A DNA stretch of 64,000 nucleotides from a virus. Its lineage: Duplodnaviria > Caudoviricetes. The stretch spans positions 93,624-157,623 of the IMG/VR virus record IMGVR_UViG_3300033076_001354. The stretch is one strand, 5' to 3'. This document shows, one piece after another, positions 1 to 64,000 of the stretch (within the stretch, counting starts at the first letter, position 1; every line of letters starts with the position of its first letter). Below the pieces are notes generated by a model that searched no databases, was not told the origin of the DNA, and was given only the letters and a program-made list of their open reading frames with translations. Made by a program: the position numbers and the translations under genes.

Positions 1-561
1 ACATTCAACAGCCAGAGTCCTACTTCAGTCGTTACATTGAACGGTAAAGCCTACAACATCGCTGCGGTAGCCGCAACTGTCACTGCCGACGTGTTCATGA
101 GAATCACGGCGAATAATTCATTTACCGTAGGATCCACTATTAAATTTAATACGATGGTTCCATCCAATGTGGCGTGGAGTTCAACTAAGACTACGCTCAG
201 CAACGCGTCGTTCTTGGTCACGGCTTCTAACTCTACTTCATTTACGTTGAAGCTTGGATCACATAGGGCTGGAACGCCGGCAGTCGTAAATACAAACGCC
301 ACGATTACTTCGGGTTCCATCGGAACGAGCTTCGATGAAGTTACGGGAAACGTTACCTCGACCGCTTATGTAAATCAAGTTGTAGCCAACACTTCTGTCG
401 GTGGATCGATTGGAACACAGACGCCCGTCGGCATAACTATTCAAACCGGAAACGGGCAGCTTATGAAGATAACGTCTTCATTCATCTACGTTGGTTCTGC
501 TTCTAATCTAAACAGTGGTACGTATATTTCTGGCAATCAAATACGTCCTGGGACTATCTAA
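1..561 (+). CDS. Tail fibre/virion structural protein, C-terminal part (5'-truncated by window edge)
   Basis: Frame is open from base 1. Thr/Ser/Asn/Gly-rich beta-type composition; adjacent to a long tail fibre gene. Confidence 0.6.
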   Translation, partial: TFNSQSPTSVVTLNGKAYNIAAVAATVTADVFMRITANNSFTVGSTIKFNTMVPSNVAWSSTKTTLSNASFLVTASNSTSFTLKLGSHRAGTPAVVNTNATITSGSIGTSFDEVTGNVTSTAYVNQVVANTSVGGSIGTQTPVGITIQTGNGQLMKITSSFIYVGSASNLNSGTYISGNQIRPGTI

Positions 562-3374
562 TGGTTGATATTTCTTCGGTACAGCAAGACAGCATCACAG
601 TTCAATCTCTGCAGAACATAGGCGGGTCAATCGTCGACGCGTCTAATAACTTCTTCGTGAACACAAGCATAATGTTTATGGGGAACACGACGACCTCAGT
701 CATTATTCAATCTTCTGGAATATACACGCCGTCTATTGAGCTCGATGGAACGACCGCTAATCTTTCGATAAACACCACATCGTTGATGCTAAAGACGACC
801 ACCGCGAACTTATACATCGACGTCAACGAAGCTAATTTTCCCGGCGACGTAACGGTGCTCGGCAGCATACTTCTGACAGGAAGTTTTGTGTCGAACGGTA
901 CCAACGGCAACACCGGTGACGTTTTAGTCTCTGATGGTACAATATCATACTGGTCTTCGGCGGCCAACAACTCTACATACGCCTATGGTAAGACCGAAGG
1001 CAACCTCAACGTTAACAACTCCCTGACGTCGAACAACGCTTCTTACCTTGGTGGTATAGCGGCGAACCAATATGCCTATGCAAATCAGGCTGCGTCTTCC
1101 GCTAATAACGCGTCGTATCTTGGTGGTGTTGCAGCCGCAAGCTACATTCAGAACACTGACTCAAGGACTCTATCTGGCAACTTAAACTTCACCGGATCAA
1201 ACGTACAATTTAGTTCTTATTACTTAGGTAACGACAGTCAGATTAGGTTTAGAACTGTAAATAGCGCCGCCTACGCATACTTCGTTCAGCAGTCAGATGA
1301 TAACTTCGTCTTCTACACAACTAACGCTTCCTATGCTGCACGACCAGTTTGGTCAATATATGCAAATAGTTCTACAAGCGCTTTAGGATTTGGTGTTCCC
1401 GTAAACTTTAATTCCAACGTCGGTGCTTTGACTGCTAACGGCTCGGTCGGCGCCACAAACCAAGTCTTAACGTCTAACGGTTCAACAGTTTATTGGTCTT
1501 CACCTGGTGCTGCTTCAGTCAACTCTGCGGCGCAGTATACGTGGACCAATACACATACATTCCAAGCAAACGTTGCGTTTACTGGAAACAACATAAGCGT
1601 TGTGTCGAATACTGGATCAGTTATGTTTGCTGGTGCAAGCGACACAAACTGGAGAATTGGAAGGTCTACCGGTTCTGTCACAAAGTTCTACTACACCAAC
1701 AATTCACTTGACTTCATAAGCGGCGGTTCAAACCTTGAAGGGTTTACGTTTGGCGCACCTGGTGTCAACACATACCTTGAGACTGGTTCAGCTGGAACTT
1801 TTACAAAGAACCCAATCTACGTTGGAAACTCAAGCGTCAACGTCACTATCAACTCAACATCGTTCACAGGATCTTCAAACAACGCTTCTTACCTTGGAGG
1901 TGTCGCAGCCGCAGGCTACTTAAGATCTAATACGTCGGGTACTTACAGCGGTGGTGTTTTAAGGTTTACTAATGACACTGGTGTTTTAGGTTCATCGACG
2001 GGTGAAGCAAACACTCTTCAAATATATCAAGCAAACGTCAATGCCGACGCGTTTCAGACGTTTCATGTATCTGGTGATACGGCAGTTCACTTTGGTTTAG
2101 ATGGAACAACAAACGACTTATTTGTTGGTGGCTGGTCTTTAGGCGCTAACAAATATAAGGTATGGCATCAAAACAATGACGGAAGTGGGTCGGGATTAGA
2201 CGCGGATCTATTGGATGGTGTCAATGGTGCTAACTACGTTCAAAATACTGATTCTAGAACACTGTCCGGCAACTTAAACTTTACAGGCGCAAACACATCA
2301 ATATCTGGCAATCTAACTATTCAATCTACGGGTGAGTTGATTATATCAAACGGTGCCGGCATATACGCGAATGCATCTTTGGGTAATACTGGACAGGTGC
2401 TCACCAGTGACGGCGCTGGAGTTTATTGGTCTACGGTAAGTGGCGGAGGCGGAGGTGGTTTTACAAACGGTCAATCTATCTCTGTTAACAACTTTGTTAT
2501 TACGGGTGGCTTTACCGCGAATAGTTCAAATGGTACATCTGGACAAGTATTGACGTCAAACGGTTCAGGACTATATTGGTCTTCAGCGACAGTCACTACG
2601 GTTGCTAGCATCGAAACTGAGATAACTGCCGACGGGCCTTTGGCTTGGTGGAAATTCAATGAAACATCTGGAACCACTATCACGAACTACGGCTCACTTG
2701 GTTCGAACGCCAATCTTACACTCAGCGGAAGCTGGACACTCGCAGCCGCTAAGATAGTTCCTTCATCGAGTGATTCATTTGCTTTCTGTGCAACTTCAAC
2801 GTCATACGCCGGTACTGCAAACAACATCTTAGGAGCCCCTGCCTCAGGTGATCACACTCTTGAAGCTATAGTCGTGCTAACGAATGATGGTACGAACGCA
2901 AACAGGGTGATAAGCATCTCAGACGTCGGTGAGACTGCGGCCACGAACTACCAAGCAGGTTTGATGGTTACGACGGCGGGAGAACTTTTTGACTTCTGGG
3001 AGTACGGTTCAGGTACAAACGTATCCGTAGACTCAAACGTTCTTGTCAGAAGAGGCGAACCTCTACATCTTGCATTCGTTAAAAACAGCACAGCTAAGAC
3101 TGTTACGTTCTATGTCAATGGCGTTAAAACCAACGTTCTTACATATGCAAACGAACCAACCGGTGGTACGACCGCTTACACCAGAGTAGGTAATAACGGC
3201 ACTGATACAACTTCACGCTTCACGGTAGCCCACACCGCGATCTACAACAAGCAATTATCGGACGCAAGGGTTTTAGCGCATGCAAAAGCGGCCGGTCTTG
3301 CTTATACACCAAACTATGTAACAACGTCACTGGCCTCTGGATCATTTGGCTATAATTTAATCTTTGGAGGATAA
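561..3374 (+). CDS. Long tail fibre protein with C-terminal LamG/concanavalin-like lectin domain
   Basis: Internal repeats NNASYLGG(V/I)AA, QNTDSRTLSGNLNFTG and (G/N)QVLTS(N/D)G..xYWS; fibre motif GSGSGLDADLLDG; C-terminal 'PLAWWKFNE...VTFYVNG...AIYNKQLS' typical of LamG-like domains. Confidence 0.8.
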   Translation: MVDISSVQQDSITVQSLQNIGGSIVDASNNFFVNTSIMFMGNTTTSVIIQSSGIYTPSIELDGTTANLSINTTSLMLKTTTANLYIDVNEANFPGDVTVLGSILLTGSFVSNGTNGNTGDVLVSDGTISYWSSAANNSTYAYGKTEGNLNVNNSLTSNNASYLGGIAANQYAYANQAASSANNASYLGGVAAASYIQNTDSRTLSGNLNFTGSNVQFSSYYLGNDSQIRFRTVNSAAYAYFVQQSDDNFVFYTTNASYAARPVWSIYANSSTSALGFGVPVNFNSNVGALTANGSVGATNQVLTSNGSTVYWSSPGAASVNSAAQYTWTNTHTFQANVAFTGNNISVVSNTGSVMFAGASDTNWRIGRSTGSVTKFYYTNNSLDFISGGSNLEGFTFGAPGVNTYLETGSAGTFTKNPIYVGNSSVNVTINSTSFTGSSNNASYLGGVAAAGYLRSNTSGTYSGGVLRFTNDTGVLGSSTGEANTLQIYQANVNADAFQTFHVSGDTAVHFGLDGTTNDLFVGGWSLGANKYKVWHQNNDGSGSGLDADLLDGVNGANYVQNTDSRTLSGNLNFTGANTSISGNLTIQSTGELIISNGAGIYANASLGNTGQVLTSDGAGVYWSTVSGGGGGGFTNGQSISVNNFVITGGFTANSSNGTSGQVLTSNGSGLYWSSATVTTVASIETEITADGPLAWWKFNETSGTTITNYGSLGSNANLTLSGSWTLAAAKIVPSSSDSFAFCATSTSYAGTANNILGAPASGDHTLEAIVVLTNDGTNANRVISISDVGETAATNYQAGLMVTTAGELFDFWEYGSGTNVSVDSNVLVRRGEPLHLAFVKNSTAKTVTFYVNGVKTNVLTYANEPTGGTTAYTRVGNNGTDTTSRFTVAHTAIYNKQLSDARVLAHAKAAGLAYTPNYVTTSLASGSFGYNLIFGG
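1033..2583 (+). repeat. Intragenic peptide repeats of the tail fibre
   Basis: NNASYLGG occurs three times (near 1033, 1104, 1878); QNTDSRTLSGNLNFTG twice (1149, 2241); VLxSxGxxxYWS four times. Confidence 0.75.
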
Positions 3375-3376
3375 AG

Positions 3377-3733
3377 ATGGCAGCTCCTAATCTACTGTCA
3401 CTTACTACGGGAACGGGTAAGTCGTACTTCGCGAATCTTACCAGTACGGCCAACGCGACTCTTTTAACGACCGGCGCGAACCAAGTTTATAAGATCAACA
3501 ACATCACCGTTTCAAACCTTGATGGCACAGCTGGGTACGACGTGACTATGTATGTTGCTAACGCGACTGTCACTGTCCCTATAGCATATCAGATCACAGT
3601 GCCGGCAAAGTCAACTTTGGTTCTAACTGATAAGTCTTCTCAATTTTATCTGGAAGAAAGCTATCAGCTGCAGGGTGGAACCAGCGCCAACGGTAAGTTG
3701 TCGGTCCTCGTCAGCTACGAACTTCTTCAGTAA
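3377..3733 (+). CDS. Small tail-fibre-associated virion protein
   Basis: GGAGG Shine-Dalgarno; beta-rich 118 aa lying between the fibre and propeller genes. Confidence 0.55.
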   Translation: MAAPNLLSLTTGTGKSYFANLTSTANATLLTTGANQVYKINNITVSNLDGTAGYDVTMYVANATVTVPIAYQITVPAKSTLVLTDKSSQFYLEESYQLQGGTSANGKLSVLVSYELLQ

Positions 3734-3742
3734 GGTTTAATA

Positions 3743-4912
3743 ATGGCTAAAGAAAACGGCGGCGTCATAGGAAAAATAAATTTCACTACACAGAACTATG
3801 CTGTCGGCGCGTTCACAATAAAGTCGCATTTCAACGCGAACTATAATGCTCAATGGCCAAGAAGTGGTAGTGTATTTCTTGCGGTAGCACACAACACAAC
3901 TCCATTTGTTTCAGTCTATCCATTTTCTACTTTAGGATTTGGAGCTAAGCTCGCTAACCCAGCAACTTTACCTACGGGAAATGGTAGCGGTGTTACATTT
4001 TCTTCAAACGGTAAAACGTTAGTGGTTGCACACGCTACTACCCCTTTTGTTTCTGCTTATCCTTTCAGTGGTTCTGGTATAGGATCAAAATATAGTGACC
4101 CAGCTACGTTGCCGGTAAGTGCTGGATTAGATGTAGGTTTTAGACCTCAAGGCGATGCAGTTGCAATATCGTTTAATACTACACCATTCATACACGTGTA
4201 TGCATGGAGTAATGGATTTGGCTCAAAATTTACTAATCCAGCTACACTACCAACATCTGGCTACGCCGTTACTTTTGCGCCAAACGGCAATGATATAGCA
4301 ATAGGTTCAGGAGCTCTAATTGTTTATCCATGGAGCAGCAGTGGGTTTGGTACGAAATACACTGACCATGCATCGAACTTAACTGCCAGCGTCAACTACA
4401 CGGCAGATCTTAGTTTTCATCCTAACGGCGGATATATTGCTGTAGGATATAATTCGAGTGGAACTATATCATCGACAAGAATCGAGCGCACGTATGGATT
4501 TACATCGGGCACAGGTTTCACAAGCACATTTTATGATACATCTACTTCTGGAGCAACGCTTGGTGCTACAAGTGCTACTGGCTCAGATATTGCAGGTGTT
4601 GATTTTAGTCCTTCGGGTAACGACGTTGTTTTTGCTACGACTGGCAGCAGTGTAAACTATGTTAGAGCATATAGCTTTAATACTTCTACTGGATACACAG
4701 CTAAATATGCAGATCCTGCTACTAATACGACAGGTGCACCTAATAGATCTAAATTTAGCCCTGATGGAGCTTATCTCGCGTCTGTCCATGCCACTACGCC
4801 GTTCGTTACCGCATGGCCATGGACGTCTGGAACGGGATTTGGCACGAAATTAACAAACCCAGCAACTTTGCCGGCAAGCACTGGCAACGATTTAGCTTGG
4901 GGAGTAGTATGA
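3743..4912 (+). CDS. WD40-like beta-propeller protein (putative receptor-binding/adhesin)
   Basis: About 7 repeats of ~45 aa resembling 'VxFSPxGxxLAVxHxTTPFVxxYPWSxxGFGxKYxxPATLP'. Confidence 0.75.
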   Translation: MAKENGGVIGKINFTTQNYAVGAFTIKSHFNANYNAQWPRSGSVFLAVAHNTTPFVSVYPFSTLGFGAKLANPATLPTGNGSGVTFSSNGKTLVVAHATTPFVSAYPFSGSGIGSKYSDPATLPVSAGLDVGFRPQGDAVAISFNTTPFIHVYAWSNGFGSKFTNPATLPTSGYAVTFAPNGNDIAIGSGALIVYPWSSSGFGTKYTDHASNLTASVNYTADLSFHPNGGYIAVGYNSSGTISSTRIERTYGFTSGTGFTSTFYDTSTSGATLGATSATGSDIAGVDFSPSGNDVVFATTGSSVNYVRAYSFNTSTGYTAKYADPATNTTGAPNRSKFSPDGAYLASVHATTPFVTAWPWTSGTGFGTKLTNPATLPASTGNDLAWGVV

Positions 4913-4936
4913 TTATTTTTAACATAGGAGAAAAAA

Positions 4937-5302
4937 ATGGTAGACTTTTTAACGATCAGCGACACCGATAAGAAGTTGGCGCTTGTTACGGCTCTGATTG
5001 GCCGTGAGCAAGAGATTCATTCTTACGACATAAATATAGGTAACTATGAAGTGATGCTTATCACTCTTCCAACAGGTGATTGGCCCGATCTAATTGCATC
5101 TTATAAAAATACGCCTATTGAATTGGTGCCGGCAGATCTTCAACAGAATGTAACCGACTATCAGTTCAGGGATAGAATCAAAGCCTTGCTTGCAACTGAG
5201 AAGCTTGAAAGAAGCAAGTCTGTTAGAGTATATGAAGCGATAAAGTCACAGATACCCAGCAATGAACTCAGCTCATTGATAGCACAAGTAAAAGGAGCTT
5301 AA
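4937..5302 (+). CDS. Hypothetical protein (possible fibre assembly chaperone)
   Basis: AGGAG SD; helical 121 aa directly after the adhesin-like gene. Confidence 0.5.
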   Translation: MVDFLTISDTDKKLALVTALIGREQEIHSYDINIGNYEVMLITLPTGDWPDLIASYKNTPIELVPADLQQNVTDYQFRDRIKALLATEKLERSKSVRVYEAIKSQIPSNELSSLIAQVKGA

Positions 5303-5305
5303 TAA

Positions 5306-5917
5306 ATGTTGACTGAAGAACAAATCAAACACGGCTATCCGAACTCAAAGCCGGACATCGTCAAAGCACTCGTTGAGAGCTTTGAAACGCTCGCGAGCAA
5401 ATACGAGATCTCTGGTCTCCGTCTCGCACACTTCCTCGCGCAGACCGCACACGAGTCGGGCGGCTTCCGCGTGATCGAGGAGAACCTCAACTACTCAGCC
5501 GACGGTCTGATGAAGATCTTCCCAAAGTATTTCAGGGACAAGGACCCAAACGAATATGCTAGAAAGCCTGAAAAAATTGCGAACGTTGTTTACGCCTCGA
5601 GAATGGGCAATGGCGATACTGCTTCTGGTGATGGCTATAAGTTTCGCGGCCGCGGACTTATCCAACTTACCGGAAAAAGCAACTATTCTGGGTTCGCTGC
5701 TGATTCCGGAGTAAGCGTCGACGAAGCGGTAGCTTATCTCGGCACACCTCAAGGTGCGATCGAGTCGGCGGCTTGGTTCTGGCACAAGAATGGTCTCAAC
5801 GCACTCGCCGACAAGGACGATGTCACCGCAGTAACAAAGCGAATCAACGGCGGCACCATCGGTCTTGAAGATCGTCAGAAGCACACCAACGAGTTCAAGG
5901 CGATCTTAGGAGTCTAA
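5306..5917 (+). CDS. Glycoside hydrolase family 19 (chitinase-like) endolysin
   Basis: Motifs AHFLAQxxHESGG, ENLNYSA, GDGYKFRGRGLIQLTG, SAAWFW, TKRINGG. Confidence 0.92.
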   Translation: MLTEEQIKHGYPNSKPDIVKALVESFETLASKYEISGLRLAHFLAQTAHESGGFRVIEENLNYSADGLMKIFPKYFRDKDPNEYARKPEKIANVVYASRMGNGDTASGDGYKFRGRGLIQLTGKSNYSGFAADSGVSVDEAVAYLGTPQGAIESAAWFWHKNGLNALADKDDVTAVTKRINGGTIGLEDRQKHTNEFKAILGV

Positions 5918-5920
5918 AAA

Positions 5921-6211
5921 TTGACGGCTGCCCACAGACACAGCGACGCTAGGGCTTGCGGAGCGACCACGATAGTATCGGGTCAATCGACGGTTCGCGT
6001 CAACAACCTTCTGTGGGCAGTCGACAACGACGTGAACACCGATGGTGGAGGCGGTCTAAATCCTGCCGGCTCCACCGTAAAGATCAATAACCTCGCGGTA
6101 GTAGTGGTCGGAGACCCAGCGGATCCAGACTCGCTGTGTCCAGTTCCTGGAGGGGCGCACTGCAACCCGCTCGCCTCGGCTGGCAGCGGGAACGTGAACT
6201 GCTACGGCTGA
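5921..6211 (+). CDS. PAAR-family baseplate spike tip protein (T4 gp5.4-like)
   Basis: 'AAHR..D...CG', 'TVxINN..VVxGD' and a Cys/His metal site near the C-terminus. Confidence 0.75.
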   Translation: MTAAHRHSDARACGATTIVSGQSTVRVNNLLWAVDNDVNTDGGGGLNPAGSTVKINNLAVVVVGDPADPDSLCPVPGGAHCNPLASAGSGNVNCYG

Positions 6212-6212
6212 T

Positions 6213-6220
6213 TATAAATA
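6213..6220 (+). promoter_or_regulatory. T4-type late promoter (gp55-dependent)
   Basis: TATAAATA upstream of gp13. Confidence 0.85.
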
Positions 6221-6240
6221 TCTAAAAGAAGGAATTTATA

Positions 6241-7224
6241 ATGGCCACTTTAACCACACGAGACCAATTCAAAGAGTACTGCCTGCGCAAGCTCGGCAAG
6301 CCGGTCATCGAGATCAACGTCGACGACGACCAAGTCGAAGATCGCATCGACGAAGCCCTGAAGTACTACTACGACTACCACTTCGACGGCACCGAGAAGC
6401 AGTTCTATCGCCACATCTTTCAGGCCAGCGACTTCCCCGACGTGGTTAAAGAGGTCATGGTCTACGACGGTGGAACCGGATACTCAAACACAGACACCGT
6501 AACGATCACGGCGGCTTCAGGCGATACGTCTGGCACAGGCGCGACTGCTACCCTTACGACTTACGCGAACGGTTCCATCCAAGCTATAAACGTCACGGCG
6601 GTTGGCTCGGGCTATAGACTCGATCCCAATGTTACGATCACAACCGGAACTGGATCCGGCGCAAGCGTTCAAGCGTTCAAGGGCGGATACATTACGATTC
6701 CTCAGAACATAATCGGTGTCGTCAACATATTCGACATCGGTGACTACATCGCGACGAACAACATCTTCAACATTCGCTACCAGATCGCGTTGAACGACCT
6801 GTACACCTTGACCTATCAGTCAATGGTCCCATACTACATGGCGTTCCAACACATCCAACTTCTTGAACAGCTCCTAGTCGGCAAGCAACCGATCCGCTAC
6901 AACAGGAACACGAATCGCCTGTACATCGACGTCAACTGGAATAAGGTCGAAGCCGGCCAGTACTTGGTCGTCGAAGCTTATCAGATCGTCGACCCAGCCA
7001 AGTTCACCGACGTATGGAACGATCGCTGGCTGCAGAGGTACGCGTCGCAGCTCATCAAGAAGCAGTGGGGAACCAACCTGACTAAGTTCAACGGACTGCA
7101 GCTTCCAGGCGGGGTCACCTTCAACGGTGAAAAGATCTATAACGACGCCGAAGCCGACCTTGAGAAGCTCGAGAGCGAAATGGCAGTGTCTTACTCTCTC
7201 CCGTCTTATGACATGATCGGGTGA
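6241..7224 (+). CDS. gp13: Neck protein gp13
   Basis: 'KEYCLRKLGKPVIEINVDDDQVEDRIDEAL...YHFDG', 'KKQWGTNLTKF..LQLPGGVTFNG'; synteny. Confidence 0.93.
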   Translation: MATLTTRDQFKEYCLRKLGKPVIEINVDDDQVEDRIDEALKYYYDYHFDGTEKQFYRHIFQASDFPDVVKEVMVYDGGTGYSNTDTVTITAASGDTSGTGATATLTTYANGSIQAINVTAVGSGYRLDPNVTITTGTGSGASVQAFKGGYITIPQNIIGVVNIFDIGDYIATNNIFNIRYQIALNDLYTLTYQSMVPYYMAFQHIQLLEQLLVGKQPIRYNRNTNRLYIDVNWNKVEAGQYLVVEAYQIVDPAKFTDVWNDRWLQRYASQLIKKQWGTNLTKFNGLQLPGGVTFNGEKIYNDAEADLEKLESEMAVSYSLPSYDMIG

Positions 7225-7227
7225 TAG

Positions 7228-7962
7228 ATGGCAACTTCAGTCTTCTTCAACAACTTTAATTCAGTCGCCGAACAGAACCTCATCGAAGATCTTATCATTG
7301 AATCGATTAAGATCTACGGCATCGATGTGTACTACATCCCGAGGACTACAAACAATCGCGACGCGGTGTTCAGGGAAGGCTCGACTTACTCCTACAATTC
7401 GTCTTACTTGATCGAAGCCTACATCAGGAACGTCGATGGATTCACCGGCGACGGTGAGTTCTTATCGAAGTTTGGTCTGCAGGTTCGCGATCAGATCGTC
7501 TTTACGATGGCGCAAAGAACGTTCAAGGCTGAAGTAGGAAACTACAACGCCGAAGTGAGACCGTACGAAGGCGATCTAATCTGGTTCCCTTTGACTAAGA
7601 CCGTGTTCCAAATCAAGAACGCCGACGTCAAGCCTATATTCTATCAGCTCGGCGCACTTCAGACTTACGACTTGACCTGTGAGCTCTATGAAGGCGGGAC
7701 CGAGACTTTCAATACCGGCATCGCAGAGATCGACAACAAGTACAACGCCCTCTCACTCAAGTCGGACACATACGAAGTCCTTACCGAGAATGGTTTGGTT
7801 CTCGTCACTGAAGCCGGCGAACACATCATACTCGAAAGCTTCGACATCGAAGCGATCGACGTTCAAGCAGAGAACGACGTATTCGAGCAAGAAGGCCAAG
7901 ACTTCATCGACTTTACAGAGTTCGATCCATTCAGTGAAAAAGCTGGAGGCTATAGGGCATAA
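7228..7962 (+). CDS. gp14: Neck protein gp14
   Basis: 'EQNLIEDLIIESIKIYG', 'RPYEGDLIWFP', 'FYQLG'; synteny. Confidence 0.93.
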   Translation: MATSVFFNNFNSVAEQNLIEDLIIESIKIYGIDVYYIPRTTNNRDAVFREGSTYSYNSSYLIEAYIRNVDGFTGDGEFLSKFGLQVRDQIVFTMAQRTFKAEVGNYNAEVRPYEGDLIWFPLTKTVFQIKNADVKPIFYQLGALQTYDLTCELYEGGTETFNTGIAEIDNKYNALSLKSDTYEVLTENGLVLVTEAGEHIILESFDIEAIDVQAENDVFEQEGQDFIDFTEFDPFSEKAGGYRA

Positions 7963-8774
7963 TGCTTTCAGTTCCTTTCTATCACTCACTCCTTCGCAAG
8001 TACGTCGTCATATTCGGCACGCTCTTCAACAACATTAAGATCGAGAAGTTGAATGCAGACGGCTCGGTCGCCGCTACTTTTAAAGTTCCGATCGCATACG
8101 GTCCCCGCGAAAAGTTTCTCGCTAGGGTTGAATCCAATCCTACCGGTATCGCGGACACAGCTTTGATCCTTCCAAGGATAGGCTTTGAGATCAGCGGTAT
8201 CAGGTACGCCAGCGACAGGAAGCTTCAGACGACGATTCCTTTGTATACCAACCAGAACGTAAACGGCAACAGCGTTCTCAAGAAAGTATACTCGCCGGTC
8301 CCATACGACATCGACTTCAGCATGTCCATCATGACGAAGCAGACCGAAGACGCCACGAGAATTGTTGAGCAGATCCTTCCCTACTTCACGCCTGAGTGGA
8401 CCATATCCGCTCAGCTGCTGAGCGACTTCAACAACACTACCGACATACCGATAGTCATAAGTTCGATCGATATTGAAGATACGTACTCGACCGACTTCAA
8501 GCAGCGCAGGGCTTTGATCTGGACAATCAACTTTACGATGAAGGCATACTTGTATGGACCGGTGACAAAGGCCAAGCAGATCAAAGTCGCTACAGTCAAC
8601 TCATTCGCACCTATGACTGCGAACCTCGCGCTCAACAGGGTCGTCACCCAGCCGGGACTCGACGCGAATGGCAATCCGACCACGATTCTTGCGGACACTA
8701 TACCCTATACATCAATCGATGAAACCGACAACTTTGACTATGTTGTGACAACGACGGACTTCCCAAGTGGTTGA
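7962..8774 (+). CDS. gp15: Tail sheath stabiliser/terminator gp15
   Basis: 'FYH..LRKYV..FGTLFNNI', 'VPIAYGP.EKF', 'VEQILPYFTP'. Confidence 0.93.
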   Translation: MLSVPFYHSLLRKYVVIFGTLFNNIKIEKLNADGSVAATFKVPIAYGPREKFLARVESNPTGIADTALILPRIGFEISGIRYASDRKLQTTIPLYTNQNVNGNSVLKKVYSPVPYDIDFSMSIMTKQTEDATRIVEQILPYFTPEWTISAQLLSDFNNTTDIPIVISSIDIEDTYSTDFKQRRALIWTINFTMKAYLYGPVTKAKQIKVATVNSFAPMTANLALNRVVTQPGLDANGNPTTILADTIPYTSIDETDNFDYVVTTTDFPSG

Positions 8775-9147
8775 TAAGAAAGACGTGATCGGGCAGAGTC
8801 TCAACCTTCCCGATCTACCTAGATCTAAGATAACCGACCTGACTCCTAAGATCGCTACCGACGACTATGAGTTCGCGCGCAGCAACCTCTACGACCTTAT
8901 AAACAAGGGTTCGCACGCGCTTGAGGACATCATCGACGTCGCGAAGCAGTCTGAGTCGCCTAGGGCTTTCGAAGTCGTCACGAACCTATTGAAGACGATG
9001 GTCGACGCGAATAAAGACCTACTCGACTTAGCGAAGAAGCAGAAAGATCTTCAGGCGAAAGAAGAAGAAGGCGGACCTAAGACGATCAACAACAACTTGA
9101 TCTTGACGTCGGCCGAACTCCTGAAGATGATAAAGAGCAATGAGTGA
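8767..9147 (+). CDS. gp16: Terminase small subunit gp16
   Basis: 'DDYEFARSNL', 'SESPRAFEV'; immediately precedes gp17. Confidence 0.9.
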   Translation: MVDKKDVIGQSLNLPDLPRSKITDLTPKIATDDYEFARSNLYDLINKGSHALEDIIDVAKQSESPRAFEVVTNLLKTMVDANKDLLDLAKKQKDLQAKEEEGGPKTINNNLILTSAELLKMIKSNE

Positions 9148-10747
9148 GATATACTTAGGCAATAAGAACCTAAAGAGCCGCGACGTAAAGATTCCATTTA
9201 CGGCCGATCAGGTGCAGGAATACCTGAAGTGCGCCAGAGACGTTGAATACTTTTGTCAGAAGTACGTAAAGATCGTCAACGTCGACCGTGGTCTCATAGA
9301 TTTCCAGCCCTATAAGTACCAAGTCAAGATGTTCGATGTCTTCGACTCGAATAGGTACACCATCTGTAAGATGCCTCGTCAGGTCGGTAAGACCACGGGC
9401 GTCGTCGGCTACCTGCTGCACAAAGTCCTATTCAATGAGAACTACAACGTTGCCGTCCTCGCGAACAAGGAGAGACAAGCGCGTGAGATCTTGGCTAGAG
9501 TTCAGCTCGCTTACGAGTGGCTTCCAAAGTGGATGCAGCAGGGCATAGTCGAGTGGAACAAGGGAAGCATCGAGCTTGAGAACGGGTCGAAGATCCTCGC
9601 TTCGTCGACCTCATCTAGCGCGATCCGCGGTCAGTCCTACAACCTCATCTACCTAGACGAGTTCGCGTTCGTTCCGCGAAACATCCAAGACCAGTTCTTC
9701 GCCTCGGTGTTCCCGACGATTTCATCCGGTCAGACTACGAAGCTCATCATCACCTCGACTCCGAACGGTATGGACCTATTCTATAAGATCTGGATCGACT
9801 CCGAGCAGGATCGAAATACCTACGCGCGTGTCGACGTTCATTGGTCAGACGTGCCGGGACGCGACGAAGCTTGGAAGGAACTGATGATCAAGAACACCTC
9901 GGTCGATCAGTTCAGGCAGGAGTTTGAGTGTGAGTTCCTTGGGTCGTCGAACACACTCATCCACCCGTCGGTCCTATCGAGGCTCGTGTTCTTCCCGCCT
10001 CAGACGAGTCAGCAGGGCGTCAACGTCTTCAGCGAACCCAAGAAGGGTCACCAGTACTTCATGACAGTCGACTTGGCCGAGGGTCTTGGGCAGGACAGCT
10101 CAGCCTTCACGGTCATAGACACGACGACCGTGCCGTACGAGGTAGTGGCCACCTATCAGAACAGCAGCATATCTGAGCTCCTGTTTCCAACCCTTATCAT
10201 GAACGTGGCTAGGTACTTCAATGAGGCTTGGGTCTTGATTGAGACGAACATTGGGTCGCAGGTCGTCAACATCCTACACCAAGACCTTGAGTACGAGAAC
10301 GTTGTCACCACGAAGACGAGCGGGCGGAAGGGCGTCTTGCTTGGAGCGGGCGGTACACAGAGTCGCCTAGGCGTTAAGACGACCAAAGTTACGAAAAGAA
10401 TCGGGTGCTCAAACCTCAAGTCGCTAGTCGAGTCCGACAAGCTTAAGCTCAACGACTTCAACATCATACAGCAGCTTTCCACCTACGTTGCCGATAAGAA
10501 TTCCTACAACGCCGAAGAGGGTCACCACGACGACTTGGTCATGTGCTTGGTGCTCTTCTCATGGATGGTGAGCCAAGAATACTTTAAGGAGTTGTCGGAC
10601 ACAGACGTTCGTCAAAGGATACTCGAAGAGAACGAGAGGCAGATGGAGGAGAACATGTCTCCGTTCGGCTTTCAAGACGACGGCATGCCCGAAGAGCAGG
10701 TCATGACCGTCTCGAGCGATGAGTTCGACCGCCTTCTTCTAAACTAG
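9140..10747 (+). CDS. gp17: Terminase large subunit gp17
   Basis: Walker A PRQVGKTT, Walker B YLDEFAF, TSTPNG, C-terminal nuclease motif HDDLVM. Confidence 0.97.
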   Translation: MSEIYLGNKNLKSRDVKIPFTADQVQEYLKCARDVEYFCQKYVKIVNVDRGLIDFQPYKYQVKMFDVFDSNRYTICKMPRQVGKTTGVVGYLLHKVLFNENYNVAVLANKERQAREILARVQLAYEWLPKWMQQGIVEWNKGSIELENGSKILASSTSSSAIRGQSYNLIYLDEFAFVPRNIQDQFFASVFPTISSGQTTKLIITSTPNGMDLFYKIWIDSEQDRNTYARVDVHWSDVPGRDEAWKELMIKNTSVDQFRQEFECEFLGSSNTLIHPSVLSRLVFFPPQTSQQGVNVFSEPKKGHQYFMTVDLAEGLGQDSSAFTVIDTTTVPYEVVATYQNSSISELLFPTLIMNVARYFNEAWVLIETNIGSQVVNILHQDLEYENVVTTKTSGRKGVLLGAGGTQSRLGVKTTKVTKRIGCSNLKSLVESDKLKLNDFNIIQQLSTYVADKNSYNAEEGHHDDLVMCLVLFSWMVSQEYFKELSDTDVRQRILEENERQMEENMSPFGFQDDGMPEEQVMTVSSDEFDRLLLN

Positions 10748-10753
10748 CCTTTT

Positions 10754-10761
10754 TATAAATA
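10754..10761 (+). promoter_or_regulatory. T4-type late promoter
   Basis: TATAAATA upstream of gp18. Confidence 0.85.
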
Positions 10762-10807
10762 AGAATACGATTTATTGCTCTAATTTTATGATACAAAGGA
10801 GAAAATC

Positions 10808-12835
10808 ATGCCATTTCAAGTAAGTCCTGGCGTTAACGTCTCTGAAATTGACCTTACCACTATCGTCCCTGCAGTGTCAACCACTCAGGGTGGTATTGCT
10901 GGGGTTTTCAGATGGGGACCGGCCAATGACAGAGTTCTGATCTCGAGCGAAGATGAACTCGTGGCCGTCTATGGACGCCCAACAGCAAACAACTACGAAA
11001 CCTTCTTTACCGCCTCGAGCTTCTTGGCTTACGGTAACCAGCTCTATGTTGTTCGCAGCATTGCTTCTAACTCGTACAACTCAGTGGCGGCTGTTAACAG
11101 CTCGGTCGCTTTCGCGAACACTCAAGTCAAGAACGAAGATTCATACAACGATCAAGTTGGAACTTTTGACGCGAATGCCTACTGGGTCGCCAAGTACGCC
11201 GGCTATCTCGGAAACAGCTTGAAGATCTCGACCTGCGAGTCTTCAAACGCTTACACCGCTTCTTTGGCCGGTAACTCAGACTGCGTGCCGGCTTTCAGCT
11301 TCGCGATCAACAGCAACACCCTTCAGATCGTTGTCACCTCGGCGACTTCGAACACCAACGCGAACACGATGGCAAACACCATCGTCAACAAGATCAACGT
11401 CGGTGACTACATCGTCGCTGGTAACACTTCGCTTGGCACACAGAACATCAAGGTTACCGCCGTCGGCGCTCCTTCGGTGACTGCCAACTCGACTGTCTAT
11501 ACAGCTCAAGCGAACATCTCCTTGGCAACGACCTATAACTTGTCACAGAACGTAAGCTCAAACACCGCGACTAGGTACTGGGAATACTTCAACTTCGTCG
11601 ATGCCGCTCCAGGAACTTCATTGTACACGGCAGCTGCAGGCGGTTCAGGCGACGAAATGCACGTTGTCATCGCCGACGAAGACGGTTCATTTACGGGCAA
11701 CGCCGGTCAAGTCCTTGAAGTCTGGAAGAATCTCTCCCGTGCTTCCGACGCGAAGACTGAAGACGGTGCAACCAACTTCTATCAGACCGTGATCAATCAG
11801 AACTCTCAGTATGCTTGGTTCGCGAATGCAAGGGCCGGTGTGACTTCAAACACCGCGGCAAACATGACCGCCATTACGGTTGGACCATATACTCAATCGT
11901 TCCGCGGCGGATACGACGGTGTGACGGAAAGCACTCAAACCCTCGCCAACCTGTCATCGGCGTACTCCAAGTTCGCTAAGTCTGAACAGGTCGACGTTTC
12001 ATTGATTCTTACCGGTAAGAATCAGTATGGTACAGTCGGTGAAGGCCTTGCAAACTGGATCATCGACAACGTCGCAGAAGTTCGCAAAGACTGCTTGGTT
12101 CTCATCTCCCCTGAGAAGACACTCGTGGTTTCCAGCAACCTTCACAGCCCAGCGGACTCGATCGTCAGCTTCAGGAACGCTCTCCACAACAGCTCTTACG
12201 CCGTCATGGATTCTGGCTATAAGTACATGTACGACAAGTACAATGACACCTATCGCTGGGTTCCTCTCAATGGCGACATCGGCGGTACGATCGTTCGCAC
12301 CGACAACACCAGAGACCCATGGTTCTCGCCGGCCGGCTTGAATCGTGGTCAGATCAAGAACGTTGTCAAGCTCGCTTACAACCCAGACAAGGCAGACAGG
12401 GACGTCATCTACAAGGCTGACATCAACCCAGTCGTTAATTTTCCGGGTGAAGGCACTGTGCTCTACGGCGATAAGACCCTCCTCGGCAAGCCCTCGGCTT
12501 TCGACAGGATCAACGTAAGGCGCTTGTTCATCGTCCTCGAAAAGGCGATCTCAACTTCGGCTAAGTTCACCCTCTTCGAATTCAACGACGAATTCACGAG
12601 AGCGACTTTCCGTAACCTTGTTGAACCATACCTCAGGGACATCAAGGGTCGTCGCGGCATCTACGACTTCCGAGTCGTCTGCGATGAGACCAACAATACA
12701 CCTGAGCGCATCGATCGCAACGAGTTCTGGGGTGACATCTATATCAAGCCGGCTCGTTCAATCAACTTCATCCAACTCAATTTCGTCGCTGTCCGCACAG
12801 GCGTTCAGTTCGATGAAATCGTTGGTAGGTTCTAA
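10808..12835 (+). CDS. gp18: Tail sheath protein gp18
   Basis: 'SPGVNVSEIDLT', 'PWFSPAG', 'FDRINVRRLF', 'IKPARSINFIQLNF'. Confidence 0.97.
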   Translation: MPFQVSPGVNVSEIDLTTIVPAVSTTQGGIAGVFRWGPANDRVLISSEDELVAVYGRPTANNYETFFTASSFLAYGNQLYVVRSIASNSYNSVAAVNSSVAFANTQVKNEDSYNDQVGTFDANAYWVAKYAGYLGNSLKISTCESSNAYTASLAGNSDCVPAFSFAINSNTLQIVVTSATSNTNANTMANTIVNKINVGDYIVAGNTSLGTQNIKVTAVGAPSVTANSTVYTAQANISLATTYNLSQNVSSNTATRYWEYFNFVDAAPGTSLYTAAAGGSGDEMHVVIADEDGSFTGNAGQVLEVWKNLSRASDAKTEDGATNFYQTVINQNSQYAWFANARAGVTSNTAANMTAITVGPYTQSFRGGYDGVTESTQTLANLSSAYSKFAKSEQVDVSLILTGKNQYGTVGEGLANWIIDNVAEVRKDCLVLISPEKTLVVSSNLHSPADSIVSFRNALHNSSYAVMDSGYKYMYDKYNDTYRWVPLNGDIGGTIVRTDNTRDPWFSPAGLNRGQIKNVVKLAYNPDKADRDVIYKADINPVVNFPGEGTVLYGDKTLLGKPSAFDRINVRRLFIVLEKAISTSAKFTLFEFNDEFTRATFRNLVEPYLRDIKGRRGIYDFRVVCDETNNTPERIDRNEFWGDIYIKPARSINFIQLNFVAVRTGVQFDEIVGRF

Positions 12836-12852
12836 TAGGTAGGAGTTAATAA

Positions 12853-13407
12853 ATGGCTTTCTCGATCAATGACATCAGGGCTCAATTAACTCTAGGTGGC
12901 GCGCGCCCTGCACTGTTCCAAGTCACCATCACGAACCCCGTGGCTCCCATCGCGGACCTCAAGGTTCCATTCCTCACGGTGAGGGCGGAGATTCCCGCCT
13001 CCACCATCGGTAACATCGCAGTTCCATACTTCGGCCGCAAAGTATACGTGGCCGGAGACCGCACCTTCGCGCCGTGGACGGTCACCATCATCAACGATGA
13101 AGACTTCCTCATCCGCAACGCGATGGAGCAGTGGAACAACTCGATCAATGCCTACGAAGCGAACATCAACAAGCTTGGCTCGGGAGCTCCTGCGCTCTAT
13201 AAGTCTCAGGCTACTGTGACTCACTTCGGTAAAGCTGGCGAAGTGCTTAGGACTTATCAGTTCAACGGCCTCTTCCCAGTCGAAGTCTCGAACATCGGTC
13301 TTGACTGGAATGCTCAAGATCAATTGGAAGAGTTCAACGTAACCTTCCTCTACGATAACTTCGAGATCATCGGCGGCATCACCGGCAACGCCGGCGGGTC
13401 GATCTAA
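12853..13407 (+). CDS. gp19: Tail tube protein gp19
   Basis: 'GGARPALF', 'AGDRTFAPWTVTIINDEDF'. Confidence 0.95.
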   Translation: MAFSINDIRAQLTLGGARPALFQVTITNPVAPIADLKVPFLTVRAEIPASTIGNIAVPYFGRKVYVAGDRTFAPWTVTIINDEDFLIRNAMEQWNNSINAYEANINKLGSGAPALYKSQATVTHFGKAGEVLRTYQFNGLFPVEVSNIGLDWNAQDQLEEFNVTFLYDNFEIIGGITGNAGGSI

Positions 13408-13417
13408 TAACTAGGAG

Positions 13418-13451
13418 GAGCCGCTATAAATAATACTATAGCGGCTCTTTC
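13418..13451 (+). terminator. Hairpin terminator after gp19 that contains the late promoter for gp20
   Basis: 11-bp inverted repeat GAGCCGCTATA / TATAGCGGCTC followed by TTT; TATAAATA lies at 13425-13432. Confidence 0.7.
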
Positions 13452-13464
13452 ATAGGAAATCATT

Positions 13465-15024
13465 ATGCAGTTATTTGGATTTGAAATCAAGAGAAAAGAA
13501 GAGCAGCCTCTTGAGTCTTTCGCCCCAGAAGTCAAGGATGACGGTGCAGTAGTCGTAGCCGCAGGAGGCATGTACGGCACCTACATCGATTTAGACGGGA
13601 CGGCGAGGACTGAGGCTGAACTCGTTTCCAAATACAGAGAGATTTCACTCGAGGCGGAGATCGAGAGAGCGATTGACGACATCGTCAATGAAGCCATCGA
13701 CACCGACGCGAACGACGTAGTTCAAATCATCCTCGACAAGATTGAGTACGGCGACGACGTAAAGAATCGGATCCGCGAAGAGTTCGACACCGTCCTTGAA
13801 CTTCTCAACTTCCAGAATGAAGCCTATGAGATCTTCAAGCGCTGGTACGTCGACGGACGACTCTACTACCACGCGATCATCGACGAAAAGAATCCTAGGG
13901 CTGGCATCCAAGAGATCCGCTATCTCGACCCGCGCAAGATCCGCAAGGTGCGCGAAGTAAAGAAAGAGCCTAAGGGTCCAATCACAGTTCAAAAGACTAA
14001 GCGCGAGTACTTTGTGTACTCCGAGCGCTCGTTCGTAGCTGCACCGGGAAATGCCGGTCTTGCCCAAGACAACAACTCGACCGGTGGTCTCAGGATCGCG
14101 ACCGATTCAATCATTCACGTCACATCGGGCCTGATGGATAAGAACAACCAGATGGTTTACTCTTATCTGCAGAAGGCGATCAAGCCTCTCAACCAACTGA
14201 GGACTCTTGAAGATGCTACTGTTATCTATCGTATTTCTAGGGCTCCTGAGCGCCGTATCTTCTATATCGATGTCGGTAACCTACCTAAAGTCAAAGCAGA
14301 ACAATACCTCAGAGACATGATGGTTCGTCATAAGAATCGCTTGGTGTACGACGCAGTCACAGGTGAGGTTCGCGACGATCGCAAGTACATGACGATGCTT
14401 GAAGATTATTGGCTGCCGCGCCGCGAGGGTAACCGCGGGACTGAGATCACGACTCTTCCGGCTGGTCAGAACCTTGGCGAGATGCAGGACGTCGAGTACT
14501 TTCAGATGAAGCTCTTCCGTTCACTCAACGTTCCGGTTTCTCGTCTCAACACCGAGACCGCAAACGTATTGGGTCGCTCATCTGAGATCTCAAGGGATGA
14601 AGTCAAGTTCACTAAGTTCGTCGGCCGCCTTCGCCGCAGGTTCTCCATGCTCTTCTTGGAAGCGCTCAAGAAGCAGCTTGTTCTTAAGGGAATTTGTTCG
14701 GAAGAAGATTGGACCGAGCTGCAGCAGCAGATCAACTTCGACTTCACCAAAGACAACCACTTCGAAGAGTTCAAAGAAATCGAAGTGTTGCAGGGAAGGA
14801 TCAACCTTCTCAATCAAGTCATGCCCTACATCGGCAGGTATTACTCAGACCTCTGGGTTCGCAAGAACATCCTTATGATGGACGAGAAAGAGATCGCCGA
14901 CATGATGAATGAGATGGAGACCGAGAAGGTTCCGTTGACTCCTCCGGTAGAAGCGGGTCAACCGGCACCTCCGCCACCCATCGCGAATAAGCCAAACATT
15001 CCCGGAACCGGCGAACAGTACTAA
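13465..15024 (+). CDS. gp20: Portal protein gp20
   Basis: 'YRISRAPERRIFYIDVGNLPK.KAEQY', 'EDYWLPRREG', 'EITTLP'. Confidence 0.97.
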   Translation: MQLFGFEIKRKEEQPLESFAPEVKDDGAVVVAAGGMYGTYIDLDGTARTEAELVSKYREISLEAEIERAIDDIVNEAIDTDANDVVQIILDKIEYGDDVKNRIREEFDTVLELLNFQNEAYEIFKRWYVDGRLYYHAIIDEKNPRAGIQEIRYLDPRKIRKVREVKKEPKGPITVQKTKREYFVYSERSFVAAPGNAGLAQDNNSTGGLRIATDSIIHVTSGLMDKNNQMVYSYLQKAIKPLNQLRTLEDATVIYRISRAPERRIFYIDVGNLPKVKAEQYLRDMMVRHKNRLVYDAVTGEVRDDRKYMTMLEDYWLPRREGNRGTEITTLPAGQNLGEMQDVEYFQMKLFRSLNVPVSRLNTETANVLGRSSEISRDEVKFTKFVGRLRRRFSMLFLEALKKQLVLKGICSEEDWTELQQQINFDFTKDNHFEEFKEIEVLQGRINLLNQVMPYIGRYYSDLWVRKNILMMDEKEIADMMNEMETEKVPLTPPVEAGQPAPPPPIANKPNIPGTGEQY

Positions 15025-15027
15025 TTT

Positions 15028-15035
15028 TATAAATA
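15028..15035 (+). promoter_or_regulatory. T4-type late promoter
   Basis: TATAAATA. Confidence 0.85.
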
Positions 15036-15058
15036 CTATGTAGATTTTGGAGGATTTT

Positions 15059-15283
15059 ATGACTGATATATCTGATATTTTTCACTCAGCGTTCACAAAG
15101 GACGCAGTAGGACTCAAAGCGGCCGTCGACGCAGCCATGACTGCTCGTTCACAGCAGGCAATTGCTGACATAACGGCAGACGTTGCGGCCAGCATGTTTG
15201 GTGTCACAGTGGGTGAAGATTCCTCCGACGAAGAAACAATCGAAGACTCAAGTCAGGAAGAACAAACAGATGAAGCTCTATGA
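15059..15283 (+). CDS. Small acidic prohead core protein (gp67-like position)
   Basis: GGAGG SD then ATG at 15059; acidic C-terminus; position between gp20 and the gp68-like gene. Confidence 0.6.
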   Translation: MTDISDIFHSAFTKDAVGLKAAVDAAMTARSQQAIADITADVAASMFGVTVGEDSSDEETIEDSSQEEQTDEAL

Positions 15284-17288
15284 CAAACTAAAGAAAAGCA
15301 TAACCGAAGTTCAAGAGCCTCTCTCACAGGGTGAGAAGAACTTCAAGGCTCTTCACAACCCAGACTTTAAGAACCTCGTTCCCGGTGTTACCGATCAAGA
15401 GCACCTGTTCAAAGGGCTTCCGCGCAGGGAAGACCCTAAGTCTGCTTCCTATGAAAACTTTAGGGACGACGATGAGTCAACCGAAGCCTATGACAAGACG
15501 ATGAAAGTTAAAGAAGACGAAGAGAAAGACGTCGACATCGACGAAGCTCGGTCGGAGCTTTACATCGGAACAGTTCACAAGGACGATCCCGACTACGATA
15601 AAAAAGTCGGCGAGATGAAGAAGAAAGCGGTCGGCGGGCACCGTGTTCGTGGCCGTGCCCCGCTAGCAAAGTTCAAGCACCTCTATAAGAAGGGTGGTGA
15701 GCTTCATACTATGACTTCACAGGACGTCAAGCCTGAGCACAGCGCGCGAGTCGATGTCTACTCAAGGAAGCCGATGAAGAACGAAGAGGTCGAGCAGGTC
15801 GAAGAGGAGCATCAGTACATTGAGGTGATCAGCAAGACCGGCGCCAAGAGACACGTTAAAGTTCACCCCTCAAAAGCTTTCGCGGCTCTCAATCAATATA
15901 AGAAAGACGGCAACAAAGCCCGCATAGTTTCTAAGAAGTCAATGAAAGAAGACGTTGAGCAGGTCGATGAAGTCCTCACCAAGAAGACTCCAATTGGAAC
16001 TTGGATCTCCGACTTTGTTCACAGCAAGAATCCTAAGTTTGCTGGCAAGAGCAAGAAAGAGCGCATGAAACAAGCTATGGGCGCTTATTACGCCAAGCAG
16101 AGGAATGAATCTTTAAGCATCGAAGAAGCGGCTGAAGACGACTGGGAAGGCCTCATGGCCAAGACCGAATTGTCGGCCATTCGCGACAAGGCTGATAAGT
16201 TGATCTCCATGATCAAGGATTCAGCGGACCTTGAAGCTTGGGTTCAATCAAAGATCGCGTACGCCAAGGTTCAGCTCGACGGCGTCTACGACTATATGAC
16301 CTACAGCGGTGAGCACAAGTCGGACAGCAATGAACCTCAAGATCAGACGTCACCGATGGCCGCCAACTACGCCAACTTTATGAACCGCATGGGTGAAGAG
16401 TTCGTGGTTGAGAAGAAGGGCGACGACGAAGACGAGTCGGATCGCGCTGCCAATAAGAACATCATCAATCAGATGCGCAAAGCCCCGATCGATGGTATGC
16501 ACAAGCTTACTTTCGAGAACGGAAACAAGCACCTTGTCGACCCTAAGCACGTCGCTAAAGCCCTCGAGGTTCACGCGAACACACCGGTCGCCAAGGGCGC
16601 TAAAGAAGACGTGCAGAACGCTCTCGCTCGTTCTCACGAAGATTTCATGCACGTCGTGAAGCACGGCAAGGCTCCAGCTGTAAAGCCGAAGCTTAAGGTT
16701 TCACTCGGCACGATGCGTAAAGAAGATACCGATATGGCAACCCGCGAAAGCGGCAGGAAAGCCCGTGAAGCCATCATGATTACCGGCAAAGACGGCCGTC
16801 CTAAAGTTAAGTACTTCACACCCGCTCGCAAAGAGATCAAGGTGACTTCTGAAGAGCTGAAGGGCAACCAACACAAGATCGACGCCAACCACAACGGTAA
16901 GATCGACGGACAAGACTTCAAGATCCTTCGCGGAAAGAAGAAGAAAGTTCAAGAAGCCGAAGAGATGACGGCGGCCAACGTTGCTAAAGCTGCAGCCACT
17001 CAGACTCAGTTCGGTGTGGTCGGCAGCAAGAATATGCAGCAGGACAGCATCGATAAGATGAAGTCTGATCCTCTTGCGTCGAAAGAAAAAGTTGAGCTTC
17101 CTCCGACTCAGGGCAACAAGCCGATCGGCGGAGACACTCAGACCCATCCGAACGTTGCTGAAGAAATTCTATTAAATAAACTATACGACAGTTTATCAGA
17201 ACAAAACAAGGCGAAGTTCGACGCCATGCTTGAGACCGACGAAGGTATTGAGTATCTCTTGAACTTCGCTAGGGAGCAGGGACTATAA
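15270..17288 (+). CDS. Large modular prohead core/internal head protein (gp68-like position)
   Basis: Position between gp67-like gene and gp21; repeated acidic linkers (IDE, EEVEQVEE, EDVEQVDE, IEE, VVE, VQE); C-terminal 'LYDSLSEQNKAKF' resembles prohead core protein ends. Confidence 0.7.
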   Translation: MKLYDKLKKSITEVQEPLSQGEKNFKALHNPDFKNLVPGVTDQEHLFKGLPRREDPKSASYENFRDDDESTEAYDKTMKVKEDEEKDVDIDEARSELYIGTVHKDDPDYDKKVGEMKKKAVGGHRVRGRAPLAKFKHLYKKGGELHTMTSQDVKPEHSARVDVYSRKPMKNEEVEQVEEEHQYIEVISKTGAKRHVKVHPSKAFAALNQYKKDGNKARIVSKKSMKEDVEQVDEVLTKKTPIGTWISDFVHSKNPKFAGKSKKERMKQAMGAYYAKQRNESLSIEEAAEDDWEGLMAKTELSAIRDKADKLISMIKDSADLEAWVQSKIAYAKVQLDGVYDYMTYSGEHKSDSNEPQDQTSPMAANYANFMNRMGEEFVVEKKGDDEDESDRAANKNIINQMRKAPIDGMHKLTFENGNKHLVDPKHVAKALEVHANTPVAKGAKEDVQNALARSHEDFMHVVKHGKAPAVKPKLKVSLGTMRKEDTDMATRESGRKAREAIMITGKDGRPKVKYFTPARKEIKVTSEELKGNQHKIDANHNGKIDGQDFKILRGKKKKVQEAEEMTAANVAKAAATQTQFGVVGSKNMQQDSIDKMKSDPLASKEKVELPPTQGNKPIGGDTQTHPNVAEEILLNKLYDSLSEQNKAKFDAMLETDEGIEYLLNFAREQGL

Positions 17289-17536
17289 TGGCAAACGCAC
17301 TTAAGCCGATCGGCGCTGAAAGATCAATCGCTTCAGCGAACAACGTTGCTTCAGGCAAGCTTGTTAGAGTCATCAATACGGGTGCTGCAGCCGTTCTCAA
17401 CTTCGCCTATGCGAATGCGACGGTATACGCCAACATCACGGTAACGAACACTGAGTTCGTCGTGGTTGAAAAGCAACCAACGGACACACTAACTGGTGCG
17501 AATATGCTTGCCACCCCGCTTGCATATACACACTGA
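17288..17536 (+). CDS. Small hypothetical head-module protein
   Basis: 82 aa translationally coupled between the core protein and gp21. Confidence 0.6.
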   Translation: MANALKPIGAERSIASANNVASGKLVRVINTGAAAVLNFAYANATVYANITVTNTEFVVVEKQPTDTLTGANMLATPLAYTH

Positions 17537-17546
17537 GGAAACTAAA

Positions 17547-18206
17547 ATGAAGCTCATAGCAGAACTCAACGAGTCGGTAAAGGTAATCACCGAAGAGGGT
17601 GTAGAAGGAAAGAAGAACCTCTACATCCACGGCCCTTTCATTCAGACCGAAGTAAAGAATCGCAACGGTCGCATGTATCGTCGTGAGTCGGTAGCCCGTG
17701 AAGTCAATAGGTACAACGAGGAATACGTTCAGAAGGGTCGCGCGCTCGGCGAGCTTGGTCACCCCGACGGTCCTTCACTAAACCTTGACCGCGTATCTCA
17801 TAAGATCGTGTCGTTGGTTCCGGAAGGCAACGACTTCATCGGCAAGGCTCAGATCCTTTCAACTCCGATGGGTGAGATCGCCCGCAACCTCATCGAGTCC
17901 GGCGTTCAGCTTGGCGTCTCGACCCGCGGTATGGGTTCGCTAAAAGAAGTCAACGGAGTCCAAGTCGTTCAAGACGACTTCTACCTCGCGACCGCGGCCG
18001 ACATCGTGGCCGACCCGTCCGCCCCGAATGCTTTCGTCAACGGCATCATGGAGGGCGTCGATTGGGTCTGGGACAACGGCCTGCTGAAAGCCCAAGAGCT
18101 TGAGAAAGCAAAACAAAAGATTGAAGAGTCCGCCCGCAAGGTGAACAAGAAGGAGCTGGAAGAGGCTCAACTCCGGATCTTCAAGCATTTCATTTCAAAT
18201 CTTTGA
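17547..18206 (+). CDS. gp21: Prohead protease gp21
   Basis: 'NRNGRMY', 'ALGELGHP', 'GVSTRGMGSL', 'DIVADPSAP'. Confidence 0.96.
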   Translation: MKLIAELNESVKVITEEGVEGKKNLYIHGPFIQTEVKNRNGRMYRRESVAREVNRYNEEYVQKGRALGELGHPDGPSLNLDRVSHKIVSLVPEGNDFIGKAQILSTPMGEIARNLIESGVQLGVSTRGMGSLKEVNGVQVVQDDFYLATAADIVADPSAPNAFVNGIMEGVDWVWDNGLLKAQELEKAKQKIEESARKVNKKELEEAQLRIFKHFISNL

Positions 18207-18210
18207 GTTT

Positions 18211-18218
18211 TATAAATA
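18211..18218 (+). promoter_or_regulatory. T4-type late promoter
   Basis: TATAAATA before gp22. Confidence 0.85.
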
Positions 18219-18244
18219 CTTTAAGAAAAAACAGGAGTATTCTA

Positions 18245-19303
18245 ATGTCTGAAGAAAACTTGAACCACGAAGATCTTGAAATCGACACCGTTGAGGCCGT
18301 CGAAGAAGAGACTTCAAACGCAGGAACGATCGCCGCAAAGCCGACCGTTTCCCGCTCAGACCTCATCAAGAACATGGTTTCTTATGCCACCAAGCTCGCA
18401 CCGGAAGAACTCGCTGACTTCGTTGCCCGCATCGGTTCTGCAGAAGAAATGACTTCGTCGAACGACGCCAACTACGCTGCTGCAGTGCAAGTTACCGGCG
18501 ACACTTCGGGTAAGAACAAAGCATCCATCAAGTCTTCTGGCGCACAGGGCGAAGCACCTAAGGGTCTTCCGTCTGCCGTTAAGGAAGACCTTGCTCTCGT
18601 CTTCGGTGATTCTCTCGATCTTTCGGAAGAATTCAAAGACAAGATCTCGACCCTCTTTGAAGCAGCGGTCATGACTCGCGTTGAGCTTGAAAAAGTTCGC
18701 GTCGAGGAAGAAGTCGCGGCGGAAGCTGAACAAGCTCTCGAAGCTCTCAAAGAAGAGATGGAAGAGAACATCGACGCTTATCTCAACTACGCGGTCGCTG
18801 AATGGCTCGAGCAAAATAAGCTCGCGGCCGAGAACAACATCAAGCTTGAAATGGCTGAGTCGTTCTTTGGCGGTCTTCGCAACCTCTTCACCGAACACTA
18901 CATCGACATTCCTAATGAGGAAGTCAGTGTCGTTGAATCGCTTATGGCTGAAGTTGAAGAGCTTAAGTCTCAGATCAATGAGACGACTGAAAAGAACATC
19001 GAACTCACTAAGATTGTTTCTCAGAAAGAAGTGTCTGAGTCGGCAGCTAAATTGGCTGAAGGCATGACAGATACTCAGAAAGAAAAGTTCACTAAGTTGA
19101 TCGAAGCCGTTGACTATTCTTCAGTCGAAGAATTCAACAAGAAGGCCAACATCATCAAGGAAACTTATTTCACTAAGAGCGACGTCAAGGTGAACACCGA
19201 CCAGCTTCTCAGTGAGTCAGTCGATGAGCCTGCCAAGGTTGAACACGTTGCCCCTGAGATGCAGGCTTATGTTCAGTCGCTTTCTAGAACCGTTAAAAAG
19301 TAA
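18245..19303 (+). CDS. gp22: Prohead core scaffold protein gp22
   Basis: 'LSEEFKDKISTLFEAAV', acidic coiled coil, 'IKETYF'; synteny. Confidence 0.92.
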   Translation: MSEENLNHEDLEIDTVEAVEEETSNAGTIAAKPTVSRSDLIKNMVSYATKLAPEELADFVARIGSAEEMTSSNDANYAAAVQVTGDTSGKNKASIKSSGAQGEAPKGLPSAVKEDLALVFGDSLDLSEEFKDKISTLFEAAVMTRVELEKVRVEEEVAAEAEQALEALKEEMEENIDAYLNYAVAEWLEQNKLAAENNIKLEMAESFFGGLRNLFTEHYIDIPNEEVSVVESLMAEVEELKSQINETTEKNIELTKIVSQKEVSESAAKLAEGMTDTQKEKFTKLIEAVDYSSVEEFNKKANIIKETYFTKSDVKVNTDQLLSESVDEPAKVEHVAPEMQAYVQSLSRTVKK

Positions 19304-19343
19304 TTTTGAATAAATAATTTAGACCCCCGAAAGGAGAAACCAA

Positions 19344-20720
19344 ATGGAAACTTTCAGCATTAAAGAAGAGTTGCTTAATAAGTGGAAGCCTGTGCTTGAG
19401 CACGGCGATCTTCCATCTATTAAGGACGCACATCGTCGTAGAGTCACGGCTCAGATCCTTGAGAACACTGAGATCGCGATCAAGGAACAGGCGATGTTCA
19501 ATCCTCAATCGCTGTTCGAAACTTCACCGACCAACTCTGTCGGCACCGGCGGTTACGCTGGCGCAGGCGGCACTGGCGTTGCTGGTTACGACCCGATCCT
19601 TATCTCTCTCGTTCGTCGTGCAATGCCTAACCTCATCGCATACGACATCTGCGGCGTTCAGCCGATGACCGGTCCTACCGGCCTCATCTTCGCGATGCGC
19701 GCCAACTACGCCAACTCAACGGCTCGTACCACTGCGGAAGCATTGTACAACGAAGCCAACACTGAGTTCTCGTCACCGGGCATCTCACAGGCCAACACCA
19801 TCGGCAACAAGTCGGTTGGTACAGTTCCTGGCTCGACCGCTCAGACGACCGTTCTCGCCAACAGCAACATCTACAACTTTGCTGGCGGTGCAAACACTCA
19901 GCAGGCTGAAGCGCTCGGTTCGACCTCGAACGTAGCATTCGCTGAAATGGCCTTCTCGATCGACAAGCAGACTGTTACTGCTAAGTCGCGCGCTCTCAAG
20001 GCAGAATACACCATGGAACTCGCACAAGACCTTAAGGCGATCCATGGCCTCGACGCTGAGACTGAACTCGCGAACATCCTTCAGTCGGAAATCCTCGCGG
20101 AAATCAACCGTGAAGTTGTTCGCTCGATCAACATCACCGCGGTTCGCGGCGCCAACACCGGCACCACGACTCAGGGTATCTTCGACCTCGACACCGACTC
20201 AAACGGTCGTTGGTCGGTTGAAAAGTTCAAGGGCTTGATGTTCCAGATCGAACGCGAAGCCAACCAAATCGCGAAGGACACCCGTCGCGGTAAGGGTAAC
20301 GTCATCATCTGCTCGTCGGACGTCGCTTCGGCACTTCAGATGGCTGGCGTTCTTGACTACGCTCCTGCCCTCAACGCGAACAACCTTCAGGTTGACGACA
20401 CGGGCAACACCTTCGCCGGTGTTCTCAACGGTCGCTTCCGCGTCTACATCGACCCGTACACCACCGGTAACTATATGACCGTCGGTTATAAGGGTGCCAA
20501 CGTGTTCGACGCTGGTCTCTTCTACTGCCCATACGTTCCTCTCCAGATGGTTCGTGCGGTCGGTCAAGATTCCTTCCAGCCGAAGATTGGCTTCAAGACT
20601 CGTTACGGCATCGTACCGAACCCCTTCGCAAAGGGTGCAACCGCTGCTTCGGCAACCGGCGCGCTCGAAGAAGACACGAACGTCTACTATCGTCGTGTTC
20701 TCGTGTCGAACCTTCTCTGA
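19344..20720 (+). CDS. gp23: Major capsid protein gp23
   Basis: 'LVRRAMPNLIAYDICGVQPMTGPTGLIFAMR', 'ELAQDLKAIHGLDAE', 'QPKIGFKTRYG'. Confidence 0.98.
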   Translation: METFSIKEELLNKWKPVLEHGDLPSIKDAHRRRVTAQILENTEIAIKEQAMFNPQSLFETSPTNSVGTGGYAGAGGTGVAGYDPILISLVRRAMPNLIAYDICGVQPMTGPTGLIFAMRANYANSTARTTAEALYNEANTEFSSPGISQANTIGNKSVGTVPGSTAQTTVLANSNIYNFAGGANTQQAEALGSTSNVAFAEMAFSIDKQTVTAKSRALKAEYTMELAQDLKAIHGLDAETELANILQSEILAEINREVVRSINITAVRGANTGTTTQGIFDLDTDSNGRWSVEKFKGLMFQIEREANQIAKDTRRGKGNVIICSSDVASALQMAGVLDYAPALNANNLQVDDTGNTFAGVLNGRFRVYIDPYTTGNYMTVGYKGANVFDAGLFYCPYVPLQMVRAVGQDSFQPKIGFKTRYGIVPNPFAKGATAASATGALEEDTNVYYRRVLVSNLL

Positions 20721-20751
20721 TAATAAACAGAAGAAGCTACCAAATAAACTT

Positions 20752-20778
20752 AGGGGACCCTTCGGGGTCCCCTTTTTT
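20752..20778. terminator. Intrinsic terminator with UUCG tetraloop after gp23
   Basis: AGGGGACCC-TTCG-GGGTCCCCT followed by a T-tract; sits between convergent genes. Confidence 0.9.
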
Positions 20779-21070
20779 ATTCCACGACTACTCTCTTCCA
20801 GTCGCCGTCTTTGCTCTTCAACCAAAGATTACCATCTTCACCCACTGACATCGACACCTGTTTATCCGGATCATATTGAGGAAAGTTGCCAAGAGTCATA
20901 GAAGAACTATTTCCAAGATACATCATTGTACCGTCTTTCTTCTTAGCTCCCATTAGAGTCATTTTTACTGAATCTGCTAATGGTTCCCCTGTCGGCTTCT
21001 CCTTAGCAAATGCTTCTACTGCCATCAAGGGCGATAGGGCAAACATTCCAAATAGACTACGTCTGTTCAT
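20777..21070 (-). CDS. Hypothetical exported protein with twin-arginine-like signal peptide
   Basis: N-terminus MNRRSLFGMFALSPLMAVEAFA (RRxxF, h-region, AxA). Confidence 0.6.
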   Translation of the reverse strand: MNRRSLFGMFALSPLMAVEAFAKEKPTGEPLADSVKMTLMGAKKKDGTMMYLGNSSSMTLGNFPQYDPDKQVSMSVGEDGNLWLKSKDGDWKRVVVE

Positions 21071-21513
21071 TCTATAATCTCCAAATGATCTTTTACCACT
21101 TTAAACTTAACAACATTGTAATCAGAAAACCGATCGCCACCATACTTAAAATAATCTCGTCCGCCATCTACATAAGCTCCGTTCTTACCCTCGCGAAAGT
21201 CGTGGCGATAACGTGAATAGACAACCTCACCCTCCGCCTCAATCCCTGAGAACACCACGTCTTTGATCGAGGGTAAACCATCGGTGATCATCAGGGTGTC
21301 GCCCCTGAAGTAAAGCGCGAAGTAGTTGGATCCCTGTGGGTGGGCTTCTTCCGTATAGAATATAGCGGCCGGCCTGTTGCCCCAGAAAGTAGCTCCGGAA
21401 TATTGATCCCTGCCTAATAGATCGGTCTCGAGAACGTACTTTGCTTTGTACTCCTTCTCGATAATCTCGATGGTTTCTTTCTTGAGAAAACTTGAATCAG
21501 TATTGATGATCAT
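21067..21513 (-). CDS. Hypothetical phage protein
   Basis: 148 aa ORF with its own sigma70-like promoter; 'YSRYRHDF...VDGGRDY' motif recalled from other phage hypothetical proteins. Confidence 0.7.
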   Translation of the reverse strand: MIINTDSSFLKKETIEIIEKEYKAKYVLETDLLGRDQYSGATFWGNRPAAIFYTEEAHPQGSNYFALYFRGDTLMITDGLPSIKDVVFSGIEAEGEVVYSRYRHDFREGKNGAYVDGGRDYFKYGGDRFSDYNVVKFKVVKDHLEIIE

Positions 21514-21543
21514 AATCTATCCCTGTTTTAATCTCATAGCCTG

Positions 21544-21571
21544 ATTATATACAGACCGGATCAAATGTCAA
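21544..21571 (-). promoter_or_regulatory. Sigma70-type promoter, minus strand
   Basis: TTGACA-16 nt-TATAAT on the minus strand. Confidence 0.75.
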
Positions 21572-21598
21572 CCAAAAAAAGCCCTAGACCGGCCGACA

Positions 21599-21691
21599 TA
21601 ACCCATTGAAAAGATTACACAATTTTTTTTCTTAAAATCTGCACTTTTCTATTGACATTTTCTTAAAACTTTGATAAGATCTAGATAATGG
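21599..21691 (+). promoter_or_regulatory. Early promoter cassette, copy 1 (IHF-like site + TTGACA-17-TAAGAT-CTAGATAATGG)
   Basis: TTGACA at 21652, TAAGAT at 21675; shared tail CTAGATAATGG; TAACCCATTGAAA at 21599. Confidence 0.8.
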
Positions 21692-21709
21692 ATTGGAAAG
21701 GGTAGTCAA

Positions 21710-21820
21710 ATGTTACAGGAAATCTACGCGGTTCTTTCGGCCTATATGCTCCCGATCTCGGTGGCCGTCACGGGTCTCACGATCTCGGCAATCTACGAAA
21801 TCTTCTTTATGAAAGGCTGA
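21710..21820 (+). CDS. Small hydrophobic early protein (36 aa)
   Basis: MLQEIYAVLSAYMLPISVAVTGLTISAIYEIFFMKG directly after the early promoter, with GGAAAGG SD; below the ORF-track cutoff. Confidence 0.55.
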   Translation: MLQEIYAVLSAYMLPISVAVTGLTISAIYEIFFMKG

Positions 21821-21824
21821 GACT

Positions 21825-22034
21825 ATGAAAATTGTTGAACGGTTGCGTGAATATGATAAGCGAGAAGACTGGAGCTACGTAAGGCACCCAGATGTTTGCA
21901 TTGAAGCTGCCGACGAGATCGAGAAGCTTCAAAGCATAATCCGTGAGATCGTATCCCAGATAGATCAGGGAGGTGAGAACGGTAAGGTGTTCGCCAGAGA
22001 CAACTGCATACAGCGCGCTCGAGAGGTCCTATGA
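21825..22034 (+). CDS. Hypothetical early protein
   Basis: 'IVERLR...EAADEIEKL' motif common in small phage proteins. Confidence 0.65.
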   Translation: MKIVERLREYDKREDWSYVRHPDVCIEAADEIEKLQSIIREIVSQIDQGGENGKVFARDNCIQRAREVL

Positions 22035-22127
22035 ACAAGCGCAGGTTAGTGACTCAGCGCGAAAATAACGGTGTACAATTATACGTAAAAGTGTATAATG
22101 GTAAGATAAGATCACGGAGACCCGCCA

Positions 22128-22511
22128 ATGACGATGCACCTGCTTCCAGTCTACTTCAACGACCTCAAGACCCGTAAGAAGCCGCGTCAGGCCAAGTCGT
22201 TCGGCAGCCTCCCGCGCGTCGACATGGCCAAGCTCAAGCACGCTCAGTTCGTCCATAAAGTCACCGGCGGCAAGAAAGCCGACCGCGACGTGCTGCGCAG
22301 CGACTGGCTCAATGAGTACAAGAGCACCATGCAGGTCGATCGCTCCGACTACCAAAGCGCCGGCATGTCGTCGAGCTCCGCGCCTAAGCCCGAGGCCAAA
22401 GTCTACACCGGCGGCAACCTCAAGGGCATCGCCACCATGCACAAGTCAAACATGGTTCCCGTCTTCAACTCGCAGGACGCCGAGGATATTTCCAAGATGC
22501 GACGGGGGTGA
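22128..22511 (+). CDS. Conserved T4-like phage hypothetical protein
   Basis: C-terminal 'YTG..LKGIATMHKSNMVPVF...A.DI..MRR' motif; GGAG SD; upstream TATAAT promoter. Confidence 0.75.
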   Translation: MTMHLLPVYFNDLKTRKKPRQAKSFGSLPRVDMAKLKHAQFVHKVTGGKKADRDVLRSDWLNEYKSTMQVDRSDYQSAGMSSSSAPKPEAKVYTGGNLKGIATMHKSNMVPVFNSQDAEDISKMRRG

Positions 22512-22525
22512 TTGATAAATAGAGT

Positions 22526-23086
22526 ATGACCATAGACGTAACGACTACCATCAGCGCCGCGAACACTGGGATGCTTTTCTCGCAGCCCGGTGATACGAAC
22601 TTTCTGTCGCCCTTCGGCTTCAGGTTCAAGCTCAAGCGCGCACCTAACTTAAACTTCTTCGCGACTGACGCGAACATACCCTCGTTTGAGATCGGTTACA
22701 TCGATCTCCCGTCGCCGTTCAAGAAGATTGAGCTTCCCGGTGATAAGCCGAGTTTCGGCGACTTCACCTTGACTTTCAAAGTCGATGAGAACATGGCGAA
22801 CTACTTGGAGATATACGTCTGGCTCATGAAGCTCGGCTTCCCTGAGAACTTCCAGCAGTATGCCTCGTTGAAGAACACTGCTATCGGCTCGGGCGAGGGA
22901 ACCGTGTCGGATGGAACCCTTACCATCCTCAACAGTGCGATGGCTCCCACCACTGAGATTCAGTTCACCAACATGTTTCCATACAGCATGAGTGAAGTCA
23001 ACTTTACCACGGCCGACACGACTCTCAACTACGTCACGGCCCGTGTCGGATTCAAATTCAACATCATGAAGATCGTGTCGCTCTGA
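22526..23086 (+). CDS. gp3: Tail completion/tube terminator gp3
   Basis: 'NFLSPFGFRF', 'F.VDENM.NY.EIY.W'; preceded by the late-promoter variant GATAAATA. Confidence 0.85.
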   Translation: MTIDVTTTISAANTGMLFSQPGDTNFLSPFGFRFKLKRAPNLNFFATDANIPSFEIGYIDLPSPFKKIELPGDKPSFGDFTLTFKVDENMANYLEIYVWLMKLGFPENFQQYASLKNTAIGSGEGTVSDGTLTILNSAMAPTTEIQFTNMFPYSMSEVNFTTADTTLNYVTARVGFKFNIMKIVSL

Positions 23087-23104
23087 CACGTGTGAGGATA
23101 CAAT

Positions 23105-23539
23105 ATGAAGCTGGACGAAATCCACGCCCTGTGGTCGCAGGATTGCGACATCAATCGCATCGAGCTCGGTGAAGAAGCTCTAAAGATCCCAAAGCTGCAC
23201 AGTAAATACTTACGGATGTTCTCCGACGAGAGGATGCTGCTGCGCAAGCTTGAAGAAGATCGAAGCACACTCAAGCTTCTCAAGATCGACTACTACCGCG
23301 GCGTCCTACCTGAAGAGGACTTACGAGCGAACGGTTGGGAACCCTTCCGTCTGTCCGTATTAAAGTCCGATTTGCCAATGTACCTTGACGCCGACCAAGA
23401 CATCATTAAGATCAACCTAAAGATCTCTGTTCAGCAAGAGAAAGTCGACACTCTTGAAGCGATAATAAAATCCATAAGCAACAGAGGGTACCTGATAAAG
23501 AGCGCGATTGACTTCGAGAAATTTAAGGTTGGTGGATAA
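23105..23539 (+). CDS. uvsY: Recombination mediator UvsY
   Basis: 'E..KIP.LHSKYL', 'YLDAD', 'RGY.IK.AIDF.KF'. Confidence 0.9.
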   Translation: MKLDEIHALWSQDCDINRIELGEEALKIPKLHSKYLRMFSDERMLLRKLEEDRSTLKLLKIDYYRGVLPEEDLRANGWEPFRLSVLKSDLPMYLDADQDIIKINLKISVQQEKVDTLEAIIKSISNRGYLIKSAIDFEKFKVGG

Positions 23540-24977
23540 GGTGCACCTTCGCAAGATCAATGAGACTTATCTCAAGGTCGAAGCCGAGCCGTCAGTCGTA
23601 CAAGAGCTGTCGGACCAACTAACGTTTGAAGTTCCCGGTGCGAAGTTCATGCCGGCCGTCCGCAACAGGTTCTGGGACGGAAAGATTCGCCTGCTCAACG
23701 CACTCACCGCGATCACGTACGCCGGATTGGTAGAAGAGATCCGAAGGTTTTGTAAAGCGCGCGACTATGAGTTCAGCGTCGACGACAGCCTCAAGCCCAC
23801 GAAAAAGATCGACGAAGAGGAGACGATAGAGTTCCTCAAGTCTCTCAACTTAACCATGAAGCCGAGGGACTATCAGGTCGAAGCTTTTATGCGCGCGGTC
23901 AACAACGACCGAGGTGTATTCCTCTCGCCGACCGCGTCGGGCAAGTCATTCATCATCTATCTCATCGCTAGGTACTACAATGCGCGCACTCTTATCATCG
24001 TACCAACTACTTCTCTTGTTTCTCAGCTTGCCTCTGATTTTGCTGACTATGGCTTCGACTCTTCCACTAACGTTCATAGTGTATTCTCTGGACAGGACAA
24101 ACGCTCGCCTAAGCCAATCACCATCTCAACTTGGCAGAGCATATACAAACTACCTAAGAGTTATTTCGAAGACTATGACTTGATCATAGGCGACGAGGCG
24201 CACCAGTTCAAGGCGAAGTCGCTGACCACTATCATGGAGAAGATGGAGAACACGAAGTACAGGTTCGGGTTCACAGGCACGCTCGACGGATCGATGACGA
24301 ACGAGATCACGCTGACCGGACTCTTCGGTCCAGTCTACAGGGTAACCACCACCAAGTCCCTGATGGACGACGGTAAAGTCGCGAAGCTCAACATCAAAGT
24401 CATCATACTAAAACACAAGAAAGAAGACAGGAAGCTCATCTCAAAGATGAACTATCAAGACGAGGTCGACTGGATAGTCTCCAATCCACTCAGAAACAAG
24501 TTCTTGAGAAACCTTACACTTTCTTCGGAGGGCAATACACTTTTATTGTTCCAGTTTGTTGACAAACACGGTAAACTGTTGTATGATAGCATTAAGTCGA
24601 AAGATCCGAACAGAAAGGTGTTCTTCATACATGGCGGCGTCGACGCAGAAGACCGAGAGAACGTCAGAAGAATCGTTGAGAGCGAGTCTAACGCTGTTAT
24701 CGTGGCTAGCTTTGGGACCTTTTCTACCGGCATTAACATTCGCAACCTTCACAACATCGTACTTGCTTCTCCGTCAAAGTCAAGGATAAGGCTGCTCCAG
24801 TCGATTGGTCGCGGTCTTCGACTCTCTGAGACCAAAGACTCCGTGACTGTGTACGACATCGGCGACGACCTTCGCCACGGCGACCGGACCAACTACACTC
24901 TCCAGCACTTGACAGAGCGCATGGAGATCTATAACTCTGAAGATTTTGAATATAAAATTTATACGGTGGACTTATGA
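23532..24977 (+). CDS. uvsW: DNA helicase UvsW
   Basis: SPTASGKS, DEAH, GFTGT, STGINI, QSIGRGLR. Confidence 0.95.
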   Translation: MDKVHLRKINETYLKVEAEPSVVQELSDQLTFEVPGAKFMPAVRNRFWDGKIRLLNALTAITYAGLVEEIRRFCKARDYEFSVDDSLKPTKKIDEEETIEFLKSLNLTMKPRDYQVEAFMRAVNNDRGVFLSPTASGKSFIIYLIARYYNARTLIIVPTTSLVSQLASDFADYGFDSSTNVHSVFSGQDKRSPKPITISTWQSIYKLPKSYFEDYDLIIGDEAHQFKAKSLTTIMEKMENTKYRFGFTGTLDGSMTNEITLTGLFGPVYRVTTTKSLMDDGKVAKLNIKVIILKHKKEDRKLISKMNYQDEVDWIVSNPLRNKFLRNLTLSSEGNTLLLFQFVDKHGKLLYDSIKSKDPNRKVFFIHGGVDAEDRENVRRIVESESNAVIVASFGTFSTGINIRNLHNIVLASPSKSRIRLLQSIGRGLRLSETKDSVTVYDIGDDLRHGDRTNYTLQHLTERMEIYNSEDFEYKIYTVDL

Positions 24978-25540
24978 ATAAACCAGTGCCTAAACACTAC
25001 GTCGACAACAAGAAGTTCTTTACCGAGATCATTCACTATAAGCAGAAGTGTTTAGAAGCGGCGAGTCTCAAGCAGGAGAAGCCGCGCATCCCGCCGTACA
25101 TCGGTGAGTGCCTGTATAAAATCGCGTTTCGCCTGTCGCTCAAGCCTAACTTCGTGAACTACACCTTCCGCGAAGACATGGTCGCCGACGGCCTCGAGAA
25201 GTGCATCGCGTACTTCGATAACTTCGATCCTGAGAAGTCGAGCAACCCGTTCGCGTACTTCACGCAGATCATCTACTACGCGTTCTTGGCAAGGATCAAC
25301 GGTGAGAAGAAGCACCTATACATAAAACAGAAGACCCTCGAGAACTTCTACTTCGAGGGCATGCTCGCTGAGCAGGGCATGGACGGCGATGAGCGCGCGG
25401 TCAACGTCGACCTAGACAATGAGTACATGAAGAACCTCGTGTCTTCCTACGACAAGAAGCAGGAAGAGAAGAAAGCAAAGATCAAGGCGAAGAAGAACGC
25501 CGGCAACTTAGATAAGTACTTTGGTGAGTTACCTGAATGA
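24974..25540 (+). CDS. gp55: Late-transcription sigma factor gp55
   Basis: 'HYVDNK', 'NFVNYTFREDMV.DG', 'NPFAYFTQIIYYAF'. Confidence 0.95.
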   Translation: MNKPVPKHYVDNKKFFTEIIHYKQKCLEAASLKQEKPRIPPYIGECLYKIAFRLSLKPNFVNYTFREDMVADGLEKCIAYFDNFDPEKSSNPFAYFTQIIYYAFLARINGEKKHLYIKQKTLENFYFEGMLAEQGMDGDERAVNVDLDNEYMKNLVSSYDKKQEEKKAKIKAKKNAGNLDKYFGELPE

Positions 25541-26607
25541 AGATCGCACTTATAACGGACACACACTGGGGAATCAGAAACGACTCTCCGGTGATGCTGA
25601 GCCAGATGAAGAAGTTTTTAGATGAAGTATTTTTCCCTGTCATCGATCGAGATAACATTGATACTGTTATTCATCTTGGGGATCTTGTTGATCGCCGCAA
25701 GTACATTAATTATGTGACGGCGAAGCGCCTGCGCGACGACTTCCTTGAGCCTCTTCGTCAGCGCGACATCGACGTACACATCATCGCCGGCAACCACGAT
25801 ACATACTTCAAGAACACGAACGACGTCAACAGTCTTCGTGAGCTTCTTGACGGCAAGTACTACAACTTCAACATCTACGACAACGTCGCCGCCGAGATGA
25901 TCTTTGAAGATAAGACTAAGATCTTTATGCTCCCGTGGATCTGTGACGAGAATCGCGAGCAGTGCATGAAGGCGATCGACGAGACGACTGCTCCGATACT
26001 GATGGGACACTTGGAGCTCAACGGGTTTGAGATGTACAGGGGACAGGTGAATGAACACGGCGATGATCCTAAGCTCTTTGATAAATTCGATCTTGTATGT
26101 TCTGGTCATTATCATACTCGTTCCTCTCGCTCTAACATTCACTACCTTGGCACTCCTGCTCAATATACTTGGTCTGATTATGGGGACACTAAGGGCTTTT
26201 ATGTTCTGGATACAGAAACTAGAGGGTTGACATTTATTGAAAACCCGTATAAGATCTTCTATAAGTTTCACTACGACGACATCAACAAGCAGATGGACGA
26301 AGTCATAGTGTTCGACGCTGCGCAGTACAAAGACACCTACGTCAAAGTCATCGTAAAGAACAAGACCAACCCGTACTGGTTCGACCTCGTCATCGATAAG
26401 ATCGAGAAGGCTGGACCCGCGGACATACAGATCGTTGAAGATCACCTCAACTTGAACCTCGAAGACGACACCGACATCGTCAACGAGGCCGAAGACACCA
26501 TCACCATCATCCGCAAGTTCGTCGACTCGATGAACGTAAATACTGACAAGAAGCGCGTTGAGAACATCATCCAGTCACTATACATTGAAGCGCACGAGAT
26601 AGAATGA
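25537..26607 (+). CDS. gp47: Recombination endonuclease subunit gp47 (Mre11-like)
   Basis: DTHWG, GDLVD, GNHD, GHLE, GHYH metallophosphoesterase motifs. Confidence 0.95.
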   Translation: MKIALITDTHWGIRNDSPVMLSQMKKFLDEVFFPVIDRDNIDTVIHLGDLVDRRKYINYVTAKRLRDDFLEPLRQRDIDVHIIAGNHDTYFKNTNDVNSLRELLDGKYYNFNIYDNVAAEMIFEDKTKIFMLPWICDENREQCMKAIDETTAPILMGHLELNGFEMYRGQVNEHGDDPKLFDKFDLVCSGHYHTRSSRSNIHYLGTPAQYTWSDYGDTKGFYVLDTETRGLTFIENPYKIFYKFHYDDINKQMDEVIVFDAAQYKDTYVKVIVKNKTNPYWFDLVIDKIEKAGPADIQIVEDHLNLNLEDDTDIVNEAEDTITIIRKFVDSMNVNTDKKRVENIIQSLYIEAHEIE

Positions 26608-28319
26608 TCTACTTCAAAGCAATCCGCTGGAAAAACTTTCTGTCCACTGGAAACGCCTTCACCGAGATACAGTTGAATAAGTCGGACACCAGCCTCATCG
26701 TAGGTGAGAACGGTGCTGGCAAGTCGACTCTTCTCGATGCATTGTCGTTTGTACTGTACAACAAACCTTTCCGCAAAGTCAATAAACCTCAGCTCATGAA
26801 CTCGATCAACAAGAAAGATATGTTGGTCGAGATCGACTTCGACATCGGCTCAAACCGATACCACATCAAGCGCGGCATGAAGCCAAACTTGTTCGAGGTT
26901 CACCAGAACGGTAAGCTGCTGAACCAAGAAGCTGCCGACCGCGACTATCAGACGGTGCTTGAGAAGCAGATCCTCAAGCTCAATCACAAGAGCTTTTGTC
27001 AAGTCGTCGTGCTCGGCTCGGCGTCGTTCGTCCCGTTCATGGAGCTTCCAGCCGGTCAGCGACGCGAGGTGATCGAAGACTTGCTCGACATTCAGATCTT
27101 TTCGGTGATGAACTCACTGCTCAGGGAAAAGATCTCGAGTAATAACACCGCACTTACCAAGGTTGAGTACGACTGCGACTTGACTTCTGAGAAGATCAAG
27201 ATGCAGACGCAGATCATCGAGAGCACCAAGCTTCTCAACGACACCTACGTCGCGAAGCTCAAAGAGGAGCTAAACAAGAACACCGCAAGGATCGAGGAGG
27301 AGCGCGATGTTGTTAAGCAGCTCAGCGAGAAAGCAGTATCCCTTAAGGCCGAGATCGAAGACCAAGAGTCGATCAGCGAGCGTCAAAAAAAGCTACAGCG
27401 ACTGGAAGTACAACTCGCTGATAAAGTTGCCAAACTCACGGCTGACATCGAGTTCTTTTCTTCACACGATAGCTGTCCTACATGCAAGCAGGACATTGAC
27501 CATACCTTTAAGTGTGAGACTGTCGGTGATAAACAAGGCCAAGTTCAAGAAACACGGGACGCGATCGATAAACTACAAGTGGAGATCACGCGAGTTCTTG
27601 ATAGGCTACAATCCATCGCACGGGTGGCTGCTGACATTAATTCAGTGAACATTGAGATCATAACGAAGAACAGTACGATCAACAACCTCATCGATCAGTG
27701 TAAGTCGCTCGCGGCTAAGATCAAAGAAACTCAGGAGTACAACGACAAGCTTGTGATCGACGACAGCGTCATGAAGGAGCTCGAGCGAACCCTCGGTAAA
27801 CTCTCAGACGACAAGGCAGAGCTGCTGCGCGACAAAGACGCGCTCAACGTCGCGTCGATCATCCTCAAGGATACCGGCATCAAAGCTAAGATCATCAAGC
27901 AGTACGTGCCGGTCATCAACCGACTCATCAACAAGTACTTGTCGGCGATGGACTTCTTCGTCAACTTCGAGATGGATGAGAACTTCGAGGAAAAGATCAA
28001 GTCGCGATTCCGCGATGAGTTCTCATACTCATCGTTCTCAGAGGGCGAGAAGATGAGGATCAATCTGGCGATCTTGTTCACGTGGCGAGCGATCGCCAGA
28101 CTGCGCAACAGCGCGTCGACAAACTTATTGATCATGGACGAGGTGCTCGACGGATCACTCGACTCAAACGGTACCGACGAGTTCCTCAAGATCATCAACA
28201 ACCTGACGCTCGATACGAACACGTTCATCATCAGCCACAAGGTCGACCAGATGATGGATAAGTTCGCCAACGTCATCAAGTTTGAAAAGCACAAGAACTT
28301 CAGCAGGATAGCAGCATGA
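26604..28319 (+). CDS. gp46: Recombination endonuclease subunit gp46 (Rad50-like)
   Basis: GENGAGKS, CPTC zinc hook, FSEGE signature, MDEVLD. Confidence 0.96.
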   Translation: MIYFKAIRWKNFLSTGNAFTEIQLNKSDTSLIVGENGAGKSTLLDALSFVLYNKPFRKVNKPQLMNSINKKDMLVEIDFDIGSNRYHIKRGMKPNLFEVHQNGKLLNQEAADRDYQTVLEKQILKLNHKSFCQVVVLGSASFVPFMELPAGQRREVIEDLLDIQIFSVMNSLLREKISSNNTALTKVEYDCDLTSEKIKMQTQIIESTKLLNDTYVAKLKEELNKNTARIEEERDVVKQLSEKAVSLKAEIEDQESISERQKKLQRLEVQLADKVAKLTADIEFFSSHDSCPTCKQDIDHTFKCETVGDKQGQVQETRDAIDKLQVEITRVLDRLQSIARVAADINSVNIEIITKNSTINNLIDQCKSLAAKIKETQEYNDKLVIDDSVMKELERTLGKLSDDKAELLRDKDALNVASIILKDTGIKAKIIKQYVPVINRLINKYLSAMDFFVNFEMDENFEEKIKSRFRDEFSYSSFSEGEKMRINLAILFTWRAIARLRNSASTNLLIMDEVLDGSLDSNGTDEFLKIINNLTLDTNTFIISHKVDQMMDKFANVIKFEKHKNFSRIAA

Positions 28320-28585
28320 CAACAGAAGATAAATTGAAAGCTTATAAGGACGGGTTCAAAGACGGATTCGCCGAGGGATACAAGCAAGCCAAAGCCGACG
28401 ATGATCCACTCACCCCATATTACAGTGATCCACTCGCCCCGCATAGGAAAGCGTTGAAAGACTATCAACCACAGAACTGGACTTCGTGTCAAGTGTGCGG
28501 TAGGACTGGCGTCAGCGCGGTGGTGTGCACATATCCAAGTTGTCCTAGCCGTGCATACTGCATTGCAGACAAACCCGGAATGTAA
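28316..28585 (+). CDS. Hypothetical protein with C-terminal Cys cluster
   Basis: 'AYKDGFKDGFAEGY' repeat and CxxC...C...C. Confidence 0.55.
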   Translation: MTTEDKLKAYKDGFKDGFAEGYKQAKADDDPLTPYYSDPLAPHRKALKDYQPQNWTSCQVCGRTGVSAVVCTYPSCPSRAYCIADKPGM

Positions 28586-28588
28586 ATC

Positions 28589-29092
28589 ATGAAAGAAATC
28601 GTAAAGTTTCCAAGCCCTATATTAAGAATGCCGACGCGTCGTTTCGACTTCGTCAACCCAGAAGTTGATCCGCACGAGCTCGTGCAGGAGATGCTTCAGG
28701 TTATGAACGACCATAAGGGCATAGGTCTTTCGGCGAATCAGATCGGCTACAACCTACGCGTATTCGTGATGCGTGGTTTAGAACAGAACTACGCCTGCTT
28801 CAACCCAAAGATCGTGAGCTTCGGTGAAGGCACGAACGTCCTTGAAGAGGGCTGCCTATCTTTTCCCGGACTGAACGTAAAGATCAAGCGATTCAACAGC
28901 CTGCGCCTGAGGTTCCAGACCGCGTCCGGCGGTGTGGATACACTCAACGTTTCAGGTCTGACGGCCCGCGTCGTTCAGCACGAGATCGATCACCTAGATG
29001 GATACGAGTTCTTCAATCGCGCGAATAAGTTTCATCGCGACAAAGCATTTAAGAAGCAGAAGGAATACTTAAATGGAACTAGATCAGCATAA
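28589..29092 (+). CDS. def: Peptide deformylase
   Basis: GIGLSANQIG, EGCLS, QHEIDHLDG. Confidence 0.95.
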   Translation: MKEIVKFPSPILRMPTRRFDFVNPEVDPHELVQEMLQVMNDHKGIGLSANQIGYNLRVFVMRGLEQNYACFNPKIVSFGEGTNVLEEGCLSFPGLNVKIKRFNSLRLRFQTASGGVDTLNVSGLTARVVQHEIDHLDGYEFFNRANKFHRDKAFKKQKEYLNGTRSA

Positions 29093-29360
29093 GCGTCCTG
29101 GAATCAGGATCAAAGACTTCTTCGTGACTTTCGCCGACGGTGACTTCGTCTTGGAGAACGAAGATGGAACGCTCAGTTTAGCGGTTGACATTTTCCGCAT
29201 CGATGGTAATAATAACTTACATGAAGTCGATGCGAAGATCAAAGACGCCGAACTCGAGTCTATCAGGCCTGAGATCGAAGCTTGGGTCAACGCCGCTCTC
29301 GAAGCAGCAATTCAAGATGCCGAGCAAGTCATCGAAGAACATGAAGGCAAGCAAGAGTGA
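29073..29360 (+). CDS. Hypothetical acidic protein
   Basis: AAGGA SD; coupled within the operon. Confidence 0.55.
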   Translation: MELDQHKRPGIRIKDFFVTFADGDFVLENEDGTLSLAVDIFRIDGNNNLHEVDAKIKDAELESIRPEIEAWVNAALEAAIQDAEQVIEEHEGKQE

Positions 29361-29896
29361 ACATATTCTACATCAGTGAAGACCCGTTCGAAGCCGCTCA
29401 GATGATGGTCGACAAGCACGTCGTCAAGATGATCCTCGAGTCTGCGCAGCTTCTTTCAACCGCGCATCGCATCATCGACGGCGAGGAGTTCGTCGGCCAG
29501 TCTCTGTCCGGTAGAAAAGCTAAGCGCTGGCGATTGCCCGATCAGCGCGACGCGGTTCTGTATCAAGCCACACACATCAACCACCCATCGGCGGTCTGGT
29601 GCCGTGAGACTTCCGAGAACTACTACTGGCTGTTCAGGCACTTCGCCGCTCTGATGGCCGAGTACACTTATCGCTACGGCAAGAAGCACAAGTGCGACGG
29701 ACCTCTGTCGGTCTCGCTGATGCAGGCTCCCCTCGGAATCACCAAAGGCAAGATGACGAAGATGCCGTCGGCGATGGACGATCAGTACAAGATCAGTGAA
29801 GACCCATTGACAAACTACAGAAATTATTATAAGATCGGTAAATCTAGAATGCACAGATGGACCAAACGACAACCTCCGGAATGGATAGCAGCATGA
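29357..29896 (+). CDS. Pyrimidine-dimer DNA glycosylase (DenV)-like protein
   Basis: 'MNIF', 'DKHVVKMILESAQLLST', 'H.NHPS..W', 'YRNYY'. Confidence 0.75.
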   Translation: MNIFYISEDPFEAAQMMVDKHVVKMILESAQLLSTAHRIIDGEEFVGQSLSGRKAKRWRLPDQRDAVLYQATHINHPSAVWCRETSENYYWLFRHFAALMAEYTYRYGKKHKCDGPLSVSLMQAPLGITKGKMTKMPSAMDDQYKISEDPLTNYRNYYKIGKSRMHRWTKRQPPEWIAA

Positions 29897-30294
29897 GCAA
29901 AGATTGGGTAGACGACATCTTTAAGATGCACCAGTACTACGGTGTACATCCAAAGATCAATGATATGAACAACGAGACTCTCAAGACGTTCTTGGAGTTT
30001 CGCAAGTTCTTTCTTCAAGAAGAACTCGACGAGTTGAAGAACGCCGAGAGCGCCGAAGACGTGGTCGACGCGTTGATCGACCTCTGCGTCGTAGCGATCG
30101 GTACTCTCGATGCGTTCGGTGTCAACTCGTACGAAGCTTGGGACGAAGTTCTACGGGCAAACATGTCTAAGCAGACCGGTGTCAAAGCTTCCAGACCTAA
30201 TCCTCTGGGACTTCCAGATTTGATCAAGCCCGAGGGTTGGGTCGGTCCGGATCACTCTGGAAACCATGGAAACCTTACAAAAATCTTTGGTTGA
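29893..30294 (+). CDS. MazG/HisE-like NTP pyrophosphohydrolase
   Basis: 'LQEELDEL', 'VDALIDL', 'V..ANMSK', 'KPEGW..P'. Confidence 0.8.
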   Translation: MSKDWVDDIFKMHQYYGVHPKINDMNNETLKTFLEFRKFFLQEELDELKNAESAEDVVDALIDLCVVAIGTLDAFGVNSYEAWDEVLRANMSKQTGVKASRPNPLGLPDLIKPEGWVGPDHSGNHGNLTKIFG

Positions 30295-30325
30295 CATTTT
30301 AATCTAGATTTGATATACTTGGATT

Positions 30326-30592
30326 ATGAAACGAGAACTCTTCGACACCCAAGTACTTCAGAGTCTAGATAAACTGACTCTCGATCAAGCGCGCGAGACC
30401 GCTCTCGGCCTCGTTGATAAGATGCCTAAGAAGTCGATCAATCAAGCGACTTCCGTCAATCGCATCACACACGACTTAAACAAAGCAAAAACGCCCGCAG
30501 AAGTAGCCCGAATCATGTATCAGGTCTACCTCTCGGGCGTTGGTCTTGGTACAGTCGGTTCAGCATGGAAGAAGCACTATGACAACGTTTAG
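30326..30592 (+). CDS. Hypothetical protein (probably leaderless mRNA)
   Basis: TTGACA(30291)-17-TATACT(30314) ends 7 nt before the ATG; no SD. Confidence 0.65.
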   Translation: MKRELFDTQVLQSLDKLTLDQARETALGLVDKMPKKSINQATSVNRITHDLNKAKTPAEVARIMYQVYLSGVGLGTVGSAWKKHYDNV

Positions 30593-31025
30593 TACGACTG
30601 CCGAACTCATTGGTGACATCGGTGAAGTTGTAGTTCAAGAATTCTTCAATTCTACTCGAAGCGTATATAAGTACGACGCCGAGAAAGACGGCACGATCGA
30701 ACAGATGAAGTACGCGGTCAAAACTTTCCGACTAAATAAGTCGACCCGCGGATTCTGGATGAGCGACAATAAGACGAAGATTATGTGGAAGAACGTCGAC
30801 GCGGCTGATCTCCTCTTCTTTATTCGAGTTCCAGAAACCATCAACGATCCCGCTGAGTTGTACTTAGCGATCGACCATCGCAATAGCTACAACATGGTCT
30901 CAACGAATTCTGGAATCCCATGTAGAAACTACCCGTTGACAAAATGTTTAAAGCTGTGTAATATAACAGAAGATCGTTCGCGTATGTTGTACGAGAACTC
31001 AGTTCAGCTCAGGAGAGTGGCGTGA
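30579..31025 (+). CDS. Hypothetical protein, possible PD-(D/E)XK nuclease fold
   Basis: 'IGDIGE..V', 'KDG', 'AVKT' arrangement loosely fits the restriction-like fold. Confidence 0.45.
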   Translation: MTTFSTTAELIGDIGEVVVQEFFNSTRSVYKYDAEKDGTIEQMKYAVKTFRLNKSTRGFWMSDNKTKIMWKNVDAADLLFFIRVPETINDPAELYLAIDHRNSYNMVSTNSGIPCRNYPLTKCLKLCNITEDRSRMLYENSVQLRRVA

Positions 31026-31417
31026 CAGATAAAGAATCCGTGAAAGTGCTTCAAGAGTGCATCGACCTGCAGCTCAAGAAGTCCCAAGACTATCAGAACC
31101 CGAACTCAAACGTAGTTCAAGCCATGCACTATCGTCGCGGCATCGACACGATCCACGATACTCTGCAGGGCAAGCTGTATCGCGCTCAGTCTTTGCTTGA
31201 GTCCGGTCGAGCCGACAGCGCGAACTTTGAGTCGCTCGAAGATACCTACAAAGACTTGATCAACTACGCTTCGTTCGCAGTTGCTTGGCTGCGCGGCGGC
31301 ATCGAGGGTCAGAACCCAGATCGCGACATCTTCAACAGAAATAAAGTCACGCCGCCCATCAGTACAAATCCAGCTTGGCGCGACTTCACTCCAGAAGAAC
31401 TGGCGAACCGCAAATGA
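31022..31417 (+). CDS. DUF1599-like nucleotide-modification-associated protein
   Basis: 'KKSQDY', 'K..R', 'EDTYKDLINYA'; adjacent to the gp42-like gene. Confidence 0.65.
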   Translation: MTDKESVKVLQECIDLQLKKSQDYQNPNSNVVQAMHYRRGIDTIHDTLQGKLYRAQSLLESGRADSANFESLEDTYKDLINYASFAVAWLRGGIEGQNPDRDIFNRNKVTPPISTNPAWRDFTPEELANRK

Positions 31418-32076
31418 GATACCTCAACGCAATGAGCATCGACGACATACGCAGAGTCTTTACATGGCGTCTACAAGATAATGAGTTCGTGACTGATAAG
31501 TCAGGCGTCAAGATGCTCGAGATCATGAACGCCAGCTTCATCGCAGATCAACCAGCGATCTTTGGCACAGTCAATGAAGACTACGTCAAGCGCGAGCTTG
31601 AGTGGTACGAGTCGATGTCGCGCAATGTCAACGATATTCCCGGCGGGCCTCCAGCAATCTGGCAGCAAGTCGCGAGCGAGAACGGCGAGATAAACTCGAA
31701 CTACGGCTGGTGCATCTGGTCAGACGCGAACTACGCGCAGTACGACAACGTCGTCGCTGAGCTGCAGCGCAACCCTGAGTCTCGACGCGCGACCATGATC
31801 TATACGCGTCCGAGCATGTGGCTCGACTACAGCCGCGACGGCATGAGCGACTTCATGTGCACGAACACTGTGCAGTATATGATTCGCGGCGATCGCCTGC
31901 ACGCTCTTGTGTACATGCGATCCAACGACGTGGTGTTTGGATATAAGAACGATCGCGCTTGGCAGAAGCACGTGCACGATCTCCTCTGCGATGAGCTCGG
32001 CTACGAGCCGGGACACATCTATTGGAATGTCGCCTCGCTTCATGTGTATGAGAGGCACTTCGACCTTGTCAAGTGA
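31414..32076 (+). CDS. gp42: dCMP hydroxymethylase (T4 gp42-like)
   Basis: Closely follows T4 gp42 as recalled: 'EINSNYGW', 'SRR..MIYTRPSM', 'DGMSDFMCTNTVQY', 'MRSNDVVFG.(K/R)ND', 'SLHVY.RHF'. Asp at the dCMP-specificity position. Confidence 0.92.
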   Translation: MRYLNAMSIDDIRRVFTWRLQDNEFVTDKSGVKMLEIMNASFIADQPAIFGTVNEDYVKRELEWYESMSRNVNDIPGGPPAIWQQVASENGEINSNYGWCIWSDANYAQYDNVVAELQRNPESRRATMIYTRPSMWLDYSRDGMSDFMCTNTVQYMIRGDRLHALVYMRSNDVVFGYKNDRAWQKHVHDLLCDELGYEPGHIYWNVASLHVYERHFDLVK

Positions 32077-32569
32077 TAGGTGGCTGGAACACTACTTCAA
32101 TCTCGCGAAGCAGGTGGCGAGCTGGTCTAAAGACCCGAGCACCAAAGTGGGTGCGGTGGCCGTAGGCAAACACGGACAGATCGCTTCGCAGGGATACAAC
32201 GGCTTTCCGCGTGGAATCAAAGACACGGAAGCTAGGCTGAGCGATCGCGGACAGAAGTATAAGTTCGTCGTTCACGCCGAGATGAACTGCATCTACAACG
32301 CGACGTTGAACGGAGTCAGTCTTGATAATGCAGATCTTTATGTGTTTGGCCTTCCTGTGTGTTCTGAATGCGCTAAGGGAGTCATCCAAGTAGGTGTCAA
32401 ACGGGTGTACATGTGCTACCCCACGACGATTCCTGAGAAGTGGAAAGAATCGTTCGAACTATCAGCGAGCATGTTGTATGAAGCGGGCGTCGGATTTAGC
32501 ATCTATGAAAAAGATCTTAGTAGTTGGAATGAACCCATCAAATACACCGGGAACGGTGACGGGCGTTGA
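32066..32569 (+). CDS. cd: dCMP deaminase
   Basis: SKDPSTKVGAV, GYNG, HAE, PVCSEC. Confidence 0.9.
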   Translation: MSSDRWLEHYFNLAKQVASWSKDPSTKVGAVAVGKHGQIASQGYNGFPRGIKDTEARLSDRGQKYKFVVHAEMNCIYNATLNGVSLDNADLYVFGLPVCSECAKGVIQVGVKRVYMCYPTTIPEKWKESFELSASMLYEAGVGFSIYEKDLSSWNEPIKYTGNGDGR

Positions 32570-32882
32570 GCGAAAGAACACTACGTTCGATAAGCTTCAC
32601 AAGTGGTTCACCTATTCTGGTGTTCAGTATTTCTCTTTCGTAAATACAACCGACAAGCGCGGTGAGATAAAAGCTTCAGACATAGATTGGGATACACTCA
32701 AGCTGTGTCTAGAAGGTCACACCAAAGTTATTGCTCTCGGTGGGTTCGCCTCGAGCGCGCTGAAGAGGCTAAATATACAGCATCACAAACTTCCGCACCC
32801 GTCCCCACGAAACAGGAAGTTCAACGACGCGTCCTACGAGCCTATGGTTATGAAAGAATTGAAAAGGTACATTAGAAAATGA
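32505..32882 (+). CDS. Small uracil-DNA-glycosylase-superfamily protein
   Basis: 'ILVVGMNPS' (motif A-like), 'VIALG', 'LPHPSPRN' (motif B). Confidence 0.7.
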   Translation: MKKILVVGMNPSNTPGTVTGVERKNTTFDKLHKWFTYSGVQYFSFVNTTDKRGEIKASDIDWDTLKLCLEGHTKVIALGGFASSALKRLNIQHHKLPHPSPRNRKFNDASYEPMVMKELKRYIRK

Positions 32883-34111
32883 GAGTGGCTATCCTTATGG
32901 GTCGCGGCATCGAGGGATGCGGCGTCTCGAAGTTTACGATTGAGATGGCGAAGTACCTGCAGAAGCATGGGCACGAATACGTCGTCATCGCCGCCAAGGA
33001 CAAGACTTGGTCGCGCAAGAACTCACATGAGATGCCCAACCTCATGTACATTAAGTTCGCCGATGACGGCTCGGTGGATCACGTGGCCGACGCCTGCAAC
33101 TCATGCGACTTGGTAGTCATCAACTCGCTCCCGCCGTTCGCGTACAAGAAGAACTTGAACTACGACGTTAAGGTCGCTGAGAACTTCCGTAAGATACTTC
33201 AGCAGATCACAGCGCCGACGGTGTTGTTTCAGCACGACCACAACAAGATCTCCATCACGCGCAACGACTGCTTGAAAGAATCTATCGAGAAGTCGAAGGT
33301 GTTGTTTGCGCACTCTCCGACCGGTGACTTCGCCGGCGTCGTCGAGAGCATGTCAGAAGCCGGCGGGGTGATGGGATTCTTTGGAGGCGAAGCGCCGAAG
33401 AAGGAGATCTTAAACTTCCAACCGGGAATGTACTTCGACGAAGTTCGCCAGAAGTATTGGAAGCCCATCGAACAGACCGACAAGATGTGCCACCGATGGA
33501 TCGGCCGCATGGCGCTGTGGAAGGGTCCGCGACTCATGTTCGACTTCCATGAGAAACACCTGCGCAAGATGAACGCACTCACGATCCTTGAAGGCATGGA
33601 GAAGTCTCTCGCTTTTGTTGAGATCAAGCAGAAGTATTCTTTCCAGTACTTCAACACCGAGAACCCAAACAACGTAGACTTCGCTCCTTGGTACGGCAAC
33701 ACGGCCACCGTGTTCTCATTCTATAAGAACCATGAGCTTCTCGAGCGCTTGTCGAAGTCGGGCTACGGCTACCAGCTCTCGCTTCTAGATCCTAGGTACA
33801 TCAAGCGATCGATCGAGTACACGCACTGCGAGGTTGCAGCCACGGGAGCGATCCCAGTGTTCCACAAGGGATACGGCGAAGCATGCACGCATCGAGTGCT
33901 CGGTAAACCCTTGACAGAATGCAAGGACAGTGGTACTATATGGTTATCGAATGAGAACATGGAGCAGTGCGCAGACTTGATCGCCACGCTGAACACCGAC
34001 GACGGACTCCGCAACGAGTACCGCGAGAAAGCCTATGAGTTCTATAAGTCACATCAAGACGCAGACGCTGTCTTCGACGAAGCGTTTAAACTGATCGGAG
34101 AAGCAAAGTGA
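32879..34111 (+). CDS. agt: DNA alpha-glucosyltransferase (T4 a-gt-like)
   Basis: 'GRGIEGCGV.KF', 'QHDH', 'NFQP', 'RWIGR...WKG', 'GYQLS', 'EYTH.E....G.IPVF', 'REKAYEF...HQD' match T4 a-gt as recalled. Confidence 0.9.
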   Translation: MRVAILMGRGIEGCGVSKFTIEMAKYLQKHGHEYVVIAAKDKTWSRKNSHEMPNLMYIKFADDGSVDHVADACNSCDLVVINSLPPFAYKKNLNYDVKVAENFRKILQQITAPTVLFQHDHNKISITRNDCLKESIEKSKVLFAHSPTGDFAGVVESMSEAGGVMGFFGGEAPKKEILNFQPGMYFDEVRQKYWKPIEQTDKMCHRWIGRMALWKGPRLMFDFHEKHLRKMNALTILEGMEKSLAFVEIKQKYSFQYFNTENPNNVDFAPWYGNTATVFSFYKNHELLERLSKSGYGYQLSLLDPRYIKRSIEYTHCEVAATGAIPVFHKGYGEACTHRVLGKPLTECKDSGTIWLSNENMEQCADLIATLNTDDGLRNEYREKAYEFYKSHQDADAVFDEAFKLIGEAK

Positions 34112-35304
34112 AGCACGCGACAATCGTACCCCTTATCGGAGGTGAGACGCTCGGGTCTGAGAGAGCTTTTGGTTCTCGACCCGAGTGGCTTGCTTCCTAC
34201 GAGCCGTTCATGGCGAACGACAGCCACCTATTGAACTACTACAACAACGAGGTTCCTTATCACCTCATCGATAAGGGCGACTTCCCTAAGACCAAGGTCG
34301 ACGTGATCAGCACCGTGTGTCCGTGCGCCGGTCTATCGCAGCTGTCGCACGGCTTCGGCGATCACAACCCAAACAACAAGTGGATGACTGAGACGGCGAA
34401 GTACGTGCTCGGTGAGCTTAAGCCCGAAGTGTTCTGGGGTGAGAATGCACCGGGATTCGCCGGTAAGATCGGTGAGAACGTTCGCAACCAAGTTCGCCAG
34501 ATCGGTCTCGACAACGGATACAGTATGACGGTGTATCGCACGCGTTCGCTGCTTCACGGTGTCGCACAGGTTCGCGAGCGCTCGTTCTACTTCTTCTGGA
34601 AAGGCGACAAGGTTCCCGTGTTGAACTTCTACAACCGCGAGCGCCCAACGATCGAAGACACAATCACCGGCGTCACGTCTAACTTCCAGATGGATCCGAT
34701 CAATCCAAAGACGCCGTCGAAGGACGACCCGTACTATCGCTTCATCCTTGAGCACATCCACGGTGGGATCAGCCATCGCGACTTCTGTAAGAATGTTGAA
34801 CCAGCTAAGGCTCGAGGACAAGACGTTTTATCATATATAGAACGAGTGGGCGTCGACTACAACGAGGTCGCCGAGTGGATGGGTCGCAACGGCTATCCAA
34901 AAGAAGTCGACAAGTGCAAGGGCCGCAAGGCAAAGATGGCGGCGGGTGGAAACATCATGCGCCGCGGAACCATCGTTCCACGAGACTACATCGGCGCGTT
35001 CGTCGGCCACTACCCAATGATGTTGACGCATCCGGTTGAAGACCGCTACATAACATACAGGGAAGCCATGACGATCATGGGACTACCGCAAGACTTTGAA
35101 CTGCTCAACCCAAAGAAGAGCGCAAACCACATCTGTCAAAATGTACCAGTGAGCACCGCACATGACATGGCAACCGAAGTTAGGGAATACCTTAGCGGAA
35201 ACCGAGAACTCGTATCATCTCGTCTCGCTTTCCAATACAACTTCTCAAGAACAAACGAGTTTCTTGGGGACACAACTTCAGCAGCACTCGACGCCTTCTT
35301 CTGA
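34108..35304 (+). CDS. C5 cytosine DNA methyltransferase-like protein
   Basis: Motif IV PC (CPCAGLS), VI ENAP, VIII QVRER, IX RYITYRE...MGLP.DF. Motif I (PLIGG) and X (CQNV) are degenerate. Confidence 0.75.
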   Translation: MKHATIVPLIGGETLGSERAFGSRPEWLASYEPFMANDSHLLNYYNNEVPYHLIDKGDFPKTKVDVISTVCPCAGLSQLSHGFGDHNPNNKWMTETAKYVLGELKPEVFWGENAPGFAGKIGENVRNQVRQIGLDNGYSMTVYRTRSLLHGVAQVRERSFYFFWKGDKVPVLNFYNRERPTIEDTITGVTSNFQMDPINPKTPSKDDPYYRFILEHIHGGISHRDFCKNVEPAKARGQDVLSYIERVGVDYNEVAEWMGRNGYPKEVDKCKGRKAKMAAGGNIMRRGTIVPRDYIGAFVGHYPMMLTHPVEDRYITYREAMTIMGLPQDFELLNPKKSANHICQNVPVSTAHDMATEVREYLSGNRELVSSRLAFQYNFSRTNEFLGDTTSAALDAFF

Positions 35305-35335
35305 ACTCAAGCACCTTGGACTAGAGGATGTAGTA

Positions 35336-35626
35336 GTGAAAAAAAATGACTACAAGTACAACGAAGACCTGTACATTTCAGAAATCGCGGATTATATTAG
35401 TAAGACATACGGTGAGCACTACTCGCGGAACAAGTTCCAAGCTACTGAGTTCATCATAGATTCCGGTCACGGCACCGGCTTCTGCGTCGGCAACGTCCTA
35501 AAGTACGCACAGCGCTACGGGCGCAAGGGCACTCCCGACGACTGGAGAAAAGACCTCATGAAGGTGATCCACTACGCGATCATCCAGATGCACGTGCACG
35601 ACATCACGTACGAGGACGACAAGTGA
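35336..35626 (+). CDS. DUF3310-like protein
   Basis: 'TY.EHY', 'GFCVGNVLKY..RYGRK', 'DLMKVIHY'. Confidence 0.75.
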   Translation: MKKNDYKYNEDLYISEIADYISKTYGEHYSRNKFQATEFIIDSGHGTGFCVGNVLKYAQRYGRKGTPDDWRKDLMKVIHYAIIQMHVHDITYEDDK

Positions 35627-35811
35627 AGAAGTTTCTACAATACGTAAAGCATTCAAACGTAAACGTCGCGCTCAGCTTGAATCCGTTCAAGTGGCGCGTT
35701 TATATTGATTGGTCTAGACACAGCGACATGGATCCTGGGCTGTTGCTAGATTTTCTATTGATTTTAGGTCCACTAAAGATTGCAATGATCATCGATGACG
35801 GGAGTTGGTAA
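35623..35811 (+). CDS. Hypothetical protein
   Basis: Coupled ORF with GAGG SD. Confidence 0.5.
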   Translation: MKKFLQYVKHSNVNVALSLNPFKWRVYIDWSRHSDMDPGLLLDFLLILGPLKIAMIIDDGSW

Positions 35812-35813
35812 CG

Positions 35814-36680
35814 ATGGAAATCCAGATTAAAGTTGAAGAGCTTCAGAAGAAAAAGCTCTTCGTAGCTACACCTATGTACGGCGGCCAGTGTAACGGTATG
35901 TACGCCCGCTCGATGTGTGACTTGACGGCCATGTGCTTGAAGTACGGTATCGAGATGCGATCCTACTTCCTGTTCAACGAGTCGCTCATCACTCGCGCCA
36001 GAAACTATTGTGTTGACGAATTCCTGCGCTCGGGTTATACTCATCTTATGTTCATCGACTCGGACATCGGCTTCAACCCGCAAGACGTGCTCGCTCTCTT
36101 GGCTCTTCAGACCGACGAGTCACCGTACGACATCATCGGCGGCGCTTATCCTAAGAAGTGCATCACTTGGGAAAAGATCAAGATGGCGGTCGACAAGGGC
36201 GTTGCCGATGAGAACCCAGCGCTGCTCGAAGACTTCGTCGGCGACTTCGTGTTCAATCCAGTCATGGAGAAGGGTGAAGCCTCGAAGTCGATTCGCCTCG
36301 ATGAGCCGGCAGAAGTGCTTGAGATCGGCACGGGCTTCATGATGATTCGCCGCGCGACTTTCGAAGAATACGCAAAGAAGTTCCCGAACATCATGTACAA
36401 GCCCGACCACGTTCGCACCGCGGAGTTCGACGGTACGCGTAAGATCGGTATGTACTTCCAAGCTGAGGTCGATCCTGAGTCTGAGCGCTACCTCTCAGAA
36501 GACTACCTCTTCTGTCAGAACTCACGCAAGACCGGTATGAAAGTTTGGCTCTGCCCATGGATGCACCTGCAGCACGCAGGCTTCTACACCTTCGGTGGCA
36601 AGCTCGCGGCACTGGCGTCGATCGGTGCCTCCGCCACGGCCGATCCGGCACAGATCGCAGCGACAAAAGTAAAGAAGTGA
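35814..36680 (+). CDS. GT-A fold glycosyltransferase-like protein
   Basis: 'VATPMYGG', 'ESLITRARN', DxD (IDSDI), 'GTGFMMI', 'LSEDY.FC'. Confidence 0.8.
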   Translation: MEIQIKVEELQKKKLFVATPMYGGQCNGMYARSMCDLTAMCLKYGIEMRSYFLFNESLITRARNYCVDEFLRSGYTHLMFIDSDIGFNPQDVLALLALQTDESPYDIIGGAYPKKCITWEKIKMAVDKGVADENPALLEDFVGDFVFNPVMEKGEASKSIRLDEPAEVLEIGTGFMMIRRATFEEYAKKFPNIMYKPDHVRTAEFDGTRKIGMYFQAEVDPESERYLSEDYLFCQNSRKTGMKVWLCPWMHLQHAGFYTFGGKLAALASIGASATADPAQIAATKVKK

Positions 36681-36696
36681 TTGGAGACTATACATT

Positions 36697-37359
36697 ATGA
36701 AATTAAGTGACAACACCATCGCGATCTTGAAAAACTTCGCAACCATCAACCCGTCGATCCTGGTCCGTCCAGGATCGACACTCTCCACAATCTCACAGCA
36801 GAAGTCGATCTTCGCCAAAGCGACGGTTGAAGAAACGTTTCCGCGTGAGTTCGCCATCTATGAACTGACTAAGTTCCTCGGCGTTCTCTCGCTCTTCAAT
36901 GAGCCTGAGATCGAGTTCAAAGAAAAGTCGATGCTCATCAAGTCCGGCAAGCAGCAGATCAGCTACACTTACGCCGAGTCGTCGATGATCGTATCGGCTC
37001 CCGAGAAAGACATCACCTTCCCTGAGCCTGAGATCGACTTCAACATCACTCAAGAAGAACTCCAGAAAGTGGTGCGCGCGACGGGCGTTCTCCAAGTTCC
37101 AGACGTCAGCATTCAGGGCAACAAAGAAAAAGTTCGCGTCTACGCCATGAACTCTAAGAACCCGACGACCGATACGTTCAGCATCGACGTGGGTGAGACC
37201 GACAAGCACTTCGACATGATCTTCAAAGCCGAGAACATCATCAAGCTCGTTCCGGCGAACTATAACGTAAAGATCTCGTCGAAGGGTTTAGCCCTGTACA
37301 CTTCCGATAAAATAAGTTACTATGTAGCTACTGAGTCCAACAGCAGCTATCAGGGGTGA
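36697..37359 (+). CDS. gp45: Sliding clamp gp45
   Basis: 'MKLS..T..ILKNF..IN.S', 'FAIY.L..FL'; synteny with gp44/62. Confidence 0.93.
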   Translation: MKLSDNTIAILKNFATINPSILVRPGSTLSTISQQKSIFAKATVEETFPREFAIYELTKFLGVLSLFNEPEIEFKEKSMLIKSGKQQISYTYAESSMIVSAPEKDITFPEPEIDFNITQEELQKVVRATGVLQVPDVSIQGNKEKVRVYAMNSKNPTTDTFSIDVGETDKHFDMIFKAENIIKLVPANYNVKISSKGLALYTSDKISYYVATESNSSYQG

Positions 37360-38297
37360 GCATGGAAGAGTTCCTTTGGGTCGAGAAGTATCGGCCAAAG
37401 ACTATCGAAGACTGCGTGCTTCCGGAAGAACTGAAGAGTACTTTCCAGAAGTTCGTCGACAACAAAGAGATTCCCAACCTACTTTTAACGGGTAGCGCAG
37501 GCGTTGGTAAGACTACGGTTGCTCGAGCTATGCTCGAGCAGATCGGCGCCGACTACATTGTGATCAACGGGAGTATGAATGGAAACATCGACACACTACG
37601 AAACGAGATCCTACAGTTTGCTTCCTCAGTATCTTTTACTGGAAGCAGGAAATACGTCATCCTCGACGAAGCAGACTACCTCAACGCCAACTCAACCCAA
37701 CCAGCTCTACGAAATTTCATGGAAGAATTCTCAAGGAACTGTGGGTTCATACTCACCTGTAACTTCAGAAACCGCATCATTGAGCCCCTACACTCTCGTT
37801 GTTCCGTCGTCGAGTTCAAGATTTCCAAAGCGGATCTTCCTAGACTTGCGGCACAATTCTTCAAGCGCGTACTGGGAATTCTCGATGGAAATGGAGTGAA
37901 GTTTGACAAAGCTGTTGTTGCTGAGCTTATTCAGCGTCACCTGCCTGATTGGCGTCGCGTGCTTAATGAACTACAGAGATACTCCGTAAATGGAACCATC
38001 GACACTGGAATTTTTGCTAACCACGGCGCTAGTGCTTTTGCTGATCTGGTCGACATTCTAAAGCAGAAGAAGTTCGGCGAGATGCGTAAGTGGGTAGGAG
38101 AGAACTCCGACATGGACTCGACCACTCTCTTCCGTAAGTTCTACGACACGGCCTACGAGAAGGTCAACCCCAAGTCGATCCCCGAGCTCGTCCTCATCAT
38201 CGCCAAGTACCAGTACCAAGCGGCGTTCGTGGCGGATCACGAGATCAACACAGCGGCGTTCTTGACCGAGGTCATGATGGCGACGGAGTTCGTATGA
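37356..38297 (+). CDS. gp44: Clamp loader large subunit gp44
   Basis: WVEKYRP, GSAGVGKT, DEAD, SRC. Confidence 0.96.
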   Translation: MSMEEFLWVEKYRPKTIEDCVLPEELKSTFQKFVDNKEIPNLLLTGSAGVGKTTVARAMLEQIGADYIVINGSMNGNIDTLRNEILQFASSVSFTGSRKYVILDEADYLNANSTQPALRNFMEEFSRNCGFILTCNFRNRIIEPLHSRCSVVEFKISKADLPRLAAQFFKRVLGILDGNGVKFDKAVVAELIQRHLPDWRRVLNELQRYSVNGTIDTGIFANHGASAFADLVDILKQKKFGEMRKWVGENSDMDSTTLFRKFYDTAYEKVNPKSIPELVLIIAKYQYQAAFVADHEINTAAFLTEVMMATEFV

Positions 38298-38716
38298 ACC
38301 CCTTCGACTTCGTCAACGCGATAAACACGACCAAGAAAGACCTGATCCGCGACTCAGAGAACCCTGAGCTCGCGGAAAAGTCGTACAACCCGTTCCTCAT
38401 CAATCGGGCCCTGTCCTACTTCATCGACACGATCCTGTACGCGAACGAGATGAACGTTCACAATACGGCTGAAAAACAGCTGCAAAACGACTATCTTATA
38501 AATAGTATTAGGAAAGGTAAGCGTTTCTCGAAGTGGGCGAAGGCCATCGAGGAACCTGATGTTCAGTGCGTGCAGGAATTCTACAAGATAAGCTATAGAC
38601 GGGCTCTTGAAGTCTATGGTGTCCTTACGAAAGAACAGATCGACCTTATAAAAGAAAAGTTAATAAAAGGCGGTACTGATGTTCAATCTAAGCCAACTAG
38701 TCGAGGTTCGACTTAG
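38294..38716 (+). CDS. gp62: Clamp loader small subunit gp62
   Basis: 'Y.PF.INR.LS...DT..YANEMN', 'R.FSKW'. Confidence 0.92.
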   Translation: MNPFDFVNAINTTKKDLIRDSENPELAEKSYNPFLINRALSYFIDTILYANEMNVHNTAEKQLQNDYLINSIRKGKRFSKWAKAIEEPDVQCVQEFYKISYRRALEVYGVLTKEQIDLIKEKLIKGGTDVQSKPTSRGST

Positions 38717-39071
38717 ATCCCCAGAAGACTTTCTAAAGGTGAAGGAGACCCTCTCGAGAATCGGGCTCGCTTCGAAGAAAGACAACACCCTCTACCAATC
38801 TTGCCACATACTCCATAAGCAGGGGCGATACTACATCGTTCACTTCAAGGAGTTGTTCATGCTCGACGGCAAGCCGGCCGACTTCTCGGAGACCGACGTA
38901 GCGCGCAGGAACAGGATAGCGCTGCTTCTGGACGAATGGGCTTTGATCGAGATCGTCGACAAGTTCAAGGTTCAAGAGCCTCTCGCACCTATCAATCAAG
39001 TCAAGATAATCCCGTACAAGGAAAAGTCACAATGGAACCTAGTGACGAAGTACACGATCGGGAACCGATAA
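38679..39071 (+). CDS. regA: Translational repressor RegA
   Basis: 'DFLKVKETL.RIG', 'LYQSCHILHKQG.YYIVHFKELF'. Confidence 0.96.
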   Translation: MFNLSQLVEVRLRSPEDFLKVKETLSRIGLASKKDNTLYQSCHILHKQGRYYIVHFKELFMLDGKPADFSETDVARRNRIALLLDEWALIEIVDKFKVQEPLAPINQVKIIPYKEKSQWNLVTKYTIGNR

Positions 39072-39835
39072 AATATAAGTCGGTCTTTGTGTCCGACATC
39101 CACCTAGGAACTCGTATGTCGCAGGCAGATGAGTTCCTTGACTTTATGAAGACGTTTGACTGCGACAACCTATACTTAGTGGGTGACATCGTCGACGGTT
39201 GGGCCATGAACAACGGATTCTATTGGCCGCAGTCACACAACGACGTGGTTCAAAAGATACTCAGGCGCGCCCGCAAGGGGACAAACGTCTTTTACATTCC
39301 AGGAAATCACGACGAGTTTCTACGCGGATTCTGTGACCATCAGTTCGGCAGCATCACCCTATGCGACCAGATTATACACGTCGGTCTAGATGGAAAGAAG
39401 TACTTGGTGATCCATGGCGACCAGTTCGATGTCGTTATAAACCACGCGAAGTGGCTGTCGCACCTAGGGTCGTGGGCCTACGACTTTAGCATAATCTTCA
39501 ACGTCTTTGTAAATAAGCTTAGGTCGCGACTCAACCTAAGACCATGGTCGCTCAGCGCGTGGCTAAAGTATAAGGTAAAGAAAGCCGTTAACTTTATAGG
39601 TAGCTATGAAAAAACTCTATCAGAATATGCGGGTAGTTTACGCGTTGACGGTATTATTTGTGGTCATATCCACCATGCTAATCAAAGAGATGTTATGGGC
39701 ACTGCGTACCTCAACTGCGGCGATTGGGTCGAGACTTGCTCGGCGATTGTCGAACACATGAACGGGAACTTTGAAGTGATCTTCTGGAAAAAGCCTAATC
39801 TTTTCAATGGGTTAGAAGATGAAAATAACGGTTGA
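39032..39835 (+). CDS. Metallophosphoesterase, UDP-2,3-diacylglucosamine hydrolase (LpxH)-like
   Basis: SDIHLG, GDIVD, GNHD, HGD, GHIH, N.GDWVE. Confidence 0.85.
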   Translation: MEPSDEVHDREPIKYKSVFVSDIHLGTRMSQADEFLDFMKTFDCDNLYLVGDIVDGWAMNNGFYWPQSHNDVVQKILRRARKGTNVFYIPGNHDEFLRGFCDHQFGSITLCDQIIHVGLDGKKYLVIHGDQFDVVINHAKWLSHLGSWAYDFSIIFNVFVNKLRSRLNLRPWSLSAWLKYKVKKAVNFIGSYEKTLSEYAGSLRVDGIICGHIHHANQRDVMGTAYLNCGDWVETCSAIVEHMNGNFEVIFWKKPNLFNGLEDENNG

Positions 39836-39871
39836 CAATTCTTAAGAAATATAATAAGGTCTAGATAATGG
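39802..39871 (+). promoter_or_regulatory. Early promoter cassette, copy 2
   Basis: TTTCAATGGGTTA (39802); AAAATAACGG then TTGACA(39832)-17-TAAGGT-CTAGATAATGG. Confidence 0.8.
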
Positions 39872-39884
39872 ATCGGAGAATGAC

Positions 39885-40178
39885 ATGTTAAAGAAATCAA
39901 TCATAGCCATCGCGCTTCTGGCTTCTACGCCGGCCTTAGCTGACTGGAACGGCCACCACGGGTACCGTATACAACAAAGGCACTACAATCACGGCGGAGG
40001 CGGTGGTGACGTAGGAGCCGCTTTGTTCGGTGGACTCATCGGTGGCATGATCTTGAACCAGATGATGCAGCCCCCGCGCCAGCAGTACTACTATCAACCC
40101 GTTTGTCAGACCGTTTTCTTAGGTAAAGTCTGGAACGGTTGGACTTGGGTCGAGCAGTACCAACAGATCTGCAACTGA
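39885..40178 (+). CDS. Secreted Gly-rich small protein
   Basis: Signal peptide MLKKSIIAIALLASTPALA; GGLIGG glycine-zipper-like segment; two C-terminal Cys. Confidence 0.7.
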   Translation: MLKKSIIAIALLASTPALADWNGHHGYRIQQRHYNHGGGGGDVGAALFGGLIGGMILNQMMQPPRQQYYYQPVCQTVFLGKVWNGWTWVEQYQQICN

Positions 40179-41251
40179 TGCTCAGCGTACATCAGGAGTG
40201 GGATCCACTCAAAGTCTGTGTAGTAGGTAAGAACTACCCGCCTGAATTCTACTCGTTCATGAAGAACTCAAAGATGAGAAATCTCTTTGAGAAGATTGCG
40301 CGTGAGACCGAAGAAGACTACCAGTCGCTCATTAAGATCCTTGAGTCGTTCAACGTCGAAGTGCTGAGGCCGGACGTACCTGACGTCGTTCCCCAAGAAT
40401 ACATAGATCAGAACTTACCAATCCCAGCCCCAGTCAGCTCGATCCCACGCGATCAGATGATAATGATTGGCGACACGTTCTTCCTGTTCCCGTACTTCAG
40501 GGTGAACCAGAAAGTCAACTGGCGATACGAAGACCAGCGCCAGTTCAAGAACTTCGACGTGTGCTGGCAGGGGATATTAGAATACGTCGCGTCTAAGGGA
40601 AACAAAGTCGTCAACCGACAGGATGATGAGGACTTGGCTTGGATCAAAGTCAACGGAATCTATAGGATCGGTAAAGACCTCTTCTTTGGATCGAAGGGTG
40701 AGATGTCAGACTGGCGAATCATCGACGCCATCGACATCATGCGAAACACGTATCTCCAAGACTACAACACCCACACGGTCACCACGGGCGGGCACATCGA
40801 CGGCGTCTTTAGTCCACTAAAGCCGGGACTGATATTTAGTGCGTACGACGCAGAGACTTACGAGCACACGTTCCCAGACTGGGAGGTCGTCTACTTCGAG
40901 CAGAACCGAATGAACTCGCTCGGTGAGTGGATGTACCTGAAGGAGAAGAACAACGGTAAGTGGTTCATTTCCGGTGTTGCAGACGACGACGAGATCATCG
41001 AGTACGTGGAGCACTGGCTTGAAGACTGGCTGGGATACGTGGAGGAGACGATCTTCGACGTGAACGTCCTTATGATCGACGAAAAGAACGTAGTCGTGTC
41101 GTCCTACAACGAGAAAGCTTTCAAGGCACTGGAGAGGAACGGGATCACACCCCACATATCGCCCATGAGACACCGGTTCTTCTGGGACGGGGGAGCCCAT
41201 TGTGTGACGGCCGAGCTCCATCGGGAGGGCACCAGACAGTCATTTTTCTAG
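40178..41251 (+). CDS. Amidinotransferase (pentein superfamily), paralogue 1
   Basis: 'EWDPLK..VVG', PRD, GGHIDG, 'KPGL', 'GGAHC.T'. Confidence 0.85.
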   Translation: MLSVHQEWDPLKVCVVGKNYPPEFYSFMKNSKMRNLFEKIARETEEDYQSLIKILESFNVEVLRPDVPDVVPQEYIDQNLPIPAPVSSIPRDQMIMIGDTFFLFPYFRVNQKVNWRYEDQRQFKNFDVCWQGILEYVASKGNKVVNRQDDEDLAWIKVNGIYRIGKDLFFGSKGEMSDWRIIDAIDIMRNTYLQDYNTHTVTTGGHIDGVFSPLKPGLIFSAYDAETYEHTFPDWEVVYFEQNRMNSLGEWMYLKEKNNGKWFISGVADDDEIIEYVEHWLEDWLGYVEETIFDVNVLMIDEKNVVVSSYNEKAFKALERNGITPHISPMRHRFFWDGGAHCVTAELHREGTRQSFF

Positions 41252-41280
41252 GGTTTTGGGCTTCCAGAAAAACTGAATCT

Positions 41281-41420
41281 TTTCAATGGCTTAGGAACTT
41301 CCTCCTAAGCCATTGTTTTTATTACATAATTTTTTTTCTTATTTTTATCACTTTTTTATTGACATTTCTGTAGAACTTTGATAAGATCTAGATAATGGCA
41401 ATAGGGAATCAAACGATGAA
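41281..41420 (+). promoter_or_regulatory. Early promoter cassette, copy 3, with inverted pair of IHF-like sites
   Basis: CAATGGCTTAGGA / TCCTAAGCCATTG inverted repeat; TTGACA(41359)-17-TAAGAT-CTAGATAATGGCAATAGGGAATCA. Confidence 0.8.
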
Positions 41421-41622
41421 TATAACTCAAGCAGCCCAGATTATAGATCAAGTTCGCGCTGAGAACGGCTTCGGTCTCCTCGAGATGTTGGAGATCATGA
41501 CCGACGAGTATCATTCGGGTGGCCTTGGATACTTTCGTGAAACATACACCCACGAAGAACGTACGGCCTATCTTATTCTTATGAACGGCTTCCGTGAATT
41601 CTTTGGTGAAAATAACGGTTGA
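41416..41622 (+). CDS. Small early hypothetical protein
   Basis: AGGGA SD then ATG after the early promoter. Confidence 0.65.
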   Translation: MNITQAAQIIDQVRAENGFGLLEMLEIMTDEYHSGGLGYFRETYTHEERTAYLILMNGFREFFGENNG

Positions 41623-41680
41623 CATTTTTATCAAAACAGTATAAGATCTAGATAATGGCAATAGGGAATCAGACCATGAA
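41608..41680 (+). promoter_or_regulatory. Early promoter cassette, copy 4
   Basis: AAAATAACGG-TTGACA(41619)-17-TAAGAT-CTAGATAATGGCAATAGGGAATCA; direct repeat of copy 3. Confidence 0.8.
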
Positions 41681-41948
41681 CAAAGACTTCGCTTCAGCAA
41701 TCTCATACATCCTCACTTCAGCCTCGAACGACGAACTGAGCTCAATCTATGAAGCCATCGTCAATCGTCGTCAGTCACTCTCGCGCACTGCCCGTGTCAA
41801 GTTCATGTCGGGCGACAAAGTAAAGTTCTCATCCCGCGGGGTGGACTACTCGGGCGTTATCAAAGATGTCAAGATCAAGAAAGCTTCTGTTAAGATGACG
41901 AACGGTCAAACTTACTTGGTCCCCCTCAACATGTTGGAGGCAGCATGA
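41676..41948 (+). CDS. Small early protein with SH3/KOW-like C-terminus
   Basis: 'F..GDKV.F...G....GVI'. Confidence 0.65.
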   Translation: MNKDFASAISYILTSASNDELSSIYEAIVNRRQSLSRTARVKFMSGDKVKFSSRGVDYSGVIKDVKIKKASVKMTNGQTYLVPLNMLEAA

Positions 41949-42136
41949 AGTACTACGTCCTCACCTTCCACGCAGTTAAAAACGATGGATCATACGGACC
42001 CATGTACGGTAAGCCAATGATCTTTGTCACTCGCGAAGACGCAATCGAATACGGCCGTCACCGCGTAGACTACAGCAGAACTGACTTCAAAGTAAACGAA
42101 ACTATCGTCACCAGACACGTAGTAGGAACAAAATAA
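41945..42136 (+). CDS. Small hypothetical protein
   Basis: GGAGG SD; coupled. Confidence 0.6.
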   Translation: MKYYVLTFHAVKNDGSYGPMYGKPMIFVTREDAIEYGRHRVDYSRTDFKVNETIVTRHVVGTK

Positions 42137-43083
42137 TGGCACACTTAGTAGAAACTATGGCATACGCAGGCGAGACACCTTGGCACGGCTTAGGCGTCCC
42201 AGTACACAACGACCTCACACCGGCCCAGATGCTTGAGAAAGCGGGACTCGACTGGACCGTCGAGAAGGTTCCAACATTCTGTGAGTTCAAGGACGAGCTC
42301 ATCCCAACGGACGACTACGCTCTCATTCGCTCGAGCGACAGCAAGGTGCTGACGACGGTCTCGGGCGACTGGGAACCTATTCAGAACCACGAAGCCTTTG
42401 AGTTCTTCAACGACTTCGTCATGGCCGGAGACATGGAGATGCACACGGCGGGTTCGCTCGACGGTGGTCGAAGCGTCTGGGCTCTGGCGAAGATCAAGGA
42501 GTCTTTCGAGATCGTCGGCGGCGATCGAGTCGAACCCTACCTCCTTTTCTCCAACCCGCACACCTACGGCAAGTGCGTCGACATTAGGTTCACGGGCATT
42601 CGAGTGGTGTGCAACAATACACTCACCGTAGCCCTCAACGGCACTACCGACATGATGGTACGCCTGAACCACCGCAACAAGTTCGACGCCGAGTCGGTCA
42701 AGCACACGATGGGCATGGCCAGCAAACGGATGGGCACATACGTCGACGTGGCTAAGTACCTCACGACCAAGCGCATCACCGACGACACGGTAAAGAACTA
42801 CTTCCGCACGGTGTTCCCATCGATGGTCAAGGACGACACCGACTACCTCGATCGCCCGCTCTCGCGTCCGGCATCTATGGCGCTCGAGGTTCTCGAGACT
42901 CAGCCGGGAGCCGAGTTCGGCAAGGGTACTTGGTGGCAGGCTTTCAACGCGGTCACCTATACGACCGACCACCTGCTCGGACACTCGGCCGACTCACGGC
43001 TCAAGTCGGCTTGGTACGGACAGAATCGCCAGCGCAAGATCAAGGCGCTTGAAACAGCAGTAGAATTCGCGGAGGCAGCATAA
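42136..43083 (+). CDS. DUF932-family phage/plasmid protein
   Basis: 'MAYAGETPWHGLG', 'AGLDW.V', 'QN.EAF.F', 'TAGSL.GG', 'RVVCNNTL', 'W.AFNAVT'. Confidence 0.88.
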   Translation: MAHLVETMAYAGETPWHGLGVPVHNDLTPAQMLEKAGLDWTVEKVPTFCEFKDELIPTDDYALIRSSDSKVLTTVSGDWEPIQNHEAFEFFNDFVMAGDMEMHTAGSLDGGRSVWALAKIKESFEIVGGDRVEPYLLFSNPHTYGKCVDIRFTGIRVVCNNTLTVALNGTTDMMVRLNHRNKFDAESVKHTMGMASKRMGTYVDVAKYLTTKRITDDTVKNYFRTVFPSMVKDDTDYLDRPLSRPASMALEVLETQPGAEFGKGTWWQAFNAVTYTTDHLLGHSADSRLKSAWYGQNRQRKIKALETAVEFAEAA

Positions 43084-43313
43084 TGGCTAAGATCACTTTA
43101 ACAGACGGCACCCTTGATGTAAAGAAGACGATCATTGAGAACGTCGTTCTTCCAGCGCTCTTCTACATACCCATCGTGGTCATCGCGGTGACGGTCTGGA
43201 ACGCATATCAAAAGAACGAGGGATTGAAAGAAGCGTGTTCGACCCTCGGCGGCGTGTACATCGACAACAACACCTGCATCGCCGGCAAAAATCTATTCGT
43301 GGGGAAACAATGA
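43083..43313 (+). CDS. Small membrane protein
   Basis: One TM helix then 'AC...GG.Y....C'. Confidence 0.6.
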   Translation: MAKITLTDGTLDVKKTIIENVVLPALFYIPIVVIAVTVWNAYQKNEGLKEACSTLGGVYIDNNTCIAGKNLFVGKQ

Positions 43314-43696
43314 ACAACCTATCCCTCATCATCTACTTTGCCGAGGTCGTACATGGCCTCGGCGGATTTATCGCGCTGCTTATACTATTGGCCGCCGTCG
43401 TGTCGGTCGTTGCCGGTATAGGATTCTTTGTTACTTACGATGAAGAGTACCAAGAGAAGCTTAATCAGAACACGAGGAAAGCCTTGAAAGTCTCCATCCC
43501 CACTCTGCTCGCTCTGGCGTTTATAATGATCTTTCTACCGAGCAAGAACACGATCATGATGATCGCGGCCTCTGAGTACGGGGAGACGGCTCTCAAGTCG
43601 AACGACGTGCAGGAGATCGTTAACCCTGCCAAGAAGATCTTAAAAAACTGGATCGAGCAGCAGCTCGTTGAGTCTGAAAAGAAAAAGTCACAATAA
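43310..43696 (+). CDS. Membrane protein
   Basis: Two TM segments and 'PSKNT..MIAAS..GE'. Confidence 0.65.
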   Translation: MNNLSLIIYFAEVVHGLGGFIALLILLAAVVSVVAGIGFFVTYDEEYQEKLNQNTRKALKVSIPTLLALAFIMIFLPSKNTIMMIAASEYGETALKSNDVQEIVNPAKKILKNWIEQQLVESEKKKSQ

Positions 43697-43713
43697 ATAG
43701 GAACATGGAGTGA

Positions 43714-43953
43714 ATGATGCCTAAAGTTACAGTAGAACTTGAATATGAACAGATCGACGCGATCACGCTCAACGAGCTCAAGTCTTGCTACGAACAGCTC
43801 GTCAAAGACTGGGAAAACAACGTTCGAGTATACGACGATCCCGACGATCACTGGAACCTGATGGTCGGCTTCGAGCGGGTCATCGAGTACTTCATGGTGC
43901 ACACTGAGTTCGACAGCTACATGGCTTCTTTCCCACTCCGCAAAAGGGATTAA
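43714..43953 (+). CDS. Hypothetical protein
   Basis: GGAG SD; 79 aa. Confidence 0.55.
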   Translation: MMPKVTVELEYEQIDAITLNELKSCYEQLVKDWENNVRVYDDPDDHWNLMVGFERVIEYFMVHTEFDSYMASFPLRKRD

Positions 43954-44616
43954 ATGAAGCCAGTCGTTTCGGTCTACCACAACCACCCCTATTGTTCGAC
44001 CGACTCGGCTCTGGGCGTCGCCAACGCCCTGCAGGAAGAATACGACGTTAAGTTCTTTACGAACGACGACTTCGACTTAGCCCTGCGGCGATCGGCGATG
44101 ATCGTATTTCCCGGTGGGATAGGCGACGCCGATCACTTCGACAAGATCCTTGGCGACAAGGTTGAGAAGGTCAACCGGTACGTCGAGAACGGTGGAAAGT
44201 ACTTAGGCATCTGCATGGGTGCGTACTGGGCAGACCATCGGTACTTCGGCGTACTCAAAGACTTGGAGTGCAACCAATTCATTAAACAGGCTAACACCGA
44301 GACGACCAGATCATACGGTACGGTCGTCGACGTTATTTGGTATTCAATACGTGAACCGTTGAAGATGTACTTCTACGACGGGTGTGTGATCGAGGGAACG
44401 GGCAGGTGTGAGATCGTCGCGAAGTACGCGTCTAATCACAACTGGGCAGCGGTCATACAGGGAAACGTTGGTGTGATAGGAATGCACCCAGAAGCTACGA
44501 AGCACTGGTTCACGTATAAGACCCATAAGTACATGAAGTCTCTGTGGCATGAGGGAGAACACCACAACCTGCTAGCAGACGTGGTGACCCGAATGATAAA
44601 CGACAGAAACTGCTAG
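43954..44616 (+). CDS. Class I glutamine amidotransferase-like protein (BPL_N-like)
   Basis: 'VFPGG', nucleophile elbow 'YLGICMGAY', 'HPE'. Confidence 0.8.
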   Translation: MKPVVSVYHNHPYCSTDSALGVANALQEEYDVKFFTNDDFDLALRRSAMIVFPGGIGDADHFDKILGDKVEKVNRYVENGGKYLGICMGAYWADHRYFGVLKDLECNQFIKQANTETTRSYGTVVDVIWYSIREPLKMYFYDGCVIEGTGRCEIVAKYASNHNWAAVIQGNVGVIGMHPEATKHWFTYKTHKYMKSLWHEGEHHNLLADVVTRMINDRNC

Positions 44617-44690
44617 GACGGGTAGCTTAAAGGTGAAGCCGGCCGCTCATAACGGTCTAAGTGTAGGTTCGAGTCCTACCCTGTCCACCA
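44616..44690 (+). tRNA. tRNA-Ile2 (CAT, lysidine type) or tRNA-Met(CAT)
   Basis: Cloverleaf; anticodon arm GGCCG-CTCATAA-CGGTC resembles bacterial Ile2; TTCGA T-loop; encoded CCA. Confidence 0.88.
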
Positions 44691-44698
44691 TTTTTTTA

Positions 44699-44727
44699 TT
44701 GACAAACATCGCACACTACGGTATAAT
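44699..44727 (+). promoter_or_regulatory. Consensus sigma70 promoter
   Basis: TTGACA-17-TATAAT. Confidence 0.85.
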
Positions 44728-44759
44728 GGAATATATAGTCTACAACATGGAGATACAAG

Positions 44760-44957
44760 ATGTCTATCTATCCCGCTTCTTACAAGTACGTAGTAGAGTT
44801 CGAGAAGTTCTTCAGCAAGGGTAACTTGAAGTCTTTGACCATCAAGGATCGACTACACTTCGCATCCGAGCGAGACGCGAAGGACTGGGTAGACGCCGTC
44901 AGCAAGCTCAACCGCGACGGCAAGTTTTTCAACTTCAAAGTGAGGACAGCAGCATGA
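44760..44957 (+). CDS. Hypothetical protein
   Basis: GGAG SD; downstream of a consensus promoter. Confidence 0.65.
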   Translation: MSIYPASYKYVVEFEKFFSKGNLKSLTIKDRLHFASERDAKDWVDAVSKLNRDGKFFNFKVRTAA

Positions 44958-45157
44958 AGTTCTATGAGTATATGACCTACACCATCATCGCGTTCATTGT
45001 TTTTGATGTAGTCTATCGACTGCTTACGTACGACTGGACACACGTCAGTATGGGTATCACAGCCCTCGTCGGTTGGTTCTACGTACTTGGATACGAGAGG
45101 CAGGAGCGCCAAGAGCGTATGCAACGTGAATCGCGTCAGGATCAGTTCACAGTATAA
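44954..45157 (+). CDS. Small membrane protein
   Basis: Two hydrophobic segments; coupled. Confidence 0.55.
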   Translation: MKFYEYMTYTIIAFIVFDVVYRLLTYDWTHVSMGITALVGWFYVLGYERQERQERMQRESRQDQFTV

Positions 45158-46215
45158 TGTTCAAATACGAAGACATACGCGTAGTACACCTCGAGATAAC
45201 CGGTAAGTGTCAAGCCGGTTGCTCGATGTGCGCTAGGAACGAAGAGACGCACAGCGACATCCTTATCGATCCGACCACGGCCGAGTTGAGTTACGAAGAC
45301 TGCGTTAAGATCTTTCCAAAAGATCTAATCAAGCAGCTCAGCGGCATGTACATGTGCGGCAACTACGGCGATCCCATCATAGCCAAAGACACGCTCGAGG
45401 TGTTTGAGTACTTCAGGTACGCGAACTACAACATGGAGCTGAATATGTACACCAACGGCGGTGCGCGTCCGGCGTCTTGGTGGAAAGATTTAGCTGGAAT
45501 CCTTATACATGGAAAAGGAAGAGTAACTTTTGGGATCGATGGTCTCGAGGATACTAATCACCTATACAGGGAGAACGTGCGCTGGGAAAACGTAATGTCT
45601 TCGGCTAGGGCTTTCATCGAAGCCGGAGGCGAAGCGCGATGGCACTTCTTAGTTTTTAAGCACAACGAACACCAAGTCGATGAAGCCCGTGAGTTTGCTA
45701 GAAAAATGGGCTTTAAGTCTTTCGTTCCAAAGAGGACGAGCCGCTGGCAGAACAAGACGACATACAAACATTTGGCCCAACCCGAGAAGAAAGAATACGT
45801 ACACCAAGTCAACGAGATCAGGGCAGAAGTCGTACGCATCTATGGATCTTATCCTGAGTTTCTAAATAAGACGCAGATTAGCTGCAGGGTTCAGAAAGAA
45901 CGCGGCATATACATCAGCGCCGAGGGTCTGCTCGTCCCGTGTTGTTGGCTCGGAGGAAGCGCCCTGTACAACTCCGAGCTACCTTCATATAAAGAAGGTG
46001 AGCTGTTCAGACACATGAATGGCGACAAAAGCAACATCGACACTAAAGTTCATGGTATAGATGGCGTATTAAAGAAAGGATTCTTTGATCGCATAGAAAA
46101 GTCGTGGAGTTTGAGCTCCACGACAGATGGTAGGCTTAAGACCTGCGCCAAGACGTGCTCCGTAGATCACAACAACTTTGGCGATCAATTCATGAAGAAT
46201 TACTTACTTACGTAA
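45157..46215 (+). CDS. Radical SAM protein with C-terminal SPASM/twitch-like domain
   Basis: CQAGCSMC (CX3CX2C), GN.GDP, TNG, IDG; C-terminal 'G...PCC' and 'CAKTC'. Confidence 0.88.
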   Translation: MFKYEDIRVVHLEITGKCQAGCSMCARNEETHSDILIDPTTAELSYEDCVKIFPKDLIKQLSGMYMCGNYGDPIIAKDTLEVFEYFRYANYNMELNMYTNGGARPASWWKDLAGILIHGKGRVTFGIDGLEDTNHLYRENVRWENVMSSARAFIEAGGEARWHFLVFKHNEHQVDEAREFARKMGFKSFVPKRTSRWQNKTTYKHLAQPEKKEYVHQVNEIRAEVVRIYGSYPEFLNKTQISCRVQKERGIYISAEGLLVPCCWLGGSALYNSELPSYKEGELFRHMNGDKSNIDTKVHGIDGVLKKGFFDRIEKSWSLSSTTDGRLKTCAKTCSVDHNNFGDQFMKNYLLT

Positions 46216-46520
46216 GCGTTGGCGCCAAAGAACGTAGCCACGACGCCGGCTTGGGCGAGGTAGAACATCTGAAGAACCGCACCGAGCGCATTGAGCTTAT
46301 CGATCGATACGATCGGTGAGAAGAGTATACCGGTGAAGAGCACCATGCTTCCCATGGCCATCCAAGCCATCTGGCGAAGCTGGTCTTCCTTCTTATCTTT
46401 ATTCTCAAACTCAATCATGTGTTCCATCTTCTGCATCTCGGCGTCGTCTACCACACCGTCCCCGTCTATGTCATACTTATTGTACTTTGAATCTTTCTGA
46501 AGTGATTTGCTGTCAGCCAT
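46200..46520 (-). CDS. EF-hand-like + two-TM membrane protein (holin-like candidate)
   Basis: DIDGDGVVDDAE loop; two C-terminal TM helices. Confidence 0.6.
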   Translation of the reverse strand: MADSKSLQKDSKYNKYDIDGDGVVDDAEMQKMEHMIEFENKDKKEDQLRQMAWMAMGSMVLFTGILFSPIVSIDKLNALGAVLQMFYLAQAGVVATFFGANAYVSK

Positions 46521-46521
46521 T

Positions 46522-46806
46522 TCAGTGTCCTTTTGATTTTATCATTGCCGTTAAGTTGTTGATCAACTCATTACCAAAGCCAATCGATCCGGTGATCATA
46601 CCGGCAAATGCTAAAGCAATAACAATCATAGTCAGACATATCAACCAGACGCTCGAGGTGCCGAGGTTGTCCTCAATCTCGATGATCCGTTCTTTCAAAA
46701 TATCAAGCTGCTCCTTAGGGTGGCCGGCCGCTCTCTCGTACTGTTGAAGCCAAGGGTGCGCGGACACTTCATCCGAGAGATTCTCAGATTTCTTTTTCTT
46801 TTTCAT
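46522..46806 (-). CDS. Membrane protein
   Basis: Basic N-terminus, coiled segment, one TM; overlaps the upstream gene stop. Confidence 0.5.
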   Translation of the reverse strand: MKKKKKSENLSDEVSAHPWLQQYERAAGHPKEQLDILKERIIEIEDNLGTSSVWLICLTMIVIALAFAGMITGSIGFGNELINNLTAMIKSKGH

Positions 46807-47237
46807 AGAAACTTAAACGCAACAAATAGACCGCCGCCGACCAGCGCGATGATGAAGACGATGGCGACGATGATCCATACGGCTTCCCAGAACTCTTCTT
46901 TCTTACGCTCTTCTTCGCGCCTGAGACGCTCGGCCTCTTTAGCGGCTTCAACCTTCGCCTTGTAGTACGCTTCGCGTTGAGCTTTGCTCATCTTCATCAG
47001 CGCGGCTTTTTCTTGCTCAGCCGCTATCTCACGCATCGCCTGCTCGCGAAGCGTGTTGTTCATGCGAACTACTTGATTGTTGATCTCGGTGACTTTGTTT
47101 CGGGCGGCGATCTTGGAGTTGTTTTCAGCCTTTATTCTTTTTGAATCGCGAACAGTATCAACGATCCCAAAGATAGAGTCGCTGAGCCCTTTACCTATCG
47201 AGTTGCCAAACTTCGCGGCTGACTTTGGATCCATCAT
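46803..47237 (-). CDS. Coiled-coil protein with C-terminal TM anchor
   Basis: AAGGA SD; long charged helix plus C-terminal TM. Confidence 0.65.
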   Translation of the reverse strand: MMDPKSAAKFGNSIGKGLSDSIFGIVDTVRDSKRIKAENNSKIAARNKVTEINNQVVRMNNTLREQAMREIAAEQEKAALMKMSKAQREAYYKAKVEAAKEAERLRREEERKKEEFWEAVWIIVAIVFIIALVGGGLFVAFKFL

Positions 47238-47450
47238 GTTTCTTTTCCTTTAGTAAATTACGAAACATGGTGTAGGCGATCAATTCTTATCTGTCTTATA
47301 TTTATCTAGATTAGCTACCCTTTTAGTCAACAGGACTAATCGACCACGGGCGTCGTAGACGCTGTAGTATCGCGTACCGTTGCTGTAGTGGGACATACGA
47401 ATCTTGTACATCTGATATATAATCTTAGTATTATATTTATGGAAACTATC

Positions 47451-48638
47451 ATGAAAGTCAATAGTTGGGATGAGTTTCAACCCCTGCGTGAACTAGTGCT
47501 TGGGAGCTTCTACGACAGGAGCTTCTTTGAGGACATCAGGAATCCTAGGATCCGCGACGTCTTGGTGCAGATCGCCGATGAGACTCAAGAAGACCTCGAG
47601 AACTTTAAAGAGAAGCTCAAGTCGCACAACGTCAACGTCGTGCAGTACACTCCCGAGGAGCTCGGTTACAAGGAAAGCATCCTCGACTACGTAGACATAT
47701 ACGGCCGCCTCAGTCTGCAAGACTCAAACAAGCACAGCTACCCGCTCAAAGCGAACATGCTTCCGGCTCCTCCTCTTGAACCTCGCGACAACATAATCGT
47801 AATGGGAGACAAGATATTCGTCAGTGATCCTACGTACGCTTCTAAGAAGATCTCTGAGAAGTTGAAAGAGACTTACGGTGCCGACAGCGTCGATGACTCG
47901 CTCAATGATGAGACGACGCGCTTCAGGCGTGGTAGAGACTACATACAAGCAAAGCTCAGGCGTACCATGGATCACTCTCTGGTGGATCGCATGACTGACG
48001 AAGAAATCGACAAGCACGCTTCAAGCACGATGCTTACTGGATTCTGCAGTCCAAACTTAACTCGCATAGGGTCAAAGTGTTTGGTCGACATCGCTCAAAC
48101 CGAAGACGCCGTTCCATATCTCGAGAAGAACTACCCTAAGTTTACCTATGATAGGTTGGATCTAGGCGGACATAACGACAGCATCTTTGGTGTGCTTAAG
48201 CCGGGACTCGTGATCGCGTCTAAATTCTTGGCAGAGTGTAAGCAGGAAAGCGTATTTGAAAAGTGGAAGGTGATCTACTTCGACGATCCGGTGTGGGATC
48301 GCGTCGGTAAATTTAAGAAGCTGCGCAGGAAGAACCTAGGCAAGTGGTGGGTTCCCGACCAAGAAGACAACGATGACTTCACATATTTTGTCGAGTACTT
48401 CCTTGAGAACTTAACGGGTCAAGTCGATGAGACGGTGTTCGACGTAAACGTGTTGGTGATTGACGACAAGCACGTGGTCGTTAACAGCGCAAGCAAAGAA
48501 CTTTTCAAAGTATTAAGAGAGAATGGTATGGAGCCGATTCACTGCCCAATCAGACATCGATTCTTCTTCGACGGTGGGTGGCACTGCTTGACTCTCGACA
48601 TCAACAGGAAGGGAACGCAGGTTGATTACGGAATTTAA
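47451..48638 (+). CDS. Amidinotransferase (pentein superfamily), paralogue 2
   Basis: 'EFQPLRELVLG', EPRD, GGHND, 'LKPGL', 'RHRFFFDGGWHC.T'; clearly related to 40178..41251. Confidence 0.85.
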   Translation: MKVNSWDEFQPLRELVLGSFYDRSFFEDIRNPRIRDVLVQIADETQEDLENFKEKLKSHNVNVVQYTPEELGYKESILDYVDIYGRLSLQDSNKHSYPLKANMLPAPPLEPRDNIIVMGDKIFVSDPTYASKKISEKLKETYGADSVDDSLNDETTRFRRGRDYIQAKLRRTMDHSLVDRMTDEEIDKHASSTMLTGFCSPNLTRIGSKCLVDIAQTEDAVPYLEKNYPKFTYDRLDLGGHNDSIFGVLKPGLVIASKFLAECKQESVFEKWKVIYFDDPVWDRVGKFKKLRRKNLGKWWVPDQEDNDDFTYFVEYFLENLTGQVDETVFDVNVLVIDDKHVVVNSASKELFKVLRENGMEPIHCPIRHRFFFDGGWHCLTLDINRKGTQVDYGI

Positions 48639-49134
48639 AGAAGACATGTCCGCGTGGATCACGGACTGGGTAGGAGCGTTCAACGAGAAGATGGGTCAGA
48701 TCCCGTGCCCGTTCGCCAGAAAAGCGCTGCTCGACGAGCAAGTCGATTGGAGATTCGTCGAGACCGTTGAAGACCTTGAGAAGATCAGGCAGGAGATTTA
48801 CTTCGACAAGGAGATCGTCGTCATCGGTTTCCATCCGGCTATGATCGGCATCGAGCAGGTGTGCGACTTCATCGACAAGTTCAACGACGACTACATGCCT
48901 AAAGGGATCATTGCTTTCGAGGATCATCCCTATGAGAAGCAGACGGCCGCCGGCGTCACGATGAACCAAGGGAAGTGGGGATGGATCGGCATCCAGAGAC
49001 TCGATAAGCTGGACCGCGCGAGCGAGATGCTCATGAAGAAGGGATACTACGAGAACTGGAGCGACGATGAGTTCAAGTACGTAGTGTCTTGGCGATACGA
49101 AGAGGGAAGAAGGTTTCCATCTTATAGAAAGTAG
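48622..49134 (+). CDS. Hypothetical protein (DUF1415-like CPFA motif)
   Basis: 'PCPFA', 'DHP', 'QR..KL..AS..L...GYY..W'. Confidence 0.6.
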   Translation: MITEFKEDMSAWITDWVGAFNEKMGQIPCPFARKALLDEQVDWRFVETVEDLEKIRQEIYFDKEIVVIGFHPAMIGIEQVCDFIDKFNDDYMPKGIIAFEDHPYEKQTAAGVTMNQGKWGWIGIQRLDKLDRASEMLMKKGYYENWSDDEFKYVVSWRYEEGRRFPSYRK

Positions 49135-49183
49135 CTATTCACTTTTGTATTGACAAAATGGTGAGTCGGTATTATATATAACA

Positions 49184-49240
49184 GGTGGCTGCCTAATGGA
49201 GCCGCTCAACATCAACCTTGCTTTTTAGGAGGTCTATATG
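49184..49240 (+). promoter_or_regulatory. ROSE-like RNA thermometer in the hsp20 5' UTR
   Basis: Upstream hairpin GGTGGCT..AGCCGCT; SD hairpin ACCTTGCT-TTTT-AGGAGGT with U(U/C)GCU opposite the SD and a bulged G; promoter TTGACA at 49150. Confidence 0.7.
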
Positions 49241-49723
49241 ACTAACTTCGATCCATTCGCTCTACTTGACTCCAAGTTCTTTGTCGGCTACGAGCCGATG
49301 CTCAAGAGATTCAATGAAGTCTCTCAGAACTTCTCGAAGTCCATCCCAAACTATCCTCCCTACAACATCGTCAAAGTTGACGAGAACAAGTACGTTATCG
49401 AGATGGCAGTCGCCGGCTTCGGCAAGCACAACCTCGATCTCGAGTTCCAAGACGGAACGCTTGTGATCTCAGGCAACTCGGCGTTGAACAAAGAAGACGA
49501 CGGTGAATTCCTGTTCAAGGGAATCGCCGACCGCGCATTTACCCGCAAGTTCTCTCTCGCAGACACCGTGGAGATTAAGAACGCCGAGCTCATCAACGGC
49601 ATGCTTAAGATCTGGCTCGAGAACATCATCCCTGATTCCAAGAAGCCTAAGAAGATCGATATTACTGATTCAGCAGCTGAGAACAAGCCCACCGATAAGC
49701 AACTTCTCAACGAAAGAAAGTAA
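49238..49723 (+). CDS. hsp20: Small heat-shock protein Hsp20 (IbpA-like)
   Basis: 'NYPPYNI', 'IEMAVAGF', 'GIA.RAFTRKF.LA', 'NGML.I.LE..IP'. Confidence 0.95.
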   Translation: MTNFDPFALLDSKFFVGYEPMLKRFNEVSQNFSKSIPNYPPYNIVKVDENKYVIEMAVAGFGKHNLDLEFQDGTLVISGNSALNKEDDGEFLFKGIADRAFTRKFSLADTVEIKNAELINGMLKIWLENIIPDSKKPKKIDITDSAAENKPTDKQLLNERK

Positions 49724-49724
49724 T

Positions 49725-49880
49725 ATGAGACTCATTAAGAAAGTGTCTCGCTGGCTTGAACGCCAAGCGAAGATAAGAACTACTGTTCGCGAACTCAGCC
49801 AGTTGACGGATAGAGACCTGTCCGACATCGGCATCCATCGTTCAAACATTCGCGATGTGGTGAGGAATTACTATGTTTGA
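49725..49880 (+). CDS. DUF1127 (YjiS-like) small protein
   Basis: 'RTTVRELSQLTDRDLSDIGIHRSNI'. Confidence 0.85.
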   Translation: MRLIKKVSRWLERQAKIRTTVRELSQLTDRDLSDIGIHRSNIRDVVRNYYV

Positions 49881-49938
49881 TGCCCTCACTCTTCTGGTGA
49901 CTTCGGTCACCGGCTACCTCTTCTTCAAGAATACTTGA
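49873..49938 (+). CDS. Putative 21-aa hydrophobic micropeptide
   Basis: GAGGA SD; MFDALTLLVTSVTGYLFFKNT. Confidence 0.4.
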   Translation: MFDALTLLVTSVTGYLFFKNT

Positions 49939-49948
49939 GGAGAAAACT

Positions 49949-50002
49949 ATGTGGCCGTACACAGTAGACGAGCTCGTTATAATCAACGAAGGCTCTAAGT
50001 AA
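49949..50002 (+). CDS. Putative 17-aa micropeptide
   Basis: GAGGAG SD; MWPYTVDELVIINEGSK ending just before the terminator. Confidence 0.45.
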   Translation: MWPYTVDELVIINEGSK

Positions 50003-50003
50003 C

Positions 50004-50030
50004 AAAAAGGGGGAGCAATCCCCCTTTTTT
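50004..50030 (+). terminator. Intrinsic terminator
   Basis: AAAAAGGGGGA-GCAA-TCCCCCTTTTTT. Confidence 0.88.
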
Positions 50031-50067
50031 AGTTGACATTTACACAGGTATGTTTTATAGTATGAAT

Positions 50068-52620
50068 ATGTCAAAGTTCTACACCAACGCTTTCTTGTTC
50101 CATGACTCGATCTTTCTTCGCGGCTTCGAAGATGGCCGACGCGTGATGAAGACGATTCCATGTAAACCCTACATCTTTCTTCCAACTTCTAACGAAACTC
50201 CGTATAGAACTCTCGACGGAAAATTCGTAATGAGAAAAAACTTTGGAACGCCGAAAGAAGCAAGGGACTACATAAAAGAAAATCACGAAAACGTAAGCAA
50301 TAAACCATTCTATGGAATGACGCAGTGGCTCTATCCGTTTCTCAACGACTACTATCCGGGAGAGATCGACTACGATCCTAAGATGGTGTCGGTCGTAAAC
50401 ATCGACATCGAGGTCGCGGCCGATGACGGATTTCCCGACGTTCACGTAGCCGACAAGCCTATCACCGCGATCACCGTAAAGAAAGACGACATCTACGTCG
50501 TGCTAGGTTGTGGAGACTTCACGACGACGAACGACAAGATCAAGTACTTAAAGTGTGAGAACGAACAAAAACTTCTGCTTAAGTTCCTCGATGTCTGGCG
50601 CAGCGAGTGGCTCTCTCCCGACGTCATCACGGGTTGGAACATCGATAAGTTCGACATCCCATACATCGTCAATCGCATCCGTCGAGTGCTTGGACACGAG
50701 ATGCACAAGAAACTCTCGCCGTGGGGAATGGTCGAGGAGCGCGAGATCATCCGCGGTAAGTCGGCGGCGCGCGGCGGCAACGGAATCGACGATCGCAAAG
50801 ACGTAGTGTATGAGATCTACGGAATCACCTCGCTTGACTACCTTGAGACTTATAAGAAGTTCTCATTCAAGAACCAAGAATCTTATCGGCTCGACTACAT
50901 CGGTGAGGTAGAGCTCGGTGTGAAGAAGCTGGACTACTCCGAACACGGATCATTGCTTGAGCTCTATAAGCAAGACTATCAGAAGTTCATTGAGTATAAC
51001 ATCCGCGACGTCGAGATCGTATCGAAGCTTGACGACAAGTTGAAGCTTATCGAGCAGGTGTTCGCGATTGCCTATGACGCGAAAGTTAACTTCTCAGACG
51101 CCTATGGCTCGGTTCGCATCTGGGACGTCATCATCCACAACTACCTCATCAATCAGCGCATAGTAATTCCACAGAAGAGAGACGCTTATAAAGATAAGCA
51201 GATCATCGGCGGCTACGTCAAAGATCCCCTGCTCGGTATGCACGACTGGGTGGTATCGTTCGACTTGAACTCGCTATATCCACACTTGATCATGCAGTAC
51301 AACATCTCGCCAGAGACTTACGCCGGCAAGCTTCCGCTGAGCGAGGAGACTTCGGTCCAGCGAATACTCGATGGATACCTCGACGAGCTGCACGTAAGAA
51401 ACGAGATGGTTGCCAGAAACTTAACGGTCACCGGCTCGGGTGTCATGTTTGAGCGCGATAAGCAGGGATTCCTTCCCAAGCTCATGGAAAAGATGTACGA
51501 AGACCGCGTCGTCTATAAGAAGCGAATGCTTGAAGCCGAGCAGCAGTATCAAAAGACTCCAACACCTGAGCTCGAGAAAGTGATAGCGCAGAACAAGAAC
51601 ATGCAGCTCGCGCGAAAGATTCAGTTGAACTCAGCTTACGGTGCGCTGTCGAACAAGTACTTTCGTTGGTACGACGATACGCTGGCTGAGTCGATCACGC
51701 TCTCCGGTCAGCTGGCGATCATGTGGATCGCGCGCGACATGAACAAGTACCTTAACAAGCTCTTCACGACGAAGGACGTCGACTATGTCATTGCATGCGA
51801 TACGGATTCTATGTACATTACGCTTGGCAAACTGGTCTCTAAATGCGGCCTTGAGGGGTCGCCGACTGCTGAGATCGTCAAATTCCTTGACAACGCGATT
51901 GAAAGTAAGATTGAACCTTTCATTGAGTCAAGCTACGGGCGCCTTGGCGGAGTTGTTAATGCCTACGCCCAGAAGATGAAGATGAAGCGCGAGGCCATCG
52001 CCGACAAGGGTATATGGACCGCGAAGAAGCACTACATCCTCAACATCTGGAACAACGAGGGCGTGGCGTACGCCGAACCGAAAGTGAAGGTTGTCGGCAT
52101 CGAAGCGGTGCGATCATCGACTCCTCAAGCGTGTCGTGAGAAGATTAAGCAGTGTCTCAAGGTCATCATGGGTAAGACCGAGGACGACGTCATCAAGTTC
52201 ATTGCACAGTTCCGCGATGAGTTCGTGAAGATGTCGTACGAAGAAGTTGCGTTCCCACGCGGATGCAAGGGCCTCGCCGAGTACGCCGATCGCGACAGCA
52301 TCTATAGGAAGGGTACACCGATCCAAGTTCGCGGCGCTTTGCTCTACAATCACTACGTTAAACAGAAGAAGCTCAACACGAGGTACGAACTCATCAAGGA
52401 AGGCGACAAGATTAAGTTCTGCTACATGAAGCTTCCGAACCCCATTCGTGAAAATGTCGTCGCTTCGCTCGGCGCCCTTCCTCCTGAGCTCGGCCTCGAG
52501 ACATATATAGACTATGAGCTGCAGTACTCAAAAGCTTTCGTCGAGCCGCTCAAGACGATCCTTGACGCGATCGGTTGGCGCACCGAGAAGAAAGCATCTA
52601 TCGAGGGATTCTTTGGATGA
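50068..52620 (+). CDS. gp43: Family B DNA polymerase gp43
   Basis: Exo DIE, 'GWNI..FD', 'YN..D'; pol 'DLNSLYP', 'K..LNS.YG', 'CDTDS', 'KKHY'. Confidence 0.98.
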   Translation: MSKFYTNAFLFHDSIFLRGFEDGRRVMKTIPCKPYIFLPTSNETPYRTLDGKFVMRKNFGTPKEARDYIKENHENVSNKPFYGMTQWLYPFLNDYYPGEIDYDPKMVSVVNIDIEVAADDGFPDVHVADKPITAITVKKDDIYVVLGCGDFTTTNDKIKYLKCENEQKLLLKFLDVWRSEWLSPDVITGWNIDKFDIPYIVNRIRRVLGHEMHKKLSPWGMVEEREIIRGKSAARGGNGIDDRKDVVYEIYGITSLDYLETYKKFSFKNQESYRLDYIGEVELGVKKLDYSEHGSLLELYKQDYQKFIEYNIRDVEIVSKLDDKLKLIEQVFAIAYDAKVNFSDAYGSVRIWDVIIHNYLINQRIVIPQKRDAYKDKQIIGGYVKDPLLGMHDWVVSFDLNSLYPHLIMQYNISPETYAGKLPLSEETSVQRILDGYLDELHVRNEMVARNLTVTGSGVMFERDKQGFLPKLMEKMYEDRVVYKKRMLEAEQQYQKTPTPELEKVIAQNKNMQLARKIQLNSAYGALSNKYFRWYDDTLAESITLSGQLAIMWIARDMNKYLNKLFTTKDVDYVIACDTDSMYITLGKLVSKCGLEGSPTAEIVKFLDNAIESKIEPFIESSYGRLGGVVNAYAQKMKMKREAIADKGIWTAKKHYILNIWNNEGVAYAEPKVKVVGIEAVRSSTPQACREKIKQCLKVIMGKTEDDVIKFIAQFRDEFVKMSYEEVAFPRGCKGLAEYADRDSIYRKGTPIQVRGALLYNHYVKQKKLNTRYELIKEGDKIKFCYMKLPNPIRENVVASLGALPPELGLETYIDYELQYSKAFVEPLKTILDAIGWRTEKKASIEGFFG

Positions 52621-53261
52621 AGCTACACACGTCGCAGGGTGAAGTCCTAATAGAGATACCGGAGCAGTACACCAAAGTCGGCATCAAGATCTCAGGCGGT
52701 GCCGACAGCGCGCTGCTCGCGTACATACTCGCTCTGTATAAGAAGCAAGAAAGAGACGTAGACCTTATACCGATCACAGTCATCAACGCGATTAAACCTC
52801 ACCAACACATCTTTGCGCAGAGAGTTGTCAAATTCATCGAAGATAAGCTCAACGTAAAGTTCAATCCCCATCAGATAAAACCTGAGCCGGTGGATCCCCA
52901 GCGCTACGGCGAGGAGCAGTCCATCTTCGTTAGAAGCTTGAGGAAGCGAGAGATAATTGAGACTCACTTCACGGGTATAACAGAAAATCCGGATGTAGAG
53001 CTTCAGACCGACTACACGGGCGATTCAACTAGAAACAAGACGCTTGGAACTAAACCTACGGTAGACTTGTATTCATTCCATCCGTTTGCCAACATAAATA
53101 AAAAAGCTATCGCAGAGTTGTATGAAAGTTATGGACTCATGGATACGCTTTTTCCATTAACCAGAAGCTGTGAAAACAGTAAAGTGCACTTCAGTGAACC
53201 ACACTGCGGTAAGTGCTGGTGGTGTTTAGAAAGAAAGTGGGGCTTTGGAAAACTTGATTGA
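52617..53261 (+). CDS. QueC-like PP-loop ATPase
   Basis: PP-loop ISGGADS; 'PF...NK'; 'TRSC...HCGKCWWC.ER' zinc site. Confidence 0.75.
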   Translation: MKLHTSQGEVLIEIPEQYTKVGIKISGGADSALLAYILALYKKQERDVDLIPITVINAIKPHQHIFAQRVVKFIEDKLNVKFNPHQIKPEPVDPQRYGEEQSIFVRSLRKREIIETHFTGITENPDVELQTDYTGDSTRNKTLGTKPTVDLYSFHPFANINKKAIAELYESYGLMDTLFPLTRSCENSKVHFSEPHCGKCWWCLERKWGFGKLD

Positions 53262-53853
53262 TAAGATCTACGGATCGGTCGCGACTTATAAAACACGTGA
53301 AGCTTTATATGTTATCCAAAAATTAGCTCGAGGCTTTAAACCAAATTCAAAGGTACTAATCCTTGGTGCCGGATGCGGGGCTGAAACGATACTTATAAAA
53401 AAAGAGTGTCCAACTTGTTTAGTCACGGCCATAGATTCGTGGAACGGTGACATTGAGTACAACGATGGAAAAACAAGCATTCCAGGAACAAACTTTCAAG
53501 ATGATTTTAATTCGAGCTGCAGACTGTTCAATGTTGAAGTCGATCGGGCGATAAAGTCTAACATATATAAAACACGAGTTATAGAAGAAATCGGCGATGA
53601 CTGGGACTTCATATACTACGACTGCGTAGACAACGGCGACGGAAAAAGCTTAGATCTAGTCTTAAATATGCTTATAAGATTATGGGGTAAACTCAACGCT
53701 TCTGGCACTCTTATGGGAGACGACTATGTTTTTGATAGGCCAGACTATAAGATGTCTCCAGTAGTTGATAAGTTTGTCGACGAGATCGCCGGCATACAAT
53801 CATTTGAAGTAGATAGATTCAACAAAAGTTATCATTGGATGATAAGAAAATGA
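53245..53853 (+). CDS. Class I SAM-dependent methyltransferase
   Basis: 'VLILGAGCG', 'AIDSW', 'DFIYYD', 'G.LMGDDY'. Confidence 0.75.
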   Translation: MENLIDKIYGSVATYKTREALYVIQKLARGFKPNSKVLILGAGCGAETILIKKECPTCLVTAIDSWNGDIEYNDGKTSIPGTNFQDDFNSSCRLFNVEVDRAIKSNIYKTRVIEEIGDDWDFIYYDCVDNGDGKSLDLVLNMLIRLWGKLNASGTLMGDDYVFDRPDYKMSPVVDKFVDEIAGIQSFEVDRFNKSYHWMIRK

Positions 53854-54071
53854 GCAACACAGAAGATTACGACTTCGGCTTTGAATTCGCCGACGATATG
53901 ACTGAAGCGGTCGACACCGCTCAGACAAAAGCACAACAGATCTACGACGCGATCATGCCTCTTCTCAACAACTTAAAACTAAATCCAGAGAAGCCAAATA
54001 TTGTTTGGCCCGACCGTGTAAAAAAGATTGACAATTTTATCAAAAAGTTGGATAATATACTTAAATCATGA
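53850..54071 (+). CDS. Conserved small T4-like phage protein
   Basis: 'DFGF', 'I.PLL.NL..NPEK..I.WP.R'. Confidence 0.7.
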   Translation: MSNTEDYDFGFEFADDMTEAVDTAQTKAQQIYDAIMPLLNNLKLNPEKPNIVWPDRVKKIDNFIKKLDNILKS

Positions 54072-54086
54072 ACATGGAGTATTTCA

Positions 54087-55151
54087 TTGTCTCTCATCAA
54101 TCGACTCATTAAGAATTCTACGATCGACCAATCGTCGGTTCTCACTGAAAGTAAGATCTACAATCGCAAAGATATGATCACTACTAGCGTTCCAATGGTG
54201 AACGTGGCGCTCTCGGGCCGCATCGACGGCGGCTTGACTCCGGGACTCACCATCATGGCGGGTCCGTCGAAGCACTTCAAGTCGGCCTTTTCCCTCCTTA
54301 TGGCCGGCGCCTATATGAAGCAGTATCCCGAGAGCGTTCTTTTATTCTATGACTCCGAGTTTGGTACGCCCAAGAGCTACTTCGACGCGTTCAACATCGA
54401 CATGGATCGAGTGATTCACACGCCGATCACAGACATCGAGAAGCTGAAGTTCGACATCGTCAAGCAGCTCGAGGAGATCGGTCGCGACGACAAGGTGGTC
54501 ATCGTCATTGACTCAGTCGGCAACCTCGCGTCGAAGAAAGAAACCGACGACGCGCTCGAGGGTAAGTCGGTCGCGGATATGTCCCGTGCAAAAGCTCTCA
54601 AGTCTTTGTTCCGCATGGTCACACCGCACTTGACGCTCAAAGATATTCCTTTGATCGTGGTTAATCATACCTACAAAGAAATGGCCATGTATCCACGCGA
54701 CATCGTCTCCGGTGGTACCGGCATCTACTACTCGGCCGACACCATCTGGATCCTTGGTCGTCAGCAGGAGAAAGACGGCAAGGACATCACCGGCTACAAC
54801 TTCGTCATCAACGTTGAGAAGTCGCGCTACGTGAAAGAAAAGTCAAAGATCCCAATCACAGTGTCTTATGAGGGCGGGATCAAGAAGTGGTCGGGCCTGC
54901 TCGATTTGGCGCTCGAGGGTGGATACATCGCGAAGCCTACGGCCCAGTCTTATCAGTTCGTTGATCGCACCACTGGCGAACTCACCGGTCCAAAGCTCAA
55001 AGCATCTGAGATAGAAGACAACGGCGATGCATGGAAAAGTCTGCTCTCGACGACTGACTTCGCCGAATGGATCAAAAAGAAGTACACTATCGCAACCGGT
55101 TCGCTCGTGAGTCACGACGATGAACCACTGATCGAGGACGACGATGAATAG
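54087..55151 (+). CDS. uvsX: RecA-like recombinase UvsX
   Basis: GPSKHFKS, YDSEFG, DS.GNLAS, 'NHTY', 'SGGTG'. Confidence 0.96.
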   Translation: MSLINRLIKNSTIDQSSVLTESKIYNRKDMITTSVPMVNVALSGRIDGGLTPGLTIMAGPSKHFKSAFSLLMAGAYMKQYPESVLLFYDSEFGTPKSYFDAFNIDMDRVIHTPITDIEKLKFDIVKQLEEIGRDDKVVIVIDSVGNLASKKETDDALEGKSVADMSRAKALKSLFRMVTPHLTLKDIPLIVVNHTYKEMAMYPRDIVSGGTGIYYSADTIWILGRQQEKDGKDITGYNFVINVEKSRYVKEKSKIPITVSYEGGIKKWSGLLDLALEGGYIAKPTAQSYQFVDRTTGELTGPKLKASEIEDNGDAWKSLLSTTDFAEWIKKKYTIATGSLVSHDDEPLIEDDDE

Positions 55152-55536
55152 TAAAGAGTTATTTTCACTTGAAGACCTGCTGCCTGAAGTTTCTAATGAG
55201 CATAAGCTCGCCGTAACTCAGTGGGTCTTCAAACACATCGTCGAGCATGCAAGAGAAGGCGGGTCTTATCGCTACTTGATCTATGATCGCCTCGGCTTTG
55301 GTCCAGAAGCATACGTCCCTCTCTGCAACGATGGGTTGACAATATCCAACGAGTTTGATATATCTCAGATGGATGAGATCAAAAAGATCGTTCGCGAGCA
55401 TGAATACTCAGCACTCAAGCATATCCTTGGGATGTGCGACGAGCATGACTGCTACAAGGACGCCAGCTGCGGATGGCCGACAGACGATGGCTACCGCCGC
55501 ACATGCCACGCACACATGAAAGTTGATAATGATTGA
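55144..55536 (+). CDS. Hypothetical protein with C-terminal Cys/His cluster
   Basis: 'GSYRYLIYDRLGF'; C..C...C...C..H. Confidence 0.6.
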   Translation: MNSKELFSLEDLLPEVSNEHKLAVTQWVFKHIVEHAREGGSYRYLIYDRLGFGPEAYVPLCNDGLTISNEFDISQMDEIKKIVREHEYSALKHILGMCDEHDCYKDASCGWPTDDGYRRTCHAHMKVDND

Positions 55537-56908
55537 GCAGACAATACTCTCTCACCTGATATACAATGAGTCGTACGCGAGGAAGACGCTTCCCTTCCTC
55601 AAGGACGAGTACTTCCACAACCTACCCGACAAGGTCGTCTATCGCCTGATCGACGACTACGTCAAGAAGTACAACAGCACCCCTACCAAAGAGGTGCTGA
55701 TGATCGAGCTGAACAACCGCGACGGTCTCAACGAGAACTCGTTCAAGGAGTCGAAGCGTCTTATCGAAGACCTGCAGGTCGATAACACCGAACTCAAGTG
55801 GCTGCTCGACTCGACCGAGAAGTTCTGTCAAGAGAAGGCGATCTACAATGCTATCATGGCTTCGATCAAGATTATCGACGACAAGTCTGGAGCGAGCTCT
55901 ACTGGAGCTATACCCACTCTCCTATCAGATGCCCTTGGCGTCAGCTTTGACGTTAGCATTGGTCATGACTACTTTCTTAACGCTGACGATCGATACGATT
56001 TCTATCATCGTCGGGAAGAGCATATACCATTCGACCTCGAGTACTTCAATAAGATCACTAAGGGCGGACTTGTTAGAAAGACTCTTAACATTGCCTTGGC
56101 CGGCACGGGTGTGGGCAAGTCTCTTTTCATGTGCCATTGCGCTTCTCATAATCTGACGCAAGGCAAGAACGTACTCTACATCACCATGGAAATGGCAGAA
56201 GAAAAGATCGCCGAGCGCATCGACGCGAACCTGCTCAATGTTACGGTCGACGAACTCGCCACACTTCCTAAAGACGCCTACGACAAGAAGATCGCGCGGG
56301 TGAAGGAGAAGACCGTCGGTAAGTTGATCATCAAGGAGTATCCCACCGCTTCTGCAGGCTCAGCGAACTTCAGACACCTTCTCAACGAGCTTCGCATCAA
56401 GCGAAACTTCGTGCCCGACATCATCTACATCGACTATCTCAACATCTGCTCATCGAGTCGCATCAAGGCCGGTGCCAACGTCAACTCATACACATACATC
56501 AAGGCGATCGCTGAGGAGCTGCGTGGTCTCGCCGTTGAGTTCAATGTTCCTGTGGTCTCCGCTACTCAAACTACTCGAGGTGGCTACGGGAATTCCGACG
56601 TAGAACTTACTGACACCTCTGAGTCTTTCGGCCTGCCGGCTACCGCCGATTTGATGTTCGCCTTGATCTCCACCGAGGAGATGGAAGACTTGTCGCAGCT
56701 GATGGTCAAGCAGCTCAAGAATCGCTACAACGACCCAACGATCCACCGACGCTTCGTGGTCGGCATCGACCGAGCCAAGATGCGGTTGTACAACACCGAA
56801 GACTCCGCTCAGGACGGGATCATGGACGACACACCGGTATTCAACAAGACCACGTTCGGTGCAGCCGACGAGGATCGCAAGCGCAGGCTCAAGGAGTTCA
56901 TCACATGA
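55529..56908 (+). CDS. gp41: Replicative helicase gp41 (DnaB-like)
   Basis: AGTGVGKS, 'EMAEE', 'IDYL', 'SATQ', 'ESFGLPATAD', 'KNRY'. Confidence 0.97.
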   Translation: MIEQTILSHLIYNESYARKTLPFLKDEYFHNLPDKVVYRLIDDYVKKYNSTPTKEVLMIELNNRDGLNENSFKESKRLIEDLQVDNTELKWLLDSTEKFCQEKAIYNAIMASIKIIDDKSGASSTGAIPTLLSDALGVSFDVSIGHDYFLNADDRYDFYHRREEHIPFDLEYFNKITKGGLVRKTLNIALAGTGVGKSLFMCHCASHNLTQGKNVLYITMEMAEEKIAERIDANLLNVTVDELATLPKDAYDKKIARVKEKTVGKLIIKEYPTASAGSANFRHLLNELRIKRNFVPDIIYIDYLNICSSSRIKAGANVNSYTYIKAIAEELRGLAVEFNVPVVSATQTTRGGYGNSDVELTDTSESFGLPATADLMFALISTEEMEDLSQLMVKQLKNRYNDPTIHRRFVVGIDRAKMRLYNTEDSAQDGIMDDTPVFNKTTFGAADEDRKRRLKEFIT

Positions 56909-57150
56909 TCGTCGACAACGACAACGACGACTACGCCGAGGTGATAGCCGACTACATCATGACATACTTGGTGCAGCAGCAGGCAGCCGGAAGAACCGTA
57001 GTCTATGAGTCAGAGATCTTCAAGCTCCTGGGATCAGAGATTCCCGAGGGTAAAGAGGATCGAGCGTTTGTGTTGAAAGAATACACTCAGGTAAAGATCT
57101 CAGACAACGTCGTGTCGATGCAGGAATTTAAGTCTAGAATAAAAAATTAG
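56905..57150 (+). CDS. Hypothetical protein
   Basis: AAGGAG SD; coupled to gp41. Confidence 0.55.
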   Translation: MIVDNDNDDYAEVIADYIMTYLVQQQAAGRTVVYESEIFKLLGSEIPEGKEDRAFVLKEYTQVKISDNVVSMQEFKSRIKN

Positions 57151-57201
57151 TTGACATTTAGTTCAACTTGATATATACTAGAAATATAAGCTGTTTGACA
57201 A
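57151..57201 (+). promoter_or_regulatory. Sigma70 promoter followed by boxA-like antitermination element
   Basis: TTGACA-17-TATACT, then GCTGTTTGACAA (compare rrn boxA GCTCTTTAACAA). Confidence 0.65.
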
Positions 57202-57216
57202 TCGAGTATAGAGACA

Positions 57217-57380
57217 ATTGTCTCTTCATGGGTACTACACTGGGTAGCGTTGATAGACGTATCATCTAGTCGGGCTGGTTGGGCTTCCTCCCAGTCCTGA
57301 GACAACCAGAGCCAGAAGCTAAGGAATGGAAGCACCAGACTCCGAAATTAGGCTATATGTAGTATCCTTGAAGAGATAAT
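57217..57380 (+). ncRNA. Putative structured ncRNA domain A
   Basis: About 23-bp closing helix (57217-57239 with 57358-57380, G-U pairs and one mismatch); internal hairpins TGATA/TATCA, CTGGTTG/CAACCAG, CTAGTCGG/CCGA..TTAG. Confidence 0.65.
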
Positions 57381-57385
57381 CTAGT

Positions 57386-57531
57386 TTTGTGGTAAGGAAA
57401 GTCTATGGCATGTAGCCCGCAAACGCGTTGCGGTGAGTGAACTCATAGGGTCGGTGTGATCAACCGATAAAAGGAGCATGGGCAAGTTGTTGGAAGCTAT
57501 GCCAACGACCAGATACCGCACCTGCCACAAA
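57386..57531 (+). ncRNA. Putative structured ncRNA domain B
   Basis: Closing helix TTTGTGGTAAGG/CCTGCCACAAA; hairpins CCGCAA/TTGCGG, TGAG/CTCA, TCGGT/ACCGA, GTTGTTGG/CCAACGAC. Confidence 0.65.
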
Positions 57532-57533
57532 TT

Positions 57534-57736
57534 GAAGTTTAAGCTAGAGGGATTGTAGGTGGACCTGTAATGTATGCCGATGTGTATAGGGACTGGGCTT
57601 GTAACCTTCAAAGATAAGGCAGACCCACTCGGGCCTCCTGCTCGATATAATCTGCCTCCGCCATACGCGAAACGTGGGATGGGCTGCGTATGCGGGGTTT
57701 GGTGGTTTTCCTGACACAAGAAAAACCACCGCTTCT
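57534..57736 (+). ncRNA. Putative structured ncRNA domain C
   Basis: Hairpins ATTGTAGG/CCTGTAAT, AGGCAGA/TCTGCCT, CCG.CATACGC/GCGTATGCGG, GGTGGTTTT/AAAACCACC; possible loop-loop pairing CCCAC(57624)/GTGGG(57674). Confidence 0.6.
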
Positions 57737-57750
57737 TAGAAAAAAAGTTG

Positions 57751-57779
57751 TTGACATTTTTTTTCGTTTGGTTTACTAT
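57751..57779 (+). promoter_or_regulatory. Sigma70 promoter
   Basis: TTGACA-17-TACTAT. Confidence 0.75.
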
Positions 57780-57820
57780 TTGAAAGTTGGGGTAAGACCC
57801 CGTTTAACATGGAGTATATT

Positions 57821-58072
57821 ATGACTAGCACTGAACAAGTTCTTGACGCATTGTACAACGGTGAAGAGCTCACCGCGAAGCAGATCAAGTCGCGCTACGG
57901 CGTTGCCAACCCGACTGCTCTGATCACACACCTCCGCAAGGAAGGCCACGCGATCTACTTGAACAATCGCAAGAATGCAACCGGCACGATCGCCAAGTAT
58001 CGAGTCGGCAAGCCTACCCGTCGCGTAGTTGCAGCGGGTTACGCCGCTCTCGGCGCTCAAGCTTTTGCTTGA
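57821..58072 (+). CDS. Small winged-helix DNA-binding protein
   Basis: 'LTAKQI..RYGVANP.A.I..LRK.G.AIY.N'; GGAG SD. Confidence 0.75.
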   Translation: MTSTEQVLDALYNGEELTAKQIKSRYGVANPTALITHLRKEGHAIYLNNRKNATGTIAKYRVGKPTRRVVAAGYAALGAQAFA

Positions 58073-58093
58073 TATATAGTTAGTCCAAACATC

Positions 58094-58116
58094 GAGGGGG
58101 CTTCGGCCCCCTCTTT
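58094..58116 (+). terminator. Intrinsic terminator-like hairpin (UUCG loop)
   Basis: GAGGGGGC-TTCG-GCCCCCTC-TTT. Confidence 0.8.
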
Positions 58117-58121
58117 AGTAT

Positions 58122-58198
58122 GCGGGGTTCGTCTAGCGGTTTAGGATAACGCCCTTTCACGGCGCAGATCACGGGTTCGAATCCCGTACCCCGTACCA
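58122..58198 (+). tRNA. tRNA-Glu(TTC)
   Basis: Cloverleaf; anticodon loop CTTTCAC; TTCGAAT T-loop; CCA end. Confidence 0.9.
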
Positions 58199-58199
58199 T

Positions 58200-58274
58200 T
58201 TCGGAGTAGCACAGCGGTAGTGCATTCGACTGTTAATCGAAGGGTCGCTGGTTCGAATCCAGCCTCCGGAGCCA
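58200..58274 (+). tRNA. tRNA-Asn(GTT)
   Basis: TTCGA-CTGTTAA-TCGAA anticodon arm; acceptor TTCGGAG/CTCCGGA; GCCA end. Confidence 0.92.
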
Positions 58275-58290
58275 GTTTCAAGGAATCAAT

Positions 58291-58533
58291 ATGTTTGAGT
58301 GGTTAGTCGCTTTCTTTGGTATGTTCTCGGTCGACATCTTACACGCGATCTACATCAAGAGCGTGCAGAACGACAAGCCACTGGTCGCATCGGGATACGC
58401 CGCGGTCATCTACGTATTAGCGAGCTGGGTGACTATAAGCTACGTAGGCGATGTATGGATATTGATTCCGGCTACGTTGGGTGCTTTTGCCGGAACATAC
58501 GGCGGCGTCTTAATAAATAAAAAACTTAAGTGA
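58291..58533 (+). CDS. Small multi-TM membrane protein
   Basis: AAGGA SD; three hydrophobic segments, 'LGAFAGTY'. Confidence 0.7.
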   Translation: MFEWLVAFFGMFSVDILHAIYIKSVQNDKPLVASGYAAVIYVLASWVTISYVGDVWILIPATLGAFAGTYGGVLINKKLK

Positions 58534-58540
58534 GTAAGAT

Positions 58541-58630
58541 ATGACAGACATGACAAAAGCTATCATAGTGTCATTCGCAATGTATATTGCAGTCTGCGTG
58601 TATTGTATCGTGTTTTTTAATGTTAACTAA
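58541..58630 (+). CDS. Putative 29-aa single-TM peptide
   Basis: MTDMTKAIIVSFAMYIAVCVYCIVFFNVN; weak SD. Confidence 0.35.
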   Translation: MTDMTKAIIVSFAMYIAVCVYCIVFFNVN

Positions 58631-58704
58631 GTCGGTGTAGTGTAACGGTAGCACAACGGCCTCCAACTCCGTTAGTCAGGGTTCAAATCCTTGCACCTTC
58701 GCCA
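58631..58704 (+). tRNA. tRNA-Trp(CCA) with stem mismatches
   Basis: D, T and CCA elements present; anticodon loop CTCCAAC; mismatches at acceptor pairs 2 and 3 and at the last anticodon-stem pair. Confidence 0.75.
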
Positions 58705-58713
58705 GTTTTTAGA

Positions 58714-58867
58714 ATTTGGTAGGCAGTGTAGATGCACGGCTTGAACGCCTAGCCTCCTATAGTTTGGAGTGACGCGCAACAGTCAAGCGAGGTCGGGGAG
58801 GTAAGAAGCCTCATAACCTTGGCAACCCGTGCACTGAAAAGGATAGCGCTGTCCGTACCTATCAAAT
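58714..58867 (+). ncRNA. Putative structured ncRNA D (~154 nt)
   Basis: Closing helix ATTTGGTAGG/CCTATCAAAT; TGCACGG/CCGTGCA; GCTTGA/TCAAGC; CTCC/GGAG; GAGG/CCTC; GGATAG/CTGTCC; followed by a terminator. Confidence 0.65.
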
Positions 58868-58898
58868 GAAGAGGGAGGGTTTGCGCCCTCCCTCTTTT
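58868..58898. terminator. Intrinsic terminator between the RNA cluster and the convergent autotransporter gene
   Basis: AAGAGGGAGGG-TTTGCG-CCCTCCCTCTT-TT. Confidence 0.85.
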
Positions 58899-58902
58899 GT
58901 TA

Positions 58903-60858
58903 TCAGAACTTCACTACTAGTCCAGCCATGATGCTGGCGTTGTCGTAGTTCGACCCACTGTCGTAGCCGGCAGAAACGTTGATCGAAACTTTATCGGTCA
59001 ACTTCTTCTTTGCCACCAGCTTAACACCGGTCACCGCACCGTACTGTTCTGTCTGAGTGACCCTGCCTTCGAGGGCAACGTTCTCAGTGATCTCATAGCG
59101 GGTGCCGACGTAGGGCATGGCGTAAGTCTTGTTGCTCGCGACGATTCCATTCGAGAGAAGCGAAGATCCGCCTTCCCTTATAGAACCGATGTCGCTGTTG
59201 ACAATCATCACGCCTGCGAATGGCCTCCAGTTCGTGTAGGTCTTCGCCGAATAAACTGCAATGTCACCATAGACCATGCGCTGCTCAGAGTTCTGCTGAT
59301 AGCTCAAGTCAAAGTCATCGATGTTGCTCTTCGACGTGATGTCGGAGATGTGTACGCCGAAAGCTCCCTTGATCCAAAGCTTCTCAGTCCTGTTAAAGAC
59401 GTAGGCCGACGCGGAGTACGAGTCGCCGATGAGCGTTGAATAAGCGAGGTTGTTTCCGACGATCTGTCCGGCTCTACCTGCAACACCGGCAGTTACGTTG
59501 CCGACCGTCTTTTGGTATCCAAAATTCAATCCGCTCGAACCAATCGTGCTGTTGAACGATCCATTCGCGGTTGCCCATGGTCCGTCAGGCGTATTGAATA
59601 CGTCGACGATGAATGGATTCACAACGTTGTAGTCATACGAGCGCTGTGTTCCACCAACGTTTACACTGCGCGATTCATCGGCGTTCGAGCTGACTACGTT
59701 AGTTCCAGCAATAGTGGTCACCACGTCTTGGTTGAAGTTCGTGGTTGTCGTCACCGGCGTTCCATTAGATGAAGTCGTCGACCCGTCGCTGTAGGTAGTG
59801 ATCGTTGTCGGTGTAGTCACGGTAGTAGTGGTATAAGGCGTAGTGGCCGTCACAGTCTGAGTGTATGGAGTGCTCGTGGTAGTAGTTGTCGTACGAGTCA
59901 CCGTGACCGTGCCGCCCTCCCTAGTCGAAGCGTCGCTGTGGGTTTGAGTCACAACTGGCGTTCCATAGGTGTAGGAAGTTGTGGTCGTGGTTTGACCCGC
60001 TGCAGCGGTGCTGCTGGTCGTAGTGCTTGGACCAGCCGCGGTGCTGACGACCGTAGGTGTTCCGCCTCCGCTCGGTGCAACGCCACCGTTGTTGACCGTC
60101 GCGAGGATGGTCGTTGAAGTGAGGGTAGATGAGTAGCCGCCCGCAGCACCAGTAGTAGTACCACCGGTCGCGCTGTATCCGCCGCCGCTCATGTTTGCAG
60201 TGACGCCGGTGGCGTTGGTGACGCAGGCCGCCGATCCACTAACGGTGCCACAAACGCCCGAGTAGTTGGTGCTTGAAGACCAACCCTGTGCTTGAACACC
60301 GTTCGGTGCAACGCCGAACTCAGGGTTGTAGAGGATGTTTGTAGTTCCACTGTTGAACGTCAACGTAGGCATCTGCCACTGTGGACCATAGTTACCTGCC
60401 CACCAAGAAGCGTCGGTGCCTATCATCGTCACTTTGACGTACGCCGTCTGAGCAGCGTCTGCAGCGGATAAAGTGTACGAGAGTGAGATCGTATTCCACG
60501 GCGCTGGGTTGTCGCCGGGACCGGTAGACCAAGAGTTAGCCTGAAGAAGATTCTGGCTGTAGCTCGTTTGAGTGGATGTAACGAGAGTTCCCGATGAATT
60601 GTAGAACTCAAGCTTCAAGTTACCGGTGTCGTGCTGCAGGTTTCTACCGCCGCCGGCGTGGGCGTTGACGGAGAAGTCGAAGGTTCCACCCGCCTGCATT
60701 GCTTGGTCAAACACGATGTTCTGGCTAATCGTTGAATTAGCCTGATAGCTCATGTTGACTGTGTTGTAGTTGGAACCTGAATTGAACTGCGCGTAAGCTG
60801 TAGGCGCAAAAAGCATCGACGCGGCCAGAACGGCCAGCGCGTAAAATTTCTTAAACAT
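58903..60858 (-). CDS. Autotransporter-like outer-membrane protein (signal peptide, carbohydrate-binding-like domain, Thr-rich stalk, beta-barrel)
   Basis: MFKKFYALAVLAASMLFAPTAYA signal; 'GTDASWWAGNYGP'; T-rich linker; amphipathic beta strands ending in terminal Phe (AGLVVKF). Confidence 0.75.
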   Translation of the reverse strand: MFKKFYALAVLAASMLFAPTAYAQFNSGSNYNTVNMSYQANSTISQNIVFDQAMQAGGTFDFSVNAHAGGGRNLQHDTGNLKLEFYNSSGTLVTSTQTSYSQNLLQANSWSTGPGDNPAPWNTISLSYTLSAADAAQTAYVKVTMIGTDASWWAGNYGPQWQMPTLTFNSGTTNILYNPEFGVAPNGVQAQGWSSSTNYSGVCGTVSGSAACVTNATGVTANMSGGGYSATGGTTTGAAGGYSSTLTSTTILATVNNGGVAPSGGGTPTVVSTAAGPSTTTSSTAAAGQTTTTTSYTYGTPVVTQTHSDASTREGGTVTVTRTTTTTTSTPYTQTVTATTPYTTTTVTTPTTITTYSDGSTTSSNGTPVTTTTNFNQDVVTTIAGTNVVSSNADESRSVNVGGTQRSYDYNVVNPFIVDVFNTPDGPWATANGSFNSTIGSSGLNFGYQKTVGNVTAGVAGRAGQIVGNNLAYSTLIGDSYSASAYVFNRTEKLWIKGAFGVHISDITSKSNIDDFDLSYQQNSEQRMVYGDIAVYSAKTYTNWRPFAGVMIVNSDIGSIREGGSSLLSNGIVASNKTYAMPYVGTRYEITENVALEGRVTQTEQYGAVTGVKLVAKKKLTDKVSINVSAGYDSGSNYDNASIMAGLVVKF

Positions 60859-60943
60859 GTCTATTTCCTCATTGGTTGGATGACGAATCACTCAATCAAT
60901 GCAGCAAGGCATGAAAAAGATGTTGTAAATAATAGTATCATTG

Positions 60944-60951
60944 TATTTATA
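60944..60951 (-). promoter_or_regulatory. T4-type late promoter, minus strand
   Basis: TATTTATA on + strand = TATAAATA on - strand, upstream of the autotransporter gene. Confidence 0.65.
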
Positions 60952-60958
60952 AAGTGAA

Positions 60959-62008
60959 ATGAACGATACGTTCTGCATCATGCCTTGGAACTCGATGGCG
61001 GTGACCCCAGATGGGAGAGTCACCCCCTGCTGCGTGATCAACAACACTTCTAAGTTTTTATCAAAAAACATTGATGATGGAGTTAGATCTTCAAAGCTTT
61101 GGGCAGACATGCGTCGGTCTATGCTCAATGGCGAGAAGCTTGAAGACTGCAGGTCGTGCCACTTAAAAGAGTCGCTCGGCGCGATGAGCCAGAGACTCAT
61201 CCACACCAAAGAAACCAATCGCCCGACTACTACAGACCCACTTCCGCTCGAAAGGATCGAGATTGCCTTCAGCAACCTATGTAACCTAGCATGTGTCGGA
61301 TGTGACGAGGAGACGTCGTCTACTTTCGCCGTGAAGAATGGATCGTTCGCTCCATACGTAACACACGGTCAAACTTTCGAAGGAGTCGACCTATCATTCG
61401 TGAAGTACTTGAAGGTGTTGGGCGGCGAGCCCCTGATGGAGGAGCTGAAGCTTATAAGTCTTCTCAATCGCATGAACTTGAATGATCTTGAGATTGAGAT
61501 CATTACCAACGGCACGCGCTTTCCAAGCAAAGACTTGTTAGATCTATTGGAAAAATGTCGATGGGTAAATGTACACGTCAGTATGGACGGTGTTTCAGAA
61601 GTCAATGAGTGGTGTCGCTGGCCGGTCAATCACGGCTCGGTAGTCAGCAACATGAGAAGATACGAAGCATGGGGTAAAGCTGATTTAAAGATCGCCAGCC
61701 TTGTGAATGTATACAACGTATGGACGCTTGAACAGTTCAACGAAATGATTGTCGATGGGTTCAAGCGATGGAAGGTGTTGTACAACTGGGTCAAGAGCCC
61801 AGCATGGCAGTGTGTCAACGTCATCCCATCGGATAAGAGGCCGACTTTCAAAGGCGACTACCATGTATACAGGGTAACAGAAAGCATGATGGCGTCGAAG
61901 CCTAAAGCGAGCGTCTACACTTTCATGCAGAACACAGATTTTTTAGTGAAGCAACGGGGCATTGACATCTATAAGATCGTGCCTCAGCTTAGATCATTGG
62001 AGATTTGA
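60959..62008 (+). CDS. Radical SAM protein with N-terminal SPASM/twitch-like domain
   Basis: 'C..PW...PDG...PCC...C..C' then CNLACVGC, GGEP, TNG, SMDG. Confidence 0.88.
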   Translation: MNDTFCIMPWNSMAVTPDGRVTPCCVINNTSKFLSKNIDDGVRSSKLWADMRRSMLNGEKLEDCRSCHLKESLGAMSQRLIHTKETNRPTTTDPLPLERIEIAFSNLCNLACVGCDEETSSTFAVKNGSFAPYVTHGQTFEGVDLSFVKYLKVLGGEPLMEELKLISLLNRMNLNDLEIEIITNGTRFPSKDLLDLLEKCRWVNVHVSMDGVSEVNEWCRWPVNHGSVVSNMRRYEAWGKADLKIASLVNVYNVWTLEQFNEMIVDGFKRWKVLYNWVKSPAWQCVNVIPSDKRPTFKGDYHVYRVTESMMASKPKASVYTFMQNTDFLVKQRGIDIYKIVPQLRSLEI

Positions 62009-62009
62009 T

Positions 62010-62417
62010 ATGAAGATTGGATTCACCTGCTCAACTTTCGATCTACTGCACTCGGGCCACATCCTCATGTTAAAGGAGTGTGCACTGAACTGTGACTACC
62101 TCATCGTAGGTCTGCAGTCCGACCCGACGCTTGATAGACCTGACTCAAAGAACAAGCCTGCACAGGGAATGTATGAGCGCTGGACGCAGCTTAAGGGCTG
62201 CAGGTACGTAGACGAGATCATTCCCTATTCGACCGAAGAAGACTTGATGAACCTGCTTGCGAGCCAGAAGATCGACATCAGGTTCGTCGGCGAAGACTAC
62301 ATGGATAAGGACTTCACGGGAAAGCAGTGGTGCATTGACAATAATGTCACACTATTCTACAATAGTCGAAAACACAACTACTCCACAACAAATTTACGTA
62401 AAAAGATGGCACTATAG
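62010..62417 (+). CDS. Cytidylyltransferase (TagD-like)
   Basis: 'FDLLHSGH' HxGH motif, 'LIVGL', 'YVDEI', 'YSTT'. Confidence 0.88.
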   Translation: MKIGFTCSTFDLLHSGHILMLKECALNCDYLIVGLQSDPTLDRPDSKNKPAQGMYERWTQLKGCRYVDEIIPYSTEEDLMNLLASQKIDIRFVGEDYMDKDFTGKQWCIDNNVTLFYNSRKHNYSTTNLRKKMAL

Positions 62418-62422
62418 CCATT

Positions 62423-62456
62423 TTGTCATCCTACTGTAATATAAGCGAAATATATA
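62423..62456 (+). promoter_or_regulatory. Pho box promoter for pstS
   Basis: TTGTCAT-CCTA-CTGTAAT (11-bp period), 10 nt, then TATATA -10. Confidence 0.75.
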
Positions 62457-62498
62457 CGGTTGCAGTCAATAGGGACTGCCATTCATGAGGAAATAATA

Positions 62499-63422
62499 AT
62501 GATTAAGAAATTATTCGCCGTAGCCGCTGCTATGGTGCTTTCAACGCAGGTATATGCAGGTGAAGCCACCGGAGCAGGCGCGACGTTCCCACAACCTATC
62601 TACTCAAAGTGGGCTGATTCGTTTAAGAAAGAAACAAACAATACAATCAATTATCAAGGGATCGGTTCAGGTGCTGGCATTAAGCAGATCGATTCTAAGA
62701 TCGTAACCTTCGGCGCGACCGACATTCCGGTGAAGCCCGAGGATCTTGAGAAGAAGGGCCAAGTTCAGTTTCCGATGATCGTGGGCGGTATTGTCCCAAT
62801 CATCAACCTCAAAGACGTTGAACACCTCACTCTCACCACCGACATCCTCGCAAAGATCTATATGGAAAAGATCAAGCGCTGGAACGACAAGGAGATCGCC
62901 GATCTCAATCCCGGTGTAAAGCTCCCTGATCTTCCGATCATCAAGATTCGTCGCGCCGACGGATCTGGGACGACTTGGAACTTCACCAAGTTCCTCTCTG
63001 AAGCGAACGCAGATTGGAAGAAGAACTTTGGTACTGGCCAGACCATTGAGTGGGTCGGCGGTGCGATCGGTGCGAAGGGCAACGACGGCGTAGCGAACAA
63101 CGTATATCAGACGAACGGCTCGATTGGCTACGTTGAATACGCGTTCGCAAAGCAGAACGGCCTCACAGTCGCCGATATGATCGGTACCGATGGAAAGAAA
63201 GTTTCACCGGGACTCAAAGCTTTCCAAACGACTTGGCCGATGGTTGCAACCTCGTACATCGTCATGTTCAAAGAGTCTGACAACGCCGACGCCGTGAAAG
63301 TAGCCGTGAAGTTCTTTGAATACGGTCTAGCCCACGACAAAGAAGCCGAGGCTCTGGACTACATCCCCCTGAATGCTGCCCAAAAGGCAGAAGTCAAGAA
63401 GGTTCTCTCACAGATTAAGTGA
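62499..63422 (+). CDS. pstS: Phosphate ABC transporter substrate-binding protein PstS
   Basis: Signal peptide; GAGATFP, GSGAG, FGATD, RADGSGTT, GNDGVA, IGYVE. Confidence 0.95.
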   Translation: MIKKLFAVAAAMVLSTQVYAGEATGAGATFPQPIYSKWADSFKKETNNTINYQGIGSGAGIKQIDSKIVTFGATDIPVKPEDLEKKGQVQFPMIVGGIVPIINLKDVEHLTLTTDILAKIYMEKIKRWNDKEIADLNPGVKLPDLPIIKIRRADGSGTTWNFTKFLSEANADWKKNFGTGQTIEWVGGAIGAKGNDGVANNVYQTNGSIGYVEYAFAKQNGLTVADMIGTDGKKVSPGLKAFQTTWPMVATSYIVMFKESDNADAVKVAVKFFEYGLAHDKEAEALDYIPLNAAQKAEVKKVLSQIK

Positions 63423-63447
63423 GACCCCTCCCTATAAATGCCAGAAA

Positions 63448-63528
63448 AACCGTTATTTTTCAATGGGTTAGCCCTTGGAAAATAACGGTTGACATTTCTC
63501 CGAAATTGTTATAAGATCTAGATAATGG
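63448..63528 (+). promoter_or_regulatory. Early promoter cassette, copy 5
   Basis: 12-bp inverted repeat AACCGTTATTTT/AAAATAACGGTT flanking TTTCAATGGGTTA; TTGACA(63489)-17-TAAGAT-CTAGATAATGG. Confidence 0.8.
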
Positions 63529-63551
63529 CAAATCAAACGGAGACCTATATT

Positions 63552-63875
63552 ATGAGAACTTCAAGCTATCGATGCACCGTTCAAAGCCTTGATGACAAAG
63601 TGATCGAGATGTATCGCACCCAAGCCAAGATCGGGAACATGTTCGGTCGCGCTTACGACGCCTCGCTTCTCGCTTCTGGTTCAAAGACTCCACGTTATAC
63701 CAAGCGTCTACGTGTTCGCGTTCGTGGTCGTCTTGGTAAGAACAGCCCGTACGCCCACCTCTACAAAAAAGGCGGACCGCATTATCAATGGACTTCACAG
63801 GACATTCGTCCCGAGCACGCTTCGCGCTTCGACGTCTACGTCCACGAAGTCTCAGTGCCATTCACGGGGCGGTGA
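63552..63875 (+). CDS. Basic early protein sharing a domain with the prohead core protein
   Basis: GGAG SD; 'RVRGR...HLYKKGG....TSQD.(R/K)PEH..R.DVY' also present near 15642-15761. Confidence 0.75.
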   Translation: MRTSSYRCTVQSLDDKVIEMYRTQAKIGNMFGRAYDASLLASGSKTPRYTKRLRVRVRGRLGKNSPYAHLYKKGGPHYQWTSQDIRPEHASRFDVYVHEVSVPFTGR

Positions 63876-63876
63876 C

Positions 63877-64000
63877 ATGAACGAGCTTCTGACTATTGCT
63901 GAGCGACTCGAGCGTATCGTGAGTCTCAAGGGAACCCTCGGCTACGACTCAGCCGACGTCGTCGAGCTGGTCTCTGAATACGCGAAGATGCTTCGTGAGC
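63877..64000 (+). CDS. Hypothetical early protein (3'-truncated)
   Basis: ATG right after the previous stop; open to the window end. Confidence 0.5.
   Translation, partial: MNELLTIAERLERIVSLKGTLGYDSADVVELVSEYAKMLRE

What the first reader, a model, noticed from the sequence alone, without database searches (positions are those of the whole stretch)
57151..57740. boxA-led, ~550-nt non-coding transcription unit made of three highly structured RNA domains
Seen: in an otherwise gene-dense genome, this is the longest stretch without a credible ORF. It starts with a TTGACA-17-TATACT promoter and an rrn boxA-like GCTGTTTGACAA. It then holds domain A (57217-57380, ~23-bp closing helix, possible GCTTCC/GGAAGC pairing), domain B (57386-57531, multi-branch with four hairpins) and domain C (57534-57736, four hairpins plus CCCAC/GTGGG loop-loop pairing). 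Many G-U pairs favour RNA structure on the + strand over a DNA palindrome. It lies just upstream of the tRNA cluster. Established: phage tRNA regions host poorly understood structured RNAs (T4 RNA C/D, manA, GOLLD, ROOL). I could not match it to tmRNA, RNase P or a riboswitch. Inference: a new large ncRNA, or an rRNA-style antiterminated precursor processed at the long stems into several small RNAs.
Basis: partly seen in the sequence, partly recalled or inferred. Interest (0 to 1): 0.85.

Follow-up and report, generated by a model that had tools for sequence, protein, structure and literature searches.

The report
Four new phage RNA genes, collapsed tRNA array
The protein-free 590 bases after the helicase gene of this T4-like phage are four separate, intricately folded RNA genes behind a ribosomal-RNA-style start signal; many uncultured phages scatter the same four among their tRNA genes, no catalogue searched lists them, and what they do is unknown.

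Summary
A near-consensus sigma-70 promoter (57151-57179) and a boxA-like GCTGTTTGACAA (57190-57201) precede four separately conserved modules:
- A: 57217-57380
- B: 57386-57531
- C1: 57547-57609
- C2: 57618-57730

Rfam 15 matches none of them, even at E<=1.

A, B and C2 have 51, 33 and 70 copies in IMG/VR loci. Covariation is strong: 40 of 46, 10 of 16 and 19 of 31 pairs carry compensatory changes. Two pseudoknots are supported although neither was part of the search models.

All 144 copies with a tRNA in the same locus share that tRNA's strand. Four relatives show one order: A, tRNAs, tIle-B, tPro-C2-tAsn, tGly-D. The window is therefore a collapsed tRNA array that lost tRNAs and kept the RNAs. 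A near-identical phage (L135) lacks boxA+A+B+C1.

The exact patterns for A and C2 match none of 185,579 prokaryote genomes. Only B-like copies occur in cultured phages (Ralstonia RSP15, Cobetia Carin-5).

Most likely the unit is a Nus/boxA-protected early precursor cut into stable trans-acting RNAs, like T4 rnaC/rnaD in context but not related to them. Their function is untested.

This scan has already found the same kind of cassette, and C2 look-alikes, on other phage DNA.

The parts
57151..57179 (+). sigma-70-type (T4-early-like) promoter, TTGACA-17-TATACT
   Evidence: 11 of 12 matches. The same promoter heads C2 in the close relative L135.
57190..57201 (+). boxA-like element GCTGTTTGACAA
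   Evidence: It matches 9 of 11 positions of the gammaproteobacterial consensus GYTCTTTAANA (PMC5725501). The motif G[CT]T[CG]TTTGA[CG]A occurs 38 times against 7.25 expected in 1.6 Mb of loci. In about a dozen loci it lies 10-45 nt after a promoter-like -10 at the head of an RNA or tRNA array.
57209..57224 (+). leader hairpin AGAGAC-AAUU-GUCUCU, whose 3' arm overlaps the first bases of A's closing stem (an alternative pairing)
   Evidence: Read from the sequence. Relatives have the equivalent hairpin with UUCG, GAAA or GAGA loops. Its role is unresolved.
57217..57380 (+). Module A, 164 nt. Helices: P1 57217-39/57358-80; P2 57240-43/57306-09; P3 57249-55/57260-66; P4 57272-78/57291-97; pseudoknot 57282-87/57315-20; P7 57310-13/57351-54; P6 57323-24, 57327-28 / 57336-37, 57342-43
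   Evidence: Model R1 finds 46 full-length copies at 53-194 bits. On 34 distinct copies 94.5% of cells are paired, against 68% shuffled and about 40% slid, and 40 of 46 pairs are compensatory. The pseudoknot was not in the model: 99% paired.
57386..57531 (+). Module B. Helices: P1 57386-92/57525-31; P2 57472-77/57518-23 (with a conserved A.A mismatch); P3 57486-93/57502-09. A lineage-specific insertion of about 66 nt (two extra hairpin arms) lies at 57402-57467
   Evidence: The core pattern is in 33 viral contigs; 29 of 33 copies lie within 20 nt of a tRNA. On a plain MAFFT alignment 10 of 16 pairs are compensatory. The insertion is shared with L179, L199 and L202.
57547..57609 (+). Module C1, about 63 nt. 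Closing pairs GAGGG/CCUUC are tentative
   Evidence: Only three other contigs hold it (L130, L167, L207). In L207 it sits between two tRNAs. There are too few copies to test a structure.
57618..57730 (+). Module C2, 113 nt. Helices: H1 57618-23/57651-56; variable hairpin 57629-34/57640-45; pseudoknot CCCAC 57624-28 / GUGGG 57674-78; H2 57658-60, 57662-68 / 57686-95; H3 57701-09/57722-30 with the conserved loop CCUGACACAAGA
   Evidence: Model R2 finds 44 copies at 65-134 bits. 97.6% of cells are paired and 19 of 31 pairs are compensatory. The pseudoknot was not in the model: 100% paired, with compensatory changes in L106, L116 and L091.
57177..57609 (+). block of about 433 nt (boxA+A+B+C1), present here and absent from the near-identical phage L135
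   Evidence: Direct comparison of window 57120-57640 with L135 5830-5900.

Best explanation
The stretch is an early, promoter-driven, untranslated operon of four independent structured-RNA genes (A, B, C1, C2). It is what remains of a phage tRNA array after its tRNA genes were lost.

Shown:
- Each of A, B and C2 is a widespread, covariation-supported RNA family on the tRNA strand.
- In relatives they sit at fixed places among tRNAs.
- A boxA-like motif follows the promoter here and in about a dozen other loci.
- The modules come and go as blocks between close relatives.

Inferred mechanism:
1. Host sigma-70 RNA polymerase starts at 57151-57179.
2. The nascent boxA recruits NusB/NusE and the other Nus factors, as in rRNA operons. 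The untranslated transcript then escapes Rho termination.
3. The precursor is cut between modules by host RNases. RNase III would act at the 23-bp leader-trailer stem of A. RNase P, Z or E would act where tRNAs adjoin in relatives.
4. This releases stable RNAs of about 63-165 nt that act in trans through their nearly invariant loops and pseudoknots, by binding a protein or a small ligand.

Their retention after loss of the flanking tRNAs, and their presence or absence between near-identical phages, point to an accessory job. That job is probably tied to translation or tRNA biology or to counter-defence, rather than to a structural spacer role. The target is unknown.
For: - Modularity and synteny.
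- Covariation and pseudoknots.
- Strand: 160.5 against 30.7 bits; 144 of 144 copies on the tRNA strand.
- No known family.
- Promoter.
- boxA recurrence and enrichment: with the consensus from PMC5725501. L089 reads GCTCTTTGACAATTTA, which from memory is nearly identical to the E. coli rrn boxA and its 3' flank.
- Virus-only: the exact patterns for A and C2 match none of 185,579 prokaryote genomes.
- Accessory nature: L135 lacks boxA+A+B+C1. L002, with 88% gp41 identity, has C2 behind tRNA-Pro and no A.
- The 23-bp closing helix is also used by cassettes with a different interior (hits at 30-40 bits).
Against: - There are no expression data.
- The window's boxA differs from the gammaproteobacterial consensus at positions 4 and 8. 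A C4T/T6C double mutation abolishes SuhB association at the suhB boxA in E. coli (PMC5725501). The boxA of the probable alphaproteobacterial host could not be obtained.
- Folding energy is only about 2.5 sd below shuffles on both strands.
- The alignments used for A and C2 were fitted to the models, which inflates the paired percentages. The two pseudoknots and the B alignment are free of this bias.
- B and C2 usually start 0-5 nt after a tRNA CCA, which would also fit a cis role in tRNA maturation.
Confidence: 0.6

Rival explanations
1. Cis-acting processing elements of tRNA arrays. B and C2 (perhaps also A) help or carry out the cutting of the precursor next to tRNAs. In the extreme they are new classes of self-cleaving ribozyme that free the tRNA 3' end, as HDV-like theta ribozymes do behind phage tRNAs.
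For: - 29 of 33 B copies and 22 of 54 C2 copies lie within 20 nt of a tRNA, typically 0-5 nt after the CCA.
- The folds are pseudoknotted, with nearly invariant unpaired bases.
- There is a precedent: theta ribozymes next to phage tRNAs (PMC10879173).
Against: - In the window, B and C2 are kept although no tRNA adjoins them. In L135, C2 starts a few bases after the transcription start.
- The topology of C2 is not HDV-like. The 3' strand of the pseudoknot lies inside the loop of H2, there is no P4 hairpin before it, and the first pair is G-C, U-A or A-U rather than a conserved G.U.
- No ribozyme family of Rfam matches.
Confidence: 0.15
2. One large multi-domain ncRNA of about 550 nt that works as a single molecule, in the manner of GOLLD or ROOL.
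For: The four modules are contiguous here, with linkers of 5-15 nt, under one promoter. GOLLD and ROOL also lie near phage tRNAs (PMC5737381; 10.1101/2024.12.08.627333).
Against: - The modules are separated by several tRNA genes in L084, L106, L161 and L162.
- They occur singly: 44 loci hold only C2, 33 only A and 22 only B.
- L135 has C2 alone.
- The predicted fold across modules is not conserved.
- The GOLLD and ROOL models of Rfam give no match.
Confidence: 0.06
3. A selfish or relic cassette: decayed tRNA-array spacer, or a mobile palindromic cassette that spreads by recombination at its long stems and has no function for the phage.
For: - The block of about 433 nt is present or absent between near-identical phages.
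- The same closing stem wraps different interiors.
- The junction sequence GAGACAA|TTGTCTC is palindromic.
Against: - The cores are nearly invariant across phages whose surrounding tRNAs and genes differ.
- There are dozens of compensatory changes, including in two pseudoknots.
- The order is syntenic.
- Each module is present once in this genome.
These features indicate purifying selection on RNA structure.
Confidence: 0.07
4. A cis-regulatory leader (riboswitch or attenuator) that controls the downstream HTH_39 gene at 57809-58072.
For: C2 ends in a hairpin and lies upstream of the HTH gene in the window and in L135.
Against: - The HTH gene has its own promoter-like site at 57751-57779.
- In L002 that gene directly follows gp41 with no module before it.
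- In most loci C2 is followed by a tRNA, not by an ORF.
Confidence: 0.03

Closest known systems
Phage T4 stable RNAs rnaC (species 1, 139 nt) and rnaD (species 2, 119 nt), NC_000866 70908-71171
   Same: They are small, stable, structured RNAs of unknown function, encoded on the tRNA strand inside a T4-type phage tRNA cluster (annotation). From general knowledge they are released from the tRNA precursor.
   Different: No homology: models R1 and R2 give only noise on the T4 region (at most 9.4 and 5.8 bits, none on rnaC or rnaD). T4 rnaC ends in a tRNA-like T arm, which none of the modules here has. The folds here are pseudoknotted.
Bacterial rRNA operon leader: boxA/Nus antitermination plus the leader-trailer (RNase III) helix around 16S rRNA (PMC10250234, PMC5725501)
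   Same: A promoter is followed by a boxA-like sequence at the start of an untranslated transcript. A helix of about 23 bp then pairs the 5' and 3' flanks of the functional RNA (module A).
   Different: The cargo is a 120-nt orphan RNA, not rRNA. No boxB or boxC was identified. The window's boxA deviates at two consensus positions. Nus binding and RNase III cutting are untested.
GOLLD and ROOL large ornate RNAs of phages and prophages (Rfam; PMC5737381; 10.1101/2024.12.08.627333)
   Same: They are orphan, complex-folded RNAs that tend to lie beside tRNA genes in phage DNA. GOLLD was first seen in lake metagenomes.
   Different: They are single RNAs of about 580-800 nt that form multimeric cages. 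Here there are four separable RNAs of 63-165 nt. The Rfam models give no match.
Theta (minimal HDV-like) ribozymes next to phage tRNAs (PMC10879173)
   Same: B and C2 sit directly behind a tRNA CCA, and C2 has nested pseudoknotted pairing at its 5' end.
   Different: The defining HDV topology and the G1.U pair are not met in C2. The modules persist without an upstream tRNA. Cleavage is untested.

Membership tests
Any Rfam 15 family (4227 models, including GOLLD, ROOL, tmRNA, RNase P, 6S, SRP, YrlA, riboswitches and self-cleaving ribozymes) | Covariance-model match at or near the gathering score | tested here: not met
   Window 56500-59000 at E<=1 gives only three tRNAs and a chance YrlA hit that lies on the tRNAs. 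The whole window and 11 related loci at gathering score give tRNAs only.
T4 rnaC / rnaD | Sequence and structure homology | tested here: not met
   R1 and R2, with filters off, on NC_000866 68000-76000: best scores 9.4 and 5.8 bits, none on rnaC or rnaD.
T4 rnaC / rnaD | Location on the tRNA strand within a phage tRNA cluster | tested here: met
   144 of 144 module copies share the strand of the nearest tRNA. Median distances are 3 nt (B), 23 nt (A) and 68 nt (C2).
rrn-type boxA (Nus factor site) | Match to the consensus GYTCTTTAANA | tested here: inconclusive
   The window GCTGTTTGACA matches 9 of 11 positions (positions 4 and 8 differ). L087, L089 and L105 read GCTCTTTGACA, 10 of 11 (consensus). 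The host's own boxA is not available.
rrn-type boxA (Nus factor site) | Position in the 5' leader of a long untranslated transcript, shortly after the promoter | tested here: met
   The window and about a dozen independent loci show promoter-like hexamers, then the motif 10-45 nt later, then RNA modules or tRNAs.
rrn-type boxA (Nus factor site) | Binding of NusB-NusE and resistance to Rho | not testable with these tools
   This needs a gel shift or ChIP, and reporter assays with bicyclomycin.
rRNA-like RNase III processing stalk | A helix of at least 20 bp formed by the 5' and 3' flanks of the mature RNA | tested here: met
   P1 of A has 23 pairs. All 23 show compensatory change across 34 copies, and 93.9% of cells are paired.
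rRNA-like RNase III processing stalk | Cleavage by RNase III | not testable with these tools
   No expression or end-mapping data were available.
HDV-like / theta ribozyme | Nested double pseudoknot: P1 and P2 with a P3 hairpin inside P1, a P4 hairpin before J4/2, and the P2 3' strand last | tested here: not met
   In C2 the 3' strand of the pseudoknot (57674-78) lies inside the loop of H2. The inner hairpin is variable or absent.
HDV-like / theta ribozyme | A conserved G1.U wobble at the cleavage site and a catalytic C that opens J4/2 | tested here: not met
   The first pair of H1 is G-C (18 copies), U-A (12) or A-U (4). No J4/2 can be defined.
Y RNA / YrlA with Ro60 (Rsr) | A Ro60 (TROVE) gene in the genome and a YrlA-like model match | tested here: not met
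   No TROVE or RtcB gene in the 157.6-kb genome. There is no YrlA match on module A.
tRNA or tRNA-like gene | A cloverleaf recognised by ARAGORN or Rfam RF00005 | tested here: not met
   no tRNA call between 57151 and 57740.

The most novel reading that the evidence does not exclude
A, B and C2 are three new classes of functional RNA with tertiary folds of riboswitch or ribozyme grade. Lytic phages would carry them as a kit in their tRNA arrays to act on the host's translation or tRNA-directed defence machinery. They could be decoys or inhibitors of tRNA-cleaving defence nucleases, or new self-cleaving ribozymes that carve the array. The boxA leader would then show that phages borrow rRNA-type antitermination to express whole batteries of non-coding RNA.
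Probability: 0.2. Interest if true: 0.85.

Novelty: new variant of a known kind. Interest (0 to 1): 0.62.

Why it matters
Phage tRNA clusters have been known since T4 to hold stable RNAs whose job has never been found.

This window gives four well-defined families: three with secondary structures supported by covariation, two of those with pseudoknots, and dozens of copies each. It also offers a natural experiment. The tRNAs are gone and the RNAs remain, and a sister phage lacks three of the four.

That separates the RNAs from tRNA maturation and makes the question testable. B-like copies in the cultured phages RSP15 and Carin-5 offer a bench system.

The recurrent boxA suggests that phages use the host Nus machinery to protect long untranslated transcripts from Rho. 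I did not find this described for phage tRNA or ncRNA operons in the papers searched.

Tried and rejected
- Rfam at permissive thresholds: no family.
- blastn of the whole region, and of A and C2, against 50,697 phage records: nothing. Only B gave weak hits.
- R1 and R2 on the RSP15 and Carin-5 genomes: nothing.
- T4 rnaC/rnaD homology: rejected.
- Y RNA/Ro60 idea: rejected. No CCA-adding enzyme either.
- HDV/theta ribozyme topology for C2: does not fit.
- Two resemblances recalled from memory were judged coincidental. They are GGAAGCAC in A against the SRP RNA helix 8 motif, and AGGAAAGU in B against RNase P CR-I. The pairing context differs and the Rfam SRP and RNase P models are silent.
- The TTGACA inside the boxA as the -35 of a second promoter: no usable -10 at 16-18 nt in the window, L087 or L101.
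- Small ORFs, including a 112-aa minus-strand ORF and a 26-aa ORF that starts at the AUG in B: no family hits. The B hairpin varies in length out of frame.
- D (58705-58868) as a relative of B: the B profile does not find D at E<=1e-6, so the relation is not shown.
- Fremin et al. 2023 (PMC10690425) catalogue 8,495 anonymous candidate RNAs from IMG/VR, which could include these. Their tables are not held, so prior listing could not be checked.
- The metagenome scan was not used, because the viral collection gave enough copies.

Full report
**Setting.** The window is the last 64 kb of a 157.6-kb IMG/VR virus record that is 98% complete. The genes before the finding are a UvsX-like recombinase (54087-55151), a gp41-type DnaB helicase (55523-56908) and an 81-aa ORF that ends at 57150. 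After the finding come an 87-aa HTH_39 gene (57809-58072), then tRNA-Glu, tRNA-Asn and tRNA-Trp. The nearest named phages by helicase are about 65% identical: Stenotrophomonas DLP_6 and T4-like cyanophages. Elsewhere the genome carries an alphaproteobacterial two-piece tmRNA (133 bits), which points to an alphaproteobacterial host.

**The region is modular.** A search of loci around gp41 homologues matched only pieces of the region, each in a different relative. The 3' half of 'domain C' matched L002, just behind tRNA-Pro. 'Domain A' matched L003, 3 kb from the helicase. Short conserved patterns then retrieved the following from IMG/VR:
- 39 contigs for A
- 60 contigs for the 3' part of C, here called C2
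- 33 contigs for the core of B
- 3 contigs for the 5' part of C, here called C1

Some of these contigs are 260-350 kb long, so the families are not confined to one phage lineage. In 185,579 prokaryote species genomes the exact A and C2 patterns do not occur at all. Only sequences that keep those invariant cores would have been found.

**Module A (57217-57380).** A covariance model built from 15 close copies finds 46 full-length copies at 53-194 bits. The window copy scores 160.5 bits on the + strand against 30.7 on the - strand.
- On 34 distinct copies, 94.5% of cells are paired, against 68% after shuffling and about 40% when the partners are slid. Of 46 pairs, 40 show compensatory change, including all 23 pairs of the closing helix.
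- That alignment was fitted to the model. The pseudoknot GGCUUC/GAAGCU (57282-87/57315-20) was not in the model, yet it is 99% paired with four of six pairs compensatory.
- The fold is a three-way junction of P1, P2 and P7. The arm closed by P2 holds hairpins P3 and P4, the arm closed by P7 holds P6, and the P4 loop is tied to the P7 arm by the pseudoknot.
- The model also finds, at 30-40 bits, cassettes with the same closing stem and an unrelated interior, for example L167 2730-2874.

**Module C2 (57618-57730).** Model R2 finds 44 copies at 65-134 bits. 97.6% of cells are paired and 19 of 31 pairs are compensatory. L106 and L116 change CCCAC/GUGGG to CUCA(C/U)/GUGAG, and L091 changes it to CCUGU/ACAGG. 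The last hairpin keeps a nearly invariant loop, CCUGACACAAGA, so it is more than a terminator.

**Module B (57386-57531).** The core is about 75 nt: a 7-bp closing stem, a second helix with a conserved A.A mismatch, a variable hairpin, and nearly invariant internal loops.
- On an ordinary MAFFT alignment of 24 copies, 10 of 16 pairs are compensatory.
- The window copy and three others carry an insertion of about 66 nt with two more hairpin arms.
- B-like copies with compensatory stems exist in Ralstonia phage RSP15, inside its tRNA array, and in Cobetia phage Carin-5. Both copies are unannotated.

**Module C1.** It has too few copies for a structural test.

**Context.** All 144 module copies that share a locus with a tRNA lie on that tRNA's strand. 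B is a median of 3 nt from a tRNA. Four relatives show one order: A at the head, then tRNAs, tIle-B, tPro-C2-tAsn, and later tGly-D. D corresponds to window 58705-58868, after tRNA-Trp.

The window has A-B-C1-C2 back to back and only three tRNAs downstream. It is therefore a collapsed array in which tRNA genes were lost and the RNA genes were kept.

L135 is about 93% identical in the flanking genes. It has the same promoter running straight into C2 and lacks the 433 nt that hold boxA, A, B and C1. The modules are thus separable, individually selected and accessory. This argues against one large RNA. It also argues, less strongly, against a purely cis role in maturing neighbouring tRNAs.

**boxA.** The motif G[CT]T[CG]TTTGA[CG]A occurs 38 times against 7.25 expected in the 1.6 Mb of loci. 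The non-coding occurrences, in about a dozen independent loci, all lie shortly after promoter-like hexamers at the head of an RNA or tRNA array, usually just before A.
- L089 reads GCTCTTTGACAATTTA. From memory this is almost the E. coli rrn boxA with its 3' flank.
- The gammaproteobacterial consensus is GYTCTTTAANA (PMC5725501). The window copy differs from it at positions 4 and 8.
- The embedded TTGACA is not followed by a usable -10.
- I read the motif as a Nus-factor site that protects a long untranslated transcript from Rho. Neither binding nor function was tested.

**What it is not.**
- The T4 rnaC and rnaD region gives only noise with both models.
- The phage has no Ro60, RtcB or CCA-adding enzyme.
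- C2 does not have the HDV/theta ribozyme topology.

**Prior findings and verdict.** Earlier notes of this scan describe the same phenomenon on other phage genomes: boxA-led strings of orphan RNA modules in or near tRNA arrays, and C2 look-alikes behind tRNA-Pro or tRNA-Tyr. Those notes agree with this reading but are not independent proof.

The verdict is a real set of new RNA families of a known general kind, namely orphan stable RNAs of phage tRNA clusters. The structures are well supported, the expression logic is plausible but untested, and the function is unknown.

Noticed in passing
window 58705-58868: A fifth structured module (D) lies between tRNA-Trp and the strong terminator at 58871-58898. 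It has homologues in six other loci, always 0-1 nt from a tRNA and after tRNA-Gly in L106 and L161. The B profile does not detect it.
   Followed up: partly
L211 283-630 (genome C1:45482-45829, outside the window): The phage encodes a permuted, alphaproteobacterial-type tmRNA (Rfam alpha_tmRNA, 133 bits; ARAGORN tag ANDNFAPSLALAA). This suggests an alphaproteobacterial host.
   Followed up: partly
L167 2730-2874 (-), L084 just 3' of its A copy, L095 7289-7387: These cassettes have almost the same 20-23-bp closing stem as module A and a different interior. They sometimes stand in tandem with A. The junction GAGACAA|TTGTCTC is palindromic and can form a hairpin between cassettes.
   Followed up: partly
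L003 4670-4725, L162, L084, L106, L118, L167 (upstream of A or of the same-stem cassettes with another interior): A further conserved element (CCCCUGRCUGGUACUGG...GGUGGUUUCCAGCAGGG), with a hairpin before it, replaces the boxA leader in front of A in several loci.
   Followed up: no
L003 4444-4550 and L167 about 3180-3075 (-): A conserved ORF of about 35 aa (C-KH--R--NGQ--P-AG-W), followed by a terminator, lies just upstream of the RNA array in two relatives.
   Followed up: no
L002 2828-2890, 2925-3275 and 3580-3622: A tRNA-like 5' portion lacks its 3' acceptor strand. A 116-aa ORF follows it, and farther on there is a lone tRNA 3' half (T arm plus ...CACCA). This could be a disrupted or split tRNA gene.
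   Followed up: no
window 57751-58113: An HTH_39 gene (phrog_4973) has its own TTGACA-17-TACTAT promoter and a GC-rich terminator-like hairpin (58094-58113) that ends 8 nt before tRNA-Glu. The same gene follows gp41 directly in L002 and follows C2 in L135.
   Followed up: partly
L091 and L088, about 100-130 nt upstream of A: More distant carriers have CTGTTCTTTAAAAAT after TATAAT-like hexamers. This is a different boxA-like variant, which may track a different host group.
   Followed up: no

Follow-up and report, generated by a model that had tools for sequence, protein, structure and literature searches.

Can a phage carry one small domain twice, as a free early gene and as a module of a protein made for the prohead core, and, if so, what would the two copies do? 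The question is raised by a stretch of 64,000 nucleotides (hereinafter the window) that forms the last 64 kb of a 157,623-bp IMG/VR record (genome G000, rated 98% complete). Its source is an uncultured T4-like myovirus, as judged from the T4-type portal, Peptidase_S77 prohead protease, gp22-type scaffold and gp23 capsid protein that Pfam and PHROGs recover in the window. The capsid protein is 63–69% identical to those of Stenotrophomonas phage DLP6 and of Pelagibacter and Methylophilales myophages, and searches of cultured phage records gave no close relative for the region under study.

An earlier note on this DNA had placed the same domain in a free gene and in a module of the capsid core protein, and both ORFs are where it put them. 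The free copy is a basic protein of 107 aa (pI 10.3; 63552..63875, plus strand), identified as an ORF with homologues and a confident AlphaFold2 model; the other is a segment (15546..15782, plus strand; residues 93–171, ARSELYIGT...VDVYSRKPMK) of a 672-aa protein in the prohead-core slot. A BLASTP comparison of the two ORFs finds 24/43 identities (56%; E=4e-12 for the pair), and profile-profile comparison with hhalign of 38 free proteins against 7 modules gives a probability of 99.1% (E=1.3e-18; 72 columns), values that rule out chance similarity. Since the profile alignment spans free residues 1–98 against module residues 1–74, with a single 26-residue gap in the helix region, the module is a shortened version of the whole free protein and not merely a shared motif; the homology is thus wider than the roughly 40 residues originally quoted. 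The two start in register, with ARSELYIGTV of the module opposite MRTSSYRCTV of the free protein. Both are basic, the module having a mass of about 9 kDa and a pI of 9.9 without its downstream linker or 9.3 with it. The similarity that had been noted in the DNA is also real: 63711–63842 and 15642–15764 agree at 79 positions, about 64% of the bases aligned, with one exact run of 13 nt, GACTTCACAGGAC, and many synonymous differences. A six-frame search of the 157,623-bp record found exactly these two copies and no third.

The free gene starts at ATG 63552, as first given, with GGAG 9 nt upstream. An alternative ATG at 63525 was rejected, as it falls in a leader, CTAGATAATGG, common to five promoter cassettes with real starts 15–25 nt beyond it. 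These cassettes are near-identical, all on the plus strand (21652, 39832, 41359, 41619 and 63489), and consist of TTGACATTT-N-ATAAGAT followed by the conserved leader; the four others each precede a small ORF whose protein start lies 15–25 nt past the leader. The cassette of the free gene (63489..63535, plus strand) reads as a sigma-70-type early promoter, TTGACA-N17-TAAGAT, with a 10/12 match to the consensus, and is almost invariant in the relatives L006, L007 and L009, whose proteins are only about 82% identical. This match and this near-invariance together support an early-type promoter served by the host polymerase, so that the strong early promoter proposed in the earlier note is borne out as far as sequence can tell. 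Between pstS and the promoter lies a conserved inverted repeat, AAAACCGTTATTTT ... AAAATAACGGTT (63441..63488, plus strand), read directly in the sequence and abutting the −35 box. It is fully kept in L006, L007 and L009, beyond the conservation of the flanking coding sequence, and may serve as an operator, an UP-like element or a weak terminator; its 3′ arm, GAAAATAACGG, recurs just upstream of the −35 box in the cassettes at 39832, 41619 and 63489. We also considered a late promoter for the free gene, as TATAAATg at 63433–63440, directly after pstS, matches 7/8 of the late motif TATAAATA described below. As three close relatives lack the 14-bp insertion in which this site lies, and as the site is without the final A present at the other six on the plus strand, we treat it as probably a chance occurrence.

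The second copy lies in a head-gene cluster with the order portal, a 78-aa gp67-like gene (weak match to a 'prohead' PHROG, E=0.003), the 672-aa core gene, an 82-aa ORF, the Peptidase_S77 protease, gp22 and gp23, an order that is identical in the relative L008 and in other long-form loci. The protease (17547..18206, plus strand; PF03420, E=7e-33; phrog_207, E=5e-84) belongs to the T4 gp21 family and is presumed to be the processing enzyme for the core protein. Its start is probably ATG 17547; the resulting N-terminus, MKLIAELNE (17547–17575), with I-A-E and L-N-E motifs, recalls LIE-9, the candidate self-cleavage site of T4 gp21 (PMC9026906). Six of the seven plus-strand TATAAAT sites in the window read TATAAATA, and five of these lie ≤60 nt ahead of the genes at 6241, 10808, 13465 and 15047 and of the gp22 start, the sixth being at 38497. 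The motif precedes the sheath, portal and gp22 scaffold genes, and a motif scan places one copy at 15028..15035 (plus strand), upstream of both the gp67-like and the core gene, which points to late expression of the core gene with the head genes. In the cultured relatives DLP6 (L077, 2715–4241) and Mosig (L078, 2484–3984), the slot between portal and protease holds 4–5 small separate hypothetical genes; this slot appears to be hyperplastic across the group.

By gene order, the core gene (15270..17288, plus strand) is a late gene in the prohead-core slot, and its product is a chain of basic and acidic modules beginning MKLYDKLKK.... We take ATG 15270 as the likely start, as an alternative ORF from TTG 15183 (701 aa) overlaps the upstream gene. 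Neither the 672-aa nor the 701-aa version belongs to a Pfam or PHROG family at E≤0.01; there is no similarity to gp68, with which only the gene position agrees, and cultured phage records hold no real match, only a weak one of 62 residues. Its closest relatives are three proteins about 83% identical to it and a 500-aa protein, 35% identical, with a different front half. Against Pfam no module of this late, multi-module protein has a recognizable enzymatic domain. One module contains an EF-hand-like loop, DANHNGKIDGQD (window 16758–16793; core residues about 497–508), kept in relatives as DANHNGK/R(I/V)DG. The N-terminus carries a leader, MKLYDKLKKSITE↓V (↓ denotes a candidate cut), resembling the capsid-targeting sequence (CTS) of T4, and related long proteins begin with MKMYDLLKKSLKE↓, MSMYDKLKRTLAE↓ and MAIKFNQFQSKIEE↓. 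T4 gp21 cuts after the Glu of L/I-x-E, and a 10-residue leader with such an end targets cargo to the core (PMC9026906); the T4 CTS is MKTYQEFIAE (PMC8442874). The present leaders share with it M-K-x-Y and the terminal I/L-x-E, and that of the window protein is 3 residues longer.

A scan of viral contigs yielded 61 loci, among them about 45 with free genes of 81–171 aa and 13 with module-bearing ORFs of up to 1058 aa (complete ones, 636–1058 aa; some are cut by contig ends). The 13 module loci come from several lineages, and all lie beside portal and/or protease genes. An exception to this setting is L069 (record G002, 171,728 bp, rated 100% complete), where a 547-aa module protein is away from the portal gene. 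It adjoins a DUF6321 protein starting MKSFKTFIAE↓G and a 288-aa protein with the same linker. The order at L069 (827–7711) is a 756-aa protein (starting MKFLDFLEE, with an HxGH nucleotidyltransferase-like N-terminus and a Zeta_toxin/AAA_33 kinase domain), the 181-aa DUF6321 protein, the 547-aa module protein and the 288-aa protein with EEVEQVDE. MKSFKTFIAE↓G comes close to the T4 capsid-targeting sequence, and the genes together have the look of a head-cargo cluster. In two other diverged polyproteins (L038, 5317–7950; L041, 5245–7152), a module that begins with an AT-hook-like core, KRGRPRK, directly follows an EEVELDE↓A linker.

The boundaries of the module bear on whether it could be freed from the chain. 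The earlier note had it bracketed by putative gp21 sites, and both motifs are present, the upstream one being kept across lineages. Upstream, comparison of junctions identifies D-I-D-E↓A (15534..15548, plus strand) as a candidate gp21-type site, a hydrophobic-x-Glu followed by Ala; downstream lies the acidic NEEVEQVEE (15783..15806, plus strand), a candidate cleavage linker (V-E-E↓E) by comparison, which is disordered in the module model (pLDDT below 50, residues 81–87). The junction before the module reads [I/L/M]-[D/E]-E↓[A/G] in 11/11 long forms compared (two further ones, P0168 and P0169, have LDE↓A and LEE↓S), and this despite differences in what precedes it, be it an N-terminal region, a KPKLYSDTMKK module, a KSKKQRMKQALAAYY module or others. 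It always falls 4–6 residues ahead of the conserved Tyr in the forms compared, so that the predicted cut product (ARSELY...) would be in register with the free protein (MRTSSY...). This match, read from sequence, is the strongest indirect argument that what is released from the chain may be the equivalent of the free protein. In 8/11 long forms the module is followed by EEVEQV[E/D/N]E, and the broader motif E-[E/D]-x-E-[Q/L]-[V/I/L]-[D/E/N]-E occurs 1–4 times per protein in 10/11 of them and nowhere else in the window.

We give about an even chance to the following reading, which draws on sequence and on analogy with T4: the late chain would be T4-style cargo, targeted to the prohead, cut by the protease into small and mostly basic proteins, and injected, with one of its modules an old paralogue of an early protein. 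The CTS-like leader (MKLY...SITE↓) would take the 672-aa late protein into the prohead core, where the gp21-type protease would cut it at hydrophobic-x-Glu junctions, releasing a basic product of about 9–10 kDa that starts ARSELY.... Remaining associated with the packaged DNA, this product would reach the cell together with it. Host RNA polymerase would then transcribe the free 107-aa copy from its strong sigma-70-type early promoter, and the free copy would add a related activity once early transcription starts, a logic that would be that of T4 Alt (injected) and ModA/ModB (early). The domain itself may bind nucleic acid, acting on the entering phage DNA or on a conserved host machine. The analysis shows the homology, the size of the family, the gene contexts, the promoter motifs, the conserved junctions and the predicted fold, and infers packaging, cleavage, injection, timing and the binding of nucleic acid.

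The free family is large and was found in phage DNA only. A word-indexed search gave 20 metagenome homologues of 94–121 aa, and an exhaustive profile search gave 593 clusters at 50% identity; 248 of them fall below E=1e-10, and nearly all of the 593 are of 80–130 aa. The free protein has 0 matches in Pfam, all 38 family members tested have 0 in PHROGs, and a pattern scan of cellular genomes, one for each of 185,579 species, did not find the family. Among cultured phages, tblastn with the free protein and two distant members found it only in Pseudoalteromonas phage XG4, as two tandem copies. In that record (PP712099.1, Pseudoalteromonas phage vB_Psh_XG4), the tandem pair is present twice, inverted and with equal scores, at 69.2–73.0 kb and 87.9–91.7 kb, so that this unannotated 'UNVERIFIED_ORG' entry has either an inverted duplication or an artefact of assembly. 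Free genes are found within arrays of small ORFs and close to genes of early/middle type for replication and repair (RNase H, clamp loader, helicase, PhoH and ThyX), with no constant partner, the commonest neighbour family being found in 8/33 loci. At some loci the free gene is downstream of RNase H, which raised the possibility that it is T4 DsbA; this was rejected, as there is no PHROG match and none of the matched BFVD entries is named DsbA. The conserved core of the family is R-x-R-V-x-V-[R/K]-G-R-L-G-K-N-N-P ... Y ... G-G ... I-[R/K]-x-E-H-A-x-R-x-D-V-Y, in which R60, G62, D94 and Y96 are invariant and the LGKNNP loop is kept in at least 90% of members.

An AlphaFold2 model of the free protein, built from a 38-sequence alignment (mean pLDDT 94.1, pTM 0.79), shows strand 6–10, helix 16–42, strand 49–60, a short helix and strand 92–103 (beta-alpha-beta-helix-beta), in which a three-stranded sheet is predicted to pack on a helix. 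In the module model (pLDDT 84.7), the strand-helix-strand-helix-strand order is the same and the helix is shorter. Foldseek against the PDB gave a best match of only E=1.0 for the free-protein model, and a wide, Foldseek-independent scan of 48,161 representative chains reached no more than Z=3.9. The best score of the free-family sequence profile against all PDB chains (E=0.61, L18Ae) and the scores of 0.77 to Hsp33 fragments in the ESM Atlas were treated as noise. The three best BFVD matches are uncharacterized viral entries, 23–36% identical in sequence to the query, one of them a 385-aa protein. The predicted fold is hence one for which we found no solved counterpart, which does not by itself make the fold new.

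As to activity, strand periodicity in the model indicates that R52/R54/R56/R58/R60 and R92/D94/Y96 should lie on the sheet face away from the helix. Nucleic-acid binding on this exposed face is the most likely activity, judged from charge and strand periodicity; it is favoured by the charge of the domain, the basic sheet face predicted for it, the AT-hook-like KRGRPRK modules of sister chains and the conservation across very different phages. The last of these also points away from any single defence system as the target and towards a ligand that is itself conserved. The earlier note had thought of an anti-defence or host-takeover role; PADLOC has 0 matches for the free domain and thus lends the anti-defence part no backing, which leaves it as a possible role.

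The history of the two copies bears on whether they could be one effector delivered twice, as the earlier note had it. A maximum-likelihood tree was built from 59 free sequences and 13 modules. In it, nine RVRGRAP-type modules including that of the window form one clade (bootstrap 100, SH-aLRT 97), and the window's free gene falls in a different one (96/93). The remaining four modules (P0024, P0164, P0168 and P0169) have no supported placement, and a single origin of all modules is possible. These four keep the full RGRLGK(N/D)NP loop; the nine-module clade has lost the LGKNNP loop and 26 helix residues, and a search at 47–153 aa found no free-standing protein of the module type. The separate clades, the lost residues and the absence of such a free-standing form together indicate that the fusion is old and the window module derived. 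A recent copy, or gene conversion between the two loci, is rejected, given the different well-supported clades and the many synonymous differences in the DNA.

The pairing of the two forms is loose. Free gene and module occur together in the window genome (G000, 98% complete) and in G003 (70% complete); G002 (100% complete) has the module without a free gene, and most members of the free family have no module nearby. Given the module without a free copy in G002 and the many phages with the free gene alone, delivery in two waves is not obligatory. The claim of one effector delivered twice is uncertain: T4 offers a precedent in Alt against ModA/ModB, but against it stand the loss of the LGKNNP loop and 26 helix residues from the module and the lack of a free copy in G002. 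With these residues gone, the module's activity may differ or be purely structural. The further idea of a general process by which the core polyprotein takes up early genes was not supported: one module has a paralogue in G000 and G003 and none has in G002. As the rest of the long proteins is without paralogues in these three genomes, recruitment is documented for this one domain only.

An alternative that we consider unlikely but to be taken seriously is that the module is nothing but a structural or DNA-condensing part of the core. Like T4 gp67, gp68 and gp22, it would be fragmented and for the most part expelled, or stay as a counter-ion, without acting as an injected effector, and the free protein, with which it would have only an old fold in common, would do an unrelated job, for instance assisting replication or transcription by binding DNA or RNA. 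The split of the two forms is old, the module clade departs from the free family at the very loop that this family conserves best, and G002 has a module with no free copy; moreover, the core gene occupies the position of gp67/gp68, the core proteins of T4 are broken up and cleared (PMC9026906), and the free genes lie among replication and repair genes. Yet the module retains 30 invariant positions across diverged lineages and a compact, confidently predicted fold (pLDDT 85), more constraint than a disposable spacer needs; the basal modules keep the full RGRLGKNNP motif, and the modules are basic like the T4 internal proteins, which stay in the head (PMC8442874).

Turning to the linkers, it is improbable, in our estimate, that the long protein stays uncleaved as a multi-domain internal or ejection 'polyvalent protein', with EEVEQVxE as flexible spacers and the module acting within a 76-kDa protein. 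Packaged polyvalent multi-domain proteins are indeed widespread (PMC5512222), the Val at P3 of EEVEQVEE falls outside the strict L/I rule of T4 L/I-x-E sites, and L038 has no downstream linker. Set against these are the upstream junction, which always follows the gp21 rule of hydrophobic-x-Glu and then a small residue whatever module precedes, and the closeness of the core gene to the Peptidase_S77 protease gene. In addition, the capsid protein of the window has L-F-E↓T at residue 59, about where the Pfam mature-Gp23 model begins (residue 79). Module order also varies between lineages with the same linker kept at each joint: in L041 the WISDFVHS and DWEG modules stand ahead of the domain, and in the window protein both come after it, a difference that implies shuffling of linker-bounded modules.

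Small beta-sheet domains often pair edge to edge, and both forms are present together in G000 and G003, but an interaction between them, as a heteromer or with the free copy regulating or chaperoning the packaged one instead of repeating its activity, is very improbable, since G002 has the module only, most family members have no module and the presumed times of expression differ (an early promoter for the free gene, a late one for the core gene).

A more ambitious version of the packaged-and-injected reading, which we offer tentatively and would sooner doubt than accept, is that the domain is a new-fold nucleic-acid-binding or host-takeover effector delivered in two waves by T4-like aquatic phages, and that the polyproteins of the slot are an evolvable cargo platform into which whole small proteins are plugged via a protease-site linker, shuffled and released at their native N-terminus. 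Were the module indeed cut out and injected, this phage lineage would use the Alt/ModA-ModB strategy in a new form: a stand-alone protein would have been built into a capsid-cargo chain with the head protease regenerating its native N-terminal register, a concrete example of T4-like phages widening their injected arsenal. For the loading of T4-type heads with several proteins, the conserved linker could then offer a rule of design. In any case, a large unnamed family, found in phage DNA only and with a confidently predicted fold for which no solved counterpart was found, is an obvious target for structure determination and binding studies. What appears to be new here, going by sequence and model, is the presence of both forms in one genome, the match of their N-terminal registers, the size of the family and the unmatched predicted fold; the papers searched gave no description of linker-jointed chains in the portal-protease slot of T4-like phages.

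[quoted passage not shown] Here too, as far as the genes tell, one domain family occurs twice in a T4-type genome, with one copy in a late core gene and the other as an early-type free gene. There is, however, no relation in sequence or fold; the domain here is of about 80–107 aa and non-enzymatic in appearance, and whereas Alt is a single protein with trimmed ends, the putative packaged copy is one module of a multi-module chain.

[quoted passage not shown] The present proteins resemble them, by sequence features, in their basic modules and perhaps in a CTS-like leader ending in I-x-E. No sequence match to the T4 internal proteins was found, nor does any of them, including the IPI structure, appear among the fold matches listed. 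In T4 they are separate genes whose products are cut once, whereas here the modules are strung together in one gene with repeated acidic linkers. The slot between gene 20 and gene 21 is that of T4 gp67 and gp68, core proteins that are cut up, mostly expelled and not injected (PMC9026906); the gene-68 product of T4 is small, unlike the 672-aa, modular protein of the window, which has no detectable similarity to it.

Multi-domain chains are known from the polyvalent proteins of phages and conjugative elements (Iyer et al. 2017), which are widespread and packaged with phage DNA (PMC5512222), and from the inner-body/ejection chains of giant, phiKZ-like phages, which are cut after Glu by a gp21-like protease (PMC5512222, PMC9026906). 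The domains of such chains also occur singly or in other combinations, and the core protein resembles them in being a multi-module chain in a late context. Polyvalent proteins combine disparate enzymatic domains, often with a peptidase of their own, whereas the modules here are small and mostly unannotated, and, unlike in the polyvalent proteins, one conserved linker joins them, matching the rule of the head protease.
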